Shown: in pieces, positions 1 to 64,000 of the stretch | Layout: each line of letters opens with the position of its first letter | Numbering within the stretch: position 1 is the stretch's first letter | DNA from: Promethearchaeota archaeon | Lineage (GTDB): Archaea; Asgardarchaeota; Lokiarchaeia; Sigyniarchaeales; SOKP01 | Direction: 5' to 3' | Length of the DNA: 64,000 nucleotides | Assembly: GCA_019057865.1 (NCBI GenBank) | Contig: JAHLWP010000010.1 | Location: 1-64,000, forward strand | Notes under the pieces: model-generated | Told to the model about the DNA's origin: nothing | What the model saw: only the letters and a program-made list of their open reading frames with translations | Database searches by the model: none | Program-made: the position numbers and the translations under genes

Positions 1-50
1 GATTATTCGGAAACAATGAGAGAAATTTAAATTGACTTACATTTAAGTAA

Positions 51-149
51 TTATTCTTCTTCTTTTTCTTCTTCTTTTTCTTCTTCCTTTTCTTCCTCTT
101 TCTCTTCTTGCTTCACTTTCTTTTTCTTTTCTCTCTTTTTCTTAACCAT
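51..149 (-). CDS. Small Lys/Glu-rich low-complexity protein (32 aa, MVKKKREKKKKVKQEEKEEEKEEEKEEEKEEE)
   Basis: Manual translation: ATG at 149, TAA at 53-51, SD-like GAGGTG about 8 nt upstream; below the ORF-track cutoff. Confidence 0.5.
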   Translation of the reverse strand: MVKKKREKKKKVKQEEKEEEKEEEKEEEKEEE

Positions 150-235
150 TTTTTTACACCTCTATTTTTAATTGCTTTTTATACACTTTTTAGGAATACT
201 CTTTATTTTTGGTCATTTAATATTTAGAGAGAACA

Positions 236-344
236 AAATTTAAATCTTTACTTTGATGTCCAAAATGATCAATTTTAACTAATTTTTGTAGAAAAAGGAA
301 AAAAAAAGAGATTCAAAAGTAATTAAACCGACTAAATCTTTAAA
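236..344. repeat. 109-bp intergenic direct repeat, copy 1
   Basis: Ungapped match to 2139-2247 with about 11 mismatches by eye. Confidence 0.9.
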
Positions 345-410
345 TCTTCACATTCTGATTTTTTCATCAAAATTAGAATTTAGTCTACTTTAAATTTCAA
401 TTATTTCTTA

Positions 411-593
411 TCATTCTCTATAACAAATATCAATTGTTCCATCTTCCTGGAATATTATACTTATAATTTTTTTTTCTTCAGTTTGGAATTCTTTAAGGGG
501 TATCTGTTTACCCTTATATTCGATTTTAAAATCTTCTGACACATAATATATCTTATTTTTTTTCTTGTCAATTACTTCAATCTTTATATTAAT
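411..593 (-). CDS. Small hypothetical protein (60 aa, INIKIEVIDKKKNKIYYVSEDF...DICYRE), possible ATT start
   Basis: Open frame with protein-like composition, preceded by GAGGGGG; no in-frame ATG. Confidence 0.4.
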   Translation of the reverse strand: MNIKIEVIDKKKNKIYYVSEDFKIEYKGKQIPLKEFQTEEKKIISIIFQEDGTIDICYRE

Positions 594-792
594 TGCCCCC
601 CTCAGTTATTTAGATAATATTATTATCCGAATACAAAATTAAATTATGAAAGAGTAATTATACCTGTCTTTGAATTACCTTCTGGCAATTCAATAATAGA
701 CTACTATTATTTAAGTTTTTACTTTCTTTTCCAATTTGGTTCTAATTCCTCAAAATTAGTGTAATAAATTTTTATAAGATAAAAGGCATTTA

Positions 793-1461
793 TTATTCTT
801 TAGCTAATTTTCTCTCTTCAATTTCTCTTAATCTTTTATCTTTTTCAAGTTTGTCATTATAATATCTGATTGAATCAATCAATTTACTTGACTCTTCTTT
901 CCAACCAATACTTTCGAATCTTTTGACAACTTCTTTGTAAATTTCTATTAATTTTTCATAGGGACAATCAAGATAAAGGATTCTACCCTTTTTTATTTCT
1001 TTTTCGTATTCTTTTGCCATTCTTTCAGCGTTATCAATCATATTAAAGATTTCTTCAGATTCTTTAAGTTTTTCTTTCTTTTTCTCTTCAAAATCTAAAA
1101 TCCTCTCCTCTTTATTGAGAGAGAGGATTACTGTTCTGAGAGTATTGATCTCCTTAATTTTATATAATTCTTCAATTTCTTTCCATTTTTGCATTTTTTG
1201 AACTTTAATTTCGCGCAATTTTTTATCTTTCTCTAGTTTTTCTTGATAAAATTTAATTTGTTCATTGAAAATCATGGCTTGTTCATTCCAACTGTAATTA
1301 ATGAGCATTTGTATTATGCTTTCATAGGTTTGAATTATTTTTGGGTAAGGACACTTTATTTCAAATTTGTTTTTTTTAATGCCTAACTCATAATCTCTGG
1401 CGATTTTTTCCACATTATTTATCATTTCTGCGACTACTTGACTTTTGAATTTTTCACCCAT
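793..1461 (-). CDS. Helical hypothetical protein with two internal repeats of about 75 aa
   Basis: Repeated pattern MIxNxExxAxxYE...CPY...W...Y..KLEKDKxLREI occurs twice. Confidence 0.8.
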   Translation of the reverse strand: MGEKFKSQVVAEMINNVEKIARDYELGIKKNKFEIKCPYPKIIQTYESIIQMLINYSWNEQAMIFNEQIKFYQEKLEKDKKLREIKVQKMQKWKEIEELYKIKEINTLRTVILSLNKEERILDFEEKKKEKLKESEEIFNMIDNAERMAKEYEKEIKKGRILYLDCPYEKLIEIYKEVVKRFESIGWKEESSKLIDSIRYYNDKLEKDKRLREIEERKLAKE

Positions 1462-1475
1462 AATTTTTTTTTCCT

Positions 1476-2042
1476 TTAAATATTTTGTTTAGTTTTATTA
1501 AAATAATCTTCATGGTTAAGTATGGATCTCGTTAAAGATTCAAAGATTTTTTCAATATTTTGTCCAGTTTTAGAGGAACATTCAAAATAATTCATGAAAT
1601 TATATTTTTTTGAGATTTTCTTAGCATTTTTTCTAGATAATGCTCTTTCTTTATGGAGATCTAACTTTCCACCAACCATTAATAGAGGAATTTTCTTTCT
1701 ATCATTAGATAAACTTTCTTTAAATGTTATTATCCACTTTTCTACATTACTTATACTAGAATGGTTGGCGATATCATACATAAAAATACCTCCTGATGTA
1801 CCCCTTAGAAAAATGGGAAAAAAAAATTCAAACTGAAAATCAAATCTAAGAATCCATATTTGAAGTGCAATTTTAAAAGAATTTATTGTTAACTCTTTAA
1901 TCTCAATATCTATGAATGTTGGTGGTTTTGTTTCCTTATTGAATCTTTTTTGAATAAGCGCCTGAATTAGTGAAGTTTTTCCAACATTTTTTTCTCCAAA
2001 AAGACAAATTTTGAAGGTTAAGTCGTTGCTAATTTTTACCAT
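1476..2042 (-). CDS. Rab-like small GTPase with degenerate G3 motif
   Basis: G1 GEKNVGKT, G4-like GGKLD, G5 ECSSKTG; WILRFD replaces WDTAGQ. Confidence 0.85.
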   Translation of the reverse strand: MVKISNDLTFKICLFGEKNVGKTSLIQALIQKRFNKETKPPTFIDIEIKELTINSFKIALQIWILRFDFQFEFFFPIFLRGTSGGIFMYDIANHSSISNVEKWIITFKESLSNDRKKIPLLMVGGKLDLHKERALSRKNAKKISKKYNFMNYFECSSKTGQNIEKIFESLTRSILNHEDYFNKTKQNI

Positions 2043-2138
2043 CTTCTATTTTTAGAGTATTCTGTAGTTTGATTAAAATATTGTTTTTATAGAATCTTTT
2101 ATAAAATCCCTTATAGGTAGTTATATAATCAACTAACC

Positions 2139-2247
2139 AAATTTAAATCTTCATTTTGATGCCCAAAAGGATCAATTTTAACTAATTTTTGTAAAAAAAG
2201 GAAAAAAAAAGAGAATCAAAAGTTGTTAAAACGGCAAAATCTTTAAA
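2139..2247. repeat. 109-bp intergenic direct repeat, copy 2
   Basis: Matches 236-344. Confidence 0.9.
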
Positions 2248-2578
2248 AGTTTATTTTTACTTTCAATAAACCCTTTTTATCTTTCAGAAATACTATTACT
2301 TATTGTTGGTTCTCTACTTTAGTGAACTCTTAAATATCCAACAAGAAAACTAAACTTTCAAGATAGCTTAAGAAAATACGATAGAAAAAGCTATTTAAAT
2401 CTTTTTTTAGAAATAAAGATTTAGATGCTAATAAGAATAATCCAATTAATAACTTAAACAATTTTTACCACAAATTATTATCTAAAAAAGCATAAATAGG
2501 ATTAGTATTTTATTAATAATGCTATAAATTAATGAAAAAGCCAAAAATTTTCAATAAAATTGTATAGGTATAAAAAAT

Positions 2579-3118
2579 ATGTCAAAAGTAGAAATAAATG
2601 AGGAATATCCTACTAAATTAAGGAAAGATACCTTTATTCATTTTGCTGATAATTCTGCAATGGGAATTATAATAATTCAAAGAGGCCATTTAAAATATTA
2701 TAATCAGAAATTTTCAGAAATTTTTGGCTACAGTGAAGAAGAAATATCTAAATGGAAGAAAAGAGAATTCTATAAAATATTACATCCTGAAGATTTATCA
2801 CATTTGGTAGAATATTTTAAGGTTGAGGATGATAAAAAAACAGTGTCATTACAATTCAGAGGAATTAGGAAGGATAAGAAAATCATCACTGTAGAGAATT
2901 ATATTTGTCAAATCGAGTATAATAATAAAACAGCATATTTATCAAGTTATATTCCTTTAGAAAAAGTTTATGAAAAAGATTATACTCCACAAACAGCAAA
3001 AATAACCACAAAAAAGAAAATTATATTGGATTTTCATCCGAATATTATTAAACTTCTAAAAGATAATAAAGTAAAGTTTGATATTTATAATATTTGCTCT
3101 TATCGGGAAGAAGATTAA
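2579..3118 (+). CDS. PAS domain protein
   Basis: PAS signature: GIIIIQ..YYNQKFSEIFGYSEEEI...ILHPED...FRGIRKD. Confidence 0.85.
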   Translation: MSKVEINEEYPTKLRKDTFIHFADNSAMGIIIIQRGHLKYYNQKFSEIFGYSEEEISKWKKREFYKILHPEDLSHLVEYFKVEDDKKTVSLQFRGIRKDKKIITVENYICQIEYNNKTAYLSSYIPLEKVYEKDYTPQTAKITTKKKIILDFHPNIIKLLKDNKVKFDIYNICSYREED

Positions 3119-3291
3119 TTTTCTTTTTCTTGTTTATCCTCAGGAATCTCTTCAAAATGTACGTTATATTTCTTTTTGGGATCAAGAACTTTATGCTTAA
3201 TTAAAGCTCTTGGGATATAAACTATTGTATCTGGTCCCATTGAAGCCAATTTTACATTTTCTAAGGTAAAGATCTTCTTCTCTTTAGACAT
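3115..3291 (-). CDS. Small AbrB/MazE-like (swapped-hairpin) DNA-binding protein, 58 aa
   Basis: Manual translation MSKEKKIFTLENVKLASMGPDTIVYIPRALIKHKVLDPKKKYNVHFEEIPEDKQEKEN; K..mG....v.IP pattern. Confidence 0.6.
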   Translation of the reverse strand: MSKEKKIFTLENVKLASMGPDTIVYIPRALIKHKVLDPKKKYNVHFEEIPEDKQEKEN

Positions 3292-3599
3292 ATTTTAAAC
3301 CAATTAGGATCATTTTAAATATTTTATATTATATTTTATAGAATTTTAAATGTTTTTTTCAAGAGATAATTTAAGGTAGAGTTTTATAGAAATCCATATG
3401 AAAAAGGTGAAATTACTTAATAAATTTTAATTTTGAATGAATCTACTCAAGAATTTTCATTTTTTAGTGGAATCAGTTCTAAAAATCTTTTTTTTACTTC
3501 AACCATACTTCATACTTCAACCTAACTTCATTACTTTACATTATATTAAGGATAAAAACTTATTTTATAGTAACAAAAATAAGTTGTTTTGTATTAACT

Positions 3600-6092
3600 A
3601 TGAGTATTTTAAATTATCCACCTGATGAAATTATTAATCCTCCACTTTTAGAGAAGAAAAATTTTGAGCATATAATTCTCTGGATGTTGAACAATAACGA
3701 GGAATGTGAGTGGGCAGATTTTACAGCTGATCCAGTAAATATTAGTCTTTCTACATTATCAAATTATCTAAAAAGGTTAGAGAATAGTGGATATCTAGAG
3801 AGGATAAAAAGGGGTTCTTATTGTATCACACCTAGAGGTGAGGAGAGGTATAATGAGTTATCTAGAGCTAAGGACAAGAGAACTAAGTTAAGTTATCCTC
3901 CTAAAGCGATTACAGAAAGAAGGAATTATGATCACTGGATTCTTTGGATGGTTTACAATAACAATTCTTGCAAGTGGTCGGATTTCTTAGCAGAGCCCCT
4001 TTCTATAAACCAATCCTCTTTGTCAAAAAATTTGAATTTATTGATGGAGAGTGGATTAGTAAGGAAAGAGAATAAAGAGTATAAAATTACACAAGAAGGG
4101 AAATCAGAATATTCTAATATGCTAAGGTTTTATGATTTAGATAGACAATCAATTCTAAAGGAAGAAACCAAAAGGATTGAAGAGGTTACCAAGAAGACTA
4201 TTAGATTTTTTGAGAAATTTGATATTGAGAATGATTATGTGAAGTTTCGATTTCTAAACAATGTTTTAAAATTAGATTATAGTCGAGTTAAAGATTTATT
4301 AACAGAAGAAGAATTTGATAAAATATTGTTATATCTTTCTCTTAATCATCCAAATCAATATCCTCATTATATTTCATCTAAAGAGTTTTCTGATAAGTAT
4401 AACATTAAACAATCAACCCTTAACTTTTTCGTAGATAAAATCGTTGAAGAGGATTTTTACCCGGTAAAATTCTTCAAATTGGAAGATGAGGGTGATGAGG
4501 TTTATTATTTTCAAGGTAATGAGAAATTAGAAAAAGTTCTTCGTGCGATAACAGAAGATCACATTACCAAGTTTACATATTTAAACAAATTATACAATAA
4601 GTTCATAAATGGGACTCCATCATTAGATATGGATTCTACCGTAGAGGCAATATTAGAAGAAATTTGTGATAGTCTCTTTAATAAAGGGATGAAAGAGCCC
4701 TTAAGGAACTTCTTACCAACTTACATAAATTATTTGGCATATAAGATAGAAACTGAAAGAGAATTATTAGATACTTTTGACAAATTAGAAGGAGTTGCAT
4801 GGAGATATATTCCTGAACTTATATCTTATAGCTCTAAAGAAACTTCATTTGAGCCACCTGAATACAAGTATCATATAGACCCAAATATATTAAAGGTTTT
4901 AAACCTCTTTTCTTCACCTAAAATTAAAGAAATTTATGAGGGTGCTAAAGCCTTAATGAAAAAAAAGAATCACGATGATGCTTTAGAAAAAATAAATAGT
5001 TCTATTAAGCAGGATCCAGAAAACTTAGATTTGTATTTTTTAAAAGCGATTATTCTAAGTTTATTAAACCGACATCAAGAAGCGATAAATTTTTTAAAAG
5101 AAGAGGTGAAAATGAATATTGAAGACCAAGATGAGCATTCTTTTATTTCTTATCATTTTGTTTTGATTTTCTGTTATTTAACATTTGGGAAGTTTGATAA
5201 AGCGCAAAAATTTAGTGATAGCATAGAAAAAGTATTTCCTGAACATCCAGCGTCCTATATAACAAAAGCATTAGTATTAGGTTATAAAGTTATTTATGAA
5301 TTAGATCTTGAAGAATCCAAAAGTGGCGATGTCTTATTTGAAATTGAAAAAGCTATTGATTTAGACCCTAAACAATCAAATAAAGCCAAGTATAATCAAT
5401 TTAAATGTCTAGTTTTAAAACAGTTAAAAAAATTTGATGAAGCGCTTGAAGCAATTAATAAAGCTATTGATCTAGATTCTGGGGATGTTAAATTTTATTT
5501 CCTTAAATATAAGATTTTACATTATAATGAAAAAATTGACGAAGCTTTAGAATTTTTAGAAACCGCAATTAAAAATTTTCCAGAACAGGAAATAGAACTT
5601 TTAGCAAGTAAAGCATATCTTTATAAAAAATCGAAGAATTATGATGAAGCATTAAGAATTATTGATGATTTAAGAGAAAAATATCCTGATGATCTTGACA
5701 TTCTTAATAAAAAACTCTATTTCCATTTATATAAGGGTGATAAAAAAGAAGCAATAGAAGCAGGCAAGTTATTAACAGAATTAGACCCTAGCGATGGTAA
5801 TTATCATGATTCATACGCAGAAATTTTAACAGAGTTTGGGGAATATGAGCTTGCAATTAAAGAAATTACACTGGCACTAGAACTTGAACCATATGGTTGG
5901 TTTTCTTATAATACATATATCAATTTAGCTAAATGCTACAAAGCAATTGGTGAATATGATTTAGCAATAGAAAGTATCGAAAAAGGTAAAATCGCTAGCC
6001 ACACATGTTACTGTGATATTGAAATGAGAAAACATATCGAAAAAGAAGCAGAGAAAATGTATGCTGAGATTAATGAATTGAAGACTAAATAG
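3600..6092 (+). CDS. Tandem winged-HTH plus TPR-repeat protein
   Basis: Two N-terminal wHTH-like repeats (ILWM..NN..C.W.DF...P..I..S.LS..L..L...G...Y.IT..G), followed by TPR helices. Confidence 0.85.
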   Translation: MSILNYPPDEIINPPLLEKKNFEHIILWMLNNNEECEWADFTADPVNISLSTLSNYLKRLENSGYLERIKRGSYCITPRGEERYNELSRAKDKRTKLSYPPKAITERRNYDHWILWMVYNNNSCKWSDFLAEPLSINQSSLSKNLNLLMESGLVRKENKEYKITQEGKSEYSNMLRFYDLDRQSILKEETKRIEEVTKKTIRFFEKFDIENDYVKFRFLNNVLKLDYSRVKDLLTEEEFDKILLYLSLNHPNQYPHYISSKEFSDKYNIKQSTLNFFVDKIVEEDFYPVKFFKLEDEGDEVYYFQGNEKLEKVLRAITEDHITKFTYLNKLYNKFINGTPSLDMDSTVEAILEEICDSLFNKGMKEPLRNFLPTYINYLAYKIETERELLDTFDKLEGVAWRYIPELISYSSKETSFEPPEYKYHIDPNILKVLNLFSSPKIKEIYEGAKALMKKKNHDDALEKINSSIKQDPENLDLYFLKAIILSLLNRHQEAINFLKEEVKMNIEDQDEHSFISYHFVLIFCYLTFGKFDKAQKFSDSIEKVFPEHPASYITKALVLGYKVIYELDLEESKSGDVLFEIEKAIDLDPKQSNKAKYNQFKCLVLKQLKKFDEALEAINKAIDLDSGDVKFYFLKYKILHYNEKIDEALEFLETAIKNFPEQEIELLASKAYLYKKSKNYDEALRIIDDLREKYPDDLDILNKKLYFHLYKGDKKEAIEAGKLLTELDPSDGNYHDSYAEILTEFGEYELAIKEITLALELEPYGWFSYNTYINLAKCYKAIGEYDLAIESIEKGKIASHTCYCDIEMRKHIEKEAEKMYAEINELKTK

Positions 6093-6216
6093 GATGACAA
6101 AGAAATTTGGTAATCTATGATACGTTATAAGGATGTCGAATAAGTGAAAATTTACAATCCAAACTTTATTTATAAAATTTTGTTTTAATAAAATGATATT
6201 AAGGATTAGAAAATAA

Positions 6217-6786
6217 TTGAAAACTATTTTATGTTTTATTTATGATGGTTTTGCAGATTTTGAAACAGTTCTTGTCTGTTCATACATAAATGAAGTTGAA
6301 GATTATAGAGTAATTTATATTGCCTATGATAAATCACCAGTTAGAAGTGCTGGAGGTTTGACAATTATACCGGATAAAACTGTTTCTGAAATCTCTCTCA
6401 CAAAGGATATTGATGGGATTTTAATTCCTGGAGGAGGTTTAAGGATATTAAAACCTGAACTTGAAGAATTAGTTAAGAAATTAAATAATGAAAAAAAATT
6501 AATAGCAGCAATTTGCGCTGGACCTGAATTTTTAGCAAAAATGGGTATTTTAAAAGGAATAAAATACACTACTTCAAAAGAATCTAAACAATATGAAGAA
6601 AATAATGAAGTAGATCCTTTTCCAAGGGATACCTATGTTGATGCTAGGTTGATTCAAGACGGAAATATCATTACAGCCAAAGGTTATGCTTTTACAGATT
6701 TTGCACTTCAAATATGGGATTGGTTTAATTTATACGAGTATGATGCTGAGAAAGAAGAATATAAAAAACAATTTACTCCTACATAA
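6217..6786 (+). CDS. DJ-1/PfpI family protein
   Basis: DGFADFE, LIPGG, AAICAGP (catalytic Cys), DGNIITAKG; TTG start. Confidence 0.9.
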   Translation: MKTILCFIYDGFADFETVLVCSYINEVEDYRVIYIAYDKSPVRSAGGLTIIPDKTVSEISLTKDIDGILIPGGGLRILKPELEELVKKLNNEKKLIAAICAGPEFLAKMGILKGIKYTTSKESKQYEENNEVDPFPRDTYVDARLIQDGNIITAKGYAFTDFALQIWDWFNLYEYDAEKEEYKKQFTPT

Positions 6787-6847
6787 TTTAAAGTTTCTAT
6801 AAGCTAAATATTTGAAATAATGTTTAGATTATATACAAATCAAATGC

Positions 6848-7138
6848 TTAACATTTACTTCCATTATTTTTAAGAAAACGAGAACATGTATCATCTAATT
6901 TTTTAATAATATGATCACGGTCTTTCCAAGAAATCCAAGTATTCCCGGATTTTTCAAAATGAAATCCATCATATTCTTCTTTTATCTTTGTTAAAGTTTT
7001 TTTAACAAAACTCCATGAAAAACCAGTATCTTCCACTATTTTTGCAATAGCAATTGGATAATTTACTTCAAGACTGTTATTAAAATAGTCAATTATTTTT
7101 TCCAATCCAGTTTTAGGAGAAGAATTTGCTAGAGTCAT
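6848..7138 (-). CDS. Small winged-HTH protein
   Basis: IAKIVEDTGFSWSFVKKTL HTH plus wing; probable ATG at 7138. Confidence 0.65.
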   Translation of the reverse strand: MTLANSSPKTGLEKIIDYFNNSLEVNYPIAIAKIVEDTGFSWSFVKKTLTKIKEEYDGFHFEKSGNTWISWKDRDHIIKKLDDTCSRFLKNNGSKC

Positions 7139-7210
7139 CTTAAGTAAGTATATATAAGAATTCAAACAATTAAATCATTCTTATTATGAAAGAAAGGAAA
7201 TTATAAAAAA

Positions 7211-8218
7211 CTATTTTGGAGTTTCACCTTCTTTATGAGCAAATATAGAATAGATTCCGAATAATAGAGTAAATAATATAAATATAATAAGCAAAAATAT
7301 TTGTAATTGGATAATGTCAACAATACTTATTATTACACCTTTTACTCCCGGTAGCTTAATAATTTGAGTAAATAATTTCATTAAAATTATAAAAATAGAA
7401 ATTGTGTCTGCTCTGATGATTTTAAATTTATTCTCAAGGTATTCAACTTTATCAAATATTGAACCTATTATGTAGAGAAAAAGCCCCAAATCAATCAAAA
7501 AGAAATACCAAGTAGTAGTTGCTGCATCTGAAAATATAAATTCAGCTATAATATCCATAATAATGTAGAAAACATAGAAAAAAGTTAATAAAAAAAATAA
7601 AGTAATATATGCTGAAAATTTTTTTGTAAAAATTAATCGTAATAACACAAAACTCATCAAAATTAAATTAACCCAATACATCCTGCGAAAAATGATTGCA
7701 CTTAATATTACAACTTTCAAGTTGAAATTAATTAAAATATTCCAGATTATTATTAAGGCTATTAAATTTAAAATACCAAAAATTAAAAACTCTAAAGAAC
7801 GTGTGATTTTGCTGAATTTTTTATCTCTATATAAATAATCATCAACTTTAGTTGAGGAATCCATACATAATTTAAATGCAAAAAATGCTGTTAATAACTG
7901 GTTTGCTATTAAACAAAATCTATAAAATAAATTGAGTACCCCATTAAATATTACCAAACTCGGTAAAGAAAGTATAAAAATTACTATAACTATAATGTAA
8001 TTTAATTCATCAATTGGTTTGAAGAATGAAATTAATAACAAGAAAAAGAGGAAACCTCCAAGAATTCCAATAAATATGTAAACAAAACGATTATATCCTA
8101 CATATGGAATAAATAAATATCCAAATAAAATTAAAAACCAAGATATAATGAAAGCAATTATTATAATAATGTAAATTGGCTTTCTAAATAAATTCTTTAA
8201 CCCAGTTAAAAATGACAT
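7211..8218 (-). CDS. Polytopic membrane protein of unknown function
   Basis: About 10 hydrophobic segments. Confidence 0.8.
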   Translation of the reverse strand: MSFLTGLKNLFRKPIYIIIIIAFIISWFLILFGYLFIPYVGYNRFVYIFIGILGGFLFFLLLISFFKPIDELNYIIVIVIFILSLPSLVIFNGVLNLFYRFCLIANQLLTAFFAFKLCMDSSTKVDDYLYRDKKFSKITRSLEFLIFGILNLIALIIIWNILINFNLKVVILSAIIFRRMYWVNLILMSFVLLRLIFTKKFSAYITLFFLLTFFYVFYIIMDIIAEFIFSDAATTTWYFFLIDLGLFLYIIGSIFDKVEYLENKFKIIRADTISIFIILMKLFTQIIKLPGVKGVIISIVDIIQLQIFLLIIFILFTLLFGIYSIFAHKEGETPK

Positions 8219-8286
8219 GTAATAATTTTCCTTTTATTTTTTTTTATATTTCATATTAAATTCAATATAAGGTTTGTGTAATGTAA

Positions 8287-8424
8287 TTATTAATAGGTTA
8301 TATTGAAATCATACCTAAGACTATGAAACAATTAGATAATTTAGAGACTTTTGATATAAGTGAAATTGATATTCAAAAAATCCCAGAATTCTTAAAGGAG
8401 AACAATATTGATTTATGGATATAA
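8287..8424 (+). pseudogene. Probable C-terminal remnant of a leucine-rich-repeat gene
   Basis: Translation LLIGYIEIIPKTMKQLDNLETFDISEIDIQKIPEFLKENNIDLWI fits the LRR consensus IP..i.qL.nLe.Ldls...I..iPe.l. Confidence 0.45.
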
Positions 8425-8445
8425 GAGATAGCTTTTTTTGGAATT

Positions 8446-9048
8446 TTATTTAAGGAATTTAATTAAAGTGCCATCATATCCTATTTTAATACCGTGTATT
8501 TCAAAATATGATTTTACAGAAGGTTTTATCATTGGTAAATTATCGGATTCATCTTGTTTTATTAATTCATTGTTAAGTAATTCAGAAAGATATTTTCTTC
8601 CAACTTCCATCTCATTTACTTGTTTTTCTTTCATTAAATATGATATTTTACCTACAGCTTTTTCGGATAAAATCTGCAAAGTTAGTATAGGAAAAATTTT
8701 TTCACATGTTGTCTTACATTCTAAAAATACAAGACCTAGTTTAACATCTATAGTTGTAGAAACAGCAAGAACTGCCCTTGGACCTGCTTGTAAATATATT
8801 AAGTAACCATCCTTCCCTTTAACATACAATTCTTCAAAATCTCCTTTTTCCATTTCAGCAACGGTCATTTCTGCTAATGATAGAAGAGCAGAAGTCATAG
8901 CGGATATTTTTACATCATCTATTTCTGGGGGGAGTATTGAAGCAATGGGCATACCCTCATTTGTTATTATTGCTACAGCTTGTATTTCTGGAATTGAGTA
9001 CTTTAATTTTTTCAAATGCTCCTCAAAATCAAATAAATTAGAATCCAT
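8446..9048 (-). CDS. Roadblock/LC7 domain protein with C-terminal extension
   Basis: AVAIITNEGMPIAS...ISAMTSALLSLAE...YVKGKDG..AG..AVLAV. Confidence 0.85.
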   Translation of the reverse strand: MDSNLFDFEEHLKKLKYSIPEIQAVAIITNEGMPIASILPPEIDDVKISAMTSALLSLAEMTVAEMEKGDFEELYVKGKDGYLIYLQAGPRAVLAVSTTIDVKLGLVFLECKTTCEKIFPILTLQILSEKAVGKISYLMKEKQVNEMEVGRKYLSELLNNELIKQDESDNLPMIKPSVKSYFEIHGIKIGYDGTLIKFLK

Positions 9049-9144
9049 AGAAATACAGGAAAAATGATAATTTTATAGAGTAAATGCTTTAATAATAGTT
9101 AAAATATTTATTTAATTTTTAAGGTTTAGGTTAGTTATTTAACT

Positions 9145-10323
9145 TTATTTTCTCCTATTAACAAAACCACCTGATTTCATTAAATCACATGGTTTAAGAT
9201 ATGCAATTCCACTTTTTTCCACAAAATCTTCTAATAATTTAGTCCATTTCTGATAGTTATTTTTTCCTGGACTAAAAGGTCCTGGCATATCCATACCTGC
9301 AAGCATTGTTTCATCAATAATTCTATAGTTAGATACAATCCCTTCTTCTAAAAGGCGACAGCCTTCGTTTAATTGGATTGCCATAAATAATTCTATATTG
9401 AAAATATTAGCTTTTTTCTCCAAATTGATAATTGGTTTTCCTTCTTTCCATTCAAATAATCCTTTCCCAGTTTTTTTTCCTAAATTACCTTCATTAACGA
9501 GTTTTATAAGTGTTTTTCCTGGCTTAAATTCAGGAGAGAGAACTTGGGAAAAATATAGTAGAGTATTATAAACAGTATCTAGACCGAAATAATCCCATTT
9601 AGCATATGGTCCTAGACCTTTTACATCTATCGCATCAGCCTCGATTTGTTCCAATGGAATACTCTTTTCCAAAGAATACTCTAATAACCAATTTAAGTAA
9701 AGACTAGTTGATATGGTTAAACGATTTACTATGAATCCTGGACTTTCTCTTTCAATCACAGGAATAAATCTTTTTCCTTTTAAAGCTGGAAATTTATAAC
9801 CTACTTCTAATGCAATGTTTACAGTATTATCAGAAGTCTCCTTTCCTTTTATTAATTCGATTAAACGTAATACAGGGATGGGTGTGAAGAAATGCATTCC
9901 AAGTACTTTATCTGGTCTATTTGAACGCTCGGCAATTTTAGTAATACTCATTGTTGAAGTATTTGTTGCAAGAATCGCATGTTCTGGAGAATATTTTCCT
10001 AATTTATTGAAGATTTCTTGCTTGAGTTCCATAATTTCTGGTACAGATTCAATTATAAAATCTGCATTCTCAACAGTCTTTTCTATATCCCTTACTAAAA
10101 TAAGGTTTTTCATCAATAAATCTGGCGTGGCGTCGTCATCCATCAGATTTTTTGATTTCATTTTTATTAAGCCGTTTTCGATAAATATTTTTGCTTTATT
10201 AATTGTTTCCATCGTTCTACTATATAAAAAGACCTTCTCATAACCTGCCATAAGTGCAACTTGAGCAATTTCTCTACCCATAACTCCAGCTCCTATGACA
10301 GCAATCTTATTAATATCATTCAT
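9145..10323 (-). CDS. 3-hydroxyacyl-CoA dehydrogenase
   Basis: GAGVMG, IESVPE, NTST, GMHFF, PGFIVNR, GKKTGKG; probable ATG at 10323. Confidence 0.92.
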   Translation of the reverse strand: MNDINKIAVIGAGVMGREIAQVALMAGYEKVFLYSRTMETINKAKIFIENGLIKMKSKNLMDDDATPDLLMKNLILVRDIEKTVENADFIIESVPEIMELKQEIFNKLGKYSPEHAILATNTSTMSITKIAERSNRPDKVLGMHFFTPIPVLRLIELIKGKETSDNTVNIALEVGYKFPALKGKRFIPVIERESPGFIVNRLTISTSLYLNWLLEYSLEKSIPLEQIEADAIDVKGLGPYAKWDYFGLDTVYNTLLYFSQVLSPEFKPGKTLIKLVNEGNLGKKTGKGLFEWKEGKPIINLEKKANIFNIELFMAIQLNEGCRLLEEGIVSNYRIIDETMLAGMDMPGPFSPGKNNYQKWTKLLEDFVEKSGIAYLKPCDLMKSGGFVNRRK

Positions 10324-10407
10324 GATTTTTTGTTTAAGTTTAAAGATCAATTGTATTAAAATAAAAAATAAATTATTACTCTTCTTGCAAAAGAGTTAAT
10401 ATTCATA

Positions 10408-11388
10408 TTAAAATATAGTTGATAAAATATACCAAGATAATAACATAGTACCAATTCCAAGAAAGATTGAAATTGGTAGTCCAGGTAAAATTTTATTTCG
10501 CGATAATCCTGAAATTGTGATACCTGTCCCAATTATTATTGCAATCGCAGTAAAAAGCATAACAACTATATTATTTGTCTGTACAAGTGCACTAGATGTA
10601 AGCATACTATAGAAGGCTAAATCACCTATTCCAATTTCTAATTTAGAAGTATCATAGATAAGTTCCCCACTTTTAATTTTCTCTCTCTGTTCTTCTTCAA
10701 GTAAATTTTCTGGATCATCAGAATTAGAAACAATATCGATCATCTGTTTAATTGGTCCCTTTTTAGACAACACAGCATATAGATCCCAACAAGAAATACC
10801 AATTAAAATGGCCAAAGTAGTCCAAAGTGGCATAAATACTCCCATTGAAGCGCCTATTAATAAACCAATATATAAAACTATAAAATTTTTTATATAAATT
10901 GAGACAGAAGTAAAATATTTATAAAGCATAATTATAGTTAAGACAGCTGACAAAAAGATTAGCTCATAATAAAAAAGATAAAATAATATAGGAGATTTAT
11001 AGAAAATTAGAAATATTATAATCTGTCCAAAAAACCAAGTTTGAAAAAATCCAATTAAACCAAAGCTTATCCCAAATATAAATCTTAAAATATCAATTCC
11101 TTTTCGTTTTACAAAATAAATTATTACAAATCCAGATACTGCTGCTAAAGCTGTATATATTAGACCATTTAATAGACCACCTAGAGCTCCCAATTCACTT
11201 TCAGAAAAATAACCACCTTCTATCTGAACACCCGCTTCAATATATGTTAAATAGGCTAATAATCCAGCTACAAGCACTACAATAATTATTGGGAGTGAAT
11301 ATAGTTTTCTTTTGATTCTATATGTTGGAAAAAAGTGCGGAATAAAATCTTTTTCAACAATATCTTTTTCTGAAGCTTTATCTTCCAT
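10408..11388 (-). CDS. Presenilin-like GxGD intramembrane aspartyl protease (family A22)
   Basis: WDLYAV (YD-equivalent), GIGD, LPGLP (PAL-like); multiple transmembrane segments. Confidence 0.9.
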   Translation of the reverse strand: MEDKASEKDIVEKDFIPHFFPTYRIKRKLYSLPIIIVVLVAGLLAYLTYIEAGVQIEGGYFSESELGALGGLLNGLIYTALAAVSGFVIIYFVKRKGIDILRFIFGISFGLIGFFQTWFFGQIIIFLIFYKSPILFYLFYYELIFLSAVLTIIMLYKYFTSVSIYIKNFIVLYIGLLIGASMGVFMPLWTTLAILIGISCWDLYAVLSKKGPIKQMIDIVSNSDDPENLLEEEQREKIKSGELIYDTSKLEIGIGDLAFYSMLTSSALVQTNNIVVMLFTAIAIIIGTGITISGLSRNKILPGLPISIFLGIGTMLLSWYILSTIF

Positions 11389-11661
11389 TATAGTTGTAAC
11401 TCTCTCTTCATTTATTTTTAAATTCTCGGAGTTTTCTGATTTCTCTGAAATGACTTAAGCAAAATTTTTATATTTTAATTTTTAATATCTTTAATAATTT
11501 AAATACATATAGATAATAAATTAAATTCTTGTATGCCTATTTTTCTTCTGACTAAAAGAAACGTAGAAAGATAAAATTAAAACATTTCTTTAAAGGTTTT
11601 TATCTCTTTAAATTATTAAAAGAAATTATTTAATTGGATTATTCTTTATTTAACTCTAATA

Positions 11662-12432
11662 ATGGTAAAATTTCAAAAATACGAAGAAAAATTATCTAAA
11701 TATTTTCAGAGATTATCTGAAATAAAATTTAAAGACAAATTAAAAAGATTAGTTTTTCGAATAGGTATTTATCATCAAGAAGAGTTTGAATTAATTGCAG
11801 AATCACCAAAGCAAATAATTTTTCCATGTCATTTAGGAGTGTTATTTTGCGGAGATTTTAAGGATACGTTATTTGACACAATTAAAATGAATCTAAATCT
11901 GATATTTGATTCTTTCTTTTATGATTTTAGAAATTTAGGTGATTATACCTTTTCTAAAAAAATTTTCAATAAAGGTGTAAAAAATAAATTTAAAATGACA
12001 GAAAATAATGAAAGAATAGGACTTCATCCAACAAATAAATTTTATCAAATTTTAATAGATAAAAAAAAAGGAGAGAACATTGATATGATACTTGCCATTA
12101 CAAACCTTCCTGTATATTCAAGTAGTGAAGATAATATTTTCTTCTTGTTTGGAGAAACTCACTTAAGACATCAATGTTCCATAGTGTCAACACTAAGTTT
12201 AAAAGAGAATTTTTATAATAGGCAAAATAATCAAGATTTATTTAATGAAAGAGTGATTAAAGAAACCATACATGAAATTGGACACCTTGTATTAGGTCCT
12301 GAACATTGTGACAACAATTTATGTGTAATGCGCTTTTCTGTTAATATTGAGGATATTGATAAAAAATCAGTTTATTTATGTGAAAAATGTAAGCAAAAAT
12401 TAGAAAAAAAACGTATTAATTTTAATTTCTAA
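11662..12432 (+). CDS. Archaemetzincin-family Zn metalloprotease
   Basis: HEIGHLVLGPEHC...CVM...LCEKC. Confidence 0.9.
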   Translation: MVKFQKYEEKLSKYFQRLSEIKFKDKLKRLVFRIGIYHQEEFELIAESPKQIIFPCHLGVLFCGDFKDTLFDTIKMNLNLIFDSFFYDFRNLGDYTFSKKIFNKGVKNKFKMTENNERIGLHPTNKFYQILIDKKKGENIDMILAITNLPVYSSSEDNIFFLFGETHLRHQCSIVSTLSLKENFYNRQNNQDLFNERVIKETIHEIGHLVLGPEHCDNNLCVMRFSVNIEDIDKKSVYLCEKCKQKLEKKRINFNF

Positions 12433-12448
12433 AAATTTTTGAAACAAG

Positions 12449-13699
12449 TTAGAACCGAACAATTGGTAATTCTTTAACAAACTCCTTGACTAATTTAACT
12501 CTATGGCTTCTATCTTTTCTGTAATACCTCAATGGATACAGTTCTTCTATTATAAACTCATAAAGCTTTATCCAAGTTTTAGCTACATTACTAATTCTAT
12601 AACTTTCAGCAGCTCTCTTAGCATTTTCACCAAACTCAGCTCTAAGATCATCATCTTTCAATAATTTCACTACTTTTTCTTTGAAATCTTCTAAATTATT
12701 GGCAAGATAACCTGTTTTTCCATGTCTAATTACATTTGAAATTCCACATGCATTAGCTCCTACACTTGGAGTTCCTTGAGCCATTGCTTCAATTAACACT
12801 AATCCTTCTGCCTCAACCCAAGACCATAGACAAGATAGATCTACAGTATTATAAAGTTTTAATAGATCATTAAATGGAACTCTGCCAGCATATGAAACAA
12901 ATTCCCTGTAATTCTTTTTTCTTATTAATTTTCTCACATGATCACTTGAGGGACCATCACTTCCTACTAAGAGTAAATGAGAATCTGGTACTTCTCTGTG
13001 AATCTTTTTAAATGTTTTAATAATACTTATTTGATGTTTTTCAGGAGATAATCTAGAAGCATATAACAGCACTTTTTTATCTCCTAGATTGTATTGATCG
13101 CGAATACCATTTTCCCTTAACTCATTAAAATAAATATCATTTATTCCATTGGTTAAACAAACGATTGGTTCTTTAAATCTTTGTTTTATGAGTAGATCTT
13201 TTTTAGATTTTGTTGGAACAGCTACTAAATCGTATTTATCCAATACATGTCTTTCATATCGCCACACCCAGTCCATTTTTGAAAGAAGTTTTCCTACTAC
13301 AGGGATATATTGTGATGTGTAAAATGATAATGGAGAATTATGTGTCCCCACCATTGGTATACCAAGATATTTAGCCCAATTAATTGCCATACTTCCAAAT
13401 GTGGCATGTGTATGGATGTGAGCAATATCTAAATAGTCTTTATTGCAGAAAAAATACTTATGTATTGGAAAACTTAGTACAAATCCTGTTTTAGGACTAA
13501 TTTTAGCTCCAAAAAAGTTATGAAGGCGAAGATTTTTCGGTCCGTTTTTAGGCTTTTGAATTCCCGGTGCGAAAACATGTATATTATGATGAGTGTGCTT
13601 TGCCATTGCTTCAGCTAGATTTCGTACTGAAATTGCCGTTCCGTTAATTTGACTATACATACTCGTGAAAAAACCGATATCCAGTTTATCCTTTGCCAT
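12449..13699 (-). CDS. GT4 family glycosyltransferase
   Basis: QINGTAIS, HIHT, RLSPEK, EAEGLVLIEAMAQG. Confidence 0.92.
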   Translation of the reverse strand: MAKDKLDIGFFTSMYSQINGTAISVRNLAEAMAKHTHHNIHVFAPGIQKPKNGPKNLRLHNFFGAKISPKTGFVLSFPIHKYFFCNKDYLDIAHIHTHATFGSMAINWAKYLGIPMVGTHNSPLSFYTSQYIPVVGKLLSKMDWVWRYERHVLDKYDLVAVPTKSKKDLLIKQRFKEPIVCLTNGINDIYFNELRENGIRDQYNLGDKKVLLYASRLSPEKHQISIIKTFKKIHREVPDSHLLLVGSDGPSSDHVRKLIRKKNYREFVSYAGRVPFNDLLKLYNTVDLSCLWSWVEAEGLVLIEAMAQGTPSVGANACGISNVIRHGKTGYLANNLEDFKEKVVKLLKDDDLRAEFGENAKRAAESYRISNVAKTWIKLYEFIIEELYPLRYYRKDRSHRVKLVKEFVKELPIVRF

Positions 13700-14062
13700 A
13701 TAATTGCCTCGGGAGTTAAAAGTAGTTTAAAGACGCTATTGAAATATTTGATCGATCAAAAATTGTAAACCAATTTCTGGTAATATTTAATCAAAAGATT
13801 ATCTAATTATTAAATCATTTCTTTTATTAAAAAATGGACGAATTTTTAATAAGACAAAAACGGAAAAAACTTAAAAGCAAAAGCGATTATTTATTTATTC
13901 CCTTCTCATTTTTGACAATTCTAAATTTAGATTATTTAATGACCATCAAGTTTATAAATTTAAATCTTTAGTAAAACAAAGATTTATTGATTTATGATTT
14001 TTATTCATTATTGATAAACTAAAACCATAACATTTTTTTGTATTGTGAAATGAAACAAAATT

Positions 14063-14242
14063 ATGGACCCGGAAGAAGAAAAAAGGATTATTGATGATAT
14101 CTTAAAAAAGCGGAGATTATCTTATTCTATAGAGATTTTAGATGTTCAAGGTGCTAAATATACTGTACGTAATAATTTTGGTTCTACAATTGTGTATATA
14201 AAAAAGGGAGGTAATTATTTTGTTGAACAAGATAAGGAATAA
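14063..14242 (+). CDS. Small hypothetical protein, 59 aa (MDPEEEKRIIDDILKKRRLSYSIEILDVQG...)
   Basis: Manual translation, ATG to TAA, protein-like composition. Confidence 0.7.
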   Translation: MDPEEEKRIIDDILKKRRLSYSIEILDVQGAKYTVRNNFGSTIVYIKKGGNYFVEQDKE

Positions 14243-14473
14243 GAAAATTTTGAATATTATTTAATTTCAACTTAAAATTTAAAGAGAAATGTTATTTTTT
14301 TTTTTAGATAAGAATTTAAGATTGGGTTTTTTTATTTAAAATAACTTACATAAAATTTTTTAATATCGATAAGTTGATTAAGAATTCGACGTAGAAAGAC
14401 TCGTTCGGACAGTACGGAAAGTAAATACATTGAAAAATTTCGAGCGGTAATTGATGATCATACATCTATTTCA

Positions 14474-15517
14474 ATGTACAATAAAAAAAACCGATCTGTT
14501 TGTGCTATTCGTAAGGACTTAGCAAAATCTTATGAAATTGAAGTTGATGCTTCAGAAGCTCCTATTTTAAATAAAATGTTAAATGATCCTGAACCTTATG
14601 AGAGTTCTATGGCAGATCTAAAAATTTTGGAGAACGAAGTATTTCCAATTAACAAAGCTTTTGAAAAAGTTTTTGGAACTGATAAAGAACTAAAATTAAA
14701 TTCAATTAAATTAGCTATCGGAAGCAACAATAATGATTATGTTACGGTTGCAGAAAGTGATTTAATAAAATTTGATGTTAAACCTACCTTAAGTGGATTG
14801 CGAGATTTTATTAGGGAAAATAGTGAAAGTATACTAGGTTTTTTGGACAGTGAATATATTAGTGAAGAGGGAAATGTAATATATTTGAATTGTGGAAAAA
14901 AGAATATAACAGACAATATTTATTCATTTAAACTCCTCATCCTTGCCTCTATGCAACAAAGAGGATTTTTTCTTCAACAGGAACATAAATATTATGGACT
15001 TCAACTTTATATTATTGTAGAATCTAAAAAAGCTAATGATGATAAATTACTTGAGCTATTAAAGGAAATGAATATTAATTGGGAATTAATATTTTTTAGA
15101 AGAAAGTTAGCTATTTACGATTGGACAGAAAAAGAATGTGAACAAAACTCTGAAAATTTGAAAAGCTTTTTACGTGCCAAGTTTGAAACCCTAAATTATT
15201 TTGATATTAATAATATCATTCGAGTAGTAGCAAAAAATCAATTGCCTTTTAAAGTTGCTGAAAAAATGAGCTCATTGTTGTATAAAATGAAAAGTGAAAG
15301 AGTCTACCATCTACAAGATAGAAAATTTCAAGAAAATCATTTTCAAGAAGATCAAATTCAGCAAGATGAGTATTCAATAACACTTAAGAAAGCTGAAATT
15401 GCTGCTGCCGCAAAAATTGCATGTGCATATTTAGGGATTCAGAAAAATATTGTGTTTGATAGCGATATTTCAGTAACTGAAATTTTAAAATATCAAGAAG
15501 AATTAACCAATATTTAA
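14474..15517 (+). CDS. Hypothetical protein with C-terminal TFIIB/cyclin-like helical fold
   Basis: QLPFKVAEK...AEIAAAAKIACAYLG...ISVTEILKYQEEL; frame open upstream to 14378. Confidence 0.7.
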   Translation: MYNKKNRSVCAIRKDLAKSYEIEVDASEAPILNKMLNDPEPYESSMADLKILENEVFPINKAFEKVFGTDKELKLNSIKLAIGSNNNDYVTVAESDLIKFDVKPTLSGLRDFIRENSESILGFLDSEYISEEGNVIYLNCGKKNITDNIYSFKLLILASMQQRGFFLQQEHKYYGLQLYIIVESKKANDDKLLELLKEMNINWELIFFRRKLAIYDWTEKECEQNSENLKSFLRAKFETLNYFDINNIIRVVAKNQLPFKVAEKMSSLLYKMKSERVYHLQDRKFQENHFQEDQIQQDEYSITLKKAEIAAAAKIACAYLGIQKNIVFDSDISVTEILKYQEELTNI

Positions 15518-15588
15518 GTATAAATCTGTTAAAGAAAAATAAAAAAAATATTTATTTACACGTTTCTAATTATTAAGCTTATTTTTAA

Positions 15589-16584
15589 TTAAATAAATCC
15601 GTAGGATTGTTTTAATAATTCGTGGTTTATTTTTCCCACTGTTATCGATTTTCCTGTTTTGATATTATTTATTGTGTAAAGTGCTGGAGCAAATAATCCT
15701 GGATCTATTTTGTAGAAATCAAAGTTTGCTTCTTTAAAGATCTCATTAAATGGTTTTCCATAACTTGAGGATTGATTTGCAGGAGCTTTTTTAAGAAGAT
15801 CAAATAATTCTGATTCTTTCTCTTTATCTACTTCAATAGTATAGAATGTCATTCCAGCAGCAATATTGGAATCATTTGTAGCCCCCATAGCTGCAAAATC
15901 ATCTTTAGCTATAGGAGCAATTGCTGTAGTGCCAAATCCATCCTTTATAACTTCTAATGGAAAATGGATTTCATGTAATTTATGTATACCGGTTTCAACT
16001 ATTCTAGCTGCAACTTGAATTGATCCAGTTAGACAAGCGGTAGGGGCACATACAGCAAATGTTTTTTCTGCTTCTACCTTACATTTATTTGAGACAATTG
16101 CCATAACTTCCTCATTTGGCATTTTTCTTGTTTCAAAAAAGACAATAGCACAGTCTGATTCATCGATATAATTAATTTCTTCAAATAATTTTTCTGTTTT
16201 TGCTTTAGCTCGTGCTGGACCAGAACCTAGAGATTGAAAAACAACTTTTTTTTTCAATTCACCATTCTTTTCAACTTCCTTTTTTAATTTTACATTCCAA
16301 CCTGCTAATTGAGATGCCATACAAGAAATAATAGGAAATGAAGTATAAACATTTATAGCCGGAAGATAATGTCCATCTAAATTGTAACTAGTAAAATTTA
16401 CAGCCCCTAATCCTCCCATACAAACCTCTCCTACTAGCTTGCCTCCAATCCATGATGCGTTTGTCATATCTATGACTGTATGACCACTTTTTAGTTTTGT
16501 TACTTGTGCACCATATAACTCTTTATTTTTAATTATGTCATTGACTAACGTTAGGCTTAGCTCATTAATTTTTACATGATGCAA
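15589..16584 (-). CDS. mch: Methenyl-H4MPT cyclohydrolase
   Basis: EVCMGGL, SQLAGW, GSGPARA, APTACLTGSIQVAARIVE, FDFYKIDPGLFAPA. Confidence 0.95.
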   Translation of the reverse strand: MHHVKINELSLTLVNDIIKNKELYGAQVTKLKSGHTVIDMTNASWIGGKLVGEVCMGGLGAVNFTSYNLDGHYLPAINVYTSFPIISCMASQLAGWNVKLKKEVEKNGELKKKVVFQSLGSGPARAKAKTEKLFEEINYIDESDCAIVFFETRKMPNEEVMAIVSNKCKVEAEKTFAVCAPTACLTGSIQVAARIVETGIHKLHEIHFPLEVIKDGFGTTAIAPIAKDDFAAMGATNDSNIAAGMTFYTIEVDKEKESELFDLLKKAPANQSSSYGKPFNEIFKEANFDFYKIDPGLFAPALYTINNIKTGKSITVGKINHELLKQSYGFI

Positions 16585-16700
16585 TATTTTTCACTTCAAA
16601 AGTTTACTTTTTGAATTAATAATTGAGTATTTATTATTATTTTGATAATCTATTATATATTATTGATTTTAGAATTATGATTTGATTTAACTCAAGAAAA

Positions 16701-18227
16701 ATGAGTGATACTATTAAGAAATTAAATAAATTGGAGAAGGATTTAAATAAAACTAAACAGTATTTCTATGAACAAATAAAAGAATTAGAATCATCAATTC
16801 GTATTTATACTCATTTGGATGCTGATGGTTTAAGTTCAGGGGCAATTCTTGGCAAAACTTTTTATCGAGAAAGGATTCCGTATCAAATTATAGTTCTAAA
16901 ACAGTTAGAAAGAGAAGAAATTAGTAAAATCTCTGATCAGGTCAATAATTATAATAATTTACTAATATTCTCGGATTTTGGGAGTGGTCAATATTTGGAA
17001 CTTCAAAAACAATTATTCCATAAAAAAGAGTTCCATAACTTAATAATATTAGATCACCACCTCCCTCAAAAAATTTCTGATAAAAATGAAATTGATATGC
17101 TTGGAGAACTCCATGAAGAAACTAGTCCTTGGCATATAAATCCTTATTTTTATGGGATTGACGGAAGTTATGAGATTTCTGGCGCAGGAATTTGTTATTA
17201 TTTCTCAAAGTGCTTAAATGAGAAAAATATCGACCTCTCACCTATTGCATTAATAGGTGCTAATGGAGATATTCAAAATCAGGGCCCTAATAAATCATTT
17301 ATAGGAATCAATTCTTTAATTTTAGAAGATGCTAAGAGTGTTAATTTAATTGAAGTTGTAAATGATTTAAACTTTTCAGCGATAAAACCTTTGAATGAAG
17401 CATTAGCATTTTCTAAGGATATAAATTTACCAGGACTAATTAATGATGCTAATAGATCTTTAAAACTTTTACAAACTTCAGGAATTTTAATGGAAAATTC
17501 TGAAGGAAAAATCAAAACTTTAAATGATTTAAACCAAGAAGAAAAACAAAAGATATCATCAACAATAATTGAATATGCTTCGGTTAAATTCAATATAGAA
17601 CCAAGTCAAATCATAAAAAAACTAATAATTAATAGATACTTATTAATAAAGGAAAAAGTTGGTTCTGAGCTTCATGATATAGCTGAATTTTCTAATCTAT
17701 TAAATGCATGTGGACGTACAAATAGTGCCTCGTTAGGAATAGCAATAGCAATGGGAGATAGAAAAATTGCGTATGAAAAATCTCATGATAATTTAATAGA
17801 ATATAAAAAATTATTGGGAAAAAGCTTATCATGGCTTTTCGAGCAAAATAAAATTCAAGAAAAAGAATATATTCAGTATTATTTTGGAGAAGACGTAATT
17901 CCAGAGAGTGTAATAGGAACAATAACCTCAATGTTAATCTTTGAAAAAAGTAATAGAGTAGATAAAACTAAACCTATCTTTGGGGTAGCTAAAAGAGAAG
18001 ATGAGGAGGTGTATAAAATTTCTGGAAGGGCACATAAAAAAATTGTAAAAAAAGGAGTGAACCTTTCACAAGCTATTAGAGACGCGTGCAAACTTTCAAA
18101 TATACATGTACTAGGAGGAGGACATCCACCTGCAGCCGGAACAAAAGTACCTGTCAATAAAATAGAAGTTTTTCTTGAAAATTGTAATATGATAATTAAG
18201 AAACAATTACAAGTAAGGGCTAATTAA
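16701..18227 (+). CDS. recJ: DHH-family RecJ/GAN-like nuclease (Cdc45 homologue)
   Basis: HLDADG, DFGSG, LDHH, C-terminal GGGHPPAAG (DHHA1). Confidence 0.9.
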   Translation: MSDTIKKLNKLEKDLNKTKQYFYEQIKELESSIRIYTHLDADGLSSGAILGKTFYRERIPYQIIVLKQLEREEISKISDQVNNYNNLLIFSDFGSGQYLELQKQLFHKKEFHNLIILDHHLPQKISDKNEIDMLGELHEETSPWHINPYFYGIDGSYEISGAGICYYFSKCLNEKNIDLSPIALIGANGDIQNQGPNKSFIGINSLILEDAKSVNLIEVVNDLNFSAIKPLNEALAFSKDINLPGLINDANRSLKLLQTSGILMENSEGKIKTLNDLNQEEKQKISSTIIEYASVKFNIEPSQIIKKLIINRYLLIKEKVGSELHDIAEFSNLLNACGRTNSASLGIAIAMGDRKIAYEKSHDNLIEYKKLLGKSLSWLFEQNKIQEKEYIQYYFGEDVIPESVIGTITSMLIFEKSNRVDKTKPIFGVAKREDEEVYKISGRAHKKIVKKGVNLSQAIRDACKLSNIHVLGGGHPPAAGTKVPVNKIEVFLENCNMIIKKQLQVRAN

Positions 18228-18246
18228 TTTAGCAAGTTAAATATAG

Positions 18247-19551
18247 TTAAACTTTATAAACTTCCCCTATCTCTGGAGCAACTGAGTTATACCCTTTTTT
18301 TGCTAACTCACTTGCAAAACTTGTAGTTGATCTATTATCACCATGAACACAGAAAATATCATTTGAGTTATCATAAAAATTTAAATTGTCTATATAATCA
18401 TAAAGATGCAGATTATCAGCATGACTTGAAAAATCAAAATAATCACATTCACATTTAGCTCTTATTTTTATATTATCAATTGTATGTTTCTTGAGTCCTC
18501 GTTCGCTAAATTCAAAAATACCATTTTCTAAAAGTCCTCTTCCAGGAGATCCTTCTACTTGATATCCAACTAAATAAACAGCAGAGGATGGATCTGTTAA
18601 TATTGTTTGAATATACTCAATTGCCGCACCTCCTTTAAGCATACCTGAAGGAGTAATTATGACTCCATTTGAATTTTTTGCGATATTTCGACCCTTCCTT
18701 CTCATAACAAATTTGGCTTTTTCTAAAGCATTTTTAAAGATTCCTTGACTCCTAATAGACTCTGGGTAATCTAGATATACCCTAGACACTTTTCTTGCTA
18801 AACCATCTATAAAAATCTTACCTGAATAATTGTATTTATCTAAAATTAAAAGAGCTTCTTGGGAACGAGCCACTCCAAAAGCAGGAATTAAAACACTACC
18901 TCCATTTTCAGTAATATCAGTTGTTTTCTCTACAAAATTTTTCTCGAGTTGATCCCTATCAGGATGCTCTTTAAGTGAATAAGTTGATTCAATAATTAAT
19001 GCATCTAATTTAGGAATATCTAAAGAATTCGCGGGGTTAATTAAGTTCGTTAGTTGAGTATTAATATCTCCTGAATAGAGAATTTTTTTGTTATCTACTT
19101 CTATAAGAATAGAAACACTTCCAGGTATATGTCCTGCATTAATAAACGTTATGAAAAAATTATCTTTAATTTTATGGCGAACTTTATTTTTAAGAAAATT
19201 TGCATTCTGTTTTACTTTTTCCAATTCCCTAAAACCAAATGGATATGGAAAATCAGATATTTTTATCATATCTCTAATAAGAACTTCTACTATTGCTAGT
19301 GATACTGGATTAGTAAAGAATGGCCCTTCATAGGCTTTATATAAGAATGGTAAAGCTCCAGAATGGTCAATATGACTATGTGTTAATGCAACTGCTTTTA
19401 GATTGCTTAAATTAGTATCATAAGGTAGTCTGTTTTCATTCTTAAATCTAATACCATAGTCTAAGATACATTTAGCTCCGCTCTTAGATTCTATTAAAAT
19501 AGCTGAGCGACCAACTTCCCTACATCCCCCTAGAAAAGAAATAGAAACCAT
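18247..19551 (-). CDS. Beta-CASP metallo-beta-lactamase ribonuclease (aCPSF2-like)
   Basis: GGCREVGRS, THSHIDH, AGHIPG, ESTY, FSSHAD, VHGD. Confidence 0.92.
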   Translation of the reverse strand: MVSISFLGGCREVGRSAILIESKSGAKCILDYGIRFKNENRLPYDTNLSNLKAVALTHSHIDHSGALPFLYKAYEGPFFTNPVSLAIVEVLIRDMIKISDFPYPFGFRELEKVKQNANFLKNKVRHKIKDNFFITFINAGHIPGSVSILIEVDNKKILYSGDINTQLTNLINPANSLDIPKLDALIIESTYSLKEHPDRDQLEKNFVEKTTDITENGGSVLIPAFGVARSQEALLILDKYNYSGKIFIDGLARKVSRVYLDYPESIRSQGIFKNALEKAKFVMRRKGRNIAKNSNGVIITPSGMLKGGAAIEYIQTILTDPSSAVYLVGYQVEGSPGRGLLENGIFEFSERGLKKHTIDNIKIRAKCECDYFDFSSHADNLHLYDYIDNLNFYDNSNDIFCVHGDNRSTTSFASELAKKGYNSVAPEIGEVYKV

Positions 19552-19718
19552 TTTCGAAATTCTCTAGACTATTTTATGCTTCAAAGCATTACTTATATAG
19601 TGTAAACAAATAAAAGATAATAATTTTATCAAAATTTAAAATAAAAAGAATAAAATAATTATCAAAATATCTTTTTTATTTTTTTTTGTTCCAAAAAATT
19701 TAATAAATAATTGATAAA

Positions 19719-20468
19719 TTATCTTATTTTTCTTATAGTATTAGTTAATAATGCTATAACATTGTTAACATTTTTGCCAAAGATTTCTAATATTTCTTCC
19801 CAAGTAACGGGTGCTTCATCCTCTTTCCAGCAGTCATAATCTGTAGACATAGCAACAGCAGCATATGGGATACCTGCTTCGTTTGCTAAAATTGTTTCAG
19901 GTGCTATGCTCATATTTACCACATCTGCACCCCATATCCGAAACATATTTGATTCTGCTCTTGTAGAAAACCTTGGACCTTCAATTGTAACAACAGTTCC
20001 TGTTTCATGATATTTAAGATTCAGTTCTTTTGCAGTTTCAATAAGAATTTTTCTTAACTCTTCTGAATAAGGATCAGCCATTGGGGTATGCTTCATATCT
20101 CCAGGGGCAAATTCTTCAAAAAAAGATATTTTCCTGAGTCGAGTGAAGTCTATAAATTGGTCAAGAATAACGAGATCCCCTCTATCTATATTCTCTCTCA
20201 AGCTCCCGCAAGCAGTTGTAGCAAGGATATGAGAACAACCTTGATCTTTTAATGCTTGTATGTTTGCTCTATAATTTACTTGCGTTGGAGGAATTATATG
20301 CTCTCTTCCGTGTCGCGCTATGAGTACTACATCAACATCGTTGATTTTTCCTAATTTTAAAGGAGAAGTAGGTTTTCCATATGGTGTATCAACATTTATA
20401 TCTTTAGCATCCTTTAAAATTTCCGGATTATCTAATCCTGAACCACCAATTATACCTATTTTTACCAT
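19719..20468 (-). CDS. mtnP: 5'-methylthioadenosine phosphorylase
   Basis: GIIGGSG, RHG, TACGSL, EGPRFSTRAES, TDYDCW; probable ATG at 20468. Confidence 0.95.
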   Translation of the reverse strand: MVKIGIIGGSGLDNPEILKDAKDINVDTPYGKPTSPLKLGKINDVDVVLIARHGREHIIPPTQVNYRANIQALKDQGCSHILATTACGSLRENIDRGDLVILDQFIDFTRLRKISFFEEFAPGDMKHTPMADPYSEELRKILIETAKELNLKYHETGTVVTIEGPRFSTRAESNMFRIWGADVVNMSIAPETILANEAGIPYAAVAMSTDYDCWKEDEAPVTWEEILEIFGKNVNNVIALLTNTIRKIR

Positions 20469-20620
20469 AATATTCAACAATATAGAGTTTTTAATTTATA
20501 AAATTTAAAATTTAATAAATTGTTTTTTAAAAAACTTACCCACTACTGCTAAATTCTATAAAGTTTTAACACAATATGGATTAGTGTAAAATATATTTCT
20601 AAAATTTAATTTATTGCCTT

Positions 20621-21619
20621 ATGCCAAAAAACAAAGTCCTCGTACTTGGATCGTTAGCTTTTGATTATATTATGAGTTTTAAAGAGAATTTTATTAGCGC
20701 TGTGTCGATTGACCATGATAAGGAAGAATATCAAAGTACCGTTACCGCAGATAGTCGTCATCAATTTTTTGGTGGAACGGCAGGCAATATTGCTTATAAT
20801 CTAGGACTACTAAGTATAGCTAAAGTTTCTATATTAGGGTCAGTAGGGAATGATTTTGAGACATTGGGATATAAGGATCATATAAAAAAGTTTAAAAATG
20901 TAGATTTAAGAGTTGATGTCTATGATAATCTTTTTACAGCGGCTTGTTTCATAGTTAATGACATTAAATCAAATCAAATGATTATTTTTCATGGTGGTGC
21001 TTTAGATAGGTGTAAAGATATAGATTTAAGAGAAAAAATATCAAACCCAGAAGAGTTCGTTTATGCAATAAACTCAACACAAAGCGTAGAAGCTATGACT
21101 AATTTTGCCGCTCAATTGAATGACTTACAAATACCCTCTATATTTGATCCTGGTCAAGTTACACCTCTTTTTCAGAGAGAAAATTTAATTGATATACTCA
21201 AAAGATCAGATATATTAATTGGTAACAATCATGAGACAAGACAAATTAAAGAGAGATCCGGATTAGCTGAAGAGTCTATTCTCGAACATGTTAAGGCATT
21301 AATTATCACAAAAGGATCTGAAGGTTCTGAATTAATATATAGAGATGAAAATAATAAAATATATAAGATTAATATCCCGATTGCAACTCCTATGAAAATT
21401 GAAGATACCACTGGGGCAGGAGATGGATACCGTGCTGGAATACTTACGGGATTAGTGCTGAACATGACCATATTAGATTCTTGTAGATTAGGAGCTATTA
21501 TCGGCTCCTTTGTGGTTGAAACTACAGGAGCTCAAACACAAATCTTTAATATTGAACAAGTTAGAAAACGATTTTTTAATACATTTGGCTATACCCCTGC
21601 TGAATTAGAAAATATATAA
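20621..21619 (+). CDS. PfkB-family nucleoside/adenosine kinase
   Basis: GSLAFD, GGTAGNIA, FDPGQ, DTTGAGDGYRAG. Confidence 0.9.
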   Translation: MPKNKVLVLGSLAFDYIMSFKENFISAVSIDHDKEEYQSTVTADSRHQFFGGTAGNIAYNLGLLSIAKVSILGSVGNDFETLGYKDHIKKFKNVDLRVDVYDNLFTAACFIVNDIKSNQMIIFHGGALDRCKDIDLREKISNPEEFVYAINSTQSVEAMTNFAAQLNDLQIPSIFDPGQVTPLFQRENLIDILKRSDILIGNNHETRQIKERSGLAEESILEHVKALIITKGSEGSELIYRDENNKIYKINIPIATPMKIEDTTGAGDGYRAGILTGLVLNMTILDSCRLGAIIGSFVVETTGAQTQIFNIEQVRKRFFNTFGYTPAELENI

Positions 21620-21671
21620 AAAAAAAGATTAGTCATTGATTTTAAAAAATCTTGATTTCATAATAAAGGAT

Positions 21672-22199
21672 TTATTCTTCAACGGGGATTTTAATTAGAG
21701 AAAGAATATCATAACCTTCTAATTTATCTCTACCATGTAAACTGCCAGTAAGTTCAATAACAAAAGCAACTCCAATGACTTGTCCTCCCGCTTTTTCCAC
21801 TAAACTACATGCTGCTTTAGCAGTACCACCTGTTGCTAATAAATCATCAAAAACTAAAACTTTTTCACCTCTCTCAATTGCATCCTTGTGCATCTCAATT
21901 GTATCTGTCCCATATTCAAGCTCATATTTTTCGCTTAATGTCTCTGCGGGCAATTTACCAGGCTTTCTCATTAATACAAATCCAGCACCTAATTGATATG
22001 CTAGAACCCCTCCCCAAACATATCCACGTGCTTCAATAGCAACAACTTTAGTTATCCCTTTATTCTTGAAATATTCTATTATTCTATTGCATGATTCTTT
22101 GAAGGGAGCATGTACTTTACACAATGTTGTAACGTCTTTGAATTGTATACCTGGTTTTGGGAAGCCTGGTACATTACGAATAAATTCTTCCAAGTTCAT
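21672..22199 (-). CDS. apt: Adenine phosphoribosyltransferase
   Basis: FPKPGIQFKD, EARG, RKPGKLP, LEYG, DDLLATGGT. Confidence 0.97.
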   Translation of the reverse strand: MNLEEFIRNVPGFPKPGIQFKDVTTLCKVHAPFKESCNRIIEYFKNKGITKVVAIEARGYVWGGVLAYQLGAGFVLMRKPGKLPAETLSEKYELEYGTDTIEMHKDAIERGEKVLVFDDLLATGGTAKAACSLVEKAGGQVIGVAFVIELTGSLHGRDKLEGYDILSLIKIPVEE

Positions 22200-22402
22200 T
22201 TATATCAATTCCAATTTAAATTTATTTTTTATTTTAGTTAATTTAAAATCATATTTAATTGAATTGAATCGTCATAAGATCAATCCCCTTTAAAACAGAA
22301 TATATCTTTTAATTAATTAGAAAAAATTAAATAACGATTAAAGTATAAAAAATATATTAGAACTGTAATTAAAATTAATTTAAATTCAAAAAGAGAATCC
22401 CC

Positions 22403-23350
22403 ATGAAAATACTGCTTTTTGGTCCTGCAGGTGCAGGGAAAACCAGTCTAATGAGAACTACTTGCTTAGGATATAATTTTATGAAGATTTTAAATTTAAA
22501 ACCTACTAAAGGTGTTTCAAGAGAAAATTTTATCTTTCGGGGTATAATGGAACTTAATGTCTGGGATCTAGGAGGACAAGAACGGTATATGGAGCGGTAC
22601 TTTTCTGAATCCCAAAGAGAGCGTATATTTTCAGAATCTACAACAGCGGTCTTCATGGTTGATTCTGTGGTAATTGATCCAAATGTTCGAGAAATTTTCG
22701 ATAATTTTTTAAAATATCTACTTGAATTCTCTCCCAATATTGAGAACATTTATGTATTATTAAATAAAATAGATTTACCAGAATCAAGAGAAGATGATTT
22801 TTTTAAGGTTCTATCTAATGAGTTAAATGGGGATTTTATGAAGAAACTCGCTTTTACGCCAGTATCAGTAAAAGAAGGCAGTGCGCAACACAGATTAATT
22901 GAAATATTAGATTATGAAATCCAGAAGAATACATTATCAATGCAACGTTTAGGAAAGATACGACATTTACTTGATCAGTTAAAAACCAATACATTATCTG
23001 AGTATCTTTTATTTAATCAACCTGATGGATTAATAATTGCCTCTACTTTTGGAAAACTTGATCTAAAGCCCCTACAGTTCATGAAATTTGAAATCGGAAC
23101 TTTAGATTCGAATATTTATAACATTTATCAGCAAGTTATGGAGTTACAAAATATATCTAATTATTCTGCTTTATCTTTATCTACTATTGTTTATGAATCT
23201 GATAATTGTTATATCTTAGTGAAAGAGGTGAGCAATGGAGCAGTTTTAATGGCAATTACGAAAAATAGGCAACCAGAAGTCTTCTCTGGTGTAATGAATG
23301 CGTTGAGTGGAGAAGAATTTGAGAATTTAAAGGAATTCTTAATTACTTAA
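22403..23350 (+). CDS. RagA/Gtr1-like GTPase with C-terminal roadblock domain
   Basis: GPAGAGKT, WDLGGQERYMERYF..QRERIF, NKID; C-terminal EYLLFNQPDGLIIAST roadblock-like region. Confidence 0.88.
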   Translation: MKILLFGPAGAGKTSLMRTTCLGYNFMKILNLKPTKGVSRENFIFRGIMELNVWDLGGQERYMERYFSESQRERIFSESTTAVFMVDSVVIDPNVREIFDNFLKYLLEFSPNIENIYVLLNKIDLPESREDDFFKVLSNELNGDFMKKLAFTPVSVKEGSAQHRLIEILDYEIQKNTLSMQRLGKIRHLLDQLKTNTLSEYLLFNQPDGLIIASTFGKLDLKPLQFMKFEIGTLDSNIYNIYQQVMELQNISNYSALSLSTIVYESDNCYILVKEVSNGAVLMAITKNRQPEVFSGVMNALSGEEFENLKEFLIT

Positions 23351-23465
23351 ACATAGTTATTTTATTCTATTTTTTTGTTGAATTATAGGTTTTTATATAA
23401 TCTATTCTTGAGATTAGAATTAGCAAAATAAAAAAATAAATTTTAGAAGAAATGTTGATAATAAT

Positions 23466-24311
23466 TTATTGTTCTTTCTCGTGAAGCCCCCTTTTTGTTA
23501 AGAAGTGCTGTTTAGTATGATGAGGTCTTCTTAAAACTGAATCATTATATTTTTCTATTTCTCGCGCGTCATCGCACATGAGTGCTGCTGTTCTCATCAT
23601 TTCATGGGCAGTTGCTAGTAATGGTATATATTCAGATCTCTCTTTGAGTACAAAACAAGCTTTTCCTGTAATTATTGAAACTGAAGCAGACAATTCAAAA
23701 GCAGCTATAGCTTTAGCTTCTGCATATGGGTTAGAAAATTTAGCAGCCTTTATAGCAGTTGTGGCATCAATGATAATCTGTGGTAAAATTGGTGTTTTAC
23801 CTTCTAGCATATCTAGAATTACTTTATTTAACTCTTCAGCAATAACCTGAAGAGCGCCAGTTATTGCCAGCACTTTTAATAAATCTGCATTGAAGCAACT
23901 CATTTCAATAGGATCTAAAAATGGTCTCCTCGCACCAATCATACAATCACAATTCACAAGAATATACCCCATTCCCTTCTCTTGAATTTCTTCTACGGCT
24001 TTCTTAGCTGGAGCGTCTGAGATTATAATCGTAGGTATCCCGGCTTCTTTAGCCACATCTCTAGCCTCTTTAGGACCTTTAAGTGCGGCATTCGGGCTTG
24101 ACATTAAAATCAATTCTGGCTCCCATTTTAATAAGTCCTTCATAGTTTCGGTGCACAATTCTGGTGGATGCATTTTGGCTCCAGAGGTTATCTCATAAAC
24201 ATTGATTCTGGTAGCTTCAGCTCTTTCATCCATTAAGAAAGCTAGTAATAAAGACGAACCAATTGTTCCATTCTTCAAAATTCCTATTTTAAGAATCTTA
24301 TCTTCGCTCAT
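23466..24311 (-). CDS. mtd: F420-dependent methylene-H4MPT dehydrogenase
   Basis: DERA, SGAKM, SPN...GP, MIGARRPFLDPIEM..FNAD, FSNPYA, AHEMMR, RRPH; probable ATG at 24311. Confidence 0.93.
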   Translation of the reverse strand: MSEDKILKIGILKNGTIGSSLLLAFLMDERAEATRINVYEITSGAKMHPPELCTETMKDLLKWEPELILMSSPNAALKGPKEARDVAKEAGIPTIIISDAPAKKAVEEIQEKGMGYILVNCDCMIGARRPFLDPIEMSCFNADLLKVLAITGALQVIAEELNKVILDMLEGKTPILPQIIIDATTAIKAAKFSNPYAEAKAIAAFELSASVSIITGKACFVLKERSEYIPLLATAHEMMRTAALMCDDAREIEKYNDSVLRRPHHTKQHFLTKRGLHEKEQ

Positions 24312-24470
24312 TTTAATCAATTAAATTTGTAATTTCAGAATTTTAATTATAATTACTATTTATCTCTAACAATTTTTCAATGTTATTAATTTTGCTTTAA
24401 AATTTTATATAAAATAGATGTCTAATTTAATAATGACTAAAATTAATTAAAACTAAAAAAGTTGTAAAAA

Positions 24471-25394
24471 ATGGAATTAAATGGAGTAGAAATTGAAGAT
24501 ACCTATTGTGAAGCATTTGGAGGCTTCTTTACAAGAATTTTAGTAACTGCTAAAAATGAAAAATGGGTTAAAATTGCAGCTCAAGAAGCAACGGGTTATG
24601 GTACATCAGGGATTGGTTGCGACGCAGAGGCGGGAATAGATGTATTAGTACCTGCCGAGAAAACACCCGATAATCGTCCTGGAGTTGCGATGATGTTTTT
24701 TATTAAGAAAAAGGATAAAGTTAGTAATGTAATGATGCACCGTGTAGGGCAATGCATTTTAACATGTCCAACCACAGCTTGTTTTGATGCAATAGGTGGT
24801 TCTTTAGAACCAGAAAAGGAATTCGAGGTAAAAACAGGTTATTTCCTTAAATTTTTTGGAGATAAGTATGAAGAAAAGCTTGAAGACGTTTTTCCATTTC
24901 CCGCATGGAAAATTCCTATTATGGGAGGAGAATTTATCATTCAGAGTTCTTTTAAAGTTGGGAAAGGAATAGCTGGTGGAAATTTCTTAATAATCGGAAA
25001 AGATCAAGATTCTACATTAGAAGCAGCAGAGAAAGCGATTGAGGCTATAAAGGATGTAGAAAATGTTATTGCTCCTTTTCCAGGGGGAATTGTGCCCTCG
25101 GGATCAAAAGTTGGGACCCAATATAAAAACATTCCGGGACTTTTCGCAAGCACTAACCATGCTTATTGTCCAACTTTAAGAACCAAAGTAGAAGATACTC
25201 AACTAAGAGAAGGAGATGGGGCAGTTTTTGAAATTGTTTTAGATGGAGCTACTGAAGATTCTGTAAAAAAAGCATTAAAACTAGGAATCGAGGCTGCTGT
25301 AAAAGTTACAGGAGTAAATAGAATCTCAGCAGGCAATTATGGTGGTAAACTGGGAAGATTTCATTATAGGCTTTATGAACTTGGTTTAGAATAA
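24471..25394 (+). CDS. ftr: Formylmethanofuran:H4MPT formyltransferase
   Basis: NGVEIEDTYCEAF, TPDNRPG, GQCILTCPTTA, PFPGGIVPSGSKVG, SAGNYGGKLG. Confidence 0.96.
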   Translation: MELNGVEIEDTYCEAFGGFFTRILVTAKNEKWVKIAAQEATGYGTSGIGCDAEAGIDVLVPAEKTPDNRPGVAMMFFIKKKDKVSNVMMHRVGQCILTCPTTACFDAIGGSLEPEKEFEVKTGYFLKFFGDKYEEKLEDVFPFPAWKIPIMGGEFIIQSSFKVGKGIAGGNFLIIGKDQDSTLEAAEKAIEAIKDVENVIAPFPGGIVPSGSKVGTQYKNIPGLFASTNHAYCPTLRTKVEDTQLREGDGAVFEIVLDGATEDSVKKALKLGIEAAVKVTGVNRISAGNYGGKLGRFHYRLYELGLE

Positions 25395-25433
25395 GACAAA
25401 AGAAGTTAAAGATTAGTAAAAATATTTTTTCCT

Positions 25434-27143
25434 TTATTTTAATTTTCTTTTTATTTTACGAAAAGGAGTTTTCTGTTTTTCTTCTTCCTCTTTAGGAGGT
25501 TCTTTCTCCACTTCTTTAACAGGTTCTTCTTTTTTCGGTTTTATAACTTTTTTTTCTGTTTTTTTGATAGATTTAAGAGGTTCTTTTTTCTTTGGAGTTA
25601 CTTTTTGTGCGCCTAATAAACTTGACTTTACCAGTTTGTAGGATCCACCTATCCCTGCTAATATACCAAAAATTAATCCAACAAAAAATGTCACCCATGG
25701 TAAAATACCAGAAAATACATCAGTAATAATTCTTATTTCTTGAGGTGCTAAATTATAATCATCGATAAGGCTTGTCGTTTCCCAATCGGTATCAGTAACA
25801 TAAATATAAACATACCATGTTCCTTTTACTAATTCAGCGGTTCTAATACTAATTCGCATGTTTTCTCCTGTATAAGCTCTAGTAATATTATACCAATCAT
25901 TATTTTTATCAATAAGGGCAACAGTTATATAAGCAATTCCTTCTACATCTGATACATTAAATGTAAAAGTTAAATCATCTCCATATAGTACTGATACACT
26001 CTCATCCATTGAATAATCATTTATTTTATAACTATGAATTTCAGGAGGATTATTTTCTACAGTCAAAAAAGTTGAATAAGAACCAACTCCATTATCAAGA
26101 TCTTTTACTGTAAAATTTACTCTATATTTTCCTATTGGTCTATCCGCTGGAATAGAAAAACTTTTAGAAAATAAATTTCCTTCTTCATGATCAATACTTA
26201 CACTAATCTTATCACCATTAGGATCCTCTAATTCCATTTTAACAATAAGTTCTGTTGGTATATTTTCTATATCTGTCACATTTAATGAAATATCGCATGA
26301 TTCAGTTCTCGGGACCTCTTCTAAAGAGAAATTAATTGATGAACTTATTATATGAGGGAGTGAATTCAATACATCAAAAGGAAAGTACGTAGGATATAGT
26401 TTTCCAGTACCAACATCTGATATATTAACTTTTACATAATAATTTTTATCTACTTGATCGAATGTGTCGTTTTCAATTATAAAAGAAAATTGAAAAAGGT
26501 TGTTTTCAAGATTAAATAAATTTATCTGCGTTGCTTCATTTACACTATCAACAATAGTAATATTCCAATCAAATTGGTAAGTTTTAAAGTCATTCAAAGT
26601 CAATTCAGCAGATAATGTGTCTTCTATATAATATCCAGAGCTATTAAAATTAAGCATATAATTTGTTTTAATTGTAAAATTTTTATATGTTGTATGGGCA
26701 TTCAATAGATTCCAAGTTGAATTATAAAGCAGAAAACTAACATTTTGGACTCCTAATGGTGCATTATATTCTGGTCGGTAGTAATATACATATTCTTTAA
26801 CTCCAATCCCTTCGGTCATATTATAAGTTCTTACTGATCCATTTGTAAAGGAAATTTCCATTACGGAGCTAGTAACATTAAGAAAAAGAAAGCTTGGGGC
26901 ATAAAGGGTAATATTAATAGATTCAAATAATCGATAAATTTCGGTCTCATTTAGAGTAATATAATCTTCTTCAGGTATTGGATCTCCAACATCAGCAGAT
27001 TCAATTAAATCCTTATTTTCTTCATTTTGAGTTTGAAAATAATCATTTTGTAAATTAAATACAAAGAATGGCAAAAAATAAAATGTAAGACTTGATAACG
27101 CTAGAAATATTAAAACTAAGCTGAGACATTGTATCTTTTTCAC
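25434..27143 (-). CDS. Membrane-anchored extracellular beta-sandwich (Ig-like) glycoprotein
   Basis: N-terminal TM/signal, many NxS/T sequons, C-terminal TM and K/E-rich tail. Confidence 0.8.
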   Translation of the reverse strand: MKKIQCLSLVLIFLALSSLTFYFLPFFVFNLQNDYFQTQNEENKDLIESADVGDPIPEEDYITLNETEIYRLFESINITLYAPSFLFLNVTSSVMEISFTNGSVRTYNMTEGIGVKEYVYYYRPEYNAPLGVQNVSFLLYNSTWNLLNAHTTYKNFTIKTNYMLNFNSSGYYIEDTLSAELTLNDFKTYQFDWNITIVDSVNEATQINLFNLENNLFQFSFIIENDTFDQVDKNYYVKVNISDVGTGKLYPTYFPFDVLNSLPHIISSSINFSLEEVPRTESCDISLNVTDIENIPTELIVKMELEDPNGDKISVSIDHEEGNLFSKSFSIPADRPIGKYRVNFTVKDLDNGVGSYSTFLTVENNPPEIHSYKINDYSMDESVSVLYGDDLTFTFNVSDVEGIAYITVALIDKNNDWYNITRAYTGENMRISIRTAELVKGTWYVYIYVTDTDWETTSLIDDYNLAPQEIRIITDVFSGILPWVTFFVGLIFGILAGIGGSYKLVKSSLLGAQKVTPKKKEPLKSIKKTEKKVIKPKKEEPVKEVEKEPPKEEEEKQKTPFRKIKRKLK

Positions 27144-27150
27144 TCTTAGG

Positions 27151-29913
27151 TCATCTCCTCAATTTTTTCATCTTTATATGTTTATTCTTAAAATATAATA
27201 TTATCCCAATCGGAACTATAATGGGTAAGAAATAAAATATTATTAAATTAAATGTGGATAATTCTATAGTAATTTCAAAATAAAATTGTGCAATCTCCTC
27301 TCCTGAACTATCTTTTAATAAAAATATGTACGATTTTGATCCAAATTCATAAGGATTAAATGGTAGCGTTATTTTTTTAACAATCCTATTTTCTCCAAGA
27401 GCTAACTGGTTTATATTTGCGCTAACTCTTTTATTATTTACGTATAATGAAAAAACTTCTGTTTCTTCGCGATTATTCTTTATAATCAGGATAAAATAGG
27501 CTGTACTTCCTTGAGAAACCTTCTTTGGGAATGATACACTAATAATTTCATATTTAGGGAGTATTTCAATAACTATAGTTTCTGTATAATATATAGTCTT
27601 ATTGATGGTAATACTCATTTCAATATCAATGGTATCATATATAATATTCTCAGAGGAGTTTAATTCATAGTATACCGTTTTTATCTGACTTTCAGCTAAA
27701 TACTCCTCGCTAATGAAGTCATCAATAAATTCTCCTGTAAAACTTACATTTAATGATTGTGTAGCATTTGGCCAGAAATTAATTATATTCATAGCAACTG
27801 AAATTTTATCTCCACTCACAATTTTACTATCATAGATAAAACCTTCATAGGCAAATGGATGTCCAATTTCTATGAATTTTATAATTTCTAAATAAGTATT
27901 ATTGCCCTTTATGAATTTAAAGTGTATTTTAGTATTTCCTAGAACTGCACCAAATTTTGCAGTGAGATTAAAAGATACTTCTGTAATTTCGAATGATGTG
28001 AAATTTATAATTTGAGCAGGATCACTTTCAATTTGCTCTCCTTCTAAAATTGCTGATAAAGTCACATCTTCATTACGAGTATTGTTAATTGGAACAGTTA
28101 CATTTAAAACTGGACCCTGATATAATGTTTTTACCAGTCCTTTTATTGAATGATTCACTAAACCAGAATTCACATTAAATGTCTTAATAATCTCAGCGAA
28201 ACCAAAGTAAGTTGTATTAGCCCACACATATATGTTATATCCATTTCCAATAGATAAAGCCTCTGGAATATTATATAAAAAAGTGTGTGAAGTATCTGTG
28301 TTGTTTGGATATTCAAATTGCTTAAAGAAAGTTCCATTGGGATATTTAAAAAGGTAATGAATGTCAGCATTAGTAATATCATAGGATATTTTCGTCATTA
28401 CAAAAGATAGATTATCGGGATTGTAATATAGCATTGGTTTCTCAAAAGAATATGTAGTAGTTAAATTCATACGATCTTGAAAAAATATAAAATTGGGAAC
28501 TTCATCTGATACATTATAAACTGATCTTAAAATAGTGCTATTATAAATTTTAAAAGCGTTTAAGTAAGCCTCACTTAACCTGAGATTAGAGTGTAAATTC
28601 TTACTAGTAACTGTATTTGAAGAATCATATGCCTTATTTAAAGGACCATCATACAAATTATTTTCAAAATAATCAAATATTTCTACAGCCCTATTATAAT
28701 AAGTAATATTTCCTGTTAATTCAAATAATTTTAAACAAGCACTCATCATTATAGAGTTTGCTTCAAGATTATATGCCGGGTCAGGATTGCTCCAATCTTG
28801 GTCTGCTTTATACATATAAGCAGGTCCAGATACCCATAACTCTTCATCTAGCTTATTATAAAGATCAATTGCTTTTTGGAGATGAGAAGAATCATTTTTC
28901 ATCCCAGTTTCAACCCAATATTCTAATAATGTTATAATTCCTATGGCGTTTACATCTAGATATTTATCTTTACCAAATGCTACTGGATCCCATGAACCTG
29001 AAGCGTTATAATAGAAACCTAAATATGGGGGGTCATCCCACATCTTATCAATCAGTTTTGCCATAGTTTGAATTGCTAATACATAAGCTTCATCTTTTAT
29101 CTCACTTTCAACTTGTAACTCACCAAATATTCTATGAATTTGTAAATTAGCTAAAATCGCATACAAATTATACTCAGTATATTTAACATTTGCTGTAGAG
29201 TTACGATGATTGAAGCCGATGTTATTGCTATCCCAAAATTCAGAAGAATTAATAAGGTCGAAAATCTCCACTATAGATTTTATTGGCGTGTCTCCATTGA
29301 TATCGATATCTTTCATATCAGTACCAATATTTTCAATTAATAAGAATATTGGCATTAGATTGTCAATTAGATATCTATTATCATCTTTTATAGTTTCAGT
29401 TGTATTATCAAAAGACCTTACAAACCCATATTGAAATTGATCCAAACTTTCCTTATACCATAAGGGAGTTGATCTTAATTCTAAATATTTCTCATAAGTT
29501 TCTATATGGCTAAGATTTGTTCCCATTAATGATTTATATAATAATAAATTATCCTCAGAAAATATTGTATCATCTATAATATCTCCTTCTCTATCTCCAT
29601 ATCTAAAATATAGATCAATACCTAAATCCAAATCTGCTTTATATTTACTTTCAAAAAATTGTTGTAGAACATCGAAGTTTTTAGTAAAAGGATCTTGAAG
29701 CATTGAAGTATCTGTTGCTAATTTAGGATTAGTATCGAAAGTATTTTGGATATCCGAAGGAGAATCAAAATTAGATGAAGCTGTGAAAAATTCATTAATA
29801 TCTATAAAACTAAAAATAATAATTATCAAAAAGAAAAGACAAAATAGTTTTTTCAGAGTTTGTCGATTGTGTTTTCTATTCTTACCAAAATTAGTAGAAC
29901 TAAAAAGATTCAT
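27151..29913 (-). CDS. Surface protein with (alpha/alpha)6 glycosidase-like (GH76/AGE-type) domain and Ig-like domains
   Basis: Repeated MWD....GF, KYLDVNA, LFELTGNITYYNRAVEIF; C-terminal TM. Confidence 0.7.
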   Translation of the reverse strand: MNLFSSTNFGKNRKHNRQTLKKLFCLFFLIIIIFSFIDINEFFTASSNFDSPSDIQNTFDTNPKLATDTSMLQDPFTKNFDVLQQFFESKYKADLDLGIDLYFRYGDREGDIIDDTIFSEDNLLLYKSLMGTNLSHIETYEKYLELRSTPLWYKESLDQFQYGFVRSFDNTTETIKDDNRYLIDNLMPIFLLIENIGTDMKDIDINGDTPIKSIVEIFDLINSSEFWDSNNIGFNHRNSTANVKYTEYNLYAILANLQIHRIFGELQVESEIKDEAYVLAIQTMAKLIDKMWDDPPYLGFYYNASGSWDPVAFGKDKYLDVNAIGIITLLEYWVETGMKNDSSHLQKAIDLYNKLDEELWVSGPAYMYKADQDWSNPDPAYNLEANSIMMSACLKLFELTGNITYYNRAVEIFDYFENNLYDGPLNKAYDSSNTVTSKNLHSNLRLSEAYLNAFKIYNSTILRSVYNVSDEVPNFIFFQDRMNLTTTYSFEKPMLYYNPDNLSFVMTKISYDITNADIHYLFKYPNGTFFKQFEYPNNTDTSHTFLYNIPEALSIGNGYNIYVWANTTYFGFAEIIKTFNVNSGLVNHSIKGLVKTLYQGPVLNVTVPINNTRNEDVTLSAILEGEQIESDPAQIINFTSFEITEVSFNLTAKFGAVLGNTKIHFKFIKGNNTYLEIIKFIEIGHPFAYEGFIYDSKIVSGDKISVAMNIINFWPNATQSLNVSFTGEFIDDFISEEYLAESQIKTVYYELNSSENIIYDTIDIEMSITINKTIYYTETIVIEILPKYEIISVSFPKKVSQGSTAYFILIIKNNREETEVFSLYVNNKRVSANINQLALGENRIVKKITLPFNPYEFGSKSYIFLLKDSSGEEIAQFYFEITIELSTFNLIIFYFLPIIVPIGIILYFKNKHIKMKKLRR

Positions 29914-30071
29914 TGTAATTTGTGTTCAGCTTTTATAAAAAATTGTCAAACTAAAGATTTATATTTGAATTATATTTTTAAAAAATCCTTCTCTTTAAAA
30001 TTTTTTTGGAACATAATAAAAAGATCCTAATATTAGGCAAAAATAGAATATTTATTAACAAGGTTAATATT

Positions 30072-31565
30072 TCATATTTCTAATCTCAATTTGATTACTT
30101 CAGATATTTTTGAAATATCTACTCTTATTTGATCCATTGTATCCCTGTCTCTAATAGTCACTGAGTTATCATCTAAGGATTCATAATCAATTGTAATACA
30201 ATATGGAGTACCTAATTCATCTTGTCTTCTATATCTTTTACCAATTGAACCTGCAGAATCGAAAAATGAGCCTATACGATTTTCTAATAATTCTCTATGG
30301 ATTTTAATGGCTAGATCTCTTATATTCTCCTTATTTCTCACAAGAGGAAATACAGCTACGGTATTTGGTGCTAATTGTGGGTCTAATTTTAAAAGTATTC
30401 TGCCTTCTTCTACATTAAAAGCGTTTTCAAGCAGAGTATATATAATCCTATCTATACCAAAAGCAATTTCAAGGACTTGCGGAATTTCTTTAATTTTAGG
30501 ATCAGATCCCATACTTACCTCAAAATTTTGTTTCGAAAATTCAGAATGCCTTCTTAAATCATAATCAGTTCTATCATGTATTCCACATATCTCAACCCAC
30601 CCAAATTGTTTTGTTTCAATTTCTAAATCCCAAGCATCGTCAGCATAGTGGGCTCTCTCATTAATAGAATGCTGTCTAAATCTAATTACTTGTTCTGGAA
30701 TGCCTAATATTTTAGTTAAATAATAGCTTACATAAAGACAATAAGCATAAGCAGGTTTTTTGAGAAGTCCTTTTTTAATTGCATTCTCAAGGGAAATTAA
30801 TTGTGGTTTATCAAGGTTTTTTTCTTGGAGCTTCCAATCCAATAGCGGAAGTTTATTGGTTTTAATTTCCTCATAATCTTCAAAATCCATTTCTTGTTGT
30901 TTACTTATAAATAACTGCAGTTCAAACTGATCAAAAGCTCTCATTCGGAGGACTCCTTGTCTTGGAGATATCTCATTTCGATAAACTTTACCAAATTGAT
31001 AAACTTTTATTGGATACTGTCGCCTTGCATCTTGATCTAAACGATTGAATAATAAATAAGTTGTAGTTGCTGTTTCTGGACGTAAATACGCATCTACATT
31101 ATTTCCTACTTGGGTCTTCAACATTAAATTATAACTTTCTATTTTATCAAATGGGGTTCCACATTTTGGGCATGTAAGATTATGCTGCTCTATTAATTTT
31201 TCCATTTCTTCATTGGATAATCCATCAATCATCAGATCTGGCAATTTCTCTTGAAGGAATTTATCCACTCTATATAATGACTCACATTTAGAACACCTTA
31301 TAACAGGATCAATAAATCTCTCCAGATGACCTGAGGCTTCCCAAACTATACTTGGCATAATATGGGGGCACTCAACCTCTCCAAATCCAAAATATCGCAA
31401 TTCTTTCCTAAATAGAGAGAGAATATTATTTTTAAGTTCCATTCCGGCTGGTCCATATGAATAAAATCCAGCTAATCCACCATAAATCTCTGGTGAAGGG
31501 CCCCATATAAAGCCACGCCGCTTAATCAATGAATTAAAGGTCTCAATGTTATCCTCAATCTTCAT
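30072..31565 (-). CDS. glyS: Glycyl-tRNA synthetase (archaeal/eukaryotic alpha2 type)
   Basis: EIYGG, YLRPETA, YRNEISPRQG, ERAHYA, IGKRYRRQDELGTPY. Confidence 0.97.
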   Translation of the reverse strand: MKIEDNIETFNSLIKRRGFIWGPSPEIYGGLAGFYSYGPAGMELKNNILSLFRKELRYFGFGEVECPHIMPSIVWEASGHLERFIDPVIRCSKCESLYRVDKFLQEKLPDLMIDGLSNEEMEKLIEQHNLTCPKCGTPFDKIESYNLMLKTQVGNNVDAYLRPETATTTYLLFNRLDQDARRQYPIKVYQFGKVYRNEISPRQGVLRMRAFDQFELQLFISKQQEMDFEDYEEIKTNKLPLLDWKLQEKNLDKPQLISLENAIKKGLLKKPAYAYCLYVSYYLTKILGIPEQVIRFRQHSINERAHYADDAWDLEIETKQFGWVEICGIHDRTDYDLRRHSEFSKQNFEVSMGSDPKIKEIPQVLEIAFGIDRIIYTLLENAFNVEEGRILLKLDPQLAPNTVAVFPLVRNKENIRDLAIKIHRELLENRIGSFFDSAGSIGKRYRRQDELGTPYCITIDYESLDDNSVTIRDRDTMDQIRVDISKISEVIKLRLEI

Positions 31566-31713
31566 AGTTGATTTTAAAAATCTTTGATAATATTTGTATT
31601 TTAAGAATTCCTTAAATTCAAATTTATAATATAAATTTTTATATAAGTAAAAGATAGTATTAATATACTTTTAAGTTATAATATCAAATTTAATCTGATT
31701 ATAAAATAATAGA

Positions 31714-32574
31714 TTGATGAGTATGATTTTACAAGATTATTTCACAAATTTTACATTCTGGTCATCTATTGAAATGCTTCTTTATGGAATTATTGTTGGT
31801 TACTTTTTCCTATTATTCTTTTACTTCACATTAATAAGATTTCGAACTTCAAAAAAATTGTATTGGCTGTTTTTTAGCCTATTATTTTTATGTTTAGGTA
31901 TTGGAAGAGTTTTTTTCATCATTTATTATTATTATGCTCCAGAATTACATACAGGTACAAATGATCTTGAAGTTGTGTCATTCCTAATGCTTAACTATCG
32001 TTTGGCTACATTCTTCACTTGGATTGGAATTGCATGCGCTGTAGGAGTTTTAGGGATATTATTTTTTCCACCTGATACAGAAATAGAAAAAACGGAAAAT
32101 TCGCTTAAAGACTGGTTTAGAAATAAAAATAGTATTAAAATATTAATTCGAATAGGACTTATTGCGATTCCAGTAATTATTGGAATACTTGCTTTAACAC
32201 TATCAGATCGTCTTTTTATTGATCCTGATTTCTTGGATGATTATCCTCTAATTACTATAGAACCAATAACAGTAAAGATTGGAGCATGGGAATATCCAAT
32301 TGGGAGATTTCTTTTTAATTTTGTGCTCCTACCTTTATTTGTTACTCTTATTCCGTTTATATTCCTCTATTTAGCATGGAAAACTTTTGGAGTACTAAGA
32401 AAATCTTATGCTCTAAATGCTATTGGATTTTTTCTTTACTTCCTTGGAAGAATATTACAAGGAGCTCTTGAAGTAGCTAATCTACCCCATTTAGGAGCTA
32501 TAATGCCTCCATTGATAATATTATTAGCCCTATTAATAATGGTAATAGCTAATAATTACGAACAACTCAAATAG
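31714..32574 (+). CDS. Membrane protein with about 7 TM segments, unknown function
   Basis: Hydrophobic segments. Confidence 0.8.
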   Translation: MMSMILQDYFTNFTFWSSIEMLLYGIIVGYFFLLFFYFTLIRFRTSKKLYWLFFSLLFLCLGIGRVFFIIYYYYAPELHTGTNDLEVVSFLMLNYRLATFFTWIGIACAVGVLGILFFPPDTEIEKTENSLKDWFRNKNSIKILIRIGLIAIPVIIGILALTLSDRLFIDPDFLDDYPLITIEPITVKIGAWEYPIGRFLFNFVLLPLFVTLIPFIFLYLAWKTFGVLRKSYALNAIGFFLYFLGRILQGALEVANLPHLGAIMPPLIILLALLIMVIANNYEQLK

Positions 32575-32795
32575 ATAGATTTTAAAACTTATAATTATTG
32601 AAGTTCTTTTACTCATTCTAGCCTCAATTTTTTACCAGTATCATAGAATCTATAACTAATTTCTAAAATAGCTTTAAAAAACAATTTTTACTCTTAGTAA
32701 AAAAAGAACAAAGTTTTAAAATTGAATCTTTTATAATTAAAATATATTCAAAATTATAAAATAAAGAATAAACATATTTTTAGAAGGTTTTTTTA

Positions 32796-34427
32796 ATGAT
32801 CCACGGAAATCAATATTTATTACCTTTTTTTATTAGAAAAGATATTCACCAACCGGCTATTCAAGAAAATGATGAATTAACTCTTGCATTTTATCTTTTA
32901 TCAAAAGATTTAAAAAAAAATGAAAAAATTCTTTCTTTCTCGAGACTTCTTTGGCCATTATTATGTGTTCAAGGTATTGTTAGTACTCATATAATATTAG
33001 ATGGTTTATTAGTATTTAGTAAGAAAGATAAGTTCTCGAATCCACCACGCCAACCATTAATAGGACATCTTTTAAGAAATATTGATAATAGAACAAAAAC
33101 AGAACAATTGAATAAATTAATAGAAGTATTAACATATAAGGATATCGAAGCGGAAAAGATTGGAGAAACTGAAGAATCTGAATACCGTACGCTCATTATA
33201 AATGGCTTAACTAATCCAGAATTTCTTCACGCTTTAATAAAAATAATTCCCCTTATAGAATATAAACCTATTACTGAATATACTGTTTTAGATACTAGTA
33301 TTACTACAGAAGGCGCTTTAGGCATTGCAGAGCAATATCGCAATTTAATAAATACAATGAAAGGTAATTCATTAAGGTGGAAAACTCAAATTGAGTTAAT
33401 TGGAAAAGAGGCTGAAAAATGGCTTATAGATCTAAATGTACAACTTAAGGATATTAAATTACGTTATTCTAGTCAAATAAGTAAAACAACATCGGCAATA
33501 GATCCAACTCAGATTGATCAACAAGTAAAATTCGAACAAGATAAAATTGATCAATGGAATGTAAATGAGAAAAAGAAAGTAATTGAAAGCATTTCAACTC
33601 TATTTAGAACTGCAGAACGTCATTTGGAGGAGATGGTTAAAAAAAATAAATTCTTTAGTCATGGAGATACTTTAAAATCTAGAGTTTTCAAGGATATTTT
33701 ACCTCATTTTGAAAATCATTTTACTTACTTAAATGAAGAAGGTCAAAAATTTATAGATTCATTAGAAAGTCTAAACCAAAGATTTATTGAGCTAAAAGAA
33801 CGGACGATTCAAATAGATAACGAAGCACATCGCAAATTAGAAAGTATTAAAGAGTCTTTGGATAAGAAATTAAAAGATAGAAATAAACTATTAACTGAAT
33901 TTCAAAACGAGAAAGAAGAAAATATTTCTAAATTAGAGCTTTTAAAAAATAAAATTGAAAAATCTTTTGAAAATATTAAAGAAATTATACAAATTAAACA
34001 AGATAATTGTTTGCATGAAGTTCAAGCTTTAGCAGGATGGGCTTTAAATGATGATCAATCAGAATTGTTTTCTAGGCCAATACAATGGATTTATATGCCT
34101 GTTTATGCCATGTTTATCGAGGATGAAGGTAAAATGGAAGAATATATGAATATTGTTTTTCCAGGTTTTATCCGAAGTGATCCTAATAATATTTATGAAC
34201 CCGTCTCTGATGCTTTTACCCGCTTAAAAAATACATTAATTAAAAGACTTGAAGATGATATGGCTATTAGGTCTAACTTTGAATTTTCATGCGAAAGGAA
34301 AAATTTGATTAAAGATCCAAATCTCAAGAAAATAATTCAAATAGGCATTTCTAAATTAAGGAACAAACTTTTCATAAATGATTTAATTGAAAGTAAAATA
34401 CGAGAGAACATCTCATTTTTACCCTAA
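32796..34427 (+). CDS. Hypothetical protein with long central coiled coil
   Basis: 543-aa ORF with heptad-like E/K/L-rich centre. Confidence 0.8.
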   Translation: MIHGNQYLLPFFIRKDIHQPAIQENDELTLAFYLLSKDLKKNEKILSFSRLLWPLLCVQGIVSTHIILDGLLVFSKKDKFSNPPRQPLIGHLLRNIDNRTKTEQLNKLIEVLTYKDIEAEKIGETEESEYRTLIINGLTNPEFLHALIKIIPLIEYKPITEYTVLDTSITTEGALGIAEQYRNLINTMKGNSLRWKTQIELIGKEAEKWLIDLNVQLKDIKLRYSSQISKTTSAIDPTQIDQQVKFEQDKIDQWNVNEKKKVIESISTLFRTAERHLEEMVKKNKFFSHGDTLKSRVFKDILPHFENHFTYLNEEGQKFIDSLESLNQRFIELKERTIQIDNEAHRKLESIKESLDKKLKDRNKLLTEFQNEKEENISKLELLKNKIEKSFENIKEIIQIKQDNCLHEVQALAGWALNDDQSELFSRPIQWIYMPVYAMFIEDEGKMEEYMNIVFPGFIRSDPNNIYEPVSDAFTRLKNTLIKRLEDDMAIRSNFEFSCERKNLIKDPNLKKIIQIGISKLRNKLFINDLIESKIRENISFLP

Positions 34428-34449
34428 ATCTTAAATTTTTTCTTAAATC

Positions 34450-35136
34450 ATGCCAGGATCAAAAATAGACATCAAAAATAGATTAGATCTAAAAAAGAAA
34501 AGGATTAGAGCTTTTTTTCTTTCTATAGAAGCAAAAAGAAAACGTAAAGAAGGATTAGATAAAACAGCAGAGGAAATATATCGAGACGGAATGATTTATG
34601 TTCAAATGAGACTTCCCGTTGATAAAATCACTAAAGAATTTGAAGATGAATTAAAGTACAAAATTGATCACAACATTATTCATGCAAGCATACGCGAGGC
34701 TAACACTAGTGATCTTGATAGCATTAAGAATTTATATAATAAAAGTTGGTTAACATCCAATACTCCTTTTAGACCCATAACAAAAACATCTTTATTACAA
34801 ATTTTTGAAGACCCAGATACAGTATTTTTAATTTGTAAAGTGTATAGCAAAGAGGCTGCTTTTGTGATTCTTGATTTTGAAGGAGAAAATAAAGAATGTG
34901 CAGTAATTGCCGCTTTAGCAGTATTGCCTCGTTTTCAAAGAAGAGGGCTTGGAACGATATTAGGGATGGCTACATGGAATTATCTTAAGGAAAATTATAA
35001 ACATGTTAAAGAACTTAAATGTGAAGTTTATAAAGATAATATAGTTTCCTATTCCTTTATCAAATGGATAGGATTTGAAGAATATGGAACTAAGGCATAT
35101 AAGAAGGAAGATTTTCATATTGACGATAATGGATAG
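34450..35136 (+). CDS. GNAT acetyltransferase (paralog 1)
   Basis: AVLPRFQRRGLGT, GFEE. Confidence 0.9.
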   Translation: MPGSKIDIKNRLDLKKKRIRAFFLSIEAKRKRKEGLDKTAEEIYRDGMIYVQMRLPVDKITKEFEDELKYKIDHNIIHASIREANTSDLDSIKNLYNKSWLTSNTPFRPITKTSLLQIFEDPDTVFLICKVYSKEAAFVILDFEGENKECAVIAALAVLPRFQRRGLGTILGMATWNYLKENYKHVKELKCEVYKDNIVSYSFIKWIGFEEYGTKAYKKEDFHIDDNG

Positions 35137-35202
35137 TAAACCTTTTTTGTTATAATTAAGTCTATTTCATAAAATGTTGTTTTTACTTTTTAATAGATTA
35201 TC

Positions 35203-35859
35203 ATGTCTGAATCAAAATTAAGTTTAAAAAAGAAAAGAATTAGAAGCTTTTTCTTAACTTATAAAAAATCTTCTGAAAGCAAAGAAGATATGCAAGATGA
35301 ACTAATCAATGTTGGTTTAAAGTACATCCAAATGAGGTTACCCATTGAAAAAATTACCCCTGATTTTGAACTTAAAATAAAAGAAAAGGTTGAGCATAAT
35401 ATACTTCGTGCAAAGATCAGAGAAGCTAAATTAGAAGATTTGGAAAATGTAAGATATATTTATAATCGTGCATGGCTTAGTAGTAATGAACCGTATTCAC
35501 CTATTACGGTTGAGGCTTTAAAAGATATCTATAACTATCACGATACTGTTATTTTTATAGCAAAAGTATATGGTACTGATGCTGGATTCATAATTTTAGA
35601 TAGAGAAGGACCAAATAAGGAATATGGAGTAATATGTGGTCTGGGAGTAGATCTTCGTCATCAAAGGAAGGGGCTTGGAACTGTGCTTGGGCTTGAAGCG
35701 TGGAATTTCTTCAAAGAAAAAGGCGTGACTGAGCTTCGTTGTGAGGTTTATGAAAAGAATTCTGCTTCACAATTTTTTATTAATTCTGTGGGATTTGAAG
35801 AGTTTGGAGTTAAAGTTTATAAAAGAAATGATTTTACATTAGAGGAAGAATTAGAATAA
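35203..35859 (+). CDS. GNAT acetyltransferase (paralog 2)
   Basis: GVDLRHQRKGLGT, GFEE; colinear with paralog 1. Confidence 0.9.
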   Translation: MSESKLSLKKKRIRSFFLTYKKSSESKEDMQDELINVGLKYIQMRLPIEKITPDFELKIKEKVEHNILRAKIREAKLEDLENVRYIYNRAWLSSNEPYSPITVEALKDIYNYHDTVIFIAKVYGTDAGFIILDREGPNKEYGVICGLGVDLRHQRKGLGTVLGLEAWNFFKEKGVTELRCEVYEKNSASQFFINSVGFEEFGVKVYKRNDFTLEEELE

Positions 35860-35864
35860 ATCCG

Positions 35865-37316
35865 TTAATCATCATAACTAAATTTTGGTTCAGATATAGA
35901 ATTAATTTTCTCATTTACTATATTCTCATTATAATCATCCTGAAGCTCTTTATAATAGTTTTTTGCTCTTTGTAAATTAACTAAAGCTAACTCAATCTCT
36001 CCTTTTTTTATAGCAATATCTCCTAAAGTTTGAAAAATATCTGCGCATTCTTTAAAATATTCTAAAGCTTCAAAAATCTCTAATGCGCTTTCAAAATTTT
36101 TAATTGCTTCTGAATTATTGTCAAGAAAATCTAAATATAATTGAGCTATAGCTGTTTTTAAATCAGCAATCTTAGATTTATCACCATATTTATCATAAAT
36201 TTCAATAGAATAATTATAATATTCAATTGATTTAAGATACTCCTCTTTTAATACATATAATTTTGCAAGATTTTCCAAAATTATCCCTTCTTTAATATCT
36301 TCTGCGATTTCGAAAATTCTAACTGCTTCAAGACTTTTTAATAATAAACTTTCGGCTTCGAAAGTGTTTTTCCTTAAAAGATGTAATTTTCCAAGATAAA
36401 GAAAACATTCCCACTCAAGTTTTGCTTTAATAAAAATTGAACCCTTATCTTCTATTCTATTTATTAAGCCTAATGCATTATTTAAACTTTGAAAGGCTCG
36501 ATCATAATCTTCTCCTAGAATATAGTAAAATTTTCCATATTTAATATGAGTTTGAATCATCCCATAGATATCTTCTCTTTCTTTAAAAAATTTAGAATTT
36601 CTTGATAAAATTTTTTTAATTCTCTCTGCATCCTTTAACATCAAAAGGACTTCAACTAAATTACTGGCTGATTTTATCTCTTCAGTGATTAGATCGTTTT
36701 GCTCTGAAAGATTAAGCGCTTCCTGGTAATATTTATAAGAATGTTCCAAATCGTTAATTAAATAATATATATTTCCTAAATTGTTTAAAGTTTTGATAGC
36801 CTTTTTATATTCATTTATCTCTTTAAGAATTTCTAAAGCTCTATTAAAATGATAAATGGCTTGATCAAAAAATCCAAGATCTTCTTGAATTATCCCAATT
36901 TCATTATAGCAAATAGCCTCATTGAGTAAATCCTTTTCTTCTTTAAAATTTTCTGAAGCCAATTCAAGATTTTTTAGGGCACTAGGCAAATCTCTTTTTT
37001 TATAATATAGACTAGATTTTTCTAATAATAAAGAACCTGGTATAGGATCTCCCATAGCTTCTTTCTCTTTTAATATTTCATTAACTTTCTGAATCTTTCG
37101 CTCAATTTCCTCATCGTTAATAATGATATTGTCATAATATTTATAAGATTCTTCTAGCTCTTCTAAATCAGAACTAGAGTGCAACGGTTCAATATAAGGA
37201 TGTTTTAAACTTCTGCTTAAATCATTTTCGATATTGGTGATTAATGGCTTATTACAATTATGACAATATTTCCAATGATCCTCAATATATTTTTTACAAT
37301 AAGGGCAAGTTCTCAT
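35865..37316 (-). CDS. Zinc-ribbon plus TPR protein
   Basis: N-terminal CPYC...CHNC, then TPR repeats. Confidence 0.88.
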   Translation of the reverse strand: MRTCPYCKKYIEDHWKYCHNCNKPLITNIENDLSRSLKHPYIEPLHSSSDLEELEESYKYYDNIIINDEEIERKIQKVNEILKEKEAMGDPIPGSLLLEKSSLYYKKRDLPSALKNLELASENFKEEKDLLNEAICYNEIGIIQEDLGFFDQAIYHFNRALEILKEINEYKKAIKTLNNLGNIYYLINDLEHSYKYYQEALNLSEQNDLITEEIKSASNLVEVLLMLKDAERIKKILSRNSKFFKEREDIYGMIQTHIKYGKFYYILGEDYDRAFQSLNNALGLINRIEDKGSIFIKAKLEWECFLYLGKLHLLRKNTFEAESLLLKSLEAVRIFEIAEDIKEGIILENLAKLYVLKEEYLKSIEYYNYSIEIYDKYGDKSKIADLKTAIAQLYLDFLDNNSEAIKNFESALEIFEALEYFKECADIFQTLGDIAIKKGEIELALVNLQRAKNYYKELQDDYNENIVNEKINSISEPKFSYDD

Positions 37317-37575
37317 AGAAATTCGAAAAAATCAATTATAACTTTTCAAAATTTCTTTAATTTAAAATGAAAATTACCTTATTTATAATTATTTAGTTAT
37401 AATTTTGAGAAATTGCATATAATGCTATTTACTTATTTAAAAATCAATGTTGAATAATTTTTCGAATCGTCAATGTTTCTTTCAAGAATTTGTGAAATTT
37501 ACATTATGATGTAAGAAAAAATAAAAAGGATCACTTTTTTAAAGATAGAAACGATATAAAAAAAATTGGTAAATC

Positions 37576-37731
37576 ATGGATAGTAAATTATTTAAAAAAA
37601 CATATCAGTATGTTTGTGGCTCTTGTGGAGAATTTACTCATACTTTAACTGAATTCTGCGAAAAATGTGGTGAGAAGTCACTTAGGAAAGCTAAGAAAGA
37701 TGATTATAAGAAGTTAAAACATCCTAAATAG
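37576..37731 (+). CDS. Small zinc-ribbon protein, 51 aa
   Basis: Manual translation MDSKLFKKTYQYVCGSCGEFTHTLTEFCEKCGEKSLRKAKKDDYKKLKHPK (CxxC-x10-CxxC). Confidence 0.75.
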   Translation: MDSKLFKKTYQYVCGSCGEFTHTLTEFCEKCGEKSLRKAKKDDYKKLKHPK

Positions 37732-37822
37732 ACTATTTTAGTTTACACGGAAAAAGGAGCTTCTTTCATGAAATTTTGAAAAAACTGAACAAGAGTTTAA
37801 CTACAAAAGCATCGGAGATAAA

Positions 37823-38746
37823 TTATTTTACTTTTTTCCGACTTTCCTCATATTTCTTTAAATCATCAAAGATGTCTTTATCCTGTAATCCAAGTGATTG
37901 CAACAGAATCCGCAATTGGATTATAGCGTTATTTGCCTTTATTTTCTCAGCTAAGTGTAAAGCTCTTATATATTGGTTTTTGGCTTCTTTTATCTTTCCA
38001 ATATAGAATAATGTTTCACCTACGTAACCTAAACCTCTAATGATTAATTCAGCATAATTGCTGTCAATAGCAATGTTTGTTCCTTTTTTGAAATACCTTA
38101 TTGCCTTTAGTTTATTATCTTTTTTTCTAATAATTCCTAAATTAAAATATGAAGTTATTATTCCACGATTATCTCTAAGTTCCTTAAAAGCTTTTAAAGT
38201 TTTTTTATATAGCTCGAAAACGATATCCCATTCTTCACTTTTTTCATGAATAAAGATTAAATTTCCTAAACAATCCAATAAATTATAAATATCATTATTA
38301 TCTGAGCATATTGCGCTACAATCTAAAAATATGTCGCATGCTTCCTCCAATTTATTTAATTTAATTAAACTATTTCCAATTCCTTTCGAACATGCAATCT
38401 GTTCTTGGACCTGTTTTAATTCCTTGTAAATTTCATACGCTTTTTCATAAAATTCTAAGGATTTTAAATAATCATTTTTTTTAAAATATAAAGTAGCTAA
38501 TACTCCATAGACGGCAGCTTGTCCGAATCTATCTTTATGTTTTTTAAAATGCTTTAAACAAGTTAAATAATTGATTTCAGAATCAATATATCGCCCTAAT
38601 TGTAATTGTATAAGAGCAATATCGCCCAACTCCTTCATATAATTCGAATCTTTGCCAATTCGCTCTATTTCTCTCAGATTTTCCAGTTTTTTATTTAATA
38701 AATCTTGTAAATCCTCTTTATTAAGCTCTGTTTCATTTTCAGTCAT
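37823..38746 (-). CDS. TPR-repeat protein
   Basis: TPR_12-like repeats. Confidence 0.85.
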   Translation of the reverse strand: MTENETELNKEDLQDLLNKKLENLREIERIGKDSNYMKELGDIALIQLQLGRYIDSEINYLTCLKHFKKHKDRFGQAAVYGVLATLYFKKNDYLKSLEFYEKAYEIYKELKQVQEQIACSKGIGNSLIKLNKLEEACDIFLDCSAICSDNNDIYNLLDCLGNLIFIHEKSEEWDIVFELYKKTLKAFKELRDNRGIITSYFNLGIIRKKDNKLKAIRYFKKGTNIAIDSNYAELIIRGLGYVGETLFYIGKIKEAKNQYIRALHLAEKIKANNAIIQLRILLQSLGLQDKDIFDDLKKYEESRKKVK

Positions 38747-39000
38747 AGAAATTCTTTATAAATTGTAATTCCTTTTTTTAATTTCCTCATAATATTTCTT
38801 CTAAAACTTCTGCTGCGTTCTTCACATACTGGAGACATTTTTTTTCAAAAAATTCATTTTGATTGTAATAGTTTTTACCTTCTTCTTCTTCGACTATTTC
38901 GGAAATTATAATCTAAATCTATAAGAAATATAAAATTTCTTATCTATTATATATTTAGAGATACAAATACAAAAAAATTAATCTAAATAAGGTTGTTTTC

Positions 39001-40092
39001 TTGAAATTTAAAGCAAGATTATATGAATCCCTTGATGATAAGAAAGTTAAATGCCATGTATGTGCAAATGAATGTATTATAATGCCAGAGAAAGTTGGGA
39101 TTTGTAGGACTCGAAAAAATTTTGATGGAAAATTATATACTTTAATTTATGGCTCAATGATCTCTTCTGGAAGTTTAGATCCAATTGAAAAGAAACCACT
39201 TTATAATTTCTGGCCTGGGGCAACAGCATACTCGATTGCATCAATAGGGTGTTCATTTAAATGCCAGAACTGCCAGAACTGGTCTATCTCACAGGCGAAC
39301 CCAACAGACAATGGAAAAAATGGTTTTTACGATTTAGAAGGATATAAGAATCGTGGGATGTCCTTAGTCGAAATGACTCCTGAACAACTTGAAAAACGAG
39401 TTGTAAAAAGCGGAGCAAAAACTCTAGCTTATACTTATAATGAACCATTAATATGGCATGAATGGATTATGGATACTGTTCCACTACTTAAACAACATGA
39501 AATTAAAACTCTATTGGTAACTAATGGATACTCTACTCCTGAAGCCTCAAAAGAATTGATTGAGGTAGGAATTGATGCTGCAAATATTGACATAAAGGCT
39601 ATGTCAGATGATTTTTATAAAAAAATATGTGGAGTAAAATCAGTACAACCTGTTTTAGATACTGCTAAAAGATTCAAAGACAATGACATTCATGTAGAAG
39701 TTACTAATCTAATAATCCCTGAATTAAATGATAGTAGAGAAGATATTAAAAAATTATGCGAATGGATAGTTAAGAATTTGGGAAAGAATACTCCTTTACA
39801 TTTTTCAGCATATCATCCAGATTTTAGAATGCCCTCTAAGAAACGAACTCCTTATGAAACTTTAGATATGGCTTATAAAATCGCAAAAGATGTGGGATTA
39901 TTCTTTCCTTACGTTGGAAATATAAGACATGACGACGGTAGTAACACTTATTGTCCTAATTGTGGTTATTTATTGTTAGGTCGTTCTGGATATATGTTTA
40001 CAAAAATCGATGTTAATGAAAATAATACATGCCCTAATTGTGGATATAACTTACTTAATGATATTATTGGAGAAATAAATAAAAAACCATAA
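39001..40092 (+). CDS. amrS: AmmeMemoRadiSam system radical SAM enzyme
   Basis: CHVCANEC, DPIEKKPL, GCSFKCQNCQNW.ISQ, YTYNEP, TYCPNCG. Confidence 0.92.
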   Translation: MKFKARLYESLDDKKVKCHVCANECIIMPEKVGICRTRKNFDGKLYTLIYGSMISSGSLDPIEKKPLYNFWPGATAYSIASIGCSFKCQNCQNWSISQANPTDNGKNGFYDLEGYKNRGMSLVEMTPEQLEKRVVKSGAKTLAYTYNEPLIWHEWIMDTVPLLKQHEIKTLLVTNGYSTPEASKELIEVGIDAANIDIKAMSDDFYKKICGVKSVQPVLDTAKRFKDNDIHVEVTNLIIPELNDSREDIKKLCEWIVKNLGKNTPLHFSAYHPDFRMPSKKRTPYETLDMAYKIAKDVGLFFPYVGNIRHDDGSNTYCPNCGYLLLGRSGYMFTKIDVNENNTCPNCGYNLLNDIIGEINKKP

Positions 40093-40162
40093 AAGTATGC
40101 AAGGGTAACTTGTAGACTTATATAATTACTTTAAATATAAAAATAAAAAAATTAATTTAGAA

Positions 40163-40834
40163 TTAAAATACTCCAGAAATTGAAACGCCGAAAACTAATA
40201 ATAGAAATGCTTGTAAAAAACAGAAAGCAGCAACAATTACAGCGAGAGGAGGCCAAGAAAGGGCTTTTGAAACAGCCATAAATCCAGAAGTATAAAATTT
40301 TATGATAAGAGCGATTATTGCGAATATAATTATGAACACAATGAATAAGAACAATCGAAAGTTTATAAAAGCGCCAATAACTTGTTCAACCTCAGGTGGG
40401 AGTACAAGTGTAATAATTATTAAAACAGCTGAAGCAGCAACAAGACCAAATAAACTAGCAAGTGGAAGATCATTTCCAGGTTTCACAAATGCTAAAATTC
40501 CTAAAACGATTAACATTATTGCTGTGAAAATATTAACTGCATTTTCAGTTACATCTTCGTATCTATTAGTTGGTGGGCGATCAAACATCAGTTCTGCAGC
40601 TCCTGTCAAAATGGTAAATAATCCAACAAGAAAGCCCAAATAGGTTAAACCCTTGAGGAACTTAGTTATATCAAAATCCCATTCCTCCGACTTTCTTGTC
40701 TTAAATGAGCCTCTTCTTTTAGTTTCATATGCAACGTAAATTGACCAAATTATCCCCAGAATCAGCATAAATAAACCTCCAAATTCTGCAAGAGGTTTCA
40801 AAAAATCATCTGTAAAATCCCAATTAAAAATCAA
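40163..40834 (-). CDS. Membrane protein with about 6 TM segments
   Basis: Hydrophobic segments; TTG start. Confidence 0.8.
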   Translation of the reverse strand: MIFNWDFTDDFLKPLAEFGGLFMLILGIIWSIYVAYETKRRGSFKTRKSEEWDFDITKFLKGLTYLGFLVGLFTILTGAAELMFDRPPTNRYEDVTENAVNIFTAIMLIVLGILAFVKPGNDLPLASLFGLVAASAVLIIITLVLPPEVEQVIGAFINFRLFLFIVFIIIFAIIALIIKFYTSGFMAVSKALSWPPLAVIVAAFCFLQAFLLLVFGVSISGVF

Positions 40835-40947
40835 TTTATTTCACACTTTAATTTAATTTTGGATAAATTATTATAATGAATATATAAAACATAATTTAAT
40901 AAAAATATGTAGTCCAATATTTCAAAAATAAAAAAGAAAGTGAATTA

Positions 40948-42630
40948 TTAGATAAAAGAAACTGTTTTTTTAACATAATCCACATAAGTATTGATTTCTT
41001 GCGTTTTCCTTTCTTCATTCCAATTATATTCTTTTGCCATAAGGTCGGCAACTTTTTTAGCAGCTTCAAAAGCTCTTTTATGACTAATCCAGAGAGACAT
41101 TTCAGTTCTTCGGCAAAAAATATCAATCAAATGTTGAGTTAATTCATATCTAAGGCAATAGATAATCTCTGCTTTAATAAAATCATTTTCTTTCATGATT
41201 CTTTCCTTAAAAGACTCATCTTCTTTTATAATTTCAAGAATTTGCAAGGCACCTCTACCATATTGTTGATATAAATGGGCACTAATATCATTATCTAATT
41301 TTATGCCTGAATTCTTTAATTCTTTAAGCCATCGTTCTTCATCAATGCTAACTAAAAATTTCTGTTTAGAATAACCATCTTCTCTTTTTATATTTGGAAA
41401 AAAGTTTCTTTCCTCAACTTTCTTGAATAAATCTTCAGCCATGTTTCGCCATGCTGTTAACTTTCCTCCAGTTATAGTCAATAATCCATCATCAGAGAAA
41501 AATATTATATGCTTTCGAGAAACTTCACTTTCAGATTTTCCTTTTTGCATAACTAAAGGTCTTATTCCAGCATAAGTAGAAAGAATATTATTATAATCTA
41601 ATTCTGCATTTGGAAAATAATGTTTAACTGAAGTGATTAAATAATCAGCATCATCTTTATTACAAAAAGGATTTGCTAAATTGTCTTTATAATCTGTATC
41701 TGTAGTTCCTATAATAGTATAATTCTTATTACGTGGTAATACAAAAAATGCTCTATCATCAGCAATTGATCGGATAATAGTAGCCATATTATTTTTAACA
41801 TGTTCACGCTTAAATTGTAAATGAACTCCTTTAGTCGGTCTAATTAATGGCTTTGGGATCTCTTCGGGGTAACTTTCTAACAATTCATCTGTCCATACTC
41901 CTGTTGCGTTCACAATTAATGTTCCTTTCATTTCAAATTCACCATCATTTTCCAGATCTTTACATTTAACACCAGATATTTTTCCATTATCTTTCATGTA
42001 TCCGGTAGCTTTACAATAGTTAATTATATCCGCTCCCCTCACAACAGCTTCCTTAAGAATCTCGATTGTTAATCTCGCGTCATCTACATTATTATCATAA
42101 TATACTGCTCCACCTTTATTACCTTCTCGTATAAATTCAGGTTCCATTTCAAAGATTTCTTCTGGTTTATACCATTTATGTTTTTTGTATGTTTTAAATT
42201 CTGATTCATTATCACTCAAAAAATCATAAATTTTACAAGCACCTACAATGTCCCGCTTTTTATATTTCCCCCCTTCTAATTCAACGAAAAGGAAAGGGAT
42301 TGGTCTTACTAAATGAGGTAAATGTGCTAACATCCAATTTCTCTCAGTAGTAGATTCTTTTACTAAATCCATTTCTCCATGACCAAGATATCTTATTCCT
42401 CCATGTGCTAATTTTGAACTTCTTGATGAGGTTCCAGTAGCAAAATCTTGCATATCTACGCACGCAATTTTTAAATCTCTCAATGCAGCTTCCCTTGCAA
42501 CCCCTGCCCCTGTAATACCTGCTCCTATGACAATAATATCATATTTTTTTTCTTGTAATCTCTTTATTATCCTATCTCGATTTTTATAATTCCATCCAAG
42601 ATCGAATATTTTCTCTTCTAATTTAGTCAT
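40948..42630 (-). CDS. glpD: FAD-dependent glycerol-3-phosphate dehydrogenase/oxidase
   Basis: GAGITG, GTSSRSSKLAHGGIRYL, DDARL, GTTD, SRKH, GGKLT; probable ATG at 42630. Confidence 0.93.
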   Translation of the reverse strand: MTKLEEKIFDLGWNYKNRDRIIKRLQEKKYDIIVIGAGITGAGVAREAALRDLKIACVDMQDFATGTSSRSSKLAHGGIRYLGHGEMDLVKESTTERNWMLAHLPHLVRPIPFLFVELEGGKYKKRDIVGACKIYDFLSDNESEFKTYKKHKWYKPEEIFEMEPEFIREGNKGGAVYYDNNVDDARLTIEILKEAVVRGADIINYCKATGYMKDNGKISGVKCKDLENDGEFEMKGTLIVNATGVWTDELLESYPEEIPKPLIRPTKGVHLQFKREHVKNNMATIIRSIADDRAFFVLPRNKNYTIIGTTDTDYKDNLANPFCNKDDADYLITSVKHYFPNAELDYNNILSTYAGIRPLVMQKGKSESEVSRKHIIFFSDDGLLTITGGKLTAWRNMAEDLFKKVEERNFFPNIKREDGYSKQKFLVSIDEERWLKELKNSGIKLDNDISAHLYQQYGRGALQILEIIKEDESFKERIMKENDFIKAEIIYCLRYELTQHLIDIFCRRTEMSLWISHKRAFEAAKKVADLMAKEYNWNEERKTQEINTYVDYVKKTVSFI

Positions 42631-42709
42631 TTTTATCAAAAATTAGTGAGATTAATTTAAATTAATTAATTAATAATATACTTAATAGTTTAATCTTAAG
42701 AGCTTATCT

Positions 42710-43351
42710 TTATTTCTTTTTAAATACATATACTGTAGAATGTTCAATGCCGAATTCTTTGGATGTTAATGTTTCTCTATAAAATTTAAGAAGCTCTATA
42801 CCCATATTTAAGAACATTTTAAGAACTTCCTTTTTAGAATAAGCTCTAGAATACATATTTTCACCCATAATTTCAACAAATACTTCTTTATCAACATCAG
42901 CACCCTCTTCCCATGGCTCGTTTAGAGATAAATAAAAAAAACCACCCTTTTTTAGGGAGCGTACAATTCTTTTCGCAATATCCTCAAATAAGGGAGGATC
43001 GAGCAAGAGCATAGTATAGGAAGAAAAAACACCATCGAACATATTCTTGAACTCTATTTCGGTCATTGATAATTCTACAAATTCTGCTTGAGGTACATAC
43101 TTTCGAGCGAGTTCTACCATTCGAGGTGAAATATCAATACCTAAAACATTAAATCCTCTTTCTACTAATAATTTTGCATATGGTTTACCAGTACCGGATC
43201 CAAGATCTAAAATATAAGCTCCTTTTGGTAAATTTTCATAAAAATAATAAAATAATGGATTAATATTTACATAATTAACTTCATCATACTTATCTGCAAC
43301 ACGTGTCCATGCTTGTTTATTCAGTGATATAATGTCAACTTTTTTATTCAT
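42710..43351 (-). CDS. Class I SAM-dependent methyltransferase
   Basis: ILDLGSGTG, GIDISPRM; probable ATG at 43351. Confidence 0.9.
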   Translation of the reverse strand: MNKKVDIISLNKQAWTRVADKYDEVNYVNINPLFYYFYENLPKGAYILDLGSGTGKPYAKLLVERGFNVLGIDISPRMVELARKYVPQAEFVELSMTEIEFKNMFDGVFSSYTMLLLDPPLFEDIAKRIVRSLKKGGFFYLSLNEPWEEGADVDKEVFVEIMGENMYSRAYSKKEVLKMFLNMGIELLKFYRETLTSKEFGIEHSTVYVFKKK

Positions 43352-43394
43352 ATTAAGCCCGTCAGAATGCAAATCACTTGAATAAAATTAATAT

Positions 43395-44366
43395 TCATTC
43401 TTTATATAATAATTTTTTGAGAATTAGTGGCATTGAGTAGATATCGTAATAATTGTGCTCAATTATTTCTTTTATTAACCCTATATATCGACTTGGATTT
43501 TTCTGATATCTTTTATAGCATATACCTACTAGACTGCTGGGTAATTCATTTTCTCTTTTCCAATTTAGTAAATTCTTTTCCATGTTTGTAAGAGTATAGC
43601 TATTGAATTTGCCTTTTAACCTCCTACGACAATTGTGATATAAATCTATATGATGATATTTAGTATTATTAATCTCATACGGTTCATCATTTTCCGAAAT
43701 CATGGGATTTTCATCAAAATAATATAAAAAGCGATTTGCGACATACGGAATATCAAAAGTCTTCCCATTATAAGTAACAAAACATTTAAAATTCGGTAAA
43801 ATCTCATTTCTTAGATGTTCACATATAGCAATTTCTTCCTCTAAATCTCTTGCAAAATGAATATGGATTTCAAATTTATTATTATTATAATATCCCAAAC
43901 CAACTATAATCATTGGACTATCATATAAACCTAAAGTTTCAATATCTAAAAAGAGGAAATCTTCAATTTTAAAGCAAAAACTCAGGTCTAAGTCGTCTAT
44001 ATATCGATTTTTTTTAAGAGTTTTATGATCTTTATTTCTAATTAATCTTAAGATCTGGTTTGCTGAATTTTGATATCTTAAATTAATTTTTAAGTCATTA
44101 AGAGTTTGGACTCCCCTTCGCTTTAATTTTTTCTCAACTTTTTCTCCAATATAATGCACAGTTTTAAGATTTTGTATGATTTTTTTCTTAGCTATCAATA
44201 AACCTAAATCCTCGGGGAAATCTTTTTCTTCCCAAATTATCTCTATGAATTCACCCATTTCATTTTTTATAACTTGAGAATTTTCAAAAATTTCCTCTAA
44301 ATTTTTACCTACGTATTGTTCTAATAATGGAGAAATATTGAAACTTGCGAAATTATAATTATCCAT
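43395..44366 (-). CDS. YprB-like RNase H-fold exonuclease
   Basis: LDIETLGL, TYNGKTFDIPY, HIDLYH, HNYYD. Confidence 0.9.
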   Translation of the reverse strand: MDNYNFASFNISPLLEQYVGKNLEEIFENSQVIKNEMGEFIEIIWEEKDFPEDLGLLIAKKKIIQNLKTVHYIGEKVEKKLKRRGVQTLNDLKINLRYQNSANQILRLIRNKDHKTLKKNRYIDDLDLSFCFKIEDFLFLDIETLGLYDSPMIIVGLGYYNNNKFEIHIHFARDLEEEIAICEHLRNEILPNFKCFVTYNGKTFDIPYVANRFLYYFDENPMISENDEPYEINNTKYHHIDLYHNCRRRLKGKFNSYTLTNMEKNLLNWKRENELPSSLVGICYKRYQKNPSRYIGLIKEIIEHNYYDIYSMPLILKKLLYKE

Positions 44367-44553
44367 TATCTATTCTAAAATAAGACACTTTATTTAATAA
44401 TGCATTCTCTGAAAGTTTATTATATAATTAAATAAATTTAATGATCAAAAGCTAAATCTAGCCCTGAGATCCAGTTTAAGAGAAAAAATTAGAAATTAAG
44501 GAATATCTGGGAGTTCTTTCTCCAAGATTTAAGGATATGTTCTCTTTAGACTA

Positions 44554-45861
44554 TTACTTCTTAAAAAACTTTCGAGATTCCGAATCTCCTAAAATGTAAT
44601 GACTTCCTCCACCATGTATCATACAATAAGCATCGAGAAGCCCAATTTGATTACAGTATTGTTCTGTATATCCCCGACCACCCATAGTTCTAAATAAATC
44701 AAGAGAAGTTTGAAATGCTAATTCACAAGTTTCAATTTTCAACCCCATTACCTGAGAAGCCATTATTTTTGACCTTTCTAATTGTTGTTTCTTGTCAATT
44801 TCTCGAGCATAACTCATTAATGCTGAAAGATATATATTTACTTCACGCATATTCTTAGTAATTGGAAATCTAATTATTTGATATTGATGTAATTTTCGTT
44901 GAAATTGTTCCCGCTGAATAGCAAAACTATGAGCATAAAATAATTTTTTAATACTATCTCCCAATGCTTCAGCACTAATTACTAATCTTTCTTCAGTTAA
45001 TTGATGAAACATAATATCCAATCCATCTCCTCCAAGAAGGTTTGCTTTAGGGAGTTCAGCATCATCAAATACTAAGCGACTGACAAATGCATCTCTCATC
45101 CCATAAGTAATTACCCGTGATGATTCAAAATTTTTCAATTGTTGATTTTCTGTATCTACAATAATTGCTCCTAATCTTCCATTATCTAATCTACCATATA
45201 AACAAATATAATCTGCTAACATTCCATTTGTTATAAAAAGCTTCTTGCCATTTGCAATTATTTTATTACCTCTTTCTTCGAGTCTTAGTTCAATTCTAAA
45301 AACATCACTACCTGCAATAAATTCTGTCATAGCTGAAGCTGCCATTGCACCAGATTTAACAACAGGATTCAAAAATTTATTTCTCTGATAATCATTAGCT
45401 TTATAATTCACTGGATTGCAATAAAGAGTTCCCCCTGCTAATCTACCCATTTCAATACTCCAATTACCACCAATATACTTCTCACTATTTCTTGACCAAA
45501 AACCTCCACATAGGGCTAATGCTATAAGAGCATTTCGAGAAACGTTACCAATGTCATAATCTTCTGAATCAAAAATTGTACTGTAATAACTTTTTTCTGC
45601 TAATTTTTTCATAACATTAACGACAATTTCCCGTTTCTTCTCTTGTATCGGTTCTTCTGCCAAATAATTTAGTTCTTCTAAGGTCTTCAGGTCTGTTTCA
45701 AGATTTTCTTCCATGAAGTCATAAAATTCGGATAAAAATTCTTTCTCTTTAGCTGTAAATATTGGGTTATTTAATAAGTCTAATTCAGTAATGTATCCGT
45801 TAATTTCAAGTTCCGGAAATTCTGGGAGTCTAGTATCCATAATAAATAAGACAATCTTCAT
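44554..45861 (-). CDS. Acyl-CoA dehydrogenase family protein
   Basis: AMTEFIAGSD, NGKKLFITNG, REQF, MGGRGY; likely start at MDTRL (45840). Confidence 0.88.
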   Translation of the reverse strand: MKIVLFIMDTRLPEFPELEINGYITELDLLNNPIFTAKEKEFLSEFYDFMEENLETDLKTLEELNYLAEEPIQEKKREIVVNVMKKLAEKSYYSTIFDSEDYDIGNVSRNALIALALCGGFWSRNSEKYIGGNWSIEMGRLAGGTLYCNPVNYKANDYQRNKFLNPVVKSGAMAASAMTEFIAGSDVFRIELRLEERGNKIIANGKKLFITNGMLADYICLYGRLDNGRLGAIIVDTENQQLKNFESSRVITYGMRDAFVSRLVFDDAELPKANLLGGDGLDIMFHQLTEERLVISAEALGDSIKKLFYAHSFAIQREQFQRKLHQYQIIRFPITKNMREVNIYLSALMSYAREIDKKQQLERSKIMASQVMGLKIETCELAFQTSLDLFRTMGGRGYTEQYCNQIGLLDAYCMIHGGGSHYILGDSESRKFFKK

Positions 45862-45894
45862 AAGATTTTAAATTTTTTTTTTGGAGAGTAGGAT

Positions 45895-46275
45895 TTATTT
45901 CCCATCTGAATACCTTTCGCTATATTCACTCCAACGACCTCCACAAAGAGCATAAGCTATAAGTGCATTTCTTGTAATTCTTCCAATTTTATAATCCTTT
46001 TTATTTAGTATGGTTGAATAAAATTCCTTTTCAGCTAGTTTACTCATAATCCTAACAACAATTTCTTTCTTCTTCTCTTGATTTGGCTCTCCTACTAAAT
46101 AATTTAACTCTTCTAATTTTCGTAATTCAATATTAAGTTCATTTTCCATAAAAATTTATAATTCTGCTAATAATTTCTTCTCCTTAGCGTTAAGGATAGA
46201 ATTGTTCAATAAATCTAATTCTGGAACATATCACTGTATACGAATAGCTTCAAATTCACTTATTCTTGTGTCTAT
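45895..46275 (-). pseudogene. Decayed tandem duplicate of the acyl-CoA dehydrogenase N-terminus
   Basis: IDTRISEFEAIRIQ*YVPELDLLNNSILNAKEKKLLAEL*IFMENEL...ALCGGRW aligns with the neighbouring gene; two in-frame stops and truncated. Confidence 0.85.
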
Positions 46276-46434
46276 AATAATTTAATCAATATTTATAATT
46301 TGAAAATTTTGTTCATTTGGTTAAATATAAGTTTAAAGGTAAAAAAACTTTATAACCTAAATATCTATCAAAAAAATATAATTAAATCTAAAAAACAAAT
46401 TTCTAATTTTTAAAAAAAAGATAGTGAAAATATT

Positions 46435-47856
46435 ATGATAAAATTTAGTGATAAGCAATTAAAAATCCCTAAATTAATGCGACCAGTTTATTTAGTTACA
46501 GCTGGAATGTCGAAGTTTGATCGTGCATTCCCAGAGACCCGAACAGAGGAACTTTGTATTGATGCCCTTACTGCTGCTGCTGAATTTGTAAACATGACAC
46601 CGACTGAACTCAAAAAGTTTATTCATACATGCTATTATGGACATTTCGCTGATCATTTTGGAGATCAGTTACTAGGAGAGGCTGTTATTCATGATAGGCT
46701 TGGATTGGATCCATTGGGAAATATTGGTGTAAAAACAGGAGGTGCAACAGGAGGTTCAGCTATGTGGGAAGCTGTAAAAGCTGTAGCTTCAGGCTATAGC
46801 GATTGTGCGCTTGCACTCGGATGGGAGAGGATGGATGAAGTACCAACGGATGAGGGAAACCATCTTATATCATGTGCTGCAGATAAAGATTGGGAAACAC
46901 CATTAGGTCATATATATACGGGTTATTATGCAGTTATGGCACAAAGATATTGGAAGGTCTTCGGAAAGGAAGAACCGTCATTTCGAGACACAATGGCAGA
47001 AATTGCTGTAAAAAATAGAGGATATGCAAGAATGAATCCTCATGCTCAAGGACCAATGAAGATCACCATTGAAGATGTTAAGAACTCTCCTATCGTTGCC
47101 TATCCTCTTCGTGCTTTAGATTGTTGCTTAATGAGTGTAGGAGCAGCATGTGGAATTGTGTGTGATGAAAAAACCGCATATGAGATAACAGATAAACCAC
47201 TTAGGATCTATATAGCAGCAGGAAGTCATACATTACGAGTAGCCGATCGAAGAGATATGAAAATACCTCTTTTACCAAATGAAAAACCAGGTTTATATGA
47301 TGATTTAGGAAAACGATTTTCTGGAGGAGATAGATATCCTGGGTTCGCTAGTTTCTTAGCTGCTAGGATGTCCGCATACTATGCATATCATATGTCAGGG
47401 GTAAATGATCCTTCCGAAGATTTAGATTTAGTTGAACTACACGATGCTTTCACAATTAGTGATATACAGACTTATGAAGATATAGGGATTCGACCATATG
47501 GTGAAGGAAGAGATTATATAGAATCGGGTGACGCTTATGTTATAAATCCAATTACCAAAAAACCCGGTAAATTACCAAGTAATCCTTCTGGTGGATTGAT
47601 AGGGTGCATGCATGCAGTAGGTGCAACAGGTCTAATGCAAATTGCCGAAATTGGCTATCATATTTGGAACCGATGGGATGAGATCCACGAACCAGAAGAA
47701 AAATGGAAAAAATTTGATCGAGAAAAACTAAAAGATTGGACAAGTTTGCAAGTTAAGGGAGCAAAAAGAGGATTAGCTATTTCACACGCAGGTGTTGGTT
47801 CTCATGTAACATGTACTATTTTAATGAATCCAAATAATTTATTAAAGGAGGATTAG
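46435..47856 (+). CDS. Thiolase-domain protein (SCP-x type)
   Basis: GGATGG, AVKN, DCCLMS, ELHDAF, NPSGGLIGCMHAVGATG. Confidence 0.92.
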   Translation: MIKFSDKQLKIPKLMRPVYLVTAGMSKFDRAFPETRTEELCIDALTAAAEFVNMTPTELKKFIHTCYYGHFADHFGDQLLGEAVIHDRLGLDPLGNIGVKTGGATGGSAMWEAVKAVASGYSDCALALGWERMDEVPTDEGNHLISCAADKDWETPLGHIYTGYYAVMAQRYWKVFGKEEPSFRDTMAEIAVKNRGYARMNPHAQGPMKITIEDVKNSPIVAYPLRALDCCLMSVGAACGIVCDEKTAYEITDKPLRIYIAAGSHTLRVADRRDMKIPLLPNEKPGLYDDLGKRFSGGDRYPGFASFLAARMSAYYAYHMSGVNDPSEDLDLVELHDAFTISDIQTYEDIGIRPYGEGRDYIESGDAYVINPITKKPGKLPSNPSGGLIGCMHAVGATGLMQIAEIGYHIWNRWDEIHEPEEKWKKFDREKLKDWTSLQVKGAKRGLAISHAGVGSHVTCTILMNPNNLLKED

Positions 47857-47860
47857 AAAA

Positions 47861-48463
47861 ATGCCAAAAACAGAAGAAGAAAAAGGTTTTGTAGAGATTG
47901 TTAATAAAAGATATAAACCTAAAGGGACTTTTCATATAATCGAGGCAAATCAACCTATTTATAATAAAGATACAGGAAAATTAGCAGGTGTTACAAACCC
48001 TAGAGATATGACATATATACATTCATATGGTAGAGAAGCAGTATTTTTCGAGTCTCTAGGTAAAGGAAGACTTATGGCTTCTAGATGTGATAATGAAAAA
48101 TGTGAAACAAAAGGTTCAATTTATGAACCATTTAGGATTTTTTGCCCAGATTGCCTAAGAAAAAATACTGTAATTGATATTACTGAAAAAGCTCAGAAGA
48201 CAGCAAAAATCCACTCATTTATTATTACTCATCGTTCTGGAGCTTTTAATACGCTACCAAAACCAATCAAATTCATAAACGTTGAATTTGATGAAGAAGT
48301 AGTCACTATTCTTATGAGCGTGTTAGTTGTCGGAGAACCAGAAATGGGAAAAAGTGTTGTGCCAATCTTTCGAACCAAGAATCCAACCTATACAATTATG
48401 GATTTAATGTTTGTTGTTAAGGGTACACGCGAGTCAGAACTACCAGAGGGTTTTACATTTTAA
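47861..48463 (+). CDS. DUF35 Zn-ribbon/OB-fold thiolase partner
   Basis: RCDNEKC...P...CPDC followed by OB fold; adjacent to thiolase. Confidence 0.85.
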   Translation: MPKTEEEKGFVEIVNKRYKPKGTFHIIEANQPIYNKDTGKLAGVTNPRDMTYIHSYGREAVFFESLGKGRLMASRCDNEKCETKGSIYEPFRIFCPDCLRKNTVIDITEKAQKTAKIHSFIITHRSGAFNTLPKPIKFINVEFDEEVVTILMSVLVVGEPEMGKSVVPIFRTKNPTYTIMDLMFVVKGTRESELPEGFTF

Positions 48464-48710
48464 TACTATTTTAAAATTTTTCTTTTTCTTATTCTTATTA
48501 TTAATAATTTCGAATTTAAAATTTAAAAGTAAAAGCAAATTTAAGACCTAAGGGCAAAAGAGAAGGAACCTTAAAAGATATATTGTACTGGGAATAATTT
48601 AAATCATTTTTTATTTTTATTTCTTGACTTAGTTAAGTCTGATAATTTTAAGCTATTCAATTAATTTTAAACTGAGAATAAATAAAAAATAAAAATAAAA
48701 TTTATTAATA

Positions 48711-49604
48711 TCATTGCTGATATAAATTAAAGATCTTTCTTGCCTCATCAGGAGTTGCAGGTTCACGATTTACTAATCTAGTTACCTTTGCAGCCCACTC
48801 TACTTGTTCCCAACTTCCTTTAGCTAATCTACCATCAGGCATGCGGATATTATCTTCTAATCCAACTCTTATATGTCCTCCCATTGCCGCAGCACATAGT
48901 GCTACTTGAAATTGTTGTTTAGCTACACCACAGACACTCCAACTAGCATCTGGAGGTCTTAGATTTAGAAAGTGTCCTAAATTTTCAAGAGAAAACGGTA
49001 CACCTCCTAAAATACCGAATACAAATTGAAAATGAAGGGGAGGATCTAAAAGTCTTTTTGGTTGCTGTTTTGCTAGATGTAAGATATTATACATACCCCC
49101 AAAATCATAAATTTCAATTTCAGGCTTAACTTGTGCCTTTTTCATGGCTTTAGCGAATTTTTGTATTGTATTGAATGTATTTGCGAATATAAACTTTGCG
49201 CCAAGCCCAACTTGTCCAGTTTTATGATCTCCTACTGCAAAATTCATTGAATTGGAATTTAGTGATGCTATTGGGGGTTTAAACGTTTCAACTGGTGCTA
49301 TTCTCTGTTTAGGTGTAACAATAGTACTTATTGCAGTACTTAGATTAATTAAGATATCTGGTGCTTTTTCTTTGATATTATCAATTGCTGTTTTAATTAT
49401 ATCTAAATCTGCAACGGGATTCCCTTTTTCTGGATGTCTTACATGAATATGAACTATTGCTGCTCCTGCATCATAACATTTTTTTGCTTCATCACCAAAC
49501 TCCTCCGCAGTATAAGGAACTGCAGGATTCTGGGATTTAATTGTTGCCGCTCCTGTAAGAGCAGCACTTATTACCAATTTATTTGATAAATCTTCCTCTG
49601 ACAT
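48711..49604 (-). CDS. Beta-keto acid cleavage enzyme (Kce/DUF849)
   Basis: SAALTGA, AGAAIVHIH, PEIEIYD, GGHIRVGLED, ATPDEAR. Confidence 0.93.
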   Translation of the reverse strand: MSEEDLSNKLVISAALTGAATIKSQNPAVPYTAEEFGDEAKKCYDAGAAIVHIHVRHPEKGNPVADLDIIKTAIDNIKEKAPDILINLSTAISTIVTPKQRIAPVETFKPPIASLNSNSMNFAVGDHKTGQVGLGAKFIFANTFNTIQKFAKAMKKAQVKPEIEIYDFGGMYNILHLAKQQPKRLLDPPLHFQFVFGILGGVPFSLENLGHFLNLRPPDASWSVCGVAKQQFQVALCAAAMGGHIRVGLEDNIRMPDGRLAKGSWEQVEWAAKVTRLVNREPATPDEARKIFNLYQQ

Positions 49605-49996
49605 TTTTATTACATTTTTAAATTTGATTTTGTAAATTTTAAATCAGATTACTACTGAAAAAATAGATTTTCCTCCTATTAATATTTTTCATATTAATAT
49701 TAATATTTTTTTTAATTGAGTTAAAGCTTATTAAGGATATAGAGAAATCCTATATTATCATTTATTTTTTAAAAAAATATTATTCCAATTAAAATCAAAT
49801 AAATTGAATTTTCTTTTATTTATTATCTTTTTTAGTAGAATTATTAACTTAAAATAAGTTCTCCACTATGGAATCAAAAGAAACCTTTAGTTGTTTTTTT
49901 TTAAATCAGATATTTTTAGATAAATCATTTTCAAATTATTTTAAAACTATTTACTACTATTAATAATATTAAAATTCATAAAACATTGAAATTAAA

Positions 49997-50461
49997 ATGA
50001 GTGAAGAAAAAGTAATTGTAGCTAATAAGGGGCTTGTTAGAGCTGACTTTGCCTTTTGGGTTGGTCAATACATGGATAGATTCTATGATGCTCTTGAAAA
50101 TAAGAGATTTATTGGAAATAAATGTCCAGAATGCGGAAAGATTTTTGTACCTCCGAGAAAGACTTGTGGAAAATGTAACAAAACAATCCCATTGGATAAA
50201 AACTGGGTTAATTTGCCTGAAACAGGGACCTTGCTAAATTACACTGTCACATATTATAAAGTAAATGAGAGAACTACTCGAAAAGTTAAAAAACCTCAAA
50301 TAATTGGCATGATACAAATTGATGGTAGCAATACAGGGATAGTATATCGTCTTTTAAATGTAGATCCTGATGATGTCAAAGTTGGAATGAAAGTTAAAGT
50401 AGTGTGGGAAGAAAAAACAAAAGGAGACCCTTCAGATATTAAGGGTTTCACGAAACTATAG
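49997..50461 (+). CDS. DUF35 Zn-ribbon/OB-fold protein
   Basis: CPECG..FVPPR..CGKC, VKVGMKVKVVW. Confidence 0.9.
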   Translation: MSEEKVIVANKGLVRADFAFWVGQYMDRFYDALENKRFIGNKCPECGKIFVPPRKTCGKCNKTIPLDKNWVNLPETGTLLNYTVTYYKVNERTTRKVKKPQIIGMIQIDGSNTGIVYRLLNVDPDDVKVGMKVKVVWEEKTKGDPSDIKGFTKL

Positions 50462-50478
50462 TAGGAGGTAAAAAGATT

Positions 50479-51621
50479 ATGCAAAAAGTAGGTATTGTAG
50501 GGTATAATCAAGTAAAGTTATATTCAGATGCAAATTATGGGAGGTATGAAATGATTTTTGAAGCTGTACGAGGAGCATTAGATAGTGCAGGACTGAAAAA
50601 GAAAGATATAAGCACAGTGATATCGGCTACTAATGATTATTATGATGGGCGTACTATATCAAATGCGTTAACTGTGGAACCTGGAGGAGGATACTTAGCA
50701 GATGAGTCAAAAGTTGAGATGGATGGAGCTCATGCTGTTTTATATGGATTGATGCGCATTTTATCTGGAAATCATAAACTTGCTGTAGTTTGGGGTGGAA
50801 GTATGGCATCATGCTTTCCCTATCATTCTGCTCGATTATATGAGACTGATCCTACATGGGAGCGTCCAGTTGCTTATGTTAATGATATATCTGCTGCTGG
50901 GTTTCAGATGAGGGCTTATATGGAAAAATTTGGAGTAATTCCTGAGGATATCGCTAAGATTGCTGTTAAAAATAGAAAAAATGCTACTAAAAATCCTCTA
51001 GCGTTAGCTGAGGCTCAAAATCCTAATTTAACAGTTAAAGAAGTATTAGAATCGGAAATTTATGCTGATCCTATAAAAGAATTAATGGTTGCTCAACCTT
51101 GTGATGGTGTTGCCGCATTACTTTTAGCCCCTGAAAAACAAGCATTAAAGATTATAGATAATCCAGTTTGGATTACAGGTGTAGGATATAATCAAGAAAC
51201 TTATTATCTTGGAGATAGAGATTTATTTAAAAGTAAATCTATGGAATTAGCAGGTAAAATGGCGTTTAGTGCTGCTGGAATCAAAGATCCTAAAAATGAA
51301 ATCGATGTAGCTGAGTTATTTGAAGGTTATGCACATGAGGAATTGATTTTTACTGAAGCTTTAGGATTTGTAGAGAAAGGACAAGGAGCAAGTTTAAACT
51401 CTGAGATAAATGGGGATCTACCCATCAATCCTTCTGGTGGAGCACTTGGAGGGAATCCGCCATGTGCAACAGGTTTAATAAGAATTATTGAAGCTGTAAA
51501 ACAACTTAAAGGAGAGGCAAATGATTATCAAGTTAGTGGTGCCAAGAAAGCTGTTGTTTCAGGGCAAATAGGGATGTGTGCACAAAATAATATAGTATAT
51601 GTATTGGAGGGTGGTAATTAA
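50479..51621 (+). CDS. Thiolase-like protein, Ltp4-like
   Basis: ESKVEMDGA and PINPSGGALGGNP; lacks the canonical catalytic Cys and His. Confidence 0.85.
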   Translation: MQKVGIVGYNQVKLYSDANYGRYEMIFEAVRGALDSAGLKKKDISTVISATNDYYDGRTISNALTVEPGGGYLADESKVEMDGAHAVLYGLMRILSGNHKLAVVWGGSMASCFPYHSARLYETDPTWERPVAYVNDISAAGFQMRAYMEKFGVIPEDIAKIAVKNRKNATKNPLALAEAQNPNLTVKEVLESEIYADPIKELMVAQPCDGVAALLLAPEKQALKIIDNPVWITGVGYNQETYYLGDRDLFKSKSMELAGKMAFSAAGIKDPKNEIDVAELFEGYAHEELIFTEALGFVEKGQGASLNSEINGDLPINPSGGALGGNPPCATGLIRIIEAVKQLKGEANDYQVSGAKKAVVSGQIGMCAQNNIVYVLEGGN

Positions 51622-51623
51622 AT

Positions 51624-52871
51624 ATGGGAAGACAAGTATGTATTGCAAGTGCAGGATTTAGTGAGCATGCTTCTAAGCGCTCCGATGTAAGTATGCCTGA
51701 ATTAGTGAGTGAAGCAATAGAAGATTGTTTAAAAAGAGTTCCTAGTGTTGATATTAAAGATATTGATGCTTATGTAAATGGTAATATGCCTGCATTTGAA
51801 GGTTCAAATATTCCGGAATTATGGATGACTGATTGGATGGGGGCTAGAAACAAACCACTAATGAGAGTTACAACAGGAGGAACTACAGGAGGTTCTGTAG
51901 CTATTTCTGGATATTATTCTGTTGCTGCTGGTTTACCAGGTGTTGATACTGTGTTAGCTATAGCTTTTGAACAACAATCTCAAGGAGACACTAGTGTAGG
52001 GCTTGCTAGCACAGCTTATGGAGAAATATCAGTTATGAACTCGTTAGGTATTCCTTATGATCAATTAACCCTTCTTTTTTCTGCTGGTGCAGCAATAGGA
52101 ATTGCTTCTTATCAAGCTACTAATTATATGCGCAAAAGTAAAATTACAGAAGAAGATTTAGCAAGAGTAGTTGTTCAAAATAGACATAATGCGGCAAAAA
52201 CATGGTGGGCTCATTTAAAAATGCCTAACCTCACAATTGAAGAAGTATTAGATACTCCATATATTTCATATCCTTTAAGATATGGAATGGTTTGTCCAGC
52301 TTCTGATGGAGCCTGTGCAATGCTCTTTACAACCGAGGAAAAAGCTAAAGATATGAGTGATATTCCCGTTTATGTTAATGGAGTGGGTAGTATTGCAACT
52401 GAAACTGCTCTTATTGGTTTTAATGGTAGTGGATCAGGACAACTAGACCTTTCTGAGCAATTAGGTGCTCAAAAGACTTCTGAATTAGCCTTTAGACAGG
52501 CAGGTGTTTCTTTTCCAAGGAAAGAAATTGATTATGCTGAGGTATATTCACCATTTCCTAACCAAGAGCTTATGTGGGTTGAGCAATTAGGTCTATTCGA
52601 AGAAAATACAGCTCCTAATATGTATGAGACAGGGGTAACTGCCTTAAATGGTGAATTACCCGTGAATTGTTCTGGTGGTGTCAATTCTACAAATGCTATA
52701 GGAGCATCGGCAATGGAAAGACCTGCTGTTGCTGCCTTACAAATTATGGGGGAAGCAAGTAATCAAGTTCCCAAGACGGTCCATACTGCTTTAGGACACG
52801 GATGGGGCGGGTATGTTAATTTAGTAACAATGATGGTTATGGCAGATGAGCCAACCAGAAAACTTAGGTAA
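51624..52871 (+). CDS. Thiolase-like protein, Ltp3-like
   Basis: KPLMRVTTGGTTGG, CPASDGACA, AEVYSPF, NAIGASA, ALGHGWGG. Confidence 0.85.
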   Translation: MGRQVCIASAGFSEHASKRSDVSMPELVSEAIEDCLKRVPSVDIKDIDAYVNGNMPAFEGSNIPELWMTDWMGARNKPLMRVTTGGTTGGSVAISGYYSVAAGLPGVDTVLAIAFEQQSQGDTSVGLASTAYGEISVMNSLGIPYDQLTLLFSAGAAIGIASYQATNYMRKSKITEEDLARVVVQNRHNAAKTWWAHLKMPNLTIEEVLDTPYISYPLRYGMVCPASDGACAMLFTTEEKAKDMSDIPVYVNGVGSIATETALIGFNGSGSGQLDLSEQLGAQKTSELAFRQAGVSFPRKEIDYAEVYSPFPNQELMWVEQLGLFEENTAPNMYETGVTALNGELPVNCSGGVNSTNAIGASAMERPAVAALQIMGEASNQVPKTVHTALGHGWGGYVNLVTMMVMADEPTRKLR

Positions 52872-52890
52872 AATATGGAGGAGATATAAA

Positions 52891-53421
52891 TTGTCTAAAA
52901 GAACGTTAAGAAAAACAATGGATTATGTTAAAAAAGAATATAAAAGAACTAGAATAATGCCAGCTAGTTGGTATTTATCCAGTTATAACTTTAAATTTAA
53001 TATTGCTCATATGAAACCATTTCTTGAAAAATTGAAACAAAAAAAGTTAGTCGGTTTGCAATGTTCAAGTTGTAATAGAGTATTTTTTCCGCCTCGCCAA
53101 GTCTGTGGTAAATGTCTTGTTAAACCAGATCGTTGGGTAGATTTACGTGAAACGGGGAGAGTAGCTTCATACACTATAACTTATTTAAAAGATCCCGAAA
53201 GTGGTGAAGTTTTAGAACGACCAATTATCTGTGCACAATTAGATGGGGCAGATACGTCATACCCAGCAACATTAAGTCCTGATGTTGAATTTAAGGACAC
53301 ATATATTGGAATGCCTATAAAAGTTCATTGGGCAGAAGATATTAGCGGTGGTATGATGGATATTGAATATTATGATTTAACTGAAGATGATGCCAAAGAT
53401 TTAGAATTACGTAAGGAATAA
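52891..53421 (+). CDS. DUF35 Zn-ribbon/OB-fold protein
   Basis: CSSCNRVFFPPRQVCGKC; TTG start at 52891 after GGAGGAG. Confidence 0.88.
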   Translation: MSKRTLRKTMDYVKKEYKRTRIMPASWYLSSYNFKFNIAHMKPFLEKLKQKKLVGLQCSSCNRVFFPPRQVCGKCLVKPDRWVDLRETGRVASYTITYLKDPESGEVLERPIICAQLDGADTSYPATLSPDVEFKDTYIGMPIKVHWAEDISGGMMDIEYYDLTEDDAKDLELRKE

Positions 53422-53487
53422 TAATATCTTTTCATTTTTTCTATTTTTTTCTTTTCCAACATAAAAAGAGTATCTGACTTGTAACTA

Positions 53488-54534
53488 CTATAAAAATTTT
53501 ACAAGTACTTTTCCTATTGTCGCAATGGTAAATTTTATATCATCCTCATTTATTCCATAATGAGTAACAAACCGAATTCTATGGTTAAAATTGAAGGTTT
53601 TAATTCCATTTTTATAAAGTTCAACCATCAATTTATCCATTGGTATTTTTAGTGGAAAATCTACCCAGAAAATATTTGTTTCTGGCTGTTGAACTTTAAT
53701 TGAGAACTCAAGATTCTTAAGACCTTCAGCAAGAAATTTAGCATTCTTATGATCCTCCTCCAGTCTTTTTATCCATTTCGGTTCAAGTGCTATTAAACCA
53801 AAACATGCAATAACTCCAGCTTGTCGCATCCCTCCTCCTAACATTTTTCGATATTTTCTTGCTTTTTCAATAAAATCGTATGACCCAGCAACAATAGAAC
53901 CAACTGGACACGAGAGACCTTTGGATAAACAAAACATAACACTATCAACATGTTGAGTAAAATCTGAAGCAGGTCTGTTAAGCGCTACCGAAGCATTAAA
54001 TAATCTTGCACCATCAAGATAGAATTTTAAATCATTTTTCCCTGCAAATTCCTTCATTTTATAAAGATCTTCAGGTTTGATTATAGTTCCTCCATGAAAA
54101 TTATGAGTATCCTCAGCACATAAAAGAGTTGTTGGAGGTTCATGAATATCTTCTTTATCTCGAATCAATTCTTGAAGTTCATCTAAGTTTGGCATAGCTT
54201 TATTTGATGAATAAGTACAAATCATTAATCCTCCGATTCGAGCAGCACTTCCTACCTCATGACCATAAATATGACTAAGTTCCTCAACCATTATTTCATC
54301 TCCAGGTGTGGTTTGAGATAATAAAGAAACAAGGTTTCCTTGTGTTCCTGAAGTGACAAATAATGCTGCTTCTTTTCCAACTATCTTTGCTGCTTTATCT
54401 TCCAACTCATTAACAGTTGGATCTTCTCTTTCAACATCATCACCTATCTTTGTATTATCCAACGATTTAACTACTTCCCACATTTCGGGAGATGGTTTTG
54501 TTACAGTATCAGAACGGAGATCAACAATTTTCAT
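53488..54534 (-). CDS. ltaE: Low-specificity L-threonine aldolase
   Basis: DLRSDTVTKP, SGTQGN, DGARLFNA, CLSKGLSCPVGS, GGGMRQAG; probable ATG at 54534. Confidence 0.93.
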   Translation of the reverse strand: MKIVDLRSDTVTKPSPEMWEVVKSLDNTKIGDDVEREDPTVNELEDKAAKIVGKEAALFVTSGTQGNLVSLLSQTTPGDEIMVEELSHIYGHEVGSAARIGGLMICTYSSNKAMPNLDELQELIRDKEDIHEPPTTLLCAEDTHNFHGGTIIKPEDLYKMKEFAGKNDLKFYLDGARLFNASVALNRPASDFTQHVDSVMFCLSKGLSCPVGSIVAGSYDFIEKARKYRKMLGGGMRQAGVIACFGLIALEPKWIKRLEEDHKNAKFLAEGLKNLEFSIKVQQPETNIFWVDFPLKIPMDKLMVELYKNGIKTFNFNHRIRFVTHYGINEDDIKFTIATIGKVLVKFL

Positions 54535-54628
54535 TTTAATCAAAATCTTAAGTATATTATTTTATGTTTTTATAATGTATCATAGAAATAAAAAATTATT
54601 AACAGTATTTTTCATTGAAGTTTTTAAT

Positions 54629-55015
54629 ATGAACAATTTTAGAAAAATTGACGAAAACATACAGTTTCCAGAAGTTACCGGTAATTTTATTGTGGTCTAT
54701 GAAGATCAGGACATCTATTTATATGGATGGATTGCACTTGATAAGACTTTTGATAATTTTTGCTCTTTTTTACAAGAAGAAATAGAATATTCCTGGGGTT
54801 TTGAATACGCAGATATGAACGATTACTTAATTTTCTATATTAATATGAATGATAAAAATCAATTAAAAGAAATATCTGATAATCAATATTATCAAAATAT
54901 TCGAAAGCAAGATGAAATTTTCATAGTAGTATTACATAAAAAAATCAAATATCGAATTATAGAAAATATTCCACCAGTATACGATTGGTTTATGGAAGAT
55001 TTTTCAAGTTTTTAA
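54629..55015 (+). CDS. Hypothetical protein (MNNFRKID...)
   Basis: 3' part of the ORF-track entry; its 5' part is antisense to ltaE. Confidence 0.6.
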   Translation: MNNFRKIDENIQFPEVTGNFIVVYEDQDIYLYGWIALDKTFDNFCSFLQEEIEYSWGFEYADMNDYLIFYINMNDKNQLKEISDNQYYQNIRKQDEIFIVVLHKKIKYRIIENIPPVYDWFMEDFSSF

Positions 55016-55115
55016 TCTTCTACTTAAAATTTCAAAAAATTCAGAAAAAAAAAAAAAATTAAAGATTATTTTTTTAATAATTTCCCGTTATTTTTATTTG
55101 AGGTTCTTTGACAAA

Positions 55116-55868
55116 TTACAAACCTGGAATTCCTGTCCGTTTGTGGATGATCTCCAGTATCTTGGTGATAAATGTGATTGTAATTAAAAAGATCATAGTT
55201 GTAAGGACGTATGTAGTGAGTGGATAAAACGTCTTATGAGCGATAACGTCTGCCTGAAAAAATAATTCCTCCACTCCTCCAATAAAATAGATAAGGACAG
55301 TATATTTTGGAAGATAAGCAGCTTCATTGGACCAAGCAGGGATAACACGGCGCAAAGCTTGTGGTAATACGATATGGTGAATACTAGCAATACGTGACAT
55401 TCCCAGCGAGCGTGCAGCTTCTAATTACCCAGTTCCAACAGAAATAATGGCTCCACGGAGATATTCAGCTTGATAAACCGCACTATTAAGACTCAGCGTG
55501 AGTATACCCACAAATATTGGGTAATCCATAAGCTTCAGAGTGATGTCTCTATCTAGCATTCTAAAGCTAGTCTTTAAACTCCAACTTCCAACAGGGATAT
55601 TTAAGCTAACGGGAAGAAAATAAATGAATAATAATTGCGCGAGCAAAGGTGTACCACGTATAATCTCAATGTACCCAGTAGCAATCCGTGAAAGAATCCT
55701 CCCTCCGTACTGGCGAAGTATGCTAAGGATAAGACCAAGCAAAAAGCCCATCAAAAGTGCGCATCCATACAACCACATCGTCAATAAAAAACCTGAGAAG
55801 ATATGATCCCAGGATTTCAGTACAGCAAAAATTTCCTTAATGGGGTTGGGACTAGCTTGAAATATCAT
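55116..55868 (-). pseudogene. Amino-acid ABC permease with one premature TAA
   Basis: SVGTG*LEAARSLGMS versus SVGTEQLVAAQSLGMS in the intact paralog; both halves are in the same frame. Confidence 0.88.
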
Positions 55869-56595
55869 TTACTTTCCTCCTCATATGATTGCTTTAAAAG
55901 CCCTTCATGGCTTCCATATAATATCTGAAGCTGTTTGAGAAATTTTTTTACTCGATCAGACTTAGGCGAGGTGAAGAAATGTTTAGGAGTTCCCCGTTCT
56001 AAGATAACTCCATCACCGAGAAAAATCATTTCTGATGCAACAGCTCTCGCGAAACCCATTTCGTGAGTGACAACTATCATTGTAGTACCTGCTTTAGCAA
56101 TATCCAACATCACTTGGAGTACTTCGCCAATCAGTTCAGGATCTAAAGCAGAAGTAGGCTCGTCAAACAAGATTACATCTGGCTCCATGGCCAAAGCACA
56201 TGCAATACCTACACGTTGTTGTTGTCCACCGGATAGTTCTGCAGGATAGTGATCAGCCCATTGCTCCATTTTAACTTGTTGCAATGCCTCTAGTGCCTTT
56301 GCGCGAGCTTCTTCCTTTAAAAGACCTTTCACCCGGCGAAGCCCTATACTAACATTATCTATCGCTTTGAGATGAGCAAATAGATTAAAATGTTGGAATA
56401 CCATGCCGATCCTTGCTCGTATCGTATTAAGATTTATTCCAGATGCCATAAGATTCTGTCCACGAAGATATACTTCACCCTTATCTGGTGGGCTTAGCAT
56501 ATTGATGCAACGAAGTAGTGTACTTTTACCAGAACCACTTGGCCCAAATATTATCTTGACTTCTCGCTCTGCTACTTCGAGTGAAACACCCTTAA
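55865..56595 (-). pseudogene. 5'-truncated amino-acid ABC ATPase (GlnQ-like)
   Basis: Homology to 59621-60412 starts at [15 protein letters not shown]; about 20 N-terminal codons missing. Confidence 0.85.
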
Positions 56596-57170
56596 TAAAT
56601 CCGGAGCAATTCCAAGGTAAAGATTTAATGGTATTTCCCTGTTTAGTGTCACATTCAAAATTTTCTCAGAGGGGAATTGGGAAACAATTAATTGAAGCGG
56701 CAGAGAAAGAAACTTTCAATCAAAAGCGAAAGGGAATTGCAACGATTGGTTATTTTTGGGATTTTTGGTTTATGCCTGCAAAGTATTTTTTAAACCTTGG
56801 TTTTAAAGTCGTGGTAAGGAGGGGTGAAGAAGCAATATTATGGAAACAGTTTGATCAAACTGCAGAACCACCTACATTTAGGGAAGAAAACTATAAATTT
56901 AAACCCATTAAAGGAAAAGTGGTAATAGATCTATTTTGGAGTACTTTCTGTTTAACCAGTGATGTTGAAGCCCAAAGAGTTCGAGAAATAGTCTCAGAAT
57001 ATGGAGGTACTGTGATTTTAAATGAATATTCTGCTGATAATCAATCAATTTTACAACAATATGGTATTTCTCGAAGAATCTATGTGAATGGTAAAATAGT
57101 TGAAGTGGGTCCAGAAATAGAAAAAGAAGAGCTTAGACAAGAAATTGAAAATGCTAAAATAAAGATTTAG
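56595..57170 (+). pseudogene. 5'-truncated GNAT (YoaP-like) acetyltransferase with thioredoxin-like C-terminus
   Basis: [27 protein letters not shown]; the upstream part of the ORF is antisense ABC ATPase sequence. Confidence 0.7.
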
Positions 57171-58303
57171 CTTTGCGAATTTTTTAACTCCATAAGTAAT
57201 TCATGTATGCGACTAAGTGCTTGGGTAAGGTAATCTTGCGGCAGTCCAAAACCAATCCGAAGGAACTTGTCCATACCGAAAAAATCCCCTGGTATAATGA
57301 GTACATTCTTTTCCTTTCGCAAACGCTCTGCAAATTCAGTAGAATTGATATCTAAGTGATAACGTAAGAAAAGGATTGCAGCTGCTTGTGGAGGTATAAA
57401 ACTGAATGTATTTTTGTGGTTATCCATCCATGATTGTAAAACCAGATATCCATTACGAATGAACTTACGAGTACGCTTGATAATGCGCGGTCTTACTTTA
57501 GGGGACAAGGCGATCGCAGCGAGTTTGTTTGATAACATCGTGGCACTGATTGTAGTATACTCGTGTCTAGCCCAAATATTATCTATAGTATCAATAGGAC
57601 CGAGTACCCAGCCAATACGAAGTCCAGGTAAACCATATGCTTTACTCATACTACCCACCGCTAGTACTTTGTCGTATCGTCCATAAAATGAAGGAGTTTG
57701 ATCGTTTATCAAACGTTCAGCACCAATATAGACTTCATCGGCCAAAATCCATGCACCAACTCGTTCTGCTGCATTAACAATAGCATCCATTTCATTCTCA
57801 GTAAGGATATAACCAGTAGGGTTATTAGGATTACATACGGCGATGAGTTTGGTATTTTTTGTCACTTTTTCTTGTAATTCATCTAAGTCAGGTGCCCAAC
57901 CATTTTCCTCGAGTAGATGGAGTTTTCTTAACCTAAAATTATTGTTCTTGGCAATACCCCAAATTTGCATGTAATTTGGTAGCATCATGACGATTTCATC
58001 ACCAGCAGCAAGTAACGTACGGATAGCATTATAATTGGCTTCAATTGCCCCTACCGTAACCAAAACATTGTCCGCCGTAGCACCATCATATAACGCAGCA
58101 ATATTTTCCCTTAGTTCGGGGATGCCATTAACATGTGGATAATTCAGATCAGTAGCAAGAAGATGATTGATATAATCTGGATCATCTGAAAGTAATTCGC
58201 TGAGCGACATTGGATGAACACTACTTTCGGTCAGGTTGAACTCAACATCCTGCTCAAACTTGGACATCCAGCGTTCTTTAGCAAAGGGTTGAAATTTTTG
58301 CAT
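57167..58303 (-). CDS. Class I/II PLP aminotransferase
   Basis: NPNNPTG, DEVY, SMSKAYGLPGLRIGW. Confidence 0.93.
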   Translation of the reverse strand: MQKFQPFAKERWMSKFEQDVEFNLTESSVHPMSLSELLSDDPDYINHLLATDLNYPHVNGIPELRENIAALYDGATADNVLVTVGAIEANYNAIRTLLAAGDEIVMMLPNYMQIWGIAKNNNFRLRKLHLLEENGWAPDLDELQEKVTKNTKLIAVCNPNNPTGYILTENEMDAIVNAAERVGAWILADEVYIGAERLINDQTPSFYGRYDKVLAVGSMSKAYGLPGLRIGWVLGPIDTIDNIWARHEYTTISATMLSNKLAAIALSPKVRPRIIKRTRKFIRNGYLVLQSWMDNHKNTFSFIPPQAAAILFLRYHLDINSTEFAERLRKEKNVLIIPGDFFGMDKFLRIGFGLPQDYLTQALSRIHELLMELKNSQS

Positions 58304-58482
58304 TTTATTGTTTTACTATTTGGAATTAATTTAAAAGAGTATTAAATCTATTTTAAATCTTCTTTGATCTATTATTTTTCTTAATCAATTGTACAATTAT
58401 TCTAGTTGATAAATCGAAGTATGTCTCTAGGTTACCTTAAATCAACATTTCAATTAAGAATTTCAATATTATTCTAATATAT

Positions 58483-58701
58483 CTATATACGTATATACGT
58501 GACAATTCCTTCTAATGTGTCTGTTGAAATCACGCTTCCAGTACTAAAATGGTCTGATGTTACCCAGTTTGGATTTATCAAGATTTTTTCTTCTGAATTG
58601 GTGATAAAATCTTTTAAAGGGATCAATTTAAGGGTTCTTAAAACTACCGCTTGAGTCGTTTCATGAGATCCTCTTTTAACAACGTAGACTTTCGTTTTCA
58701 T
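58483..58701 (-). pseudogene. N-terminal fragment of a DUF362 protein
   Basis: KILINPNWV...GSVISTDTLEGIV resembles the DUF362 KPN...T motif, then terminates. Confidence 0.55.
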
Positions 58702-58874
58702 TTTTGTAACATTTAATTCAAATGAAAGGATTAAAATATCAAATTATATAAATTACTGAACTAAAAACGATAGGTGTTAAAAAAAAAAAAATTTTATAAT
58801 TTAATTATTATCTTTTACATAACTAAAAGTTGAGGGCTCTCATTTTTTTCAATAGGTAGTAATTATTGGGCATC

Positions 58875-59624
58875 CTACAATCCCGGAATCGCCGTTCGTT
58901 TGTGGATGACATCTAGTACTTTGGAAACAGTTGAGATCAAGACTATAAAGATGATAGCGATAATAATGAATGTAGCCTCTGGGATAAACTCCCTAAATAC
59001 GAGATAGTGAGCCTTGCCAAAAAGTTCTGGTACTCCAATATACCAGACAACTATAGTATATTTCGGAAGATAGGCGGCTTCGTTGGACCATGCAGGAATA
59101 ACACGGCGTAAAGCCTGTGGCAACACGATATGGACTATACCCGCCCGACGAGACATACCCAGCGATTGGGCAGCTACTAGTTGCTCAGTACCAACAGATG
59201 TAATAGCACCACGGAGGTATTCAGCTTGATAAGCCGCACTATTAAGACCTAAAGCGAGGATACCTACTAAAATTTCTGGATTTAAAAAGATGAAAGTCAT
59301 CTCCCTATTACTGATTCTAAAGTTAGTGTAGAAGGCCCACCTTTTAATGGGGATATTCAAGCTATAAGGGAGAAAGTATAGGAGTAATATCTGTGCTAGT
59401 AAAGGTGTACCCCGCACAATTTCGATGTACCCAGTAGCAATCCGTGAAATAATTGCCCCCCCATATTGGCGAAGAATGGCGAGGAAAAGGCCAAGAAAAA
59501 AGCCTATCACTAGTGCCCATACATATAACCAAATCATCATTGTAAAACCTTCTAGGATTTCATCCCAGTATTCTAGTACGGTAAGTAAGTCCTGAATTTC
59601 CTGAGGGAGAGCTTGGAACATCAT
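58875..59624 (-). CDS. Polar amino-acid ABC transporter permease
   Basis: RGTPLLAQ, SAAYQAEYLRGAI, AAQSLGMS, LPQALRR. Confidence 0.93.
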   Translation of the reverse strand: MMFQALPQEIQDLLTVLEYWDEILEGFTMMIWLYVWALVIGFFLGLFLAILRQYGGAIISRIATGYIEIVRGTPLLAQILLLYFLPYSLNIPIKRWAFYTNFRISNREMTFIFLNPEILVGILALGLNSAAYQAEYLRGAITSVGTEQLVAAQSLGMSRRAGIVHIVLPQALRRVIPAWSNEAAYLPKYTIVVWYIGVPELFGKAHYLVFREFIPEATFIIIAIIFIVLISTVSKVLDVIHKRTAIPGL

Positions 59625-60412
59625 TTGTTTTCGTCCTCATTTGACAATTTCAGAAGTCCTTCATGGCCTCCGTATAAAATATCAAGTTGCTTAAGAAAAG
59701 CTTTCACACGATCAGACTTTGGTGAGACGAAGAAATGTTGCGGGGTTCCTCGTTCTATTATGACGCCATCACCGAGGAAAAGCATTTCTGATGAAACAGC
59801 TCTTGCGAATCCCATTTCGTGAGTTACTACTATCATTGTAGTACCAGTTTTAGCAAGATCCAACATTGCTTGAAGTACTTCACCAATCAGTTCAGGATCC
59901 AAAGCAGAGGTTGGTTCATCAAACAAAATAACTTCAGGCTCCATTACCAATGCACGTGCAATACCTACACGCTGTTGTTGACCACCGGATAATTGTGCAG
60001 GATAATGATCAGCCCATTCCGCCATCCTTACTTGATGTAAAGCTTTCGATGCCTTCGAGCGAGCCTCTTCCTTTGATACACCTTTTACTCGGTGAAGACC
60101 GATACTAACGTTATCTATTGCTCTGAGATGCGCAAAAAGATTAAAATGTTGGAATACCATACCGATATTTGCTCGCATTTTGTTAAGATTGATTCCAGGC
60201 TCCATTAGATTCTGTTCCGAGAGATATACCTCTCCTTGGTCTGGTGGATCCAGCATATTGATGCAACGAAGCAATGTGCTCTTACCAGAGCCGCTTGGTC
60301 CAAAGATAACCTTCACCTCTCGTTCCATTAACTCAAATGAGATCCCCTTAAGAACCTCCAATTCTCCATATGATTTCCACACATCAACGATGCGTAGCAC
60401 GGATTTACCCAT
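59621..60412 (-). CDS. glnQ: Polar amino-acid ABC transporter ATPase
   Basis: [38 protein letters not shown]. Confidence 0.95.
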   Translation of the reverse strand: MGKSVLRIVDVWKSYGELEVLKGISFELMEREVKVIFGPSGSGKSTLLRCINMLDPPDQGEVYLSEQNLMEPGINLNKMRANIGMVFQHFNLFAHLRAIDNVSIGLHRVKGVSKEEARSKASKALHQVRMAEWADHYPAQLSGGQQQRVGIARALVMEPEVILFDEPTSALDPELIGEVLQAMLDLAKTGTTMIVVTHEMGFARAVSSEMLFLGDGVIIERGTPQHFFVSPKSDRVKAFLKQLDILYGGHEGLLKLSNEDENK

Positions 60413-60414
60413 CT

Positions 60415-61143
60415 TTATCCACCTCCCATTCCCAACTCTTCAAGTTTCTTGGTTTGCCGTTCGCCAAATAATCTTGTTATAGGATAGGTGAATAGAAAAT
60501 ATATAATCGCCACAATACCTATGGATAGAGCCCATAAATCAACGAAATTTGATGATATCTGTAAGGACGCGTTCGTCATCTCGACAATTCCAACCGTGAG
60601 GGCAAAGGATGAATCCTTGATGACCACCGCATATTCATTCGACCAGCTAGGAACCGCTAGCCGTAAGGCTTGTGGTAATATAATAGTTCGTAAAGCTTGG
60701 AAACGGCTCATCCCCAATGCACGAGCAGCCTCCTCCTGCCCTGGATTCACAGATAGAAGAGCGCCCCGAAAAATCTGAGATTGGTAAGCACCACTGCGAA
60801 GGGCAAGTGCCAAAATTACACCGACAAGCGGCCTATAACGTAGCTCTATGCCATAACATCTATTACCAAAGCAAATCTCATACAAATAAGTTAGATAAAT
60901 AGCAAAAATGAATATCAGAACCAGAATTGGGATTCCACGAAATATTTTTTCATAGCCACTCGCTAACCAATTAAGTTCTTTACCACCATAAACGCGCATA
61001 ATTGCCAGTGATAAACCTATCACAAACCCACCTAATAGACCTAGAGCTGTGAGCAATAATGTTGCAGGCAATCCTTTCGAAAGAATATAAAAAAAAATTT
61101 CAGCGGAATTGGGAGGATTCGGAATGCTGTTCACCCAAACCAT
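60415..61143 (-). CDS. Polar amino-acid ABC transporter permease
   Basis: FRGIPILV, GQEEAARALGMS, KDSS. Confidence 0.92.
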   Translation of the reverse strand: MVWVNSIPNPPNSAEIFFYILSKGLPATLLLTALGLLGGFVIGLSLAIMRVYGGKELNWLASGYEKIFRGIPILVLIFIFAIYLTYLYEICFGNRCYGIELRYRPLVGVILALALRSGAYQSQIFRGALLSVNPGQEEAARALGMSRFQALRTIILPQALRLAVPSWSNEYAVVIKDSSFALTVGIVEMTNASLQISSNFVDLWALSIGIVAIIYFLFTYPITRLFGERQTKKLEELGMGGG

Positions 61144-61928
61144 TTTTCGATGAGTAAATCCATAGTTCCATCTCCAAAGGCATTAAGGATGACTGTATTG
61201 ATTTCTTTCATCAGCTCGGGTTCTTCCCAACGACACCAAAGTGCTGTAGGCTCAGCTGGTACTGTGAATATAGACTTAAATGCGTATGTTTTGGCATAGA
61301 CGGTAAAAACTGGTTCATCTACAAATGCAGCATCAATCGTTCCAGCATCTAATGCGGCCATAAGTATGTTAGCTTTAGGGTATACTAAAAGATCTACGCC
61401 TTCAGTCATGCCGAGGTCTAATAAGGTATCATGCTGTGTGGTACCCGATTGAACACCAACAGTGTAAGCTGTAATTTCATCTAAACTAGTGATATTAATC
61501 GTTGAGGCAGTCTTGACGATGACAACCTCAGTTACACGAATGTAGGGCACGGAATGCGCGAGTTGTTCTGCACGAGTTGGTGTAACCATCATTGCAGCCG
61601 CAATCATATCGATAGTGCCTGCTTTACAAGCACCAATCAAGATATCAAAATCCATATCTGTCATCCTTAGGCTAACATTGAGATGCGCAGCTATCATGGC
61701 TGACAGATCGACGTCGAAACCTTGCCACTCATCCGCAGTAACATTAAATATCTCAAAAGGGGGCCATGGTTCATCAGTTCCCACATAAATATAGCCTCGA
61801 TCCTGAATCTCCTCGAGTAATGTCTTCCCTTCTGGTTCTGCGGTAAGAAGTGGAGGTATAAACCATCCAAGACCGAATCCAACTGCGAGACCAACTATAA
61901 TACCTAATATAGCAAATTCTCTTTTCAT
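61131..61928 (-). CDS. Polar amino-acid ABC substrate-binding protein (SBP family 3) with N-terminal TM anchor
   Basis: VGTDEPWPPFE, GFDVDL, GVQSGTT, LIEKWFG. Confidence 0.93.
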   Translation of the reverse strand: MKREFAILGIIVGLAVGFGLGWFIPPLLTAEPEGKTLLEEIQDRGYIYVGTDEPWPPFEIFNVTADEWQGFDVDLSAMIAAHLNVSLRMTDMDFDILIGACKAGTIDMIAAAMMVTPTRAEQLAHSVPYIRVTEVVIVKTASTINITSLDEITAYTVGVQSGTTQHDTLLDLGMTEGVDLLVYPKANILMAALDAGTIDAAFVDEPVFTVYAKTYAFKSIFTVPAEPTALWCRWEEPELMKEINTVILNAFGDGTMDLLIEKWFG

Positions 61929-62245
61929 ATAATTATCATCTCCTTATTTTTAATTATAGATAATTTCTGTATTGTTATTTTTGGAAAAATTTCTATGTTG
62001 AAATATTCAATGAGTAAACTTATAAAGATTTCCATCTTTGTTTTAACAATATTAATTATTTCTATCCTTAAAATTTTTATTGAGTAATCGAAATAGTATA
62101 TATTATATTTCATTATTTATCGTAAATTTGTAAGATATAACTAAATGTAGGGGAAATGTTACATTTCTTTACTATTTTTAGTTCAAATAACAATCATAAA
62201 AAAACAATTATATTATAAAAAAGAAAAAAAATTTGTAAAATCTAA

Positions 62246-62617
62246 TTAATTTGCTTTTAAAACTAATGTTATAGCTCTCGTTAAACGAATAATATCCATT
62301 ACTTTACCTTTCTCTACATTAATTTCTTCACGACTAATGGCATGCGTGAAATCACCTTTTCCATTACAAATTTTAACGATTGAATTAGGATCTCCAGACA
62401 TAACAATAACTGAATCTGATTTGGTCCCTTCTAACAAAATTGCTTTGCGGTTTTTAATATCTACATAAAAAGGGTCTTCAATATCAAGGTTGAATTGAAA
62501 TGACATTTCCCAATCAACGTCCTTCCCAGCAATATTAGTTACAAAAACAACTTGAGCTTTTTCATTTTGGTTTATTTTTTCAATAATTTTTGTTAAATTA
62601 TCTCTTGCTATACCCAT
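62246..62617 (-). CDS. SCP2 sterol/lipid-carrier-like protein
   Basis: Size, beta/alpha pattern (FYVDIKN..A....G..SD...M.GD...G...I.V..G..MD) and thiolase-DUF35 context. Confidence 0.7.
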   Translation of the reverse strand: MGIARDNLTKIIEKINQNEKAQVVFVTNIAGKDVDWEMSFQFNLDIEDPFYVDIKNRKAILLEGTKSDSVIVMSGDPNSIVKICNGKGDFTHAISREEINVEKGKVMDIIRLTRAITLVLKAN

Positions 62618-62619
62618 TT

Positions 62620-63114
62620 TTACTTCCCTCCTTCATATTCAGGTTTATTAATCCAGTTTTCATATTCATCTTCTGGAACAAAGAAGAAATCTGTCATTTT
62701 CCCTTCTCTTACTTTGTTAAAAACAGCTCTAACTCTTCTTCCTTTTTTAATCTTAGAAGGAACTAAATTTTCTGAAAAAATTCCTTGAAGTAATGCGGTT
62801 TCTGCTCCATCTAATTTTATAAAGCCTATACTATAAGGTACGGCTTTTATAAATGCAGAAGTTGTATACCATACAATTGTGCTAACTTCTATAGTTCCTG
62901 TTTGGTTCAATTCTACCCATTTAGCAGGAGCAAAACAATCAGAGCAATTGATCCTTGGAGGCATCCATGTCTTTCCACATTTAGTACATTTTGTGCCCAA
63001 TAGTTTTTTATTTTTCATTAATTCTAAAAAGAATTTGGATTGTCCTCCCATTGTGTATTTGTAGTTGATCCTTATTACATCTCTTATTTGATGCTCCTGA
63101 AATTCTTCGCTCAT
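62620..63114 (-). CDS. DUF35 Zn-ribbon/OB-fold protein
   Basis: CTKCGKTWMPPRINCSDC; ATGA overlap with the upstream thiolase. Confidence 0.9.
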   Translation of the reverse strand: MSEEFQEHQIRDVIRINYKYTMGGQSKFFLELMKNKKLLGTKCTKCGKTWMPPRINCSDCFAPAKWVELNQTGTIEVSTIVWYTTSAFIKAVPYSIGFIKLDGAETALLQGIFSENLVPSKIKKGRRVRAVFNKVREGKMTDFFFVPEDEYENWINKPEYEGGK

Positions 63115-64000
63115 GGTTTTTTCAACCCCTCCTCATTTGTCATTACTATAACCGCAGCATATGCCGCTCCAGGGCCTCCTATTGAGTGAGCAATAGCTCT
63201 GCCATTTTCAATTGTTTTTATTTGATGCTTTCCAGCATCCTCTCTAAGCTGAAGTGCTGCTTCACCTGTAGACATTATCCCGGTAGCACCAACAGCATGA
63301 CCACATCCAATTAATCCACCGCAAGGGCAACATGGTAATTCACCATCTAACCATGGCCCCTCCCCTGGTTTTTCAAAGGATTTTTCAATCCATGGACCAC
63401 CTTCCCCAAAAGGAACAAACCCAAGCTCCTCATAAGAGATGACTTCTTATCCAGAGAATATCGAACTGATATTCATTGTCCTGAGAAGGCATCATGGAGC
63501 TCTGCTAAATCAATTTGTTCCTTTATTTTATTATAGTCTAAGCCTGCCATCTTATACGCGGCTTTTGCAGCAAAAATATTTGAATATAACCTTCCCATAT
63601 CTTCTCTATTTCCTATAAAACAATCGGTATTTGCTGCTGCGACACCAGTAATCCAAATCGGCTTTTCAATTTTTAATTCTCTTACTTTTTCTTCACTTGC
63701 GAGAATTAATGCTGCTGATGCTTCTGAATATAAACAACAATCAAGCATCTTGAAGGGATGACAAATTATCCTTGAGTATAGGACATCATCTAAGGAAATT
63801 TTCATAGGGGATTGTGCTTTTGGATTGAGCATAGCATTCCCATGGTTTTTTACGCTAACTTTAGCCAATTTTAACTAATTGTTAAGATTTAAAGCCATTT
63901 GTTCTTCGGTAGGATTACCGAATTCTTCATAATGGGCGTTTACCATAGAAACGTACGAGGTTGCTGCCATCATTCCCATAGGATATTTACGAAATATGTA
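63111..64000 (-). CDS. Thiolase-domain protein (5' end outside window) split by candidate BHB introns
   Basis: Removing 63861-63890 and 63449-63477 gives a continuous frame ...EEQMALVSVKNHGNA...DCCLYSE...ELHDAFSGQEVISYEELGF...GGLIGCGHAVGATG...AHSIGG...KKP*. Confidence 0.88.
63449..63477 (-). other. Candidate 29-nt BHB intron in thiolase mRNA
   Basis: Exon helix GAUG-c-CUUCU/AGAAG-u-CAUC, central helix CAGG/CUGG (one A.G mismatch), bulges AC|A and AU|A, intron hairpin GAAUAUC-AGUUC-GAUAUUC. Confidence 0.75.
63861..63890 (-). other. Candidate 30-nt BHB intron in thiolase mRNA
   Basis: Exon helix AAU/GUU, central helix GGCU/GGCU, bulges UU|A and AA|A, intron hairpin AAUcUUAAC-AAUUA-GUUAAaAUU; contains an in-frame UAG. 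Confidence 0.8.

What the first reader, a model, noticed from the sequence alone, without database searches (positions are those of the whole stretch)
63111..64000. Multiple tiny BHB-type introns in a protein-coding (thiolase) gene of a probable Asgard archaeon
Seen in sequence: the thiolase frame is broken at only two points, each by an insert of about 30 nt (one carries an in-frame stop, one causes a frameshift). Elsewhere the gene is intact, keeps its catalytic-region motifs and overlaps the downstream DUF35 gene by ATGA. The two inserts differ in sequence, yet both form hairpins and, with their flanks, adopt helix / 3-nt bulge / 4-bp helix / 3-nt bulge geometry. Cutting after the second nucleotide of each bulge restores frame and consensus residues in both cases. 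Established: archaeal tRNA splicing endonuclease EndA cuts BHB motifs in this way and RtcB ligates; cbf5 of some Crenarchaeota is the classic mRNA example. Inference: this lineage splices several micro-introns from a metabolic mRNA, which annotation pipelines would miscall as a pseudogene. That would matter for post-transcriptional control and for the question of intron origins near the eukaryote ancestor. I cannot confirm from here that it is undescribed.
Basis: partly seen in the sequence, partly recalled or inferred. Interest (0 to 1): 0.97.

Follow-up and report, generated by a model that had tools for sequence, protein, structure and literature searches.

The report
Three tRNA-type mini-introns in Asgard gene
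A thiolase-like gene of a Loki-type (Asgard) archaeon is broken by three inserts of about 30 bases shaped like tRNA introns, and about 40 related genes carry similar inserts with otherwise intact coding sequence, so the messenger RNA is very probably spliced, which is published for only one archaeal protein gene (cbf5).

Summary
The minus-strand thiolase-fold gene (contig C7 64460..63111) has three inserts, not two:
- A: 64016-63986, 31 nt, crossing the window edge.
- B: 63890-63861, 30 nt.
- C: 63477-63449, 29 nt.

Removing them gives an intact 419-aa frame. Most same-genus orthologues have no inserts, and alignment to them fixes the boundaries to the base. At those boundaries each insert has bulge-helix-bulge geometry: a 4-bp helix between exon -6..-3 and intron -6..-3, two 3-nt bulges, and an inner hairpin. 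Random windows match this in 0.03-0.65% of cases.

Across about 180 orthologous loci from public Promethearchaeota MAGs and metagenomes:
- 42 carry 1-4 such inserts of 28-35 nt at 10 recurrent positions.
- Every full-length one becomes an open frame after excision.
- The helices keep pairing through compensatory changes, including exon-intron ones.
- dN/dS is 0.02-0.07.
- Introns are better conserved than synonymous sites.

The genome encodes a two-subunit EndA and RtcB.

Best reading, at about 0.85: these are EndA/RtcB-spliced mRNA introns with high turnover. The papers I could search describe this only for cbf5. Earlier notes of this scan report the same class in other genes and other genomes.

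The parts
63111..63448 (-). Exon 4 of the thiolase-fold gene. It includes the stop TGA (63111-63113), which overlaps the ATG of the next gene. It encodes the Thiolase_C_1 part with the GCGHAVGATG motif.
   Evidence: Pfam PF22691 with E 5e-15.
63449..63477 (-). Intron C, 29 nt, phase 1. The central helix is CAGG/CTGG (3 of 4 pairs, one A.G). The bulges are AC|A and AT|A. There is a 7-bp inner hairpin and a 5-7 bp exon-exon outer helix.
   Evidence: (E -9.3, null fraction 0.0003). A homologous intron sits in L040 at the same site.
63478..63860 (-). Exon 3 (383 nt).
   Evidence: It is 84-93% identical to orthologues.
63861..63890 (-). Intron B, 30 nt, phase 2, with an in-frame TAG. The central helix is GGCT/GGCT (4 of 4 pairs, two G.U). 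The bulges are TT|A and AA|A. The inner hairpin has 9 bp with one C.A mismatch.
   Evidence: (E -4.9, null fraction 0.0065). The family alignment has 96% of cells paired and two covarying pairs.
63891..63985 (-). Exon 2 (95 nt).
63986..64000 (-). The 3' part of intron A. The whole intron is 31 nt, phase 0, and runs on to contig position C7 64016, beyond the window. The central helix is TACG/CGTA (4 of 4 pairs). The bulges are AA|A and AA|T. There is an inner hairpin, and the outer helix is only 1 bp (relaxed HBh' form). Exon 1 lies at C7 64017-64460 with a GTG start.
   Evidence: (E -6.0, null fraction 0.0038). Homologous introns occur in L059, L073 and L171.
62620..63114 (-). Downstream, translationally coupled DUF35/ChsH2-like gene (zinc ribbon plus OB fold).
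   Evidence: Pfam PF12172 and PF01796.
62246..62617 (-). Third gene of the operon (123 aa), 2 nt downstream. It has no Pfam match here. Earlier notes on related genomes call it SCP2-like; I did not test that.

Best explanation
The three inserts are archaeal bulge-helix-bulge (BHB) introns inside a protein-coding gene.

Mechanism:
1. The operon is transcribed with the inserts in place.
2. In the pre-mRNA, the four exon bases at -6..-3 of each 5' junction pair with the four intron bases at -6..-3 of the 3' junction. The intron's own hairpin stacks on one side. In intron C an exon-exon helix stacks on the other side.
3. This presents two 3-nt bulges on opposite strands, 4 bp apart.
4. The host's two-subunit (alpha-beta)2-type splicing endonuclease EndA cuts after the second base of each bulge. 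RtcB joins the exons and probably circularises the intron.
5. Only the spliced mRNA encodes the 419-aa Cys-less thiolase-fold protein, which works with its DUF35 partner.

What is shown and what is inferred:
- Shown: the anatomy, the exact frame restoration, conservation and covariation of the structure, selection on the exons, and the presence of the enzymes.
- Inferred: the cleavage and the ligation themselves.

The introns belong to a population found in the orthologous gene of many Promethearchaeota. It occupies 10 positions, with 1-4 introns per gene. Some introns are old, being shared by genes only about 75% identical in DNA. The population also turns over, since genes 90-95% identical differ in intron content.
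For: 1. Exact inserts. 17 or more same-genus genomes have uninterrupted orthologues of 412-435 aa. DNA alignment shows G000 has exactly 31, 30 and 29 extra bases. Removing them gives a 419-aa frame.

2. Geometry. The BHB-constrained energies are reached by only 0.38%, 0.65% and 0.03% of 6000 random windows. Among product-equivalent cuts, only the BHB-rule cut scores. Two different inserts in genome G002 also fit (-17.7 and -6.4).

3. Not a pseudogene.
- 24 loci in the first set (80 metagenome loci plus 20 relatives' loci) and 18 of 80 species-genome loci carry 28-35 nt inserts at 10 recurrent sites.
- All are broken before excision and open after it.
- All 35 full-length intron-bearing CDS give frames of at least 400 aa.
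- dN/dS of G000 against its nearest orthologues is 0.02-0.07.

4. The structure is under selection.
- Over 34 unique introns, the central helix is 92% paired against 28-51% when the partner is slid. The inner helix is 81% against 31-48%. The first intron base is A in 33 of 34.
- The family at position 539 has 96% of cells paired against 17-45% slid, with A-U to C-G and U-A to C-G double changes.
- At position 381 a synonymous exon G/A change covaries with an intron C/T change in the central helix.
- Introns at the same site are 68-87% identical, while synonymous third positions of the same genes are 50-60% identical.

5. Machinery. There are two EndA paralogues. One is closest to the Aeropyrum, Sulfolobus and Pyrobaculum EndA chains (3p1z_B, 3ajv_B, 2cv8_A, 2zyz_B). 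There is one RtcB. Asgard EndA is published as (alpha-beta)2 with the loop that gives broad specificity (PMC5829648).

6. Genome context.
- ARAGORN finds only 18 tRNA genes in a 99.7%-complete genome, 12 of them with introns. This fits a heavy load of non-canonical tRNA introns.
- In a paralogue-based scan of split genes, insert sizes cluster at 29-35 nt (8 sites), with only three shifts of 1-2 bases.
Against:
- Intron C has an A.G mismatch in its central helix, and intron A has almost no outer helix. Both need an EndA of relaxed specificity, which is inferred from the literature and not measured for this organism.
- In some searches the cut was chosen as the best BHB energy within 5 or 11 nt of the alignment gap. 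The pairing percentages from those sets are therefore biased upward. The five introns with alignment-fixed cuts and the open-frame check are free of this bias.
- G000 has about nine thiolase-fold paralogues, so this one copy might be dispensable.
- My homology-free genome-wide scan showed no excess over shifted-cut controls.
- Archaeal transcription and translation are coupled, so it is unexplained how ribosomes are kept off unspliced mRNA.
Confidence: 0.85

Rival explanations
1. This is a decaying pseudogene. The gene was inactivated by small insertions and is dispensable because paralogues exist. The hairpins and the BHB-like geometry are incidental.
For: Table-11 translation is broken in three places. 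About nine thiolase-fold paralogues exist in G000. Annotation pipelines call only fragments of such genes: 310-325 aa products in public protein sets end inside the position-922 intron.
Against: - There is no lesion other than the three ~30-nt inserts, and the spliced frame is intact.
- 42 related genes show only inserts of the same size class at the same 10 sites, and every one has intact exons.
- dN/dS is 0.02-0.07.
- Introns are more conserved than synonymous sites.
- Compensatory changes keep the helices.
- Intron sets are shared by genes only 75-76% identical in DNA, so interrupted genes have persisted for a long time without decay.
Confidence: 0.03
2. The inserts are structured selfish DNA elements (miniature mobile insertions with target-site preference). 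They are tolerated because something other than EndA removes or bypasses them, for example another RNA endonuclease and ligase pair, or ribosomal bypassing (hopping) as in phage T4 gene 60.
For: - Distribution on the gene tree is patchy: the minimum number of changes is close to the number of carriers.
- Intron content differs between genes 90-95% identical.
- Intron C and its L040 homologue end with an imperfect copy of the upstream exon bases, which looks like a target duplication.
- Each insert holds a hairpin, and B and the read-through of C carry a stop soon after the junction, as bypass elements do.
Against: - No matching take-off and landing codons exist. For A, GAA would have to land on AAA. 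For C, the only GGA...GGA pair is followed in frame by TAA (read directly).
- The three introns have no other copies in the genome, so they are not a repeat family.
- The conserved features are exactly those EndA recognises: a 4-bp helix, two 3-nt bulges and fixed cut sites. They are kept across unrelated intron sequences.
- No Rfam family matches.
Confidence: 0.06
3. The inserts are an assembly or binning artefact. They are not in the organism's DNA, or the interrupted copy comes from a contaminant.
For: The genome is a draft of 87 contigs with 5.15% estimated contamination. Raw reads could not be checked.
Against: Near-identical introns at the same sites occur in many independent assemblies from different studies and sites, for example intron B in L054, L055, L059 and L140, and intron A in L059, L073 and L171. 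The contig has the genome's usual 30% G+C, and the window is an exact part of a 118-kb contig.
Confidence: 0.01

Closest known systems
BHB intron in the cbf5 (pseudouridine synthase) pre-mRNA of Crenarchaeota (Watanabe 2002; Yoshinari 2006; Yokobori 2009, PMC2738675)
   Same: [quoted passage not shown] Presence and absence are patchy among related species.
   Different: cbf5 is described in these papers as a single intron in one informational gene of Desulfurococcales and Sulfolobales, and it has been verified at RNA level. Here there are three introns in one metabolic gene, up to four in relatives, and 10 positions in the gene family. The lineage is Asgard (Promethearchaeota), and there is no RNA evidence yet.
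Non-canonical, multiple tRNA introns of Asgard archaea (PMC11291895; bioRxiv 10.64898/2026.10.13.758758) and of Thermoproteales
   Same: The motif class, the small size, repeated gains at BHB-competent sites, an unknown route of arrival, and the (alpha-beta)2 EndA background are the same.
   Different: Those papers treat tRNA genes only. The preprint's focal intron-rich classes are Jordiarchaeia and Atabeyarchaeia, not the Loki-type lineage found here. Here the host RNA is an mRNA, so the reading frame and coupling to translation matter.
IRE1/RtcB unconventional splicing of HAC1/XBP1 mRNA in eukaryotes
   Same: An mRNA is spliced by an endonuclease that cuts stem-loops and by an RtcB-type (or Trl1) ligase, without a spliceosome, and the splice changes the reading frame.
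   Different: The endonuclease (IRE1) and the motif are different. The event is regulated by stress and occurs in a single gene. This comparison rests on general knowledge and was not tested here.
Translational bypassing elements (T4 gene 60; 'byps' of Magnusiomyces mitochondria)
   Same: Short (27-55 nt) non-coding inserts lie in otherwise intact genes and often hold a hairpin and a stop.
   Different: Those elements need matching take-off and landing codons and are not removed from the RNA. No such codon pairs exist here (direct reading).

Membership tests
Archaeal BHB intron (EndA substrate) | Two 3-nt bulges on opposite strands, separated by a 4-bp helix | tested here: met
   A has TACG/CGTA, 4 of 4 pairs. 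B has GGCT/GGCT, 4 of 4 with two G.U. C has CAGG/CTGG, 3 of 4 with one A.G. Over 34 unique related introns the helix is 92% paired against 28-51% in slid controls.
Archaeal BHB intron (EndA substrate) | Flanking helices h and h' (canonical hBHBh'), or at least one of them (relaxed HBh' or hBH) | tested here: met
   An inner hairpin is present in all three. The outer exon-exon helix is strong in C (5-7 bp), 3 bp in B and 1 bp in A. So A is the relaxed HBh' form.
Archaeal BHB intron (EndA substrate) | Cutting after the 2nd base of each bulge and joining the exons gives the functional product | tested here: met
   The spliced CDS is 419 aa, collinear with intron-less orthologues. Other product-equivalent cuts do not fit the motif. 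All 35 full-length intron-bearing relatives give open frames.
Archaeal BHB intron (EndA substrate) | The host encodes the splicing endonuclease and the RtcB ligase | tested here: met
   Two PF01974 paralogues at C71:81890-82114 and C69:38574-38822. Their closest solved chains are crenarchaeal EndA chains. RtcB is at C75:110910-112217, 561 bits.
Archaeal BHB intron (EndA substrate) | Spliced RNA junction, excised or circular intron, or in vitro cleavage observed | not testable with these tools
No identical intron-less product was found in public protein sets.
Thiolase (acetyl-CoA C-acetyltransferase), for the host gene | Nucleophilic Cys in the N-terminal domain | tested here: not met
   Aligned to the archaeal thiolase 6esq_A, the Cys of AACASG is Gly (TGGATGG). 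It is Gly in 157 of 157 orthologues. The gene is a Cys-less thiolase-fold protein paired with a DUF35/ChsH2-like gene, not a pseudogene feature.
Translational bypass element | Matching take-off and landing codons flanking the gap | tested here: not met
   Direct reading: no matching pair restores the frame. For C, the GGA...GGA pair is followed in frame by TAA.
Self-splicing group I/II intron or known ribozyme | Match to a curated RNA family, and sufficient size | tested here: not met
   The inserts are 29-31 nt. The Rfam scan of the gene gave only one chance-level miRNA hit.
MITE-like repeat family | Many copies of the same element in the genome | tested here: not met
   Each intron has only its own full-length copy in G000.

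The most novel reading that the evidence does not exclude
Loki-type Asgard archaea (Promethearchaeota) maintain a dynamic population of EndA/RtcB-spliced mini-introns in ordinary protein-coding genes. A gene can carry several introns. They recur at a limited set of sites, are shared across deep divergences, and are gained or lost between close relatives, possibly by a homing-like transfer of the intron together with flanking exon bases. On this reading 'genes in pieces' that need RNA splicing before translation are routine in the closest prokaryotic relatives of eukaryotes, and standard annotation systematically miscalls such genes as fragments or pseudogenes.
Probability: 0.6. Interest if true: 0.92.

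Novelty: new variant of a known kind. Interest (0 to 1): 0.85.

Why it matters
- In the papers I could search, endonuclease-spliced introns in archaeal protein genes rest on one example, cbf5 in Crenarchaeota.
- Here a metabolic gene carries three such introns. Its gene family carries ten intron positions across dozens of public Asgard genomes, all seemingly unreported.
- If RNA data confirm splicing, three things follow.
  - Asgard gene catalogues and metabolic reconstructions are undercounting genes that are called as pseudogenes or fragments.
  - Archaeal mRNA splicing becomes a general layer of gene expression that must be reconciled with coupled transcription and translation.
  - Gain, loss and site preference of introns in protein genes become directly testable in the lineage nearest to eukaryotes. 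These introns are of the tRNA type, not the spliceosomal type.

Tried and rejected
- **Homology-free genome-wide scan** (BHB motif plus fusion of two open frames). Counts equalled those of controls with the 3' cut shifted by 1-2 nt, for example 18 against 11-21 at the strictest setting. The scan is swamped by operon junctions and misses genes with short exons. It gives no estimate of the number of introns in the genome and is not evidence either way.
- **Essential single-copy gene argument via leuS.** The genome has a fragmented leuS copy on C49 and also an intact 967-aa copy on C1. leuS therefore does not prove that splicing must occur.
- **Search for an identical intron-less or spliced product.** The search for homologous proteins (longer proteins) found nothing above 92% identity. 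No truncated and full-length protein pair came from one allele.
- **Ribosomal bypassing.** No take-off and landing codon pairs exist.
- **Repeat or MITE family.** The introns are single-copy.
- **Known RNA families.** None matched.
- **An apparent insert in L021 near the 5' end**. This is an alignment artefact, since its unspliced frame is already 419 aa.
- **L040.** It was first misplaced at position 911 by the pairwise alignment. It belongs at position 922 and is homologous to G000 intron C.

Full report
**What is there.** The window is the first 64 kb of a 118-kb contig (C7) of a draft genome of 4.26 Mb and 30% G+C. On the minus strand a thiolase-fold gene starts at C7 64460 (GTG) and ends at 63111. 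Its TGA overlaps the ATG of a DUF35/ChsH2-like gene.

Translation under table 11 is broken three times, not twice:
- Insert A: 64016-63986, 31 nt. It straddles the window end and shifts the frame.
- Insert B: 63890-63861, 30 nt, with an in-frame TAG.
- Insert C: 63477-63449, 29 nt, with a frameshift.

Removing the three gives a 1260-nt CDS of 419 codons with no internal stop.

**Exact boundaries from intron-less orthologues.** A search of 40 related genomes with exon 3 found orthologues 84-91% identical in protein. In 17 or more same-genus genomes they lie in one open frame of 412-435 aa. DNA alignment shows that G000 simply has 31, 30 and 29 extra bases. One relative, G002 (locus L019), has two different inserts of 34 and 31 nt near site A.

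**Geometry.** In a BHB motif the exon bases -6..-3 before the 5' cut pair with the intron bases -6..-3 before the 3' cut. Each strand then has a 3-nt bulge that is cut after its second base. At the alignment-defined cuts:

| Intron | Central helix | Inner hairpin | Outer helix |
|---|---|---|---|
| A | TACG/CGTA, 4 of 4 pairs | 5 bp stem abutting the central helix | 1 bp |
| B | GGCT/GGCT, 4 of 4, two G.U | 9 bp with one mismatch | 3 bp |
| C | CAGG/CTGG, 3 of 4, one A.G | 7 bp | 5-7 bp exon-exon |

- With the motif enforced, the folding energies are -6.0, -4.9 and -9.3 kcal/mol. Only 0.38%, 0.65% and 0.03% of 6000 random windows of the same genome reach these values.
- Where several cuts give the same product, only the BHB-rule cut scores.
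- The two G002 inserts, whose cuts the alignment fixes uniquely, score -17.7 and -6.4.

**The wider gene family.** I fetched 80 orthologous loci from metagenome contigs and 80 from species-representative genomes. Most of the latter are titled Promethearchaeota or Promethearchaeia archaeon, the Loki-type Asgard lineage.
- 24 loci in the first set (with the relatives) and 18 in the second carry 1-4 inserts.
- There are 57 unique intron-plus-flank sequences, all 28-35 nt with a mode of 30.
- They sit at ten positions of the 1260-nt reference: 32, 378, 381, 441, 444, 457, 531, 539, 918 and 922. G000's A, B and C are positions 444, 539 and 922.
- Every intron-bearing gene is broken as it stands and becomes a full-length frame after excision at the BHB cuts. 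All 35 full-length intron-bearing CDS passed a 400-aa filter.

**Selection.**
- dN/dS between G000 and its nearest orthologues is 0.02-0.07, with dS of 0.7 up to saturation.
- Introns at the same site are 68-87% identical (median per site). Synonymous third positions of the same gene pairs are 50-60% identical.
- Over 34 unique introns the central helix is 92% paired (28-51% when the partner is slid by 1-3 nt). The inner helix is 81% paired (31-48% slid). The outer helix is only 56% paired (28-50% slid). The first intron base is A in 33 of 34.
- These percentages are somewhat inflated, because the cut was picked as the best BHB energy near the alignment gap. The second-best energy was usually far worse, and the open-frame check is independent of that choice.
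- In the ten-sequence family at position 539, 96% of cells pair (17-45% slid), and two pairs switch between A-U and C-G or between U-A and C-G.
- At position 381 a synonymous exon change (GAG/GAA) covaries with an intron C/T change in the central helix. At position 378 a T-A pair becomes C-G.
- Across sites, the intron's 3' tetramer is complementary to whatever exon tetramer lies at -6..-3.

**Turnover.**
- On a gene tree the minimum number of gains and losses is close to the number of carriers (for example 6 for 6 at position 378, 7 for 8 at 539, 8 for 14 at 922). Saturation makes that tree weak.
- More robustly, genes 95% and 90% identical in DNA differ in intron content. Genes only 75-76% identical share the sets {381, 539} or {441, 457}.
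- Position 922 holds two unrelated intron types. G000 and L040 carry one and the remaining carriers the other.
- The three G000 introns are single-copy in the genome.

**Machinery and genome context.**
- G000 has two EndA paralogues of 200 and 207 aa. One is closest to the Aeropyrum, Sulfolobus and Pyrobaculum EndA chains (3p1z_B, 3ajv_B, 2cv8_A, 2zyz_B). It has one RtcB.
- Asgard EndA is published as (alpha-beta)2 with the L1 loop that confers broad specificity (PMC5829648). Pre-mRNA splicing of cbf5 was linked to the hetero-oligomeric enzyme (Yoshinari 2006, cited there).
- ARAGORN finds only 18 tRNA genes, 12 of them with introns, in a 99.7%-complete genome. This is what heavy non-canonical interruption would produce.
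- A paralogue-based scan of split genes gave insert sizes of 0 (single in-frame stops) or 29-35 nt (8 sites, including a second thiolase paralogue on C7 near 117.7 kb and a fragmented leuS copy). Only three shifts of 1-2 bases were seen.

**Rivals.**
- A pseudogene is excluded in practice by the intact exons in 42 interrupted genes, the low dN/dS, the conserved introns and the covariation.
- Bypassing lacks take-off and landing codons.
- No Rfam family matches.
- An assembly artefact is excluded by the same introns turning up in many independent assemblies.
- The remaining doubt is that no RNA was examined.

**Literature.** Searches and reading found mRNA BHB introns only for cbf5 in Crenarchaeota (PMC2738675). 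For Asgard archaea they found only tRNA introns (PMC11291895; bioRxiv 10.64898/2026.10.13.758758). The library lacks most subscription journals, so absence is not proof.

**Earlier notes of this scan.** They report the same class in other genes of this genome (cooS, leuS, acs and others), in this very stretch, and in other Asgard genomes. I used them as leads only.

**The host gene.** It is not a classical thiolase. The nucleophile Cys is Gly in all 157 orthologues, and the gene is coupled to a DUF35/ChsH2-like gene.

**Verdict.** This is a new variant of a known kind: endonuclease-spliced mRNA introns, here multiple, recurrent and dynamic, in an Asgard metabolic gene.

Noticed in passing
window 63449-63477 with 63478-63490; locus L040:1869-1925: Intron C, and its homologue in L040, ends with an imperfect copy of the exon bases just upstream of the 5' cut (TTCTCAGGA ... 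TTCTCTGGA). It looks like a target-site duplication and might be a footprint of how the intron arrived. MAFFT at first placed the gap accordingly, but that reading gives an in-frame TAA.
   Followed up: partly
G000 contig C7 near 117736 (minus strand), outside the window: A second thiolase-fold paralogue on the same contig is split by an insert estimated at 30 nt. It has a 4-of-4 central helix and an 11-bp hairpin.
   Followed up: partly
G000 C49:5023-7935 and C1:28378-31242: There are two leuS loci. One is intact (967-aa frame, 936 bits). One is in at least four pieces and has at least one 34-nt insert with good BHB geometry at C49:5689. It is unclear whether both belong to the same organism; estimated contamination is 5.15%.
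   Followed up: partly
G000 C14:44528, C23 (162861, 234910), C37:8941 and others (strand-specific coordinates): 19 genes with paralogues are interrupted by a single in-frame stop. Twelve are TGA. Four of those lie in one family with the context DDC(S/A/G)I-stop-(I/V)(L/C)(G/A)P, which suggests selenocysteine. Seven are TAA.
   Followed up: partly
whole genome G000: ARAGORN detects only 18 tRNA genes (12 with an anticodon-loop intron) in a genome scored 99.7% complete. Most tRNA genes are presumably hidden by non-canonical or multiple introns.
   Followed up: no
window 63111-64000 plus C7 64017-64460; all orthologues: The 'thiolase' has Gly in place of the nucleophile Cys in 157 of 157 orthologues. 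It sits in a coupled operon with a DUF35/ChsH2-like gene and a 123-aa ORF. This resembles Cys-less Ltp2-type aldolase and DUF35 pairs rather than an acetoacetyl-CoA thiolase.
   Followed up: partly
loci L019, L039, L092, L096, L097, L121, L159: Introns at positions 441 and 457 occur together and leave a 16-nt micro-exon (GAATATCCGATGGGAA-type) between them. The position-441 intron varies from 28 to 35 nt, mostly through loop and stem-top length.
   Followed up: partly
public protein sets, P0001, P0008, P0057 and others: Gene callers have deposited 300-325 aa 'thiolase' fragments that end ...HDAFSGHYLS, which is a read-through into the position-922 intron. One such cluster has 58 member sequences. 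Databases therefore already hold many mis-called products of these interrupted genes.
   Followed up: partly

What the first reader, a model, noticed from the sequence alone, without database searches (positions are those of the whole stretch)
63861..63890. Intron A: canonical BHB geometry, 30 nt, hides an in-frame UAG
Sense RNA reads CA-AAU GGCU UU|A AAUCUUAAC AAUUA GUUAAAAUU GGCU AA|A GUU-AGC. The central helix GGCU:GGCU pairs G-U, G-C, C-G, U-G. Both bulges are exactly 3 nt, the intron stem is 8/9 bp and the exon stem is 3 bp. The predicted spliced product is AUG GCU UUA GUU (MALVSVKN). Reverting a simple duplication would give MAKVSVKN instead, so the two models are distinguishable.
Basis: partly seen in the sequence, partly recalled or inferred. 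Interest (0 to 1): 0.9.

Follow-up and report, generated by a model that had tools for sequence, protein, structure and literature searches.

The report
tRNA-type mini-intron in Asgard thiolase gene
A 30-base hairpin that breaks a thiolase gene of a Lokiarchaeia (Asgard) archaeon has the exact shape and cut sites of a tRNA-type (bulge-helix-bulge) intron; it is one of three in this gene and of dozens in relatives, so these archaea very probably splice ordinary protein messages, although no RNA data were available to show it.

Summary
Window 63861-63890 (minus strand) is a 30-nt insert with an in-frame TAG.

- The gene has three such inserts: C 31 nt, A 30 nt, B 29 nt.
- Cutting after the second bulge nucleotide restores the orthologous protein exactly. 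Site A gives MA-L-VSVKN; orthologues have L or Y, never K. Close strains in four independent metagenome studies carry intronless alleles reading GCTTTA|GTT.
- Among 81 orthologues, 19 carry 34 inserts of 28-35 nt at about 10 positions. All have a BHB register at the orthologue-defined junction (H 4/4 in 26, 3/4 in 8). A mirrored control never reaches 4/4.
- All 19 genes heal to full ORFs, and their divergence is third-codon-position biased.
- The intron A family (7 genomes) shows compensatory stem changes and a patchy distribution on the gene tree.
- EndA alpha and beta and RtcB are present.

Against: BHB is not the MFE fold, a crude genome-wide scan was uninformative, and no RNA run holds the locus.

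This scan has noted similar mRNA introns on other DNA. The paper library searched describes only cbf5.

The parts
63861..63890 (-). Intron A: 30 nt, phase 2, in-frame TAG. It comprises the third nucleotide of the 5' bulge, the 23-nt hairpin (9-nt arms, loop AAUUA), the Cb strand GGCU (63863-63866) and the first two nucleotides of the 3' bulge.
63893..63899 (-). 5' exon side of the motif: outer-helix strand AAU (63897-63899) and central-helix strand GGCU (63893-63896). The bulge nucleotides UU follow at 63891-63892.
   Evidence: H helix 100% paired in 7 homologous introns
63857..63860 (-). 3' exon side: third bulge nucleotide A (63860, which supplies the third base of the Leu codon) and outer-helix strand GUU (63857-63859).
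63449..63477 (-). Intron B: 29 nt, phase 1, frameshift plus TGA. Motif: CAGG AC|A ... CUGG AU|A. H is 3/4 with an A.G mismatch, the hairpin is GAAUAUC-AGUUC-GAUAUUC, and the outer helix CUUCU:AGAAG is 5 bp.
63986..64000 (-). 3' part of intron C: 31 nt in all (C7 63986-64016), phase 0. Motif: UACG AA|A ... CGUA AA|U, with H 4/4. The rest lies beyond the window edge.
63891..63985 (-). Exon 2 of the thiolase-like gene (95 nt).
63478..63860 (-). Exon 3 (383 nt).
63111..63448 (-). Exon 4 (338 nt including the stop). It matches the thiolase C-terminal domain (PF22691) and overlaps the start of the next gene by ATGA.
62620..63114 (-). Downstream partner gene: DUF35/ChsH2-like zinc-ribbon plus OB-fold protein (PF12172, PF01796). 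It is intact.

Best explanation
[quoted passage not shown] It is the second of three introns: C 31 nt, A 30 nt, B 29 nt. There are four exons, and the spliced ORF is 419 aa.

Proposed mechanism:
1. In the transcript, the last four exon bases before the cut (GGCU) pair with the GGCU near the 3' end of the intron.
2. This 4-bp helix is flanked by two 3-nt bulges on opposite strands, by the intron's own 9-bp hairpin, and by a short exon-exon helix.
3. The heterotetrameric (alpha-beta)2 splicing endonuclease EndA cuts after the second nucleotide of each bulge.
4. RtcB joins the exons to read GCU UUA GUU (Ala-Leu-Val), and the intron is released, probably as a circle.
5. Unspliced mRNA ends at the intron's TAG.

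Shown here: the geometry, the exact restoration of the orthologous protein at the rule-defined cuts, conservation with covariation, purifying selection on intron-bearing genes, and the presence of the enzymes.

Inferred, not shown: that cleavage and ligation happen, and that EndA and RtcB do it.

The introns look mobile or are often lost precisely, because carriers are scattered over the gene tree.
For: 1. Junction test.
- Orthologues lack A, B and C. They read MA[Y/L]VSVKN, DMTYEYPMG and AFSGQEVISYEE. The BHB cuts give exactly these sequences.
- The direct-repeat deletion gives K at site A and an extra K at site C.

2. Independent DNA.
- Contigs from four other sediment-metagenome studies carry the inserts.
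- Close strains show presence/absence: one has A but lacks C (net -31 nt), one has C but lacks A (sense GCTTTA|GTT), and one lacks B.

3. Geometry is non-random.
- At 7 orthologue-defined junctions (thiolase A, B, C and four in a leuS copy), H = 4,3,4,4,4,3,4. The mirrored topology reaches at most 3.
- The genome null is P(4/4) = 0.026 per register.
- In leuS the rule gives MQRNWIG, and N is invariant in 22 orthologues.

4. Family-wide survey.
- 34 inserts of 28-35 nt occur at about 10 positions in 19 of 81 orthologues.
- A BHB register lies among the orthologue-consistent cuts in all 34: 26 with H 4/4, 8 with 3/4. The mirrored control has 0 with 4/4.

5. Gene integrity.
- All 19 interrupted genes heal to 398-437 aa ORFs with no other lesion.
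- Differences between intron-bearing genes are third-position biased, for example 46/21/195 at codon positions 1/2/3.
- In a roughly 10% diverged strain that carries B, 26 of 33 listed changes are at third positions.

6. Covariation in the intron A family (7 genomes).
- 4 of 9 hairpin pairs change on both sides.
- 90.9% of cells are paired, against 20-46% when the partner is slid.
- 0 of 500 shuffles reach the observed score, and H is 100% paired.

7. Machinery and context.
- There are two EndA paralogues. One has the Tyr/His/Lys residues and the other lacks the His.
- RtcB is present.
- Asgard EndA is reported as the broad-specificity (alpha-beta)2 type (PMC5829648).
- ARAGORN finds only 18 tRNA genes in 4.26 Mb, 12 of them called with introns. 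This fits an intron-rich Asgard genome (PMC11291895).
Against: - There is no RNA evidence. No listed sequencing run on record as RNA holds the locus, so splicing itself is unobserved.
- The BHB is not the minimum-free-energy fold of the 50-nt stretch. Fold energies are not better than shuffles (z = -0.71, -0.05, -0.88).
- H of intron A rests on two G.U pairs, and the outer helix h is only 3 bp. The third h pair is unpaired in 4 of 7 homologues.
- The 3' part of the inserts resembles the 5' exon end. In B, TTCTCAGGACAA matches TTCTCTGGATAA at 10 of 12 positions. This looks like a target duplication and is not explained by splicing alone.
- The 34 inserts are not independent; they fall into about 13 families.
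- G000 holds several thiolase paralogues, so this copy need not be essential.
Confidence: 0.8

Rival explanations
1. Programmed translational bypassing, as in the 'byp' elements of yeast mitochondria or phage T4 gene 60. The ribosome would take off at a codon before the insert and land on a matching codon after it, so the insert stays in the mRNA.
For: - The size (about 30 nt), an internal hairpin and a stop soon after the take-off point resemble byps (my own knowledge of Lang et al. 2014 and T4 gene 60; not read here).
- Matching codon pairs exist at A (GCU...GCU) and C (AAA...AAA).
Against: - The hop would give MAKVS at A, an extra Lys at C, and MQRPWIG in leuS. Orthologues and intronless alleles have L/Y, no extra residue, and an invariant N.
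- B has no matching landing codon; the only GGA is followed by TAA.
- Bypassing does not predict a 4-bp exon-intron helix with two 3-nt bulges at 34 of 34 inserts.
Confidence: 0.05
2. The inserts are DNA-level insertions (tiny mobile hairpins with target duplication) that are not removed, and the gene is a recent pseudogene.
For: - Imperfect direct repeats flank the inserts.
- Presence/absence varies among strains, and the distribution on the gene tree is patchy.
- Other thiolase paralogues exist in the genome.
Against: - 19 interrupted orthologues with 1-4 inserts each have no other frameshift or stop.
- Intron-bearing genes diverge mostly at third codon positions.
- All inserts have the BHB in the sense orientation, and the mirrored geometry never reaches 4/4.
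- The 3' end of each insert pairs with its own exon, and there are compensatory changes.
- No other copy of A, B or C exists in the genome.
Confidence: 0.05
3. The inserts are removed from the RNA, but by something other than EndA and RtcB, such as another structure-specific nuclease or an unknown editing or ligation route. The BHB-like shape would then be a by-product.
For: - No enzyme assay exists.
- The BHB is not the predicted MFE structure.
- Several H helices have one mismatch.
Against: - The cut positions implied by orthologues coincide with the EndA rule (after the second nucleotide of each 3-nt bulge across a 4-bp helix) at all 34 inserts.
- The cognate enzymes are encoded.
- The same machinery is documented for cbf5 mRNA in Crenarchaeota (PMC2738675).
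Confidence: 0.08
4. Assembly or sequencing artefact.
For: The genome is a metagenome-assembled draft of 87 contigs with 5% estimated contamination.
Against: - Identical inserts are present in contigs from independent studies.
- Homologous inserts occur in six other MAGs.
Confidence: 0.01

Closest known systems
BHB intron in cbf5 (pseudouridine synthase) pre-mRNA of Crenarchaeota (Watanabe 2002; Yoshinari 2006; Yokobori 2009, PMC2738675)
   Same: - It is a short intron in an archaeal protein-coding gene with a BHB motif.
- It is removed by the hetero-oligomeric splicing endonuclease.
- It shows lineage-specific presence and absence.
   Different: - cbf5 carries a single intron in one RNA-modification gene of thermophilic Crenarchaeota, and its splicing was shown experimentally.
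- Here a metabolic (thiolase-like) gene of Lokiarchaeia carries three introns.
- Its orthologues carry up to four at about 10 positions.
- Other genes of the genome carry them too, and splicing is not yet observed.
tRNA introns of Asgard archaea (92-95% of tRNA genes in Atabeyarchaeia and Freyarchaeia, often several per gene and at non-canonical positions; PMC11291895; bioRxiv 10.64898/2026.10.13.758758)
   Same: - The same motif and presumably the same enzymes.
- The same habit of several introns per gene, with repeated gains.
   Different: - The host RNA is a translated mRNA, so splicing must restore a reading frame.
[quoted passage not shown]
- Those papers do not report protein-coding introns.
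Unconventional cytoplasmic splicing of HAC1/XBP1 mRNA (Ire1 endonuclease plus tRNA ligase or RtcB); my own knowledge, not read here
   Same: - A protein endonuclease cuts a small intron (26 nt in XBP1) out of an mRNA at paired stem-loops.
- A tRNA-type ligase (RtcB in animals) joins the exons.
   Different: - The nuclease (Ire1) and its recognition motif differ.
- It is a regulated stress switch in one gene, not a genome-wide class of introns.
Translational bypass elements (byps) of Magnusiomyces mitochondria and T4 gene 60; my own knowledge
   Same: - 27-55 nt inserts with hairpins and stops inside coding sequences.
- A mobile-looking distribution.
   Different: - Bypass inserts stay in the mRNA and need matched take-off and landing codons.
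- That model predicts the wrong residues here.

Membership tests
Archaeal BHB (splicing-endonuclease) intron | A 4-bp central helix with one 3-nt bulge on each strand, where the central helix is formed by the 5' exon end and the 3' intron end. | tested here: met
   - GGCU:GGCU with bulges UUA and AAA.
- H is 4/4 at the orthologue-defined register.
- H is 100% paired in 7 homologues.
Archaeal BHB (splicing-endonuclease) intron | Cuts after the second nucleotide of each bulge give the functional exon junction. | tested here: met
   - The product GCT TTA GTT (Leu) matches orthologues (L/Y) and an intronless allele.
- The same rule fits all 34 inserts of the gene family and 4 in leuS.
Archaeal BHB (splicing-endonuclease) intron | Flanking helices: h' (intron) and h (exon-exon). 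| tested here: met
   - h' has 8 of 9 bp, and 4 pairs show changes on both sides across homologues.
- h is only 3 bp, with 81% of cells paired. It is weak, as in relaxed motifs.
Archaeal BHB (splicing-endonuclease) intron | The genome encodes a splicing endonuclease of suitable specificity and an RtcB ligase. | tested here: met
   - Two PF01974 paralogues: a catalytic-type alpha and a His-less beta.
- One RtcB.
- Asgard EndA is described as (alpha-beta)2 with the L1 loop (PMC5829648).
Archaeal BHB (splicing-endonuclease) intron | The spliced RNA and the excised (circular) intron are observed. | not testable with these tools
   No RNA run holds the locus.
Archaeal BHB (splicing-endonuclease) intron | The motif is the thermodynamically favoured fold. 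This is not strictly defining. | tested here: not met
   The MFE of the 50-nt stretch pairs UGGCUUUA with UAAAGUUA instead, and z = -0.71.
Translational bypass element | Matched take-off and landing codons whose use gives the functional protein. | tested here: not met
   - The GCU/GCU hop would give Lys where orthologues have Leu or Tyr.
- B has no usable landing codon.
- leuS would get Pro for an invariant Asn.
MITE/IS-type DNA insertion | A multi-copy element with fixed ends and a target-site duplication, inserted in either orientation. | tested here: not met
   - No second copy of A, B or C exists in 4.26 Mb.
- The ends differ per site and pair with the local exon.
- All 34 inserts are in the sense orientation.
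- The direct repeats are imperfect.

The most novel reading that the evidence does not exclude
Lokiarchaeia, and probably other Asgard archaea, carry a population of mobile BHB micro-introns that colonise ordinary protein-coding genes. Gains and/or precise losses recur at hot-spot sites. The result is multi-exon genes whose expression depends on the tRNA-splicing endonuclease and RtcB. That would be a protein-only mRNA splicing system in the closest prokaryotic relatives of eukaryotes.
Probability: 0.55. Interest if true: 0.9.

Novelty: new variant of a known kind. Interest (0 to 1): 0.8.

Why it matters
In the papers I could search, endonuclease-spliced introns in archaeal protein-coding genes are documented for one gene, cbf5 of Crenarchaeota. 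This finding differs in several ways:
- An ordinary metabolic gene of an Asgard archaeon carries three such introns.
- Its orthologues in Promethearchaeota MAGs carry 34 at about 10 positions.
- A leuS copy, a Rab-like GTPase and other genes of the same genome carry them too.

If splicing is confirmed, four things follow:
1. Many 'pseudogenes' and 'frameshifts' in Asgard MAGs are intact genes. This changes metabolic reconstructions.
2. mRNA splicing with several introns per gene exists in the sister group of eukaryotes, using the tRNA-splicing enzymes. This bears on how intron-bearing genes and the separation of RNA processing from translation arose.
3. The patchy distribution offers a system for studying how BHB introns are gained, which is unknown.
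4. The test is simple and direct: junction reads, an EndA assay, or junction peptides.

Tried and rejected
1. RNA evidence. The look-up of sequencing runs listed no RNA holder, so expression and splicing could not be examined. This is not evidence either way.

2. Genome-wide ORF-healing plus BHB scan. There are about 2,900 'healable' sites per strand, mostly gene-gene junctions. The true BHB topology was not enriched over the mirrored control (123 against 133 sites with H = 4). In a 30% GC genome the scan was too noisy to see tens of real introns, so no genome-wide count is given.

3. Paralogue-based junction scoring. The paralogues are too diverged to fix junctions, except at leuS site 2. I replaced it with orthologues.

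4. Automatic hairpin filter at paralogue-chained sites. It missed the known intron B because of a 1-nt bulge, so I dropped it.

5. 'Essential gene' argument from leuS. It is weakened because G000 also has an intact archaeal-type leuS on C1 and a truncated third copy on C73.

6. Profilin (PF00235) as an Asgard marker. The control did not ring, so the result is uninformative. Taxonomy was taken instead from the record titles of relatives.

7. Sequence family. Introns A, B and C have no other copies in the genome, so they are not a repeat family.

8. DNA-level excision (ciliate-IES-like). The intronless contigs in the metagenomes differ in their flanks and so come from other strains. Nothing supports this idea, and it was not pursued.

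9. Pfam found no family for exon 3 alone or for the 123-aa ORF downstream of DUF35.

Full report
**What is there**

The finding lies in a gene on the minus strand. Its last exon matches the thiolase C-terminal domain (PF22691). The next gene is a DUF35/ChsH2-type zinc-ribbon and OB-fold protein. This is the usual archaeal thiolase-like/DUF35 pair.

- AAU GGCU UU|A AAUCUUAAC AAUUA GUUAAAAUU GGCU AA|A GUU.
- The 30 nt between the bars are window 63861-63890. They hold an in-frame TAG.
- The order of elements is the true BHB topology. The central helix is formed by the end of the 5' exon and the 3' end of the intron, and each bulge lies 3' of its central-helix strand.

The gene is interrupted three times, not once:

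| Intron | Coordinates | Length | Effect |
|---|---|---|---|
| C | C7 63986-64016, straddling the window edge | 31 nt | phase 0 |
| A | window 63861-63890 | 30 nt | phase 2, in-frame TAG |
| B | window 63449-63477 | 29 nt | phase 1, frameshift plus TGA |

Removing them at the BHB cuts gives one ORF of 419 aa with exons of 444, 95, 383 and 338 nt.

**The organism**

The window is contig 7 of a 4.26-Mb draft of 87 contigs at about 30% GC. The closest orthologues come from records titled Promethearchaeota or Promethearchaeia archaeon, that is Lokiarchaeia of the Asgard group, from marine sediments.

ARAGORN finds only 18 tRNA genes, 12 of them called with introns. This fits an intron-rich Asgard genome (PMC11291895; bioRxiv 10.64898/2026.10.13.758758).

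The splicing machinery is encoded:
- Two splicing-endonuclease paralogues are present. One has the Tyr/His/Lys residues; the other lacks the His.
- One RtcB is present.
- Asgard EndA is described as the broad-specificity (alpha-beta)2 type (PMC5829648).

Nineteen same-genus orthologues (85-91% amino-acid identity) have uninterrupted frames of 413-435 aa. In the DNA alignment none of them carries A, B or C.

- Site A. They encode MA-Y-VSVKN or MA-L-VSVKN, never K. Two read ATGGCATTAGTT. The BHB cut (UU|A ... AA|A) gives GCT TTA GTT, which is Leu. Deleting one copy of the direct repeat gives Lys.
- Site C. Orthologues read DMTYEYPMG. The BHB cut (UACG AA|A ... CGUA AA|U, 31 nt) gives exactly this. 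The direct-repeat deletion (28 nt) adds a Lys.
- Site B. The 29-nt removal gives AFSGQEVISYEE, as in all orthologues.

**Independent DNA**

I laid contigs from four other sediment-metagenome studies on the locus.
- The inserts are present in these contigs, some at 100% identity.
- Close strains differ in which inserts they carry:
  - One contig has A but lacks C (35 nt replaced by 4, net -31).
  - One has C but lacks A. Its sense strand reads ATGGCTTTA|GTTTCT, which is MALVSV.
  - One lacks B (GGACAA|GAGGTA).
- A contig about 10% diverged from G000 carries B. Of its 33 listed differences in exon 3, 26 fall on third codon positions. The protein has therefore been kept under selection while the frameshifting insert was in place.

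**Is the geometry more than chance?**

I fixed the junctions from orthologues only. I then asked whether one of the few cut registers that give the orthologous protein has the BHB arrangement: a 4-bp H helix, 3-nt bulges, and cuts after the second bulge nucleotide.

- Seven sites were tested: thiolase A, B and C, and four inserts in a leuS copy on contig 49. H is 4,3,4 and 4,4,3,4.
- A mirrored topology (bulges on the wrong side) reaches at most 3.
- A random register in this genome has H 4/4 with probability 0.026, and 3/4 or better with probability 0.174. There were 13 allowed registers in all.
- At leuS site 2 the rule gives MQRNWIG. Asn is invariant in 22 orthologues, and other in-frame deletions give P, K or T.

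**Family-wide survey**

The search for related loci returned 80 orthologous loci. An alignment with G000 shows the following:
- There are 34 inserts of 28-35 nt at about 10 discrete positions, in 19 of 81 genes.
- In all 34, the orthologue-consistent registers (2.6 per insert on average) include a BHB register. H is 4/4 in 26 and 3/4 in 8. The mirrored control never reaches 4/4.
- The inserts fall into about 13 families by position and sequence. Nine of these have H 4/4.
- The exon-intron helix covaries. At position 411, GAAC:GUUU becomes GAGC:GCUU.
- After removal at these cuts, all 19 genes give ORFs of 398-437 aa with no other stop or frameshift.
- Divergence between intron-bearing genes is concentrated at third codon positions. 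G000 against L099, both with intron A, gives 46/21/195 differences at positions 1/2/3.

**Intron A as a family**

Six other genomes carry an intron at exactly the A site (L099, L088, L108, L104, L069, L138).
- Four of the nine hairpin pairs change on both sides, for example AAUCUUAAC/GUUAAAAUU in G000 against CAUUAAAAC/GUUUUAAUG in L104.
- H is 100% paired, and 0 of 500 shuffles reach the observed covariation score.
- Seven related sequences are few, but the signal fits an RNA structure under selection.
- On a tree of the gene built without the insert columns, the seven carriers need seven changes. They are no more clustered than shuffled labels.
- The intron has therefore either spread to the same site repeatedly or been lost precisely many times.
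- Neighbouring positions (408/411, 473, 486/489, 949/953) hold different intron sequences, which suggests hot spots.

**Other genes of this genome**

I chained adjacent ORFs on paralogues without using any motif. This found a class of breaks with inserts of 28-34 nt:
- intron B;
- two breaks in the leuS copy, where four are seen with an orthologue as guide;
- a Rab-like GTPase on contig 28, where I placed the BHB cut by eye and it gives TIGVDFHVK;
- one each on contigs 48 and 75.

I did not get a reliable genome-wide count. A crude ORF-healing plus BHB scan was swamped by gene-gene junctions and showed no excess over the mirrored control.

**Rivals**

- Translational bypassing predicts the wrong residues at A, C and leuS site 2, and it has no landing codon at B.
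- A dead gene with unremoved insertions is contradicted by the intact frames of 19 interrupted orthologues, the third-position bias, the exclusive sense orientation, the site-specific pairing and the lack of any other copy.
- An assembly artefact is excluded.
- Removal by an enzyme other than EndA cannot be excluded without an assay.

**Weak points**

- There is no RNA evidence.
- The BHB is not the predicted minimum-energy fold, and fold energies are not better than shuffles.
- H of intron A leans on two G.U pairs, and h is short.
- The 3' part of the inserts resembles the 5' exon end, like a diverged target duplication (B: 10 of 12). This may be a trace of how they arise and remains unexplained.

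**Comparison with what is known**

In the library searched, endonuclease-spliced introns in archaeal protein-coding genes are documented only for cbf5 of Crenarchaeota (PMC2738675 and the references within it). Papers on Asgard tRNA introns do not mention protein-coding introns.

This case is a member of the BHB-intron kind by every feature I could test. Four things are new:
- the host, a metabolic gene of Lokiarchaeia;
- the number per gene;
- the many positions across orthologues;
- the mobile-looking distribution.

Earlier notes of this scan report similar inserts in other genes of this genome and in other archaea. One note claims an RNA-derived contig lacking such an intron in another Asgard archaeon. 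I did not check that claim.

**Verdict**

I put the probability that intron A is removed from the mRNA by the tRNA-splicing machinery at about 0.8.

Noticed in passing
window 55425-55427 (minus strand): A single in-frame TAA (context AIISVGTG*LEAARSLG) splits a gene whose two halves align collinearly to two paralogues. There is no insert, only the stop codon. It could be a pseudogene, a read-through or an error; I did not resolve which.
   Followed up: partly
window 270-284 and 2173-2187; also G000 C40, C54, C64, C78: A repeat of at least 6 copies (...ctttttctacaaaAATTAGTTAAAATTGatcattttggacatcaaag...) shares an exact 15-mer with the loop and 3' arm of intron A. This may be chance (E about 0.06) or a hint at the origin of the intron sequence.
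   Followed up: no
G000 C49:4995-7935; C1:28378-31242; C73:12022-13029: There are three LeuRS-like loci. The first is an intact archaeal-type leuS on C1. The second is a full-length copy on C49 broken by four BHB micro-introns of 28, 34, 30 and 28 nt, only 65-68% identical to the genus orthologues. The third is a fragment of about 336 aa on C73, 94% identical to another genome's gene, which may be contamination or a remnant.
   Followed up: partly
L020 (G002:C3) 1324-1430; L079, L117, L122, L148: Sister species carry different introns 3 nt away from site C (ACGU AU|A ... GCGG AA|G), and another 16 nt downstream (UGGG AA|A ... CCCC AU|U). The sites 408/411, 473, 486/489 and 949/953 look like insertion hot spots.
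   Followed up: partly
G000 C28 ~11096-11130 (plus strand): A Rab-like small GTPase gene is split by a 31-nt hairpin. I placed the BHB cut by eye (GCGU AG|U ... GCGC AA|A), and it gives TIGVDFHVK. One search confirms H 4/4 and this peptide for that register. No orthologues were fetched for this site.
   Followed up: partly
G000 C14:44529, C23:79804, C23:7755, C37:8942 and others: Twenty in-frame TGA codons were found by paralogue chaining in conserved contexts (FPTDDC.I*; ADGV...G*). I read these contexts as HdrA- and VhuD/MvhD-like from memory; they look like selenocysteine codons.
   Followed up: no
all verified introns: The 5' bulge is usually AA|A or AA|U, so the 5' exon mostly ends in ...NNNN-AA. 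Mismatches in H are mostly at its outer pair (A.G, U.C). This could reflect an EndA preference or a preference of the insertion process.
   Followed up: no
whole window: ARAGORN finds no tRNA gene in the 64 kb window and only 18 in the 4.26-Mb genome. Most tRNA genes are presumably hidden by multiple or non-canonical introns.
   Followed up: no

What the first reader, a model, noticed from the sequence alone, without database searches (positions are those of the whole stretch)
63449..63477. Intron B: 29-nt frameshifting insert next to the ELHDAF motif, with a strong exon-exon helix
Sense RNA reads GAUGCCUUCU CAGG AC|A AU GAAUAUC AGUUC GAUAUUC U CUGG AU|A AGAAGUCAUC. The exon helix pairs 9/10 bp and the intron hairpin is a perfect 7 bp. 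The central helix has one A.G mismatch, or can slip to a perfect CAGG/UCUG with larger bulges (relaxed BHB/BHL). Only three 29-nt excisions avoid a stop codon, and the BHB-predicted cut is one of them, giving HDAFSGQEVISYE with consensus thiolase spacing. A non-canonical central helix suggests a broad-specificity endonuclease or regulated splicing (inference).
Basis: partly seen in the sequence, partly recalled or inferred. Interest (0 to 1): 0.88.

Follow-up and report, generated by a model that had tools for sequence, protein, structure and literature searches.

The report
Tiny tRNA-type intron in thiolase gene
A 29-base insert that breaks the reading frame of a thiolase gene in a Lokiarchaeial (Asgard) archaeon is most likely a tiny intron cut out of the mRNA by the tRNA-splicing enzymes. 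It is one of at least fifteen such inserts in this genome's protein genes, but no RNA data yet show the splicing.

Summary
The 29-nt insert at 63449-63477 (minus strand) is real. It lies in a thiolase gene of a Promethearchaeota (Lokiarchaeia) MAG.

- **Comparative evidence.** All 16 same-genus orthologues fetched, and 164 of 184 loci compared, have no insert at this site. They read ELHDAFSGQEVISYE, exactly the product predicted after removal.
- **Independent DNA.** Contigs from two other sources carry the same insert.
- **A class of inserts.** A census against 84% of a complete same-genus genome found 15 micro-inserts in 11 genes of this genome: 13 of 28-34 nt, one of 44 and one of 65. Host genes include RNA polymerase A', LeuRS, and aIF2-gamma, whose eIF2_C domain matches only once.
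- **Geometry.** Twelve of the 15 have a fully paired 4-bp helix between two 3-nt bulges at the frame-restoring register. Across thiolase alleles the figure is 33 of 38, against 0 of 38 for mirror geometry.
- **Machinery.** The genome has a crenarchaeal-type EndA alpha subunit that keeps the loop Lys/Arg, a beta-like paralogue, and RtcB.
- **This insert is a relaxed member.** Its central helix pairs 3 of 4 (A.G mismatch). The canonical fold is 5.6 kcal/mol above the MFE.
- **Hot spot.** Other lineages carry different 30-nt introns at the same position or 7 nt upstream.

No RNA run was available. The scan has reported similar mRNA introns in other archaeal genomes.

The parts
63449..63477 (-). 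29-nt insert (candidate intron B, or intron 3 of the gene). It carries an in-frame UGA two nt in and shifts the frame.
   Evidence: It is absent from the 16 same-genus orthologues. Removal gives HDAFSGQEVISYE.
63484..63493 (-). 5' strand of the exon-exon helix h (GAUGCCUUCU, codons D-A-F-S)
   Evidence: Pairs 9/10 with 63438-63447. Present in the MFE fold.
63480..63483 (-). 5' strand of the central helix H (CAGG, exon side)
   Evidence: Pairs C-G, A.G, G.U, G-C with 63451-63454.
63477..63479 (-). 5' bulge ACA. The predicted cut lies between 63478 and 63477.
   Evidence: The cut after the 2nd bulge nucleotide reproduces the orthologue junction.
63456..63474 (-). Intron hairpin h': GAAUAUC / loop AGUUC / GAUAUUC
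   Evidence: Perfect 7 bp. It matches the hairpin of the -7-site intron family at 15 of 17 positions (4 of 20,000 shuffles reached this).
63451..63454 (-). 3' strand of the central helix H (CUGG, intron side)
63448..63450 (-). 3' bulge AUA. The predicted cut lies between 63449 and 63448.
63438..63447 (-). 3' strand of the exon-exon helix h (AGAAGUCAUC, codons Q-E-V-I)
63478..63860 (-). Thiolase exon 3 (ends ...ELHDAFSG + C of the Gln codon)
   Evidence: It is 85-91% identical to the uninterrupted orthologues.
63111..63448 (-). Thiolase exon 4 including the stop codon. The stop overlaps the ATG of the downstream gene.
   Evidence: Pfam Thiolase_C_1, E 5e-15.
63861..63890 (-). 30-nt insert A of the same gene, with an in-frame UAG. 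H is GGCU/GGCU, 4/4.
   Evidence: The same site is occupied in other lineages by different sequences.
63986..64000 (-). Window part of the 31-nt insert 1 (C7:63986-64016). H is UACG/CGUA, 4/4.
   Evidence: A contig of run X5 lacks these 31 nt net.
62620..63114 (-). Downstream DUF35/ChsH2-type zinc-ribbon plus OB-fold gene. Its ATG overlaps the thiolase stop codon (ATGA).
   Evidence: Pfam OB_ChsH2_C and zf-ChsH2.

Best explanation
The 29 nt are a bulge-helix-bulge-type (tRNA-type) micro-intron in the pre-mRNA of a thiolase gene of a Lokiarchaeial archaeon.

**Proposed mechanism (inferred)**
- After transcription, exon codons D-A-F-S pair with Q-E-V-I to form a 9/10-bp helix.
- The last exon bases CAGG pair imperfectly with the intron's CUGG.
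- The intron's own 7-bp hairpin closes the other side.
- This presents ACA and AUA as bulges on opposite strands.
- The heteromeric splicing endonuclease (catalytic alpha plus beta-like subunit) cuts after the second nucleotide of each bulge.
- RtcB joins the exons, giving ...GGAC|AAGAAG... = HDAFSGQEVISYE.

**Shown**
- The insert exists, with the orthologue-defined junction.
- It belongs to a class of 28-35-nt inserts with BHB geometry, several in essential genes.
- The enzymes are encoded in the genome.

**Inferred**
- The cleavage and ligation themselves.
- That the enzyme tolerates the A.G mismatch. The loop-bearing alpha subunit and the long exon helix make this plausible.
For: **1. Precise junction.** The 16 same-genus orthologues fetched have open frames of 282-435 aa through this site, all but one of 363 aa or more, and lack exactly these 29 nt. 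Their protein equals the predicted spliced product. Only the three equivalent 29-nt excisions keep the frame open.

**2. Not an assembly error.**
- An ENA contig (L104) carries the identical insert. Its exons are 91.8% identical to this genome's.
- A contig of run X8, from another study, matches across the whole insert.
- A roughly 90%-identical contig of run X6 covers it without gaps, with only 23 letters on one side.

**3. A class of inserts in this genome.** tblastn of ORFs from 2.8 Mb of a complete congener found 15 micro-inserts in 11 genes: 13 of 28-34 nt, one of 44 and one of 65.
- Twelve of the 15 have a 4/4 central helix with 3-nt bulges at the frame-restoring register.
- The composition-based binomial probability of this is about 1e-11.

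**4. The same class across thiolase alleles.** In 184 thiolase loci, inserts of 29-35 nt recur at six positions.
- True BHB geometry gives 4/4 in 33 of 38 distinct alleles.
- Mirror geometry gives 0 of 38, and displaced registers 0-7 of 38.

**5. Essential hosts.**
- The aIF2-gamma gene, whose eIF2_C domain matches only once in this genome, is split inside GHVDHG|KTT in this genome and three congeners.
- RNA polymerase A' and LeuRS are also interrupted.

**6. Selection on structure in sister introns.**
- At site 373, three pairs show compensatory double changes and H is 100% paired.
- The two -7-site alleles L107 and L108 differ by double changes that keep the hairpin.

**7. Machinery.**
- EndA alpha is closest to A. 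pernix 3P1Z_B (E 3e-35) and keeps the K-P-R of the specificity loop.
- A second paralogue lacks the catalytic His.
- RtcB is present.

**8. Exons under purifying selection.** dN/dS is 0.09 against L104 and 0.06-0.07 against intronless relatives, with no other lesion in the gene.

**9. Other 3/4 helices in this genus.** They occur in this genome in RNA polymerase A' (3/4 in the only register tested) and in the aIF2-gamma introns of three congeners (read by eye).
Against: - No RNA evidence of any kind.
- This allele is one of the few with a mismatched central helix, and the mismatch is internal (A.G).
- The canonical register is 5.6 kcal/mol above the MFE, with about 2% pair probability. The better slipped register would put the 3' cut one nucleotide off if the enzyme counted from the central helix. 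That would remove 30 nt and break the frame.
- The genome has about nine thiolase-like matches, so this copy could be dispensable.
- The G000-type allele was found in only two assemblies, plus partial contigs.
- A 173-nt tract around the intron is identical between the two assemblies. The low dN/dS may therefore largely predate acquisition of the intron.
Confidence: 0.7

Rival explanations
1. The insert is not removed. In this lineage the thiolase copy is a recent pseudogene, or yields truncated products. The insert would be an intron-like element that has lost splice competence through the TCU-to-TCA change in the exon strand of the central helix.
For: - The central helix is only 3/4, and the canonical fold is disfavoured.
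- All other alleles at this site have CUGG/CCAG, 4/4.
- Several thiolase paralogues exist in the genome.
- The identical tract around the intron suggests recent acquisition, so there has been little time for decay to show.
Against: - The gene carries three such inserts and no other lesion. The other two have perfect BHB motifs.
- The exons remain under strong constraint.
- The same allele persists in a lineage with about 8% exon divergence.
- 3/4 helices also occur in introns of RNA polymerase A' and aIF2-gamma, genes that cannot be pseudogenes.
- The stop codon still overlaps the downstream ATG.
Confidence: 0.17
2. The ribosome bypasses the 29 nt (translational hopping, as in phage T4 gene 60 or the mitochondrial 'byp' elements). 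Take-off would be at CAA before the UGA stop, with landing 29 nt downstream.
For: - A stop codon (UGA) directly follows the last decoded codon.
- A hairpin begins 1 nt later.
- A 12-nt imperfect direct repeat (UUCUCAGGACAA / UUCUCUGGAUAA) flanks the gap.
Against: - The take-off and landing triplets differ (CAA against UAA).
- In other members of the class the matching triplets are also absent. The C82 insert splits a codon, and its best in-phase register gives GAU against AAU (my reading).
- The class-wide 4-bp helix with 3-nt bulges has no role in hopping, yet it is present in 12 of 15 and 33 of 38 cases.
Confidence: 0.03
3. The insert is an assembly or sequencing artefact, or a strain chimera.
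For: The genome is a 87-contig MAG with 5% estimated contamination.
Against: - The source-sample contig covers the gene at uniform depth of about 219.
- The ENA contig L104 bridges the insert, and contigs of runs X8 and X6 match across it.
- Related inserts occur in dozens of unrelated assemblies.
Confidence: 0.01

Closest known systems
cbf5 pre-mRNA intron of Crenarchaeota (Watanabe 2002; Yokobori 2009, PMC2738675)
   Same: - A short intron in a protein-coding sequence.
- Bulge-helix-bulge motif at the exon-intron boundaries.
- Removed by the tRNA-splicing endonuclease of the two-subunit type.
- Patchy gain and loss among relatives.
   Different: - A different host gene and phylum (Lokiarchaeia).
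- Here the gene has three such inserts, and up to four in other alleles.
- The genome has at least 15 in 11 genes.
- This particular motif is relaxed (3/4 helix).
- Splicing is not shown experimentally here. As of 2020, cbf5 was the only coding-sequence case reported (PMC7714728).
Non-canonical tRNA introns of Thermoproteales and of Asgard archaea (PMC11291895; bioRxiv 10.64898/2026.10.13.758758)
   Same: - The same predicted enzymes.
- Relaxed motifs tolerated.
- Many independent gains.
- Introns persist only where the exon context can form the motif.
   Different: [quoted passage not shown] Excision must be exact to the nucleotide to keep the frame. Those two papers describe tRNA genes only.
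BHB intron in the 5' UTR of Haloferax HVO_1309 mRNA (PMC7714728)
   Same: EndA processing of an mRNA.
   Different: That intron lies in the untranslated leader. Here the coding frame itself depends on excision.
HAC1/XBP1 unconventional mRNA splicing (Ire1 plus tRNA ligase/RtcB)
   Same: - A small frame-shifting intron (26 nt in XBP1).
- Defined by stem-loops.
- Cut by a protein endonuclease and sealed by RtcB.
- Independent of the spliceosome.
   Different: - A different nuclease (Ire1 kinase-RNase) and a different recognition motif (two 7-nt loops).
- Regulated by stress, whereas nothing here indicates regulation.
Translational bypass elements (T4 gene 60; mitochondrial byps)
   Same: A short insert of tens of nt with a hairpin and a stop codon directly after the last decoded codon.
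   Different: There are no matching take-off and landing codons. The class shows BHB geometry, which bypassing does not need.

Membership tests
Archaeal BHB (EndA-spliced) intron, strict hBHBh' motif | A 4-bp fully paired central helix flanked by two 3-nt bulges on opposite strands | tested here: not met
   CAGG/CUGG gives C-G, A.G, G.U, G-C, which is 3/4. The two bulges are 3 nt each (ACA, AUA) in this register.
Archaeal BHB intron, relaxed motif (as cleaved by broad-specificity EndA) | BHB-like topology: at least one canonical bulge-helix unit, flanking helices h and h', and cuts after the 2nd bulge nucleotide | tested here: met
   - Exon helix 9/10 bp.
- Intron hairpin 7 bp, offset by A-U.
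- The register with canonical cuts reproduces the orthologue junction.
- The perfect-helix slipped register has bulges of 5 and 4 nt.
Archaeal BHB intron | Excision restores a functional, orthologue-like sequence | tested here: met
   The spliced product ELHDAFSGQEVISYEELGF is identical to the orthologues over this stretch.
Archaeal BHB intron | Splicing endonuclease of a suitable type is encoded in the genome | tested here: met
   There are two PF01974 genes. The alpha subunit resembles A. pernix/S. tokodaii alpha and keeps the K44/R46 equivalents. The second lacks the catalytic His (PMC3241643).
Archaeal BHB intron | RtcB-type ligase is encoded in the genome | tested here: met
   PF01139 match, E 1.7e-168.
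Archaeal BHB intron | Spliced RNA junction and/or excised (circular) intron observed | not testable with these tools
   No RNA holder was listed. No protein spanning the junction with this lineage's own exons was found.
Archaeal BHB intron | Structure conserved through compensatory change among homologous introns | tested here: inconclusive
   The G000-type allele has no sequence variants (L104 is identical). Sister introns of the same gene do show compensatory changes.
Translational bypass element | Matching take-off and landing codons | tested here: not met
   CAA against UAA at this insert. There is also no match at the C82 insert.
Decaying pseudogene | Relaxed constraint and unrelated lesions | tested here: not met
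   dN/dS is 0.06-0.09. The only lesions are three inserts of 29-31 nt.

The most novel reading that the evidence does not exclude
Lokiarchaeia (Promethearchaeota) may run a genome-wide, endonuclease-and-ligase-dependent mRNA splicing system.

- Dozens of roughly 30-nt BHB introns sit in protein-coding genes. Hosts include RNA polymerase A', LeuRS, aIF2-gamma and eukaryote-signature genes (a Ras-like GTPase, Roadblock).
- There are up to four per gene.
- They are gained repeatedly at 'proto-splice' sites where codons happen to be self-complementary.
- At the thiolase HDAF hot spot the same hairpin is used with splice sites 7 nt apart. This would mean intron sliding or re-insertion.
Probability: 0.6. 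Interest if true: 0.9.

Novelty: new variant of a known kind. Interest (0 to 1): 0.78.

Why it matters
In the literature I could search, tRNA-type splicing of a coding sequence in archaea is documented only for cbf5 of Crenarchaeota (PMC7714728, PMC2738675).

- If these inserts are spliced, the archaeal group closest to eukaryotes interrupts ordinary and essential protein genes with introns removed by protein enzymes.
- The system would show intron presence/absence polymorphism, recurrent insertion sites and several introns per gene.
- That makes questions about how introns are gained, tolerated and positioned directly testable in a prokaryote.
- Gene callers currently split or discard such genes, so Asgard proteomes are mis-annotated at these loci.
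- This particular intron is useful as a natural 'relaxed' substrate for measuring how much helix imperfection the Asgard endonuclease tolerates.

Tried and rejected
- **Naive genome-wide scan.** I looked for strict BHB plus ORF-joining. True geometry gave 953 hits and the mirror decoy 1021, so the scan was uninformative. Gene-boundary background dominates, the short exons fail the 50-codon flank rule, and none of the three thiolase inserts passed. I replaced it with the orthologue-based census.
- **RNA evidence.** No RNA holder was listed.
- **Search for a spliced product or a near-identical intronless allele.** I searched with exon 4. The best hit (P0020/L302) is 94% identical to exon 4 in protein and is an intronless relative, not this lineage.
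- **Homology between introns at different sites of the gene.** There was only a slight excess over shuffles (four pairs at 14/17, against about 1.3 expected). I do not claim it.
- **Rfam and ARAGORN on the window.** Nothing found.
- **Covariation at the finding's own site.** The exons are invariant, and the G000-type H differs from the L105-type by non-compensatory changes, so there is no support either way.
- **Rest of the congener genome.** The census therefore covers 84% of that genome.
- **A Pfam call with a wrong frame.** It failed, and I repeated it without that item.

Full report
**What is there**

The window is the first 64 kb of contig C7 of a 4.26-Mb, 29% G+C, 87-contig genome. Record titles of orthologue-bearing genomes name Promethearchaeota/Promethearchaeia, that is Lokiarchaeia.

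A thiolase gene runs on the minus strand from beyond the window edge down to 63111. Its stop codon overlaps the ATG of a DUF35/ChsH2-type gene. The frame is broken three times:
- by 31 nt (C7:63986-64016);
- by 30 nt (63861-63890, in-frame UAG);
- by the 29 nt of this finding (63449-63477), which puts UGA two nt after the junction and shifts the frame.

- The exon helix GAUGCCUUCU/AGAAGUCAUC pairs 9/10.
- The hairpin GAAUAUC-AGUUC-GAUAUUC is perfect.
- CAGG/CUGG pairs 3/4.

RNAfold recovers the exon helix and the hairpin (z -2.5).

**The junction is fixed by orthologues**

A search of 30 relatives found the orthologue at 85-91% protein identity in 16 same-genus genomes. Open frames run through this site in all of them (all but one at least 363 aa), and none has the 29 nt. 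Their sequence, ELHDAFSGQEVISYEELGF, is what removal of 63449-63477 gives. Only three 29-nt excisions keep the frame open, and they are the same event, because AA follows both cuts.

**The insert is not an assembly artefact**
- The source-sample contig covers the gene at even depth.
- A roughly 90%-identical contig of run X6 covers it without gaps, with only 23 letters on one side.
- An ENA contig (L104), whose exons are 91.8% identical, holds the identical insert.

**It belongs to a class**

I fetched 2.8 Mb (84%) of a complete genome of the same genus. I then searched its ORFs against this genome with tblastn. About 1,800 ORFs had a near-full-length match.

Disruptions fall into two groups. 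One is a few candidate 1-2-nt shifts. The other is 15 micro-inserts in 11 genes: 13 of 28-34 nt, one of 44 and one of 65.

Host genes, identified directly or through the congener's orthologue:
- thiolase (3 inserts);
- LeuRS (3 inserts);
- RNA polymerase subunit A';
- aIF2-gamma;
- acetyl-CoA synthetase;
- an NAD-dependent epimerase/dehydratase;
- an amidohydrolase;
- an acyl-CoA dehydrogenase;
- a VWA-domain protein;
- a Roadblock/LC7 protein;
- a Ras-family GTPase.

The register is dictated by the orthologue protein. At that register, 12 of the 15 have a fully paired 4-bp helix flanked by two 3-nt, mostly A-rich bulges, in the archaeal BHB orientation. The composition-based chance of this is about 1e-11. 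For the C63 and third C49 inserts I threaded the helix by eye.

**The same class across thiolase alleles**

I compared 184 thiolase loci from genomes and metagenomes. Inserts of 29-35 nt (mode 30) recur at six positions, with up to four in one allele. I fixed the registers by requiring that every 5-mer across the junction occurs in an intronless orthologue.
- True BHB geometry is 4/4 in 33 of 38 distinct alleles and 3/4 in the other 5.
- Mirror-image geometry is 4/4 in 0 of 38.
- Displaced registers are 4/4 in 0-7 of 38.

These alleles are related, so the counts are not independent. They do span six positions and several unrelated intron sequences.

Sister introns show compensatory change:
- At site 373, three pairs change on both sides and the central helix is paired in every allele.
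- The two -7-site alleles L107 and L108 keep a 9-bp hairpin through three double changes.

**The inserts cannot simply be lesions**

The only eIF2_C match in this genome is the aIF2-gamma gene. That gene is split inside the G1 motif GHVDHG|KTT here and, at the same place, in three other species of the genus. Twenty-one other same-genus species searched have it intact. RNA polymerase A' is also interrupted.

The thiolase exons have no other defect. dN/dS is 0.06-0.09.

**Machinery**

The genome encodes two PF01974 proteins and RtcB.
- The 200-aa protein is closest to the catalytic alpha subunits of A. pernix, S. tokodaii and P. aerophilum. It aligns K-P-R with K44-P-R46 of the crenarchaeal specificity loop. 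That loop confers broad substrate range, and K44 is required for activity (PMC3241643).
- The 207-aa paralogue aligns with M. jannaschii EndA but has no His at the catalytic position, as expected for a structural beta subunit.

An (alpha-beta)2 enzyme is an inference from these sequences.

ARAGORN finds only 13-18 tRNA genes in this 99.7%-complete genome. That fits heavy tRNA interruption, as reported for other Asgard lineages (PMC11291895), but I did not follow it up.

**How this member differs**
- **Mismatched helix.** It is one of 3 of 15 in this genome, and 5 of 38 among thiolase alleles, with a 3/4 central helix. The mismatch is an internal A.G.
- **Energetics.** With nearest-neighbour energies the canonical register scores -10.4 kcal/mol against an MFE of -16.0. 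The slipped register CAGG/UCUG scores -14.7 and stacks on both flanking helices, but leaves bulges of 5 and 4 nt.
- **Risk from the slipped register.** If the enzyme counted two nucleotides from that slipped helix on the 3' side, it would remove 30 nt and break the frame. Correct splicing therefore needs one of two things. Either the enzyme imposes the mismatched register, or it measures the 3' cut from the outer helix.
- **Precedent.** RNA polymerase A' here (3/4 in the only register I tested) and the aIF2-gamma introns of three congeners (AUGG/ACAU, read by eye) also have 3/4 helices. This argues that one mismatch is tolerated.

**A hot spot**

Twenty of the 184 loci have an insert at this place, in three forms:
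- the G000-type, 29 nt, at GGAC|AAG (this genome and L104 only);
- a 30-nt family at the same position with an unrelated sequence and a perfect CUGG/CCAG helix (seven variants, 14 loci);
- a 30-nt family 7 nt upstream, at UUUUAG|UGG, with UUUU/GAAA (four loci).

On a midpoint-rooted tree of the spliced coding sequences, the carriers are scattered among intronless alleles.

The G000-type hairpin matches the -7-family hairpin at 15 of 17 positions (4 of 20,000 shuffles reached this). It does not match the family at its own position, which gives 10/17, the background level. The same hairpin therefore seems to be used with splice sites 7 nt apart.

The exon context is intrinsically self-complementary: intronless alleles average 7.35 of 10 pairs, and carriers at this position have 9. 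The site thus looks pre-adapted.

The two G000-type assemblies are identical over 173 nt around the intron, although they differ at about 10% of sites elsewhere. This could be co-conversion or selection. It also weakens the dN/dS argument for this allele.

**Rivals**
- **Unspliced pseudogene.** This remains possible for this copy, given the paralogues and the mismatch.
- **Translational bypass.** The UGA after CAA and the nearby hairpin fit it. The differing take-off and landing triplets, and the rest of the class, do not.
- **Assembly error.** The independent contigs exclude it.

**What is known**

The searched library holds no report of BHB introns in Asgard protein-coding genes. A 2020 paper states that cbf5 was the only such case, besides a 5'-UTR intron in Haloferax (PMC7714728).

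Earlier notes of this scan describe the same three thiolase inserts and other candidate mRNA introns in this genome. They also describe similar cases in other archaeal genomes. One of them reports an RNA-derived contig lacking the intron. I did not check that claim.

**Verdict**

The most likely reading is a relaxed BHB micro-intron removed by EndA and RtcB (confidence 0.7). Splicing has not been observed.

Noticed in passing
G000 contig C63 ~36107-36128 (locus L277 ~1470-1500); same site in L285, L292, L294: The aIF2-gamma gene, the only eIF2_C match in this genome, carries a 29-nt insert inside the G1 motif GHVDHG|KTT. Three other species of the genus carry a different 30-nt insert at the same position. 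Twenty-one same-genus species searched are intact.
   Followed up: partly
G000 contigs C27 (~30412-30475, minus strand) and C49 (~5277-6128): RNA polymerase subunit A' has a 65-nt insert after GHFGH. LeuRS has three inserts (28, 34 and about 28 nt), two of them with perfect BHB helices and perfect inner hairpins. A second LeuRS-like match lies on C73.
   Followed up: partly
Thiolase orthologues L001-L017 and L104-L270: Micro-inserts recur at six positions of the same gene (about nt 26, 373, 437, 451, 535 and 908-916 of the coding sequence), with up to four in one allele (L109). L017, L182, L183 and L270 carry two inserts (34-35 and 31 nt) only about 16 nt apart.
   Followed up: partly
L001 against L104, coding positions 856-999 plus the intron: A 173-nt tract around the 29-nt insert, and the 30-nt insert A with its flanks, are identical between two lineages that differ at about 10% of sites elsewhere. 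This may be a co-conversion tract from intron transfer by recombination.
   Followed up: no
Whole genome G000: ARAGORN detects only 13 tRNA genes (18 when anticodon-loop introns are allowed) in a genome rated 99.7% complete. This suggests that most tRNA genes are interrupted at non-canonical positions.
   Followed up: no
L001 positions 2007-2043 (C7:63985-64021) in run X5: A contig from a 2015 marine-sediment run skips 35 nt with 4 other letters in between (net -31). This is a close relative lacking insert 1, so presence/absence varies among close strains.
   Followed up: no
G000 contigs C40, C5, C28, C53, C41, C30, C52, C57: The census also listed about ten candidate 1-2-nt frame shifts relative to the congener (extra = -1 or -2). 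They could be real frameshifts, sequencing errors or alignment edge effects.
   Followed up: no
L302 (JGI contig Ga0310067_1135332): The thiolase allele closest to exon 4 in the protein search (94%) is intronless but lacks about 90 nt (30 codons) between CCLYS and ANTDCF. This is either a deletion or an assembly fault.
   Followed up: no
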